Positions 1 through 19,346 of a stretch of 19,346 nt of DNA are shown piece by piece (within the stretch, counting starts at the first letter, position 1; the number at the start of each line of letters is the position of its first letter). The DNA is from Lepidodermella squamata. Its lineage: Eukaryota; Animalia; Gastrotricha. A program made the position numbers and the translations under genes. The notes under the pieces were generated by a model. The model did no database searches, had not been told where the DNA came from, and saw only the letters and a program-made list of their open reading frames with translations. The stretch is taken from NCBI GenBank assembly GCA_047495785.1, contig JBLDXI010000115.1:1-19346 (forward strand). Reading direction: 5' to 3'.

Positions 1-243
1 ACAAGTCTGGAAAGATCTGCGTATCGATTTTTGAATTCCAAGGCCTTGATAATGGCGCCTCGAGCACCGAAACGTAGGCTGAAATATTGATAATACTACG
101 TTAAACGCAGAGGTGTTTCGACATTTACTCTCTCTTTTTTATTCATTCACACTATAACGGTCAAAACTGGTTTGAAATATTTTATGAGAAATTGAAAACA
201 AAACAAAACAGCTAAATTGAACTTTATGAAAGCCCAAAGTTCG

Positions 244-355
244 ACCTAGCCTTAAACCTAAACTGAACTCAAAATCATAACATTGCCCTAACCCTAACCC
301 TATTACCTAACCCTAACCCTAACCCCAACCCTAATCCTTAATCCCAACTCCTAAT
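244..355 (+). repeat. Degenerate telomere-like (CCCTAA)n / (TTAGGG)n hexamer tract, interstitial
   Basis: Perfect CCCTAA units in 286-334 (ccctaaccctaaccct...ccctaaccctaaccccaaccctaa), decaying on both sides while roughly keeping a 6-bp period (acctag, ccttaa, acctaa, atccca, tcctaa). Confidence 0.8.
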
Positions 356-867
356 CATCGTTTGCTGAGCAACTTATTTAATATTCTTAGTTTTTAAAAT
401 TCATCAAAATTATCGAAAAAAACAGTTCTGTTTTCTCCTCAGTATTTCCAGTGTAAAAAACTTCTCATTCATAAAAAAGCCGAGTAAGGAGTGAGTCTGG
501 GTACATAGTGGCGCCTGGGAAGTGTGATAAACAGCTTTAATCAATGAAAGCCGGGGTAGCGCATTTCCTTGGGCGAAAAGTTGAATAAAATAGAGTTACA
601 TTTTTTGTGAGAATTTTGTCTTTCATCTCAATTAATTCGCATTTTTTTTATAAATAAACAAATAACGTGATTTCTACGGTTGCCGAGCTTTTAGATCTTG
701 CTTTCGAGATAAAGCTATTGCCGGATGTCTCTAAATCGCGATTTGTTACGGAATGAAACGAACGAAAATAGCGAAAATTGTCTTCCTACGTTTTTTGTGG
801 CTTAATTGTCACAAAAATCCCAAAAATGGCCAAACCGGACATTTGAACATTTGAAGGTCTAAAATCG

Positions 868-1033
868 ACCGGATTACACATTAGTCCGGTTTAGCAGTCA
901 GGATTAATATGTAAAGTCCGCACTTTCGGCACGTGCCGCCCGAATTCGCGCAGATTACGGTTTAGACCGGTCCGGATTATATAAACTTAGACTATATTAA
1001 GTTGTCGGATTAATTGAGCCGTTTGTCCGATTA
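868..1033 (+). repeat. Cluster of short degenerate GTCCGGATTA-like motifs
   Basis: GGATTA at 871, 901, 974 and 1007, plus variants gtccggttta (884), cagatta (951), cggtttag (958) and gtccgatta (1025). Confidence 0.55.
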
Positions 1034-1666
1034 AAGAAGACAATTGTCTTAAAAAAAGTCAAATCTAATTTTGTACTGGAATCCTGATCAAAACAAAGAC
1101 AATTCCAGCGAAAATATGAACAATTATTTTGAAAAGTATTCTCAAGGTCGAAGTTATATGATTGGGCGCCTGATTGATAACTAAAGAAATTATTGGCTTT
1201 AATTCGGAATTAAAACAGGAAGATAAGAATTAATGGCCTAGAAGTCCAAAGGTTGTTTCGCGGGAATCCGTGGTTGTTATGAAATTTCTTTATCTTAACC
1301 TAAATATTTTGCATGGGCGTGTCATAGCCTCTCGCAATGTTTGCACTTTTCCCATTCTTATCTTTAGCTGCACTTTGAATGGTTTCCTGTTTGTGGCTAT
1401 TCGCCAGAGGAAGCCGCCAGTGGGGGACATGAAATCGATCTAAACAGGAACCAATTAGGCCTTACACTTTTTGAATTCTTTGACATTTCATCACCCACGT
1501 GATGTCGCGATGTTTTACTGAACGAAATTGAAAGGGATGTAAGTGATCGAAATTTAATTTTCGCAAAAGTAGACAGTTCATCCTCGTTGCCGACAGGCAA
1601 ACAAGCTCACCGGACAATAAAAAAATCAAAATCAAGTTCATAGAAATGTCATAGGATGCTGTGATC

Positions 1667-3030
1667 CTAATGAAGATCCACCCAGACTGTAGCTCGTTTG
1701 ACGAGCTCTTCAGCTCTAGCATCGTCCTTTGCGATGCCGAAGACAGATTCGACCTTGCAGGCCTTGTTGAAGTATTTGCCGGACCATTTTTCAATCCCAG
1801 GTTCACAGGCGCAGAATACTGGGACATCTGCTCCACCCAGCTCGAGATCCTTGCCGAGCAATTTGAGCCAAACTTTGATGAAATTCATCTTGTGGTGTCG
1901 GACAATGTTGGTCCTAACTTCGCCGGGATGAAGGCTGAAAACTGAGATTCCACTTTGATCGCCCAGTTGCTTATTCAAGTAGCGTGTGTACAGAATGATG
2001 GCCAATTTCGATTGGGCATAAGCTCGCCAGTAAGAGAAATTACCGTTCTTGCGGCGGAACTTTTCCTGATTCACATCGTCTACGTCAAAGCCCTTAGGAT
2101 AGGCCGCTTGATACGCTTGCGATGTGACATTGACAATCCTGGCCGTGCCGGATTTCTTCATCAAATCAAGAAGCAGATTCGTGAGAAGAAACGGCCCGAG
2201 GAAATTGGTCGCGAAGGTCATTTCGAAGCCATCCTCGCTCAGTTCATAGCAATTATCGGGCTGCAACAGGGCTGCATTGTTGACCAGAACATCCAGCTTT
2301 GCTTCAGAGGCTATGATCTCCTCCGCAAAGGACCGGACACTCTTCAAAGAGCTGAGGTCCAACTTTCGGATAGAGATGTCGCATTTATCACCCACTGCGT
2401 TTCGGATATCTGGAAATAAAAAATTTCGCGTTAATTTCATAGTCTTTGTCTTGAAAACGTGCGTGTTCAAATGTCAAAGGTCAAATTACGGAACCCTTGT
2501 CGGTTTTTAGACAAAAAGCAAAGTGAGCTTATAAGCTATCGTTTGGGCACAGGGAACGGGCGATAGAAGCAACCATGGATTTGTTGCGTGCCAGCAAAGT
2601 TTTGTGACATGGGAACCTTTCGTAAGCAAGCAAGTGACAAAGACACTATGAGCTTTCCCAATAGTGTGCGAAGTAACGGGAGGAATGGAGGTATCGTACC
2701 CTTCAGTTCACAAAGCCAATGTGGAAAATTCCAAAAGACCGAAGGGACCCTTTGCATAGTCATAAAATAACCCGTAGTTCGAGAAACCTACTTCTACCAT
2801 AAATACCGATACCATTTCCTGAATTTGACATTTGACCTTCCCTTATGATGCCACCCTCACATACCTTTCAAAGCTTCTTCAGCTCGTTCCATCGATCGGC
2901 ATGCCATGATGATACGTGCCGCTCCTTTCCGCGCCAGCTGAATGACCGTGAATTTGCCGATGCCGCAGTTAGCGCCTGTGACAATGCACGTCTTTCCAAC
3001 AATGGTCCACTCTGAGCCGCTTGAAGCCAT
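1667..3030 (-). CDS. Short-chain dehydrogenase/reductase, retinol dehydrogenase 11-14/WWOX-like, 302 aa; exons 3030-2865 and 2409-1667
   Basis: Exon 1 (not in the ORF track) reads [55 protein letters not shown], with the TGxxxGIG Rossmann motif. A phase-1 intron GTATGT...TTCCAG (2864-2410, 455 nt) joins it in frame to DIRN. Exon 2 has [33 protein letters not shown], catalytic YAQSK (YxxxK) and HPGEVRT. Confidence 0.93.
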
Positions 3031-3678
3031 CTTTCCTCGAATGATACTACCCGGTAGCGGCCACCATGCTTATATGCGATCATCAATTAAGCTCAACTTG
3101 TCATGTCACATTATTGTGTGCCCTGGGTCGCCTGTTGTGATCTTCGCCTTGTCAGCGCAAAAAGTCCGAGTTATCTATAACAGTTCACTTGTCCTTGTTG
3201 GAAGGTAAGCGACCGGACGCAAAGTCTGAACAAAATATCCGGTTTTTTTCGAACAAATTGCCCATCGATGCGGAACCGAAGTGACATGTCCCAGCAAGGC
3301 GCTGTCGTAAGCCCTCGCATGTCGCATGACGAAAAGACAACCCCGTTTCAGATCCCATGCTGCGCTTTGAAGTGACTCCTGCCCGACTTATGTCAAGTGC
3401 TCAGCGCTAATTTTCGCAGCCGTGGCACTTGCGTCCGTTTGTGTCGAACTCAAGGCTAATATTGAGATCATTTCCTGTAAATGTGACACATGTCACTGTA
3501 ATGGCAAGGGTTGGCTACTAGCGCACAAATCATTGGACTAGCCGTCTTCGATTTACGAGCAATTTCCTGGGATAAAGCTAATTGGACGACACAATATCAG
3601 TAAAAAGTAAGCAATAAGTAAGAAGAAAATAATTGAGAGTAAACAAACCGAAAACTTTTGGGGTTTTGAGCAGTCGAA

Positions 3679-4918
3679 ATGACAGAAATTTCAGAAATAT
3701 GCATGCCCACCTCTGTTTCCTTTGGAACAGGTTTTCCAGGCAAAGCATTACTTTATCCAGAGGTTAAGGAACTAAAGGAGAGGACATTGAAAGCGTGCCC
3801 TGAAATGCTTGAAAAGAGCTTGCCTATGAACACATGGCTACAGAGCGATTTTACTTCGCCGCTCTACATCAGCTTCAAGTTCCTACTACTTCGATTCGTA
3901 GAAATCAACGACGTCGAGCAGAGAATGTCTGTTTACGCTCGGATCGCATTGTCATGGAACATTCCGTGTTCGATAAATTGCTCTGAAATTTTGCCTCCAC
4001 GATTACAGCAGAGTTGCAACTCGTCTAAAATCGAAAGTATCAATTTTTTCCTACCGAAATCAGAGGCATACTTCCCCTATATCAGCCACTACAATGCGTT
4101 TCAAGATAACAGGCCGTTGGATTCGTATGTTTAGCTAAATAAGGCCGTTCAATTGATTCTAGAAACTATACAGGCTCTCAAGTGACATACAAGTACTTCC
4201 TTTCGCGCAGCCTGAGCCTCGAGCTATGGGCTTAGCTGCTGGGCGTATGGATACGGCTTGTCGCTATCTAACGTTCAAAAAGTTTCCATTTGACACGCAA
4301 ACTTGCGAGTTGATTTTCCAATCAGATCAGAGGACGGATTTTGTCGTTTTCGAGCAAGTCTCCTTCACGATACCAGACGGCATGGCAGCTCTTCTCGACA
4401 GCGATATCTGGCAGTTGGCCGCCCCATTGAACGCATCTTTAGAGACGGTTCAAATGACGTATTTGACGAGCCAAGTCACGTTCAAAATAACACTTAAACG
4501 AAAATCTTCTATTTACTTTGCGTCAATTTTCATGCCTTTGGCTAGTTTGTTCCTTATCCAAGCAGTCACCTTCGTCCTACCACCTAATGCTATCGATCGA
4601 CCTATGTTTTCTGTAACGGTCGTTTTAGCGTTTTCTGTCATTCTTTCAATCGTTTTAGAGAGCATCCCGCAAACAGCTGAGATCGCCTACCTAATTCTAC
4701 TTGTATGCTGCAACTTTTGCTACGGAGTAGTCACTTCGATCTATTCAGTCGTAATGTGTAATTATGACGATCGCGTTGATGCAACGAATAAGAAATGCTC
4801 TCTCACGAGAAAGTTCATTGTTAAATCGCCACGATTTTACGACTTTATAATTGGCGGCAGTTTAACTATTCTCGTTATGCTTGTTGATTTTACTCTACTG
4901 GCTTTAATGCTCAGATGA
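3679..4918 (+). CDS. Divergent Cys-loop pLGIC subunit 1 (nAChR/5-HT3-like, predicted cation-selective), about 396 aa; exons 3679-4124 and 4174-4918
   Basis: A phase-2 intron GTATGT...TACAG (4125-4173, 49 nt) joins the two ORFs (RPLDS-LSSDIQV). Contains EINDVEQRM (beta1-beta2), Cys-loop CRYLTFKKFPFDTQTC, pre-M1 ITLKRK and four hydrophobic helices; M2 is DRPMFSVTVVLAFSV. The start codon is uncertain because the N-terminus has no clear signal peptide. Confidence 0.88.
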
Positions 4919-5033
4919 GTTATTTGCTGAGAATCTTATCAAATATTGAATTTCGGCAAATAATAATGATAAGCAAACTTGAGATGTTTCATTTGATTTT
5001 CTAACCACTTCGAATCTCCAATTTATACCCAAC

Positions 5034-6278
5034 ATGAAGATTGTCTTTTCAAGTAAACTCATTTTGTTGGCTTTTCCAGTCTTAATTCACGGGATAACTG
5101 ACCCTGAGATAAAGGAAATCGAGGATAATACTGTGAGGATTTGCCCCGAAGTCACACTGAAGAGTCTACCAGCGCATGTCTGGGTGAAAAGTGGCTTCAA
5201 AACACCACTTTATATCGGCATAAGGTTCCAGCTTTACCGTTTGATTGAAATCAACGATGTCGAGGAGCGAATGTCAGTCTACGCTCGGATAAATCTGTCC
5301 TGGAAATTGCCATGCAACATCAGCTGCTTAGACATTCTCCCGAAGAATATAGCCGCACTTGTGAATGGAAACTGTAGCGTGCCTAAAGTTGATCTGATCA
5401 ATTTCTTTGTACCACGATCGGAGACCTACTTCCCACTCATCAGCCATTACAACGCTTTCCAAATAAGCCGGCCATTTGACCAGTAAGTGACTTTCGATCT
5501 ATTTGACCATGTTCAGGACGAATTTCTAATTAGATTAGCTGCTGATGTCCAAATCCAACCTCTGTCGAAACCGCAACCACAAGCCTTTGCTATAGCGACA
5601 GGTCGAATCGATTCTGCATGCCGATATCTAAGGTTCCAAAAATTCCCGTTCGACGTTCAAACCTGCGAGATCATTCTCCAGTCAGAACAACGACCGGAAT
5701 TTGTGGATTTCCAACAAATTTCCTTCTTTATCCCCGATAAGATAGACGCCCTCCTAGATACCGATATTTGGGAATTAGCGGGCCCGTTGAACTATACAAT
5801 AGACAAGATATCACAGTCGTTTTCAGCTGTAATAGTTCAAGTCGCGTTTCGTATAACAGTCAAGCGGAAATCTTGGTGCTACGCAGCGTCTATCTTCATG
5901 CCGCTAGCTGGATTATTCATAATGCAAGCCGGGACTTTCCTACTACCACCCGCCACCATCGAGAGGCCTACTTTTGCTATTACAGTTGTCCTCGCATTCT
6001 CAGTTCTATTGTCTATGGTTTTCGTCAGCATTCCTCAGACAGCTGAGACGGTTTACCTAATTCTAATGGTTTGCTGGAATTTCTGCTACGGAATAGTCAC
6101 TTCTATCTATACTGTGATCGTCTGTAATATGGATGATTCTCCAGACCAAGGCACTAAGAAGCCAATATTTTTCGGAATCTCGTCAAAAGTCAGGCTTTAC
6201 GACTTGATTATCGGAGTTTTCTCAACAGCTTTAACAGTGATTATCGACATAATTTTATTCGTCCTGATGACGAATTAA
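5034..6278 (+). CDS. Divergent Cys-loop pLGIC subunit 2, 397 aa; exons 5034-5482 and 5534-6278
   Basis: Signal peptide MKIVFSSKLILLAFPVLIHG. Phase-2 intron GTAAGT...ATTAG (5483-5533, 51 nt) at the same position as in the paralogs. Cys-loop CRYLRFQKFPFDVQTC, M2 ERPTFAITVVLAFSV, four TM helices, AATAAA at 6293. Confidence 0.92.
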
Positions 6279-6343
6279 AAGGATAGCAGCTGAATAAATA
6301 TCAAGGACTCAAAGTGTGGTTACTAACGTTTCTACTTGTTACT

Positions 6344-7574
6344 ATGTATTTCTTTATCCTAATTTTCATTTCGGCTAGTTACTTAGCTGTAGAGAGTATA
6401 CCAGAGCTCTTAGAAATTCAAGAAAATGTGATGAAAGCGTGCCCTGAGTTGAGGATTCGCCAACTACCTATGAGCATTTGGATGAAGACCGGCTTTAAAA
6501 CCCCAATGCAGCTCAGCGTTCGGCTTTACCTCCACCGTGTCATCAGTCTTGACGATATAACGCAACAGCTGTCTCTTTACGTCAGAACCCGATGGTCCTG
6601 GGAAGTACCTTGCGAAGTGGTATGCGAAACCATTCTGCCTCTGAGCTTGAAAGCTGCCAATATCAGTTGCGGAATGAAAGATCTGGCGCAAATAAATTTC
6701 GCAGTACCGAGAGATGAAACTTTCTTCCCGGCCATTAATCACTACAATGCTTATGAAGTCAGTCGACCCCTAGAACAGTAAGAACTTGGAATTTGCATAT
6801 TTTGGCCTAGATCTAGACATTTTATGATATACACCCAGATTGGTCAAGGAGGTCAAGATTTTTCCATTTGGAACCGCTAAACCAACCGCGATGTTTGTGG
6901 TCTCGGGCCGCATCGACTCAGCTTGTCGCCACATGTCGTATCGGAAATTTCCATTCGACATTCAAACCTGCGACATCCAGCTTCAATCAGATCAACGCAG
7001 CGAAGTTGTCGCATTTGGCGATATTATATTCGCCGTTTCTACTTCCGCAAACGAGCCGCCTCTAACTGAATCAGATATATGGGAACTAGCAATGCCGCTG
7101 AATTACACGCTACAGCTGATTAAACAAGACCAAATCTCGAATTACCAAATCAATTTTCGCGTGGTCCTGCGACGGAAATATGGTTACTTGATGATACCGA
7201 TATTCATGCCCCTTTACGGCCTTCTCCTGCTTCAAATCGGGACGTTTTTCTTCCCAACTAAATCTGTTGATCGGCCAATCTACTCTGCTACGATAGTTTT
7301 AGCCTTTTCGGTAGTTCTCTCTATGGTTTTCAACAGTATCCCGCCAACAGCTGAAACTGTCTATTTGATTCACCTTGTTTGCATTAATTACGGTTACGGA
7401 GTTTTCGTAACAATTTTCACGGCTTTACAACTGGCTTTCAAACGTAAGACGACAGGACCAAGTGATTTCATAGGATGTAGTTTTATTAACAGTTACCGGG
7501 TTGTATCGCTTCTTTCAACGGGCGTAACACTTGCTGCTAACATCACTTTGATACTGCTAATGATTTTCGAATAA
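6344..7574 (+). CDS. Divergent Cys-loop pLGIC subunit 3, 389 aa; exons 6344-6777 and 6839-7574
   Basis: First ATG at 6344 gives the signal peptide MYFFILIFISASYLAVES. Phase-2 intron GTAAGA...CCCAG (6778-6838, 61 nt). Cys-loop CRHMSYRKFPFDIQTC, M2 DRPIYSATIVLAFSV. The stop codon overlaps AATAAA (7570-7575). Confidence 0.92.
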
Positions 7575-7637
7575 AACATGTTGTAGTTATTGCTCCAACT
7601 TACAGTAGTGATAAGTAGTCATAGAGGAATTTTCAGG

Positions 7638-7868
7638 TTATTTATCGTTTTTTCCCCAGATTTTCGGCGAAGGTGCGTAGATGCCAAAGCTTCGATATCC
7701 TGAAGTTTTATCGTCGTTATCGAACAAATCATCGTTTTCAGAGGACGATTCAACCAGGCGGGCGGTGGGCGAATCATCGTTGCCGTACCAATCATCGTCC
7801 ACTGCTTGAACAAAAGCGCAAGCTACGATGGCCACGAATAAAAAGATAGCAAGCAAAAAACGGTTCAT
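7638..7868 (-). CDS. Secreted prepropeptide P1, 76 aa (DDDWY subfamily)
   Basis: Signal peptide MNRFLLAIFLFVAIVACAFVQA, acidic VDDDWYGNDD...DDLFDNDDK, C-terminal R-SFGIYAPSPKIW-GK. Paralogous to P2. The longer ORF from 8012 is judged a spurious upstream extension. Confidence 0.8.
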   Translation of the reverse strand: MNRFLLAIFLFVAIVACAFVQAVDDDWYGNDDSPTARLVESSSENDDLFDNDDKTSGYRSFGIYAPSPKIWGKNDK

Positions 7869-8444
7869 ATTTGCTTTGTATTTGTAGAAAATGCGATGAT
7901 GACAAAAAGCGCGAAGAATAAAATTCTTAGAATAGAAAAGGAAATGTCTCCGGTCTCCGATCCGCGGCTGCTTGAGTGTGATGTCGATTTTTCTTCCTGT
8001 TTTTTTGCTCAACCACTTGTCTCCTCAGCAAATCAGATAGCGAAGTGTTTCCTGAATATCAAGGGAAGGAATCACGCTCGGCCAGACAAGTGGTTGTAGG
8101 AAGGCTATTTGCGTGCACTCAACCGTGTGAAAATAGCCCTGCTCCATTATCACATTACTTGATCTTCAGACTAAGTGCTCCCATTCTCGGACTTGTTCGA
8201 TCTGTTACCATTATCTTTGAAAACGGTCAATTAAGCGAGCAATCAGGTGATTTTGATCTTAGTCTTCGGATGCGCCCCGACATATTACGAATTGAGAAAT
8301 ATATGATTCAGCCAATTAGTCCTTTTATTGATTTGTAACCGATTCGCAACTCGAAACAACGGGAAAACATGATCGAGCTACAACATCAAAGACACGATGT
8401 AGATAGGGCATTTAGATTCCAAAATTAGGTGATGTGGCACGCCT

Positions 8445-8735
8445 TCAAAACATGTTGCGGGAAAAGAACCGTGATGCCTTGCGGAATTGCGGCTCGGCAT
8501 TGAACGTAAAGTCGTCGATGCGATGCGGCCACAGTGACGGCTGGCGACCAACACGCTTGTCATTATTCGACCAAACTGATTCGATCTCGTGCGAGTCGCC
8601 GCCTATTTTCGACACGTGGTCAGCGTTCTGCGCTTCGTCGGCGTAGTCGAATATGTACCAGTCATCGTCTACAGCATTGACGATGTGGGAAGCAGCAAGA
8701 GCTATAAAGACTAAAATAGATAAAACAAGTCTCAT
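8445..8735 (-). CDS. Secreted prepropeptide P2, 96 aa (DDDWY subfamily)
   Basis: Signal peptide MRLVLSILVFIALAASHIVNA, AVDDDWY shared with P1, dibasic KR and RK sites, AATAAA on the minus strand at 8329-8324. Confidence 0.82.
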   Translation of the reverse strand: MRLVLSILVFIALAASHIVNAVDDDWYIFDYADEAQNADHVSKIGGDSHEIESVWSNNDKRVGRQPSLWPHRIDDFTFNAEPQFRKASRFFSRNMF

Positions 8736-9271
8736 CTCGCCAATTCGATCAGAAAAAGTGAAACAAATGTAAGAGAAAAGAGAACAGCATATCAGAGGAT
8801 TAGAAGTCATTAACAGTCGATAAAGCCGCGTGAGAACGAACGTCGCTCTAGGCGCTCATTACAGTCTTGTTTGCATAGCCCTACGGTTTATACCTGAGCT
8901 TCAATGCGACGTGACTAGATTTCTCTGAGACTCACGAATTAGCGATATAATTGAACTCCAATCAAGGCTCGATTCTTGATGTCGGGGAGGGACATAGAAG
9001 TAGTTAAGATAGGAATTGCAGTTGTAAAGCAAGAGTGGATCGGAAAAATCCTGATCGAATGGTTTTTGCTTCCCTTCCCATTGGCTTGCTACTGAAACCG
9101 AGATAAATCTGACAAAGACTCAAAACTTCGGTTGCAGTTCAATTCATGTGATTATTTATTAGCATAACCATGGCTTACAACGTTTACTTGTAAAGCCTCC
9201 TTAAAATCATAGGCATATGTTATCTATCTTTCAAATCAAGTTAAATGATAGCAGCTCTGCTATATCTGTGC

Positions 9272-9508
9272 TCATGTGAAGTATTGCCAAGGGCGTCCTG
9301 AACCCATGTAGCGGAACGGCGTGTTACCATTGCCGTTGCTTTTGGCAAAACTGCCGCGACTGACTATAGCTCGCTTGCCCTGCAATGGCATGGTCCAGCG
9401 TGGCCAGGCTTCACCCTCAAGGTCATCTTCGGCTACAGCCAAGGCCTCTGCAGTGATGAAGAAAACTGCGAGCAAAACAGCGATAGTTGAGAGCAAAAAT
9501 GCGTTCAT
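9272..9508 (-). CDS. Secreted prepropeptide P3, 78 aa, with a GKR cleavage/amidation signal
   Basis: Signal peptide MNAFLLSTIAVLLAVFFITAEALA, acidic EDDLEGE, then AWPRWTMPLQ-GKR. AATAAA at 9160-9155. A polypyrimidine tract plus CAG acceptor lies 6 nt upstream of the ATG. Confidence 0.85.
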   Translation of the reverse strand: MNAFLLSTIAVLLAVFFITAEALAVAEDDLEGEAWPRWTMPLQGKRAIVSRGSFAKSNGNGNTPFRYMGSGRPWQYFT

Positions 9509-9849
9509 CTTTCTCTGGGCAAAGAAAAAACTTTTTGATAGTCCCTTAGACATTGTTTTGTAATTTTGCGTAGGTAACGCAAGAACGCTGCGAGACATTG
9601 TTGAGCCGTCCTGGGGCTAGACTTAAAATCGAAATATGTACTACAGTAATCAATCCACGGACCAGACTTGTGCGTGAACCTTCTCTCGGTAAATCTCTCC
9701 CTAATGAGGCAAACTCTAGAGAATGAGTCATCATCAATTATCGTCAATGAGCTCGATGAAACGTCCGCGGTATTTCCGAATAGTTTATCCTTTATTACGG
9801 ACATAAAGCACAGGGGCACATAGATCACGAAAACATGACGTGTCTCTCT

Positions 9850-10104
9850 TCAGCGGAGCAAACTTCGCCACAGCCCTCTTCGGAACGGCATTGGGTTGTA
9901 AATTGCTCCGAAATGGTTAGCCACCTCTTTTGGCTCCTCCAGTTCAGGTTCTTGATTGTCGATATCGGCTTCAGCGGAATCGTCGTCTGTATCGTAGCGA
10001 TTTCTGCCCTCAATTCTGTAGTTTATGAGTGCAAATCCAAGTACGCGATATGCACAAATACACAAAATAATGCCGAGAGTCAGACAAACTGACAGTTGTG
10101 TCAT
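9850..10104 (-). CDS. Secreted prepropeptide P4, 84 aa (ALxNYR...GLWR subfamily)
   Basis: Hydrophobic N-terminus, acidic middle, C-terminal RR-GLWRSLLR. Three aligned blocks shared with P5. AATAAA at 9796-9791. Confidence 0.85.
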   Translation of the reverse strand: MTQLSVCLTLGIILCICAYRVLGFALINYRIEGRNRYDTDDDSAEADIDNQEPELEEPKEVANHFGAIYNPMPFRRGLWRSLLR

Positions 10105-10422
10105 TTAGACGAAAAAAGAACAGAAATGAAATGAAACTCGGTATTTTTCTAGGCCATATCAGTAATCAGCAGGCGCGTCGTATTTTCATTATGTTTACTT
10201 CTAAGGACTCTGACTGAAAGCTATTTCACGTTGTATCTGGATCAATACATACAAACACATAATAATAAACTCATTTTACTAAGCAAAATCCTTTGTTTGT
10301 AGCAGAAGTACCGCATGCGCTAAAAATAAGGAGTGAAAAGTGAAAATATCAACATCCTCCCTCTCTAAGATGCCTTACAAAATAAATGAATAACTAAATT
10401 AAGATATTGTTTATTTTGAAAT

Positions 10423-10638
10423 CTATAAAATTCTACGCCATAGTCCTTTTCGATGGTAAAATGACCCATGCAGGGTGCTGATGTGGTTTACAACAGATCC
10501 AATAGCTGGCTCCAGGTCACGTTCACTCGACAAATCCAGCCCATATCGGTTGTGATCGTCAACTCGGTAATTCATCAACGCATAGCCGAACACAACATCC
10601 AAAAACATTAAGCTGACCAAAATCGTCATGAACTTCAT
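10423..10638 (-). CDS. Secreted prepropeptide P5, 71 aa (ALxNYR...GLWR subfamily)
   Basis: Signal peptide MKFMTILVSLMFLDVVFG. YALMNYRVDDHNRY, VVNH and RK-GLWRRIL match P4. AATAAA at 10415-10410. Confidence 0.85.
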   Translation of the reverse strand: MKFMTILVSLMFLDVVFGYALMNYRVDDHNRYGLDLSSERDLEPAIGSVVNHISTLHGSFYHRKGLWRRIL

Positions 10639-10749
10639 TCTCGGAAAAACTTGAATAAGGCAAAAGTCCCCAGGGTGTCTAACAGATCACATGTTTATTT
10701 TTACATAGCTAGGAGGTATGAGTTTCAGGTATAGGAAATAATCTACGAT

Positions 10750-11043
10750 CTAATACATCATTCGCCAAATGTGTCGTTGCTTGTAGCCGCGAGCCTTCTC
10801 GTCAAGCCGGCTCATAATGCGGAAGGCCATGCGCGCTAAATCGCGGTCTTCAGACAGGAAAAAGTAGTAGTAGTAGTACTCCTCATCATTCAGCGTACTG
10901 ATGGCTGTGTCATCCTCATCCGAGTCGAACATACCGCGATACACGGGCTGCGTGAACAGGTTGGCATACGCATTGATGAACAGGTTGAAATGTACTAGAA
11001 GCAGTAAAATTGTCCCTAAATTCATCCCGAAAATAATCCCCAT
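10750..11043 (-). CDS. Secreted prepropeptide P6 (97 aa from ATG 11043, or 91 aa from ATG 11025) with a poly-Tyr tract
   Basis: Signal-like MNLGTILLLLVHFNLFINAYA, acidic FDSDEDD...NDEEYYYYYFF, basic C-terminus KARGYKQRHIWRMMY. AATAAA at 10699-10694. Confidence 0.78.
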   Translation of the reverse strand: MGIIFGMNLGTILLLLVHFNLFINAYANLFTQPVYRGMFDSDEDDTAISTLNDEEYYYYYFFLSEDRDLARMAFRIMSRLDEKARGYKQRHIWRMMY

Positions 11044-11142
11044 ATATAAAACACCCGCCACTTTACGCCGCCGCGGTGCAAACGCATCATAATAGCCAGG
11101 AAATTGAGCTGTTGAAATTTTTTTTATTAAAATATAGCTACT

Positions 11143-11442
11143 TCAGAAGGCAAATCTAGCAAGTCTTAGTCGGCTCTTCAGAGTTGGCTGCCAGTGCCTT
11201 GACATTTTCTGCCCATCTGTATCGTAGTACTGCTTATGTGGCACGGCTTGGATGAGTTGAAAGTGATGGCCCTGCTCGTCGGTGATGACATCCTCCATTT
11301 CTTCATCAGCGTATTCATCTTCCGACGAATCTTGATCGCTGAAATCAACACGACTCATCGGCATTAATGGCTTCACAAAGCAGTGAATCGCCACGAAATA
11401 GCTGATCAGGATGAGAATAAGTAGTTGTTTTCGGGCAAGCAT
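11143..11442 (-). CDS. Secreted prepropeptide P7, 99 aa
   Basis: Signal peptide MLARKQLLILILISYFVAIHC, strongly acidic DQDSSEDEYADEEMED, basic C-terminus RHWQPTLKSRLRLARFAF. AATAAA at 11128-11123. Confidence 0.83.
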   Translation of the reverse strand: MLARKQLLILILISYFVAIHCFVKPLMPMSRVDFSDQDSSEDEYADEEMEDVITDEQGHHFQLIQAVPHKQYYDTDGQKMSRHWQPTLKSRLRLARFAF

Positions 11443-11741
11443 TACAATTTAAATTTTTCTGAGTATACTGAGCAAAATCATTTGCATCGCGCAATTTTAA
11501 TCTGGCCACTGGCCGCCGCGAGGGATTGCGTGGTGTTTCAACAGCTTTTTTACGCACGATATCGTCGCACAGGGACCTATAGAGGAGTGGCACCAATTGA
11601 TTGAGTGACCTACTCGCGCGGTAATCACATGATTGCGTGGAGTACAATATTATATTATGACGCTAATAATGAAACCTGCGAAAATCAAGGGCCCGCTAGA
11701 AACTGGAAAATGAAGCTTTATTGATAAAACAGCATCATATT

Positions 11742-11975
11742 TTAATCGTCATTTTTCTCGACTACAGCATTGCTGTGCTTCATTTTATGAAATCGCTGTC
11801 GCCAACCAGACGGCACGAATAATTTTCCGTAATTTTTGGCTGGGTCACTTTTGCTCCTCGAGCTGCTTTGTGAAGCAAACCATCGAGCTTTGGCAGGGTT
11901 CACTAGCTCCTCGTAAGCTGCTGCAAGGCATGAAGACGCCAGAAGAAGCAAAATAACCAAACTTCGATTAAGCAT
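11742..11975 (-). CDS. Secreted prepropeptide P8, 77 aa (mostly basic, no long acidic spacer)
   Basis: Signal peptide MLNRSLVILLLLASSCLAAA, possible NY-GK amidation site, GWRQRF. AATAAA at 11722-11717. Confidence 0.8.
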   Translation of the reverse strand: MLNRSLVILLLLASSCLAAAYEELVNPAKARWFASQSSSRSKSDPAKNYGKLFVPSGWRQRFHKMKHSNAVVEKNDD

Positions 11976-12566
11976 ATTTTTGCGTGATATCTAAAAAATG
12001 TGTGAATGAGAGTAACTCAATGGGCGAACGATAAATTGAATCTGGCAAGTGACTTAATGGGATACCAATAATAGCTGAAGATAATCCTATTTGAGGCCGG
12101 GCTTTGATCGAAATCTGATCGAACTTTTCTGTCACGCGATGAAGATCCGCTAATAGACTCATATGCTGATCCGACGTTTATAGGGCGCCCACTCCATTAG
12201 CGTGGTCAGAAGAATGTCTACTCATCAATTTCACGGTGTCTGCACCCTAAAACGTCGCTGTCATCGAATGAGTACTATCAGCATTCTAATATCCTAATTT
12301 CTTCTGCATGTTGTAACTTGCTAATAGGGTGAAAAAGCACTGGCCAAGCTGAAAGTCATTGATTTCATTGACCGCTGTGAAGCAGGAAACAACCATTATT
12401 GACCTGATGCCAAAGTGCAATGACGCACATGGCCTCGAATGACCAATGCTTAGCTACAGCCACTACCCACTCACAACACACCAAGCAAATAATTTATTTA
12501 TCAATCGAAAAAATAAATTTAGAATTCACACTCATCTCAGCCGAATGAATCACATATCATCTAATC

Positions 12567-12917
12567 TCACAGCCATTGCGAGTAGTATTTCGGGAAATTA
12601 GCCGCGTCTTTTTCGACCTGTTCGTCTGACCGGAGGTTGTTCATAGGCCTGCGTCCGTATGGCCGGTCGTTCTTCCGATCCGAGTTGCCACGATTGCCGC
12701 GATTGTTCATATAGTTACCGAGTAGATAAGTCCCTGGCGCAGCTCTTTTGATCATCATTCGCCACGAGCCAACGCCGTCTTCATCTTCAGCTTCTTCGCT
12801 TGAACCAACGTCGTATTTCAGCTTGTAACTGTCGCGAATGCCCATTGTGTTGAAGCAGTGAGTCAAATTCGCAAATAGGAAGATAGCAGCAAGTATCAAG
12901 ATACAGAAATTTGCCAT
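12567..12917 (-). CDS. Secreted prepropeptide P9, 116 aa, several dibasic sites
   Basis: Signal peptide MANFCILILAAIFLFANLTHC, acidic SSEEAEDED, KR, RK-NDRPY-GRR. AATAAA at 12498-12493. A TTTTAG acceptor lies 10 nt upstream of the ATG. Confidence 0.85.
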   Translation of the reverse strand: MANFCILILAAIFLFANLTHCFNTMGIRDSYKLKYDVGSSEEAEDEDGVGSWRMMIKRAAPGTYLLGNYMNNRGNRGNSDRKNDRPYGRRPMNNLRSDEQVEKDAANFPKYYSQWL

Positions 12918-13384
12918 TTTCGCTCGCCTAAAATTGCACAGAAATCAGGAGCGGTGGGGTAAGATATTTGAAAGTAGAATAAAATGAAGTGCCAATACAA
13001 AAAGAATTCAGGTGGGAGTGGCAAAAAAGTCGGAGCGGGGTGAAATCGTTAGCTTTTCTAACGCGAAGCTAGAAGGGAAATGGCTGCTCAGCCTTCACAT
13101 TGAGGAAATTGCCGATACAAAAGGCACTACGAGTGCTCCGGCGTACCAAGCTTTATAATCATGGAATACGGGAAAAAAACAACACTTTTTCGATTGAATA
13201 CTTAATTCAGAGTCCGCCTGTTATCGCAACACCCTGGAGGTTAAAAACTGCCCCAAATATTAGATCCAGAATAATTTTATTAAATTATCACTCATTCAGA
13301 CAAAAAAATGTTAAACATCCCTTTTCATTTGATACTCCCGCATAATAGCACGCATTAGTGAAGAAATAATGGGTAATTAACGCG

Positions 13385-13902
13385 TCAAGACGTATCATGC
13401 ATATGAATATAGTCTGTAGTCATTTCTTTAGCAGCGAGTGATAAATAATGGTTCCAGTAGTACACGTTGAACATGAAGAAAATTGCTGGGAAGCCAAATC
13501 TTGACACCCATTCGATACGGCTAGGGATAGAATGCGATATCACACAGCTGCATTGAAAATCATTGCCCATGTCGATTTCTTCATCAGAGTCCGAGTCGAG
13601 AGCAAATACGAATCTGATGCTTCTCCTTCGCCCATCATCGTCCGACAATCCACTATCACTGTCCTTGCCACATTGCCGCTTTTTCATTCTCATTTTCAAC
13701 TCTTGGCTCTTTTGCTTTGCCTCTAGTCTGGCTTGACAGGCTTTCAGTCTTTTTTCAATGTATGTTACTAAGGCATATTCGAGGAGCGCGAGGAATACGA
13801 TGCAGAAAGAGATTAGCATGTAAATGTCGAGGGCTTTGAGGTAGGATATGTTAGGAAGGCCTGCTTTGAAACCGCTGCTTGTGAATGTCACCATTGTGAG
13901 CA
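13385..13902 (-). CDS. 3'-terminal exon (mid-M2 to M4) of a GABA-A/glycine/GluCl-type anion-channel subunit; 5' part of the gene absent, cut by the inversion junction
   Basis: (V)LTMVTFTSSGFKAGLPNISYLKALDIYMLISFCIVFLALLEYALVTY matches the anionic pLGIC M2-M3 signature (VLTMTT...LPKVSYxKAxD...F.ALLEYA.V.Y). M4 is SRIEWVSRFGFPAIFFMFNVYYW. Phase-1 acceptor ttttctgtttttAG ends at 13903; AATAAA at 13281-13276. Confidence 0.9.
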
Positions 13903-14794
13903 CTAAAAACAGAAAAATGTATAAAATCGTGGGATTTTCGGTATCATCAAGTAACCATATTTCCGTCGCAGGACCACGCGAAAATTGATTTGGTAATTCG
14001 AGATTTGGTCTTGTTTAATCAGCTGTAGCGTGTAATTCAGCGGCATTGCTAGTTCCCATATATCTGATTCAGTTAGAGGCGGCTCGTTTGCGGAAGTAGA
14101 AACGGCGAATATAATATCGCCAAATGCGACAACTTCGCTGCGTTGATCTGATTGAAGCTGGATGTCGCAGGTTTGAATGTCGAATGGAAATTTCCGATAC
14201 GACATGTGGCGACAAGCTGAGTCGATGCGGCCCGAGACCACAAACATCGCGGTTGGTTTAGCGGTTCCAAATGGAAAAATCTTGACCTCCTTGACCAATC
14301 TGGGTGTATATCATAAAATGTCTAGATCTAGGCCAAAATATGCAAATTCCAAGTTCTTACTGTTCTAGGGGTCGACTGACTTCATAAGCATTGTAGTGAT
14401 TAATGGCCGGGAAGAAAGTTTCATCTCTCGGTACTGCGAAATTTATTTGCGCCAGATCTTTCATTCCGCAACTGATATTGGCAGCTTTCAAGCTCAGAGG
14501 CAGAATGGTTTCGCATACCACTTCGCAAGGTACTTCCCAGGACCATCGGGTTCTGACGTAAAGAGACAGCTGTTGCGTTATATCGTCAAGACTGATGACA
14601 CGGTGGAGGTAAAGCCGAACGCTGAGCTGCATTGGGGTTTTAAAGCCGGTCTTCATCCAAATGCTCATAGGTAGTTGGCGAATCCTCAACTCAGGGCACG
14701 CTTTCATCACATTTTCTTGAATTTCTAAGAGCTCTGGTATACTCTCTACAGCTAAGTAACTAGCCGAAATGAAAATTAGGATAAAGAAATACAT
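13903..14794 (-). pseudogene. Truncated inverted copy of pLGIC subunit 3 (signal peptide + extracellular domain + start of M1, 276 aa); intron 14360-14300
   Basis: Identical to subunit 3 up to RRKYGYLMIP, then reads across the junction as KIPRFYTFFCF* and stops on the TAG of the anion-channel splice acceptor. Confidence 0.85.
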
Positions 14795-14859
14795 AGTAAC
14801 AAGTAGAAACGTTAGTAACCACACTTTGAGTCCTTGATATTTATTCAGCTGCTATCCTT

Positions 14860-16104
14860 TTAATTCGTCATCAGGACGAATAAAATTATGTCGATAATCA
14901 CTGTTAAAGCTGTTGAGAAAACTCCGATAATCAAGTCGTAAAGCCTGACTTTTGACGAGATTCCGAAAAATATTGGCTTCTTAGTGCCTTGGTCTGGAGA
15001 ATCATCCATATTACAGACGATCACAGTATAGATAGAAGTGACTATTCCGTAGCAGAAATTCCAGCAAACCATTAGAATTAGGTAAACCGTCTCAGCTGTC
15101 TGAGGAATGCTGACGAAAACCATAGACAATAGAACTGAGAATGCGAGGACAACTGTAATAGCAAAAGTAGGCCTCTCGATGGTGGCGGGTGGTAGTAGGA
15201 AAGTCCCGGCTTGCATTATGAATAATCCAGCTAGCGGCATGAAGATAGACGCTGCGTAGCACCAAGATTTCCGCTTGACTGTTATACGAAACGCGACTTG
15301 AACTATTACAGCTGAAAACGACTGTGATATCTTGTCTATTGTATAGTTCAACGGGCCCGCTAATTCCCAAATATCGGTATCTAGGAGGGCGTCTATCTTA
15401 TCGGGGATAAAGAAGGAAATTTGTTGGAAATCCACAAATTCCGGTCGTTGTTCTGACTGGAGAATGATCTCGCAGGTTTGAACGTCGAACGGGAATTTTT
15501 GGAACCTTAGATATCGGCATGCAGAATCGATTCGACCTGTCGCTATAGCAAAGGCTTGTGGTTGCGGTTTCGACAGAGGTTGGATTTGGACATCAGCAGC
15601 TAATCTAATTAGAAATTCGTCCTGAACATGGTCAAATAGATCGAAAGTCACTTACTGGTCAAATGGCCGGCTTATTTGGAAAGCGTTGTAATGGCTGATG
15701 AGTGGGAAGTAGGTCTCCGATCGTGGTACAAAGAAATTGATCAGATCAACTTTAGGCACGCTACAGTTTCCATTCACAAGTGCGGCTATATTCTTCGGGA
15801 GAATGTCTAAGCAGCTGATGTTGCATGGCAATTTCCAGGACAGATTTATCCGAGCGTAGACTGACATTCGCTCCTCGACATCGTTGATTTCAATCAAACG
15901 GTAAAGCTGGAACCTTATGCCGATATAAAGTGGTGTTTTGAAGCCACTTTTCACCCAGACATGCGCTGGTAGACTCTTCAGTGTGACTTCGGGGCAAATC
16001 CTCACAGTATTATCCTCGATTTCCTTTATCTCAGGGTCAGTTATCCCGTGAATTAAGACTGGAAAAGCCAACAAAATGAGTTTACTTGAAAAGACAATCT
16101 TCAT
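14860..16104 (-). CDS. Inverted duplicate of pLGIC subunit 2; intron 15655-15605
   Basis: Mirror of 5034-6278 with identical ORF translations. Confidence 0.88.
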
Positions 16105-16219
16105 GTTGGGTATAAATTGGAGATTCGAAGTGGTTAGAAAATCAAATGAAACATCTCAAGTTTGCTTATCATTATTATTTGCCGAAATTCAATATTTGAT
16201 AAGATTCTCAGCAAATAAC

Positions 16220-17459
16220 TCATCTGAGCATTAAAGCCAGTAGAGTAAAATCAACAAGCATAACGAGAATAGTTAAACTGCCGCCAATTATAAAGTCGTA
16301 AAATCGTGGCGATTTAACAATGAACTTTCTCGTGAGAGAGCATTTCTTATTCGTTGCATCAACGCGATCGTCATAATTACACATTACGACTGAATAGATC
16401 GAAGTGACTACTCCGTAGCAAAAGTTGCAGCATACAAGTAGAATTAGGTAGGCGATCTCAGCTGTTTGCGGGATGCTCTCTAAAACGATTGAAAGAATGA
16501 CAGAAAACGCTAAAACGACCGTTACAGAAAACATAGGTCGATCGATAGCATTAGGTGGTAGGACGAAGGTGACTGCTTGGATAAGGAACAAACTAGCCAA
16601 AGGCATGAAAATTGACGCAAAGTAAATAGAAGATTTTCGTTTAAGTGTTATTTTGAACGTGACTTGGCTCGTCAAATACGTCATTTGAACCGTCTCTAAA
16701 GATGCGTTCAATGGGGCGGCCAACTGCCAGATATCGCTGTCGAGAAGAGCTGCCATGCCGTCTGGTATCGTGAAGGAGACTTGCTCGAAAACGACAAAAT
16801 CCGTCCTCTGATCTGATTGGAAAATCAACTCGCAAGTTTGCGTGTCAAATGGAAACTTTTTGAACGTTAGATAGCGACAAGCCGTATCCATACGCCCAGC
16901 AGCTAAGCCCATAGCTCGAGGCTCAGGCTGCGCGAAAGGAAGTACTTGTATGTCACTTGAGAGCCTGTATAGTTTCTAGAATCAATTGAACGGCCTTATT
17001 TAGCTAAACATACGAATCCAACGGCCTGTTATCTTGAAACGCATTGTAGTGGCTGATATAGGGGAAGTATGCCTCTGATTTCGGTAGGAAAAAATTGATA
17101 CTTTCGATTTTAGACGAGTTGCAACTCTGCTGTAATCGTGGAGGCAAAATTTCAGAGCAATTTATCGAACACGGAATGTTCCATGACAATGCGATCCGAG
17201 CGTAAACAGACATTCTCTGCTCGACGTCGTTGATTTCTACGAATCGAAGTAGTAGGAACTTGAAGCTGATGTAGAGCGGCGAAGTAAAATCGCTCTGTAG
17301 CCATGTGTTCATAGGCAAGCTCTTTTCAAGCATTTCAGGGCACGCTTTCAATGTCCTCTCCTTTAGTTCCTTAACCTCTGGATAAAGTAATGCTTTGCCT
17401 GGAAAACCTGTTCCAAAGGAAACAGAGGTGGGCATGCATATTTCTGAAATTTCTGTCAT
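16220..17459 (-). CDS. Inverted duplicate of pLGIC subunit 1; intron 17013-16965
   Basis: Mirror of 3679-4918 with identical ORF translations. Confidence 0.85.
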
Positions 17460-18107
17460 TTCGACTGCTCAAAACCCCAAAAGTTTTCGGTTTGTTTACT
17501 CTCAATTATTTTCTTCTTACTTATTGCTTACTTTTTACTGATATTGTGTCGTCCAATTAGCTTTATCCCAGGAAATTGCTCGTAAATCGAAGACGGCTAG
17601 TCCAATGATTTGTGCGCTAGTAGCCAACCCTTGCCATTACAGTGACATGTGTCACATTTACAGGAAATGATCTCAATATTAGCCTTGAGTTCGACACAAA
17701 CGGACGCAAGTGCCACGGCTGCGAAAATTAGCGCTGAGCACTTGACATAAGTCGGGCAGGAGTCACTTCAAAGCGCAGCATGGGATCTGAAACGGGGTTG
17801 TCTTTTCGTCATGCGACATGCGAGGGCTTACGACAGCGCCTTGCTGGGACATGTCACTTCGGTTCCGCATCGATGGGCAATTTGTTCGAAAAAAACCGGA
17901 TATTTTGTTCAGACTTTGCGTCCGGTCGCTTACCTTCCAACAAGGACAAGTGAACTGTTATAGATAACTCGGACTTTTTGCGCTGACAAGGCGAAGATCA
18001 CAACAGGCGACCCAGGGCACACAATAATGTGACATGACAAGTTGAGCTTAATTGATGATCGCATATAAGCATGGTGGCCGCTACCGGGTAGTATCATTCG
18101 AGGAAAG

Positions 18108-19346
18108 ATGGCTTCAAGCGGCTCAGAGTGGACCATTGTTGGAAAGACGTGCATTGTCACAGGCGCTAACTGCGGCATCGGCAAATTCACGGTCATTCAG
18201 CTGGCGCGGAAAGGAGCGGCACGTATCATCATGGCATGCCGATCGATGGAACGAGCTGAAGAAGCTTTGAAAGGTATGTGAGGGTGGCATCATAAGGGAA
18301 GGTCAAATGTCAAATTCAGGAAATGGTATCGGTATTTATGGTAGAAGTAGGTTTCTCGAACTACGGGTTATTTTATGACTATGCAAAGGGTCCCTTCGGT
18401 CTTTTGGAATTTTCCACATTGGCTTTGTGAACTGAAGGGTACGATACCTCCATTCCTCCCGTTACTTCGCACACTATTGGGAAAGCTCATAGTGTCTTTG
18501 TCACTTGCTTGCTTACGAAAGGTTCCCATGTCACAAAACTTTGCTGGCACGCAACAAATCCATGGTTGCTTCTATCGCCCGTTCCCTGTGCCCAAACGAT
18601 AGCTTATAAGCTCACTTTGCTTTTTGTCTAAAAACCGACAAGGGTTCCGTAATTTGACCTTTGACATTTGAACACGCACGTTTTCAAGACAAAGACTATG
18701 AAATTAACGCGAAATTTTTTATTTCCAGATATCCGAAACGCAGTGGGTGATAAATGCGACATCTCTATCCGAAAGTTGGACCTCAGCTCTTTGAAGAGTG
18801 TCCGGTCCTTTGCGGAGGAGATCATAGCCTCTGAAGCAAAGCTGGATGTTCTGGTCAACAATGCAGCCCTGTTGCAGCCCGATAATTGCTATGAACTGAG
18901 CGAGGATGGCTTCGAAATGACCTTCGCGACCAATTTCCTCGGGCCGTTTCTTCTCACGAATCTGCTTCTTGATTTGATGAAGAAATCCGGCACGGCCAGG
19001 ATTGTCAATGTCACATCGCAAGCGTATCAAGCGGCCTATCCTAAGGGCTTTGACGTAGACGATGTGAATCAGGAAAAGTTCCGCCGCAAGAACGGTAATT
19101 TCTCTTACTGGCGAGCTTATGCCCAATCGAAATTGGCCATCATTCTGTACACACGCTACTTGAATAAGCAACTGGGCGATCAAAGTGGAATCTCAGTTTT
19201 CAGCCTTCATCCCGGCGAAGTTAGGACCAACATTGTCCGACACCACAAGATGAATTTCATCAAAGTTTGGCTCAAATTGCTCGGCAAGGATCTCGAGCTG
19301 GGTGGAGCAGATGTCCCAGTATTCTGCGCCTGTGAACCTGGGATTG
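18108..19346 (+). CDS. Inverted duplicate of the RDH-like SDR gene, 3'-incomplete at the window end; exons 18108-18273 and 18729 onward
   Basis: Mirror of 3030-1792: TGANCGIG exon, GTATGT...TTCCAG intron, NNAA and YAQSK motifs; the frame runs off the window. Confidence 0.88.

What the first reader, a model, noticed from the sequence alone, without database searches (positions are those of the whole stretch)
7638..12917. Tandem array of nine unrecognised secreted prepropeptide genes
Seen: nine co-oriented small ORFs (71-116 aa) in 5.3 kb, each with a signal-peptide-like N-terminus and no Cys after it. Eight have an acidic spacer followed by a more basic/aromatic segment, and all carry a Trp-centred motif (KIWGK, SLWPHR, WPRW/RPWQY, GLWRSLL, GLWRRIL, HIWRMMY, RHWQP, SGWRQRF, GSWRMMI). 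Eight have AATAAA within about 120 nt of the stop. Known: signal + acidic propiece + basic-site cleavage + cationic peptide is the layout of neuropeptide, antimicrobial (frog skin peptides, Hydra arminins) and venom precursors. Inference: a lineage-specific, fast-diversifying peptide family (signalling, pheromone, defence or toxin) that I cannot match to any named family and that gene finders would easily miss.
Basis: partly seen in the sequence, partly recalled or inferred. Interest (0 to 1): 0.9.

Follow-up and report, generated by a model that had tools for sequence, protein, structure and literature searches.

The report
Nine-gene Trp-anchored peptide precursor cluster
Nine tiny neighbouring genes in a compact animal genome encode predicted secreted precursors that match no family searched, and seven of them place a tryptophan exactly five residues before a predicted cut end, which suggests a new family of short signalling peptides whose release and function are untested.

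Summary
In detail: nine intronless minus-strand ORFs (71-116 aa), each with a signal-peptide-like start, no Cys after it and its own AATAAA; shuffles give 0.05 such ORFs. A cDNA-like run covers most of them, shows poly(A) for gene 9, and its variants are mostly synonymous (14 of 20; pN/pS about 0.13): real, constrained genes, not fast-changing ones. Only two pairs are paralogs by alignment, but a hidden register links the set: Trp lies exactly five residues before the processed C-end (stop, trimmed K/R, or KR) in 7 of 9 genes (p about 0.001 or less with one of each pair dropped). Amidation signals and dibasic sites are not enriched. Best reading (0.5): a lineage-restricted family of non-amidated Trp-X4-COOH peptide hormones or neuropeptides, released by convertase and carboxypeptidase. 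Main rival (0.25): arminin-like antimicrobial peptides. No homolog in Pfam, NCBIfam, PDB, two word-based protein searches or metagenome contigs; the exhaustive HMM search never ran. Host lineage, cell type and receptor are unknown. The window's 5.4-kb inverted repeat is probably an assembly fold-back and does not touch the cluster.

The parts
7638..7868 (-). g1, 76-aa precursor; signal 1-22; mature starts VDDDWY; Trp unit WGKND-K-stop at nt 7644-7658; paralog of g2; AATAAA at +151, 3' UTR overlaps the convergent Cys-loop gene end
   Evidence: g1/g2 z=5.4; X1 contig 7593-7886, 0 differences
8445..8735 (-). g2, 96-aa precursor; VDDDWY start; internal Trp unit WSNND-KR at nt 8559-8573, followed by two further predicted peptides, the last cationic and amphipathic
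   Evidence: (X1 contig 8322-8729; 5 synonymous, 2 signal-peptide changes)
9272..9508 (-). g3, 78-aa precursor; one G-KR amidation-type site; C-terminal Trp unit WQYFT-stop at nt 9275-9289
   Evidence: (X1 contigs 9190-9458)
9850..10104 (-). g4, 84-aa precursor; paralog of g5; RR-GL-WRSLL-R-stop, Trp unit at nt 9856-9870
   Evidence: g4/g5 z=21.6; low-confidence C-terminal helix 74-83
10423..10638 (-). g5, 71-aa precursor; RK-GL-WRRIL-stop, Trp unit at nt 10426-10440
   Evidence: (low-depth X1 piece 10477-10555)
10750..11025 (-). g6, 91-aa precursor (alternative ATG at 11043); acidic/Tyr-rich spacer; R-HI-WRMMY-stop, Trp unit at nt 10753-10767; only 111 nt to g5 ATG
11143..11442 (-). g7, 99-aa precursor; very acidic spacer; WQPTL followed by a single K (nt 11179-11193) and a cationic tail; only 117 nt to g6 ATG
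11742..11975 (-). g8, 77-aa precursor; the outlier: no acidic N-half and no Trp at -5 from a K/R or stop (GWRQRFHK is one residue off)
   Evidence: (X1 pieces 11765-11954)
12567..12917 (-). g9, 116-aa precursor; acidic spacer then GS-WRMMI-KR (Trp unit nt 12750-12764), further dibasic sites and a G-RR site; poly(A) junction at 12479, 14 nt past AATAAA (12493-12498)
   Evidence: X1 contig 12688-12960; poly(T) loose end before 12479, not templated; 8 of 10 changes synonymous
3679..7574 (+). Left flank: three tandem divergent Cys-loop (pentameric ligand-gated) channel genes, two exons each, short introns (about 50-60 nt by best GT-AG fit), very short M3-M4 loop; context only
   Evidence: (Neur_chan_LBD/memb, E 5e-6 to 2e-4, below gathering score)
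13385..13894 (-). Right flank: 3' part of a glycine-receptor-like chloride channel gene, cut upstream by the inverted-repeat junction; context only
   Evidence: (GlyR alpha E=2e-15)
13933..19346 (.). Inverted copy of 1792-7205 (5414 nt, 2 mismatches); probable fold-back chimera of the assembly
   Evidence: DNA-like run X2 leaves the window at 13941 (loose end)

Best explanation
The nine genes form an old tandem cluster of predicted secreted precursors that are likely cut by basic-residue convertases and carboxypeptidase into short, unamidated peptides with a tryptophan five residues from the C-end, which likely act as receptor ligands (neuropeptide- or hormone-like). Shown: nine separate intronless ORFs, acidic-then-basic charge layout, purifying selection in the laid run, and the Trp-X4-end register in 7 of 9. 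Inferred: signal cleavage; removal of an acidic propiece; convertase cut at KR (g2, g9) or use of the natural C-terminus with trimming of a terminal K/R (g1, g4) or none (g3, g5, g6); an N-terminal cut at the K/R found 2-3 residues before the Trp in g1, g3-g7, giving 6-7-mers; recognition of the Trp at a fixed distance from a free carboxylate by a receptor, most likely a GPCR. The variable X4 (GKND, SNND, QYFT, RSLL, RRIL, RMMY, RMMI) would give paralog-specific receptor tuning.
For: Register: Trp at -5 from a processed end in 7 of 9; every other offset 1-12 has at most 1 gene. p<=0.0016 with any-residue, any-offset correction and one of each paralog pair dropped (5 of 7); p=0.0003-0.0017 with K/R fixed and only local shuffling. 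The register is kept whether the end is a stop, a stop after one K/R, or an internal KR, which is what convertase plus carboxypeptidase trimming would equalise (inference from established prohormone processing). WR at -5 in g4, g5, g6, g9 (p=0.03 any dipeptide, pairs collapsed). The units of g1, g2, g9 are neutral or acidic in context, unlike membrane-active peptides. Variants: 14 of 20 synonymous (p=1e-5), all 6 replacements in signal or propiece, none in a Trp unit; pN/pS 0.13 (13 synonymous, 6 replacement over 346 codons). Language-model neighbours of g4 and g9 with a family name are mostly neuropeptide or hormone precursors (DH31, PDF, UTS2B, NPF/NPY, NPFF, gastrin/CCK, GnRH, galanin, PBAN; 0.81-0.89), a lead only. 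Expanded lineage-specific prohormone families exist (planarian Planarins, PMC2953531, passages), as do unamidated clade-specific neuropeptides with MS support (PMC6188537, passages).
Against: Dibasic sites are not enriched (9 vs 10.5 expected) and four genes have none; G-K/R amidation signals are not enriched (7 vs 5.1; p=0.23). No multi-copy repeats. g5's unit holds an internal RR that could itself be cut. g8 lacks the register; g7 fits only with a single K. Only g1/g2 and g4/g5 are significant paralogs by alignment, and the WR triple is not significant by BLOSUM score (p=0.34). The register was noticed in the data before it was tested. The best named Atlas neighbour of both queries is Frey (C11orf94), not a neuropeptide, and recognition scores were below the tool's trust level. 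Dense clusters of small taxon-restricted genes with bipartite charge are the published pattern of Hydra antimicrobial peptides (PMC10945409, passages), and g2, g4-g7 end in +4/+5 aromatic-hydrophobic stretches. No peptidomics, cell type or receptor data.
Confidence: 0.5

Rival explanations
1. Host-defence cluster: arminin-like precursors whose acidic propiece masks a C-terminal cationic, Trp/Arg-rich amphipathic peptide that kills or selects microbes; possibly dual neuropeptide-antimicrobial products.
For: Charge polarity 9 of 9; +4/+5 15-mers in g2, g4-g9 and hydrophobic moments up to 0.88; predicted low-confidence C-terminal helix in g4; clustering, taxonomic restriction and bipartite charge match the description of Hydra AMPs, where five Hym357 antimicrobial neuropeptide paralogs also form one cluster (PMC10945409, passages); the C. 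elegans nlp-29 cluster of 'neuropeptide-like' genes proved to be AMPs (PMC2453101, passages).
Against: A fixed Trp-to-C-end distance is not needed for membrane lysis (inference); units of g1, g2, g9 are not cationic; the residues kept between g1 and g2 are acidic (VDDDWY); Hydra AMP paralogs within a species are near-identical and nlp-29 shows adaptive evolution, whereas these paralogs are 35-39% identical and under purifying selection; no AMP family among the listed Atlas rows.
Confidence: 0.25
2. Exocrine reproductive or gland secretion (seminal, pheromone, egg-coat or adhesive-gland peptides) transferred to mates or the environment.
For: Heterogeneous small secreted genes in tight clusters are typical of seminal and gland products (recalled); best named Atlas neighbour is the Frey/C11orf94 family (0.88, 0.91); planarian prohormones are expressed in copulatory and adhesive glands (PMC2953531, passages).
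Against: Purifying selection rather than rapid change; Frey hits share only 141-146 of 256 features, below the 170 typical of true family members.
Confidence: 0.15
3. The Trp-X4-end is a recognition site for a processing, modifying or sorting protein (for example Trp modification) or for a target enzyme, not a receptor pharmacophore; products could be toxins or enzyme inhibitors.
For: Strict position with free X4 sequence; brominated Trp occurs in several marine invertebrate peptides (PMC11767717, passages).
Against: No modifying enzyme gene in the window; no direct data.
Confidence: 0.08
4. Chance ORFs, exons of one gene, or a product of the mis-assembly.
For: The window holds a probable fold-back chimera.
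Against: Null mean 0.05 vs 9; own ATG, stop and AATAAA each; synonymous-biased variants; poly(A) at g9; the cluster lies outside the repeat arms, and one X2 contig (6066-8689, 0 differences) joins it to the channel genes (X2 may be the window's own source).
Confidence: 0.02

Closest known systems
Single-copy C-terminal neuropeptide/hormone precursors (gastrin/CCK, urotensin II, PDF, DH31 layout)
   Same: Signal peptide, acidic spacer, short Trp-containing peptide at or near the C-end; nearest named language-model neighbours. CCK/gastrin end in GWMDFamide (PMC8921109, passages), so counting the amide-donor Gly their Trp also lies five residues before the basic site (inference); the gastrin-like acidic run before G-x-W recurs in g9.
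   Different: No amide-donor Gly after any Trp unit, no Met-Asp-Phe; no Cys, so no cyclic CFWKYC core of urotensin II (PMC3493602, passages); no Pfam hit at E<=1 except a chance Ion_trans row for g1; nine genes in 5.3 kb.
Hydra arminins and other clustered Hydra AMPs, including Hym357-like antimicrobial neuropeptides
   Same: Secreted, bipartite charge, taxonomically restricted, tandem clusters (PMC10945409, passages).
   Different: Paralogs old and divergent, not near-identical; shared feature is Trp position, with acidic or neutral units in g1, g2, g9; no sequence match found; bilaterian-type Cys-loop neighbours; activity untested.
C. elegans nlp-29 antimicrobial cluster
   Same: Six adjacent small 'neuropeptide-like' secreted genes in 12 kb (PMC2453101, passages).
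   Different: Those are Gly/Tyr-rich and adaptively evolving; these are Asp/Arg/Trp-rich and constrained.
Planarian Planarins and xenacoelomorph clade-specific neuropeptides
   Same: Lineage-expanded prohormone paralogs; unamidated forms occur (PMC2953531, PMC6188537, passages).
   Different: No motif match in their supplements; xenacoelomorph ones are multi-copy precursors, these are single-copy.

Membership tests
Classical bilaterian neuropeptide precursor | N-terminal signal peptide, no transmembrane segment after it | tested here: met
   Hydropathy filter and -3/-1 inspection, 9 of 9; SignalP not available
Classical bilaterian neuropeptide precursor | Mature peptide bounded by basic cleavage sites | tested here: inconclusive
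   Dibasic sites in 5 of 9, not enriched; but the Trp register is anchored on KR or trimmed K/R in g1, g2, g4, g9
Classical bilaterian neuropeptide precursor | Conserved C-terminally anchored motif among paralogs | tested here: met
   Trp at -5 in 7 of 9, p about 0.001 or less
Classical bilaterian neuropeptide precursor | C-terminal amidation (Gly before basic site); common, not universal | tested here: not met
   No Gly after any Trp unit; G-K/R not enriched; two G-dibasic sites elsewhere in g3 and g9
Classical bilaterian neuropeptide precursor | Neuronal or endocrine expression, processed peptide, receptor activation | not testable with these tools
   Only contigs of one cDNA-like run
Gastrin/CCK/sulfakinin | C-terminal GWMDFamide-type core with upstream (sulfated) Tyr | tested here: not met
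   Motif from PMC8921109 absent from all nine; no Pfam Gastrin hit
Urotensin II / somatostatin type | Disulfide-closed CFWKYC core | tested here: not met
   PMC3493602; no Cys in 600 mature residues
Hydra-type (arminin-like) antimicrobial peptides | Bipartite charge, signal peptide, clustered taxon-restricted paralogs | tested here: met
   against the description in PMC10945409
Hydra-type (arminin-like) antimicrobial peptides | Sequence homology to arminin or another named AMP family; near-identical recent paralogs | tested here: not met
   No Pfam, NCBIfam or PDB match; paralogs 35-39% identical, DNA likeness nearly lost. No direct alignment to arminin sequences was run
Hydra-type (arminin-like) antimicrobial peptides | Antimicrobial activity of the released peptide | not testable with these tools
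   Needs synthetic peptides and MIC assays
C. elegans nlp-29/CNC AMPs | Gly/Tyr-rich mature peptide, adaptive evolution | tested here: not met
   Gly 6.0%, Tyr 5.7%; pN/pS 0.13 within the laid run; PMC2453101
Frog skin active peptide precursors (recalled layout: signal, acidic piece, KR, peptide) | Conserved signal/propeptide profile | tested here: not met
   No Pfam family at E<=1 for eight genes and only a chance Ion_trans row for g1

The most novel reading that the evidence does not exclude
A previously undescribed class of animal signalling peptides defined only by a Trp five residues from a free C-terminus, encoded as one nine-gene cluster wedged between orphan Cys-loop channel genes that have lost the usual transmitter-binding motifs, and acting as the ligands or modulators of those channels - a peptide-gated pentameric channel system with ligand and receptor genes side by side. 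Only adjacency and the channels' divergence speak for the receptor step.
Probability: 0.04. Interest if true: 0.9.

Novelty: new variant of a known kind. Interest (0 to 1): 0.6.

Why it matters
If right, it adds a peptide family that homology searches cannot see: its members share a position, not a sequence. The register gives exact mature-peptide predictions that can be synthesised and tested at once (MS, GPCR screens, MIC), and a search rule (signal peptide + acidic piece + W-X4-[KR/stop]) for other under-sampled animal genomes. A dense cluster of nine old, constrained prohormone-like genes is unusual for neuropeptides and more like defence or gland clusters, so either outcome speaks to how neuropeptide and antimicrobial repertoires arise from tandem taxon-restricted genes.

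Tried and rejected
No whole genome is held for the window, so copies elsewhere in the genome, processing enzymes and receptors could not be checked. No RNA holder listed on record; X1 is only guessed to be RNA. In X1, g4 has next to no cover, g5 and g7 little, and the gaps 8768-9109, 9623-9964, 12017-12500 and most of the three channel genes none: holes in contigs, not counted as evidence either way; contig depth was not used to rank genes. Exact look-up: 0 of 10 proteins in the 15-billion collection, including the neighbouring SDR, so absence reflects an unsampled host as much as novelty. Word-based searches: g9, 2 candidates, none at E<=10; g1/g2 profile, 48 candidates, none; g3-g8 were not queried this way. 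Metagenome contigs: nothing for g9 or for the GlyR-like exon. PDB: 4 chance rows at E 0.36-0.91 for the g4/g5 profile. The exhaustive HMM search of 1.84 billion representatives never ran, which leaves distant orthologs open. Host lineage not resolved: the SDR's best hit is an unnamed 60% protein (P0001), named hits are 45% or less across many phyla. A sequence motif shared by all nine was rejected. Tyr-in-acidic-context (sulfation) not enriched (9 vs 8.8). No shared upstream DNA motif beyond AT-rich words. Operon/trans-splicing for g7-g6-g5 (111-117 nt gaps; pyrimidine tract plus AG before most ATGs) not shown: the X1 contig of g9 runs unspliced across its upstream AG to 12960. Poly(A)-like loose ends on the plus strand at 10352 and 10789 are unexplained, possibly library chimeras. 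AlphaFold model of g4 low-confidence (pLDDT 62, pTM 0.29), so no fold search. No complex prediction was run for peptide and channel: adjacency is the only reason for it. Literature: 0 papers hold any of six exact motifs; supplements of PMC8557429, PMC6188537, PMC2953531, PMC9525235 gave only unrelated hits or none; searches listed no such family. Subscription papers and bioRxiv supplements were not searchable and could hold it.

Full report
Setting. The window is animal DNA from a compact genome: GC about 43%, a degenerate CCCTAA array at 286-338, a retinol-dehydrogenase-like SDR, three tandem divergent Cys-loop channel genes with short introns and the 3' part of a glycine-receptor-like gene. 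Positions 13933-19346 are an inverted copy of 1792-7205 with 2 mismatches in 5414 nt; the DNA-like run X2 leaves the window at 13941, so this is probably a fold-back chimera. The peptide cluster lies between the arms and is unaffected; one X2 contig joins the third channel gene to g1 and g2 without differences (X2 may be the window's own source).

Observation. Nine minus-strand, intronless ORFs of 71-116 aa each have a hydrophobic N-terminus, no later Cys and an AATAAA 8-151 nt after the stop. The same filter finds none on the other strand or in the flanks and 0.05 per shuffle (max 2 in 1000; threshold set after seeing the nine). The C-half of the mature part is more basic than the N-half in 9 of 9 (p=0.0014); the N-half is acidic in 8 of 9.

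Real genes. Run X1 is not on record as RNA, but its contigs carry cDNA template-switch adapter ends (identified from recall) and a poly(T) loose end before 12479, 14 nt past g9's AATAAA, where the window has no T run. Listed X1 pieces cover g1, g2, g3, g8, g9 and part of g5, with further depth over g6 and g7; contig ends or strand-switch joints at 7472, 8322, 10678 and 11700 fall within 17 nt past the AATAAA of g1, g2, g6 and g8, a weak hint of separate 3' ends since contigs cannot prove ends. Of 20 listed differences in g2, g8 and g9, 14 are synonymous (p=1e-5 at the expected 0.23); the 6 replacements are conservative or in small residues and lie in signal or propiece. Over 346 codons of five genes pN/pS is 0.13 (13 synonymous, 6 replacement; g1 and g3 had none). 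These are X1's differences; most of X2's were not displayed (218 rows cut). Counts are small, but they argue against 'fast-diversifying'.

One family? By alignment only g1/g2 (z=5.4) and g4/g5 (z=21.6) are clear paralogs, each 39% identical; DNA likeness is limited to a 26-nt g1/g2 stretch, so duplications are old. The best 7-mer triple among non-paralogs (GLWRRIL, HIWRMMY, GSWRMMI) is not significant by score (p=0.34). The link is positional: defining processed ends as the stop, the stop after trimming K/R, or a dibasic site, Trp is the fifth residue from the end in g1 (WGKND-K), g2 (WSNND-KR), g3 (WQYFT), g4 (WRSLL-R), g5 (WRRIL), g6 (WRMMY) and g9 (WRMMI-KR), 7 of 9; g7 fits with a single K, g8 does not. 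No other offset from 1 to 12 has more than one gene. I saw the pattern before testing it, so the tests allow any offset and any residue and drop one gene of each pair: 5 of 7, p 0.0002-0.0016; with K/R fixed and shuffling only within 12-30-residue blocks, p 0.0003-0.0017. Using true C-termini alone gives 5 of 9 (p=0.0002) and 3-4 of 7 (p 0.0002-0.04); counting any single K/R as an end gives 8 of 9 (p=0.002) and 6 of 7 (p 0.02-0.04).

Mechanism. A register that holds across a bare stop, a stop after one basic residue and an internal KR is what convertase cleavage plus carboxypeptidase trimming would produce (inference from established prohormone processing). A K/R sits 2-3 residues before the Trp in g1 and g3-g7, so products could be 6-7-mers; longer forms are possible. 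None is followed by Gly, so they would be free acids. C-terminally anchored residues with free flanks are the usual signature of receptor ligands (recalled). The units of g1, g2 and g9 are neutral or acidic in context, which a cationic killing mechanism does not explain. Against: dibasic sites (9 vs 10.5) and G-K/R signals (7 vs 5.1) are not enriched, g5's unit has an internal RR, and nothing here shows processing, cell type or receptor. Language-model neighbours of g4 and g9 are mostly neuropeptide and hormone precursors, with Frey/C11orf94 the best named one; scores 0.81-0.91 with low recognition are leads only.

Rivals. Antimicrobial (0.25): g2 and g4-g7 end in +4/+5 aromatic stretches, hydrophobic moment up to 0.88, and Hydra AMPs are described as bipartite in charge, taxon-restricted and clustered, including five Hym357 antimicrobial neuropeptide paralogs in one cluster (PMC10945409, passages); the nlp-29 cluster is a precedent for 'neuropeptide-like' genes proving to be AMPs (PMC2453101, passages). 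But those paralogs are recent or adaptively evolving. The two readings can both hold for some genes. Exocrine reproductive or gland peptides (0.15), a modification or sorting motif (0.08), artefact (0.02).

Known families. Not gastrin/CCK (GWMDFamide absent; PMC8921109, passages), not urotensin II (no Cys; PMC3493602, passages). No Pfam (one chance row for g1), NCBIfam (0 of 9) or PDB match; no homolog for g9 or the g1/g2 profile in word-based searches or for g9 in metagenome contigs. The exhaustive HMM search did not run, so distant orthologs are not excluded. Six exact motifs occur in 0 papers of the held library; supplements of PMC8557429 (supplement search and listing), PMC6188537 (passages and supplement search), PMC2953531 (passages and supplement search) and PMC9525235 (passages and supplement search) hold no matching precursor among the passages shown. 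PMC11767717 was read as passages; other papers only as search listings. An earlier scan note on six amidated orphan peptide genes in another animal (e1-9903823) is an unchecked analogue, not support; no look-alike of this stretch was on file.

Verdict. Observation confirmed; interpretation partly supported and sharpened. It works like a cluster of single-copy prohormone genes but is a member of no named family tested: a new variant of a known kind. Interest 0.6. The boldest reading not excluded, that the peptides act on the neighbouring orphan Cys-loop channels, rests on adjacency alone (0.04).

Noticed in passing
window 3679-7574 (+), copy at 13933-17459 (-): Three tandem, strongly divergent Cys-loop channel genes (about 390-400 aa, one short intron each). 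Cys-loop intact, but loop B reads QSDQR/QSEQR with no Trp, no vicinal Cys pair seen, D/E-R-P before M2 (cation-type by recalled rule) and almost no M3-M4 loop: orphan, possibly chemosensory receptors.
   Followed up: partly
window 1792-7205 / 13933-19346: 5414-nt inverted repeat with 2 mismatches that truncates the glycine-receptor-like gene; DNA-like run X2 does not follow the junction at 13933-13941: probable fold-back chimera.
   Followed up: yes
window 9-49: In run X1 three contigs carry a 5' template-switch adapter just before position 9 and two leave with different letters at 48/49; an Sm-like ATTTTTGA lies at about 28-35. Possibly a spliced-leader exon or a transcript start; no Rfam match and no unusual fold. 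The high depth of the bin may come from the telomere-like repeat.
   Followed up: partly
window 286-354: Degenerate interstitial CCCTAA (telomere-type) array, about 9 copies.
   Followed up: no
window 10639-10749 and 11026-11142: Only 111 and 117 nt between g6-g5 and g7-g6, each holding the upstream gene's AATAAA: either operon-like or minimal overlapping promoters.
   Followed up: partly
window 7472-7637: g1's 3' UTR overlaps the end of the convergent third channel gene by about 100 nt.
   Followed up: no
window 10352 and 10789 (+): Poly(A)-like loose ends on the plus strand in X1, antisense to g5's 3' region and g6; antisense RNA or library chimeras.
   Followed up: no
window 1667-3030 (-): Retinol-dehydrogenase-like SDR; closest protein P0001 (unnamed, 60% identity) marks a related, unannotated lineage with contigs up to 34 kb that might hold a syntenic cluster.
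   Followed up: partly
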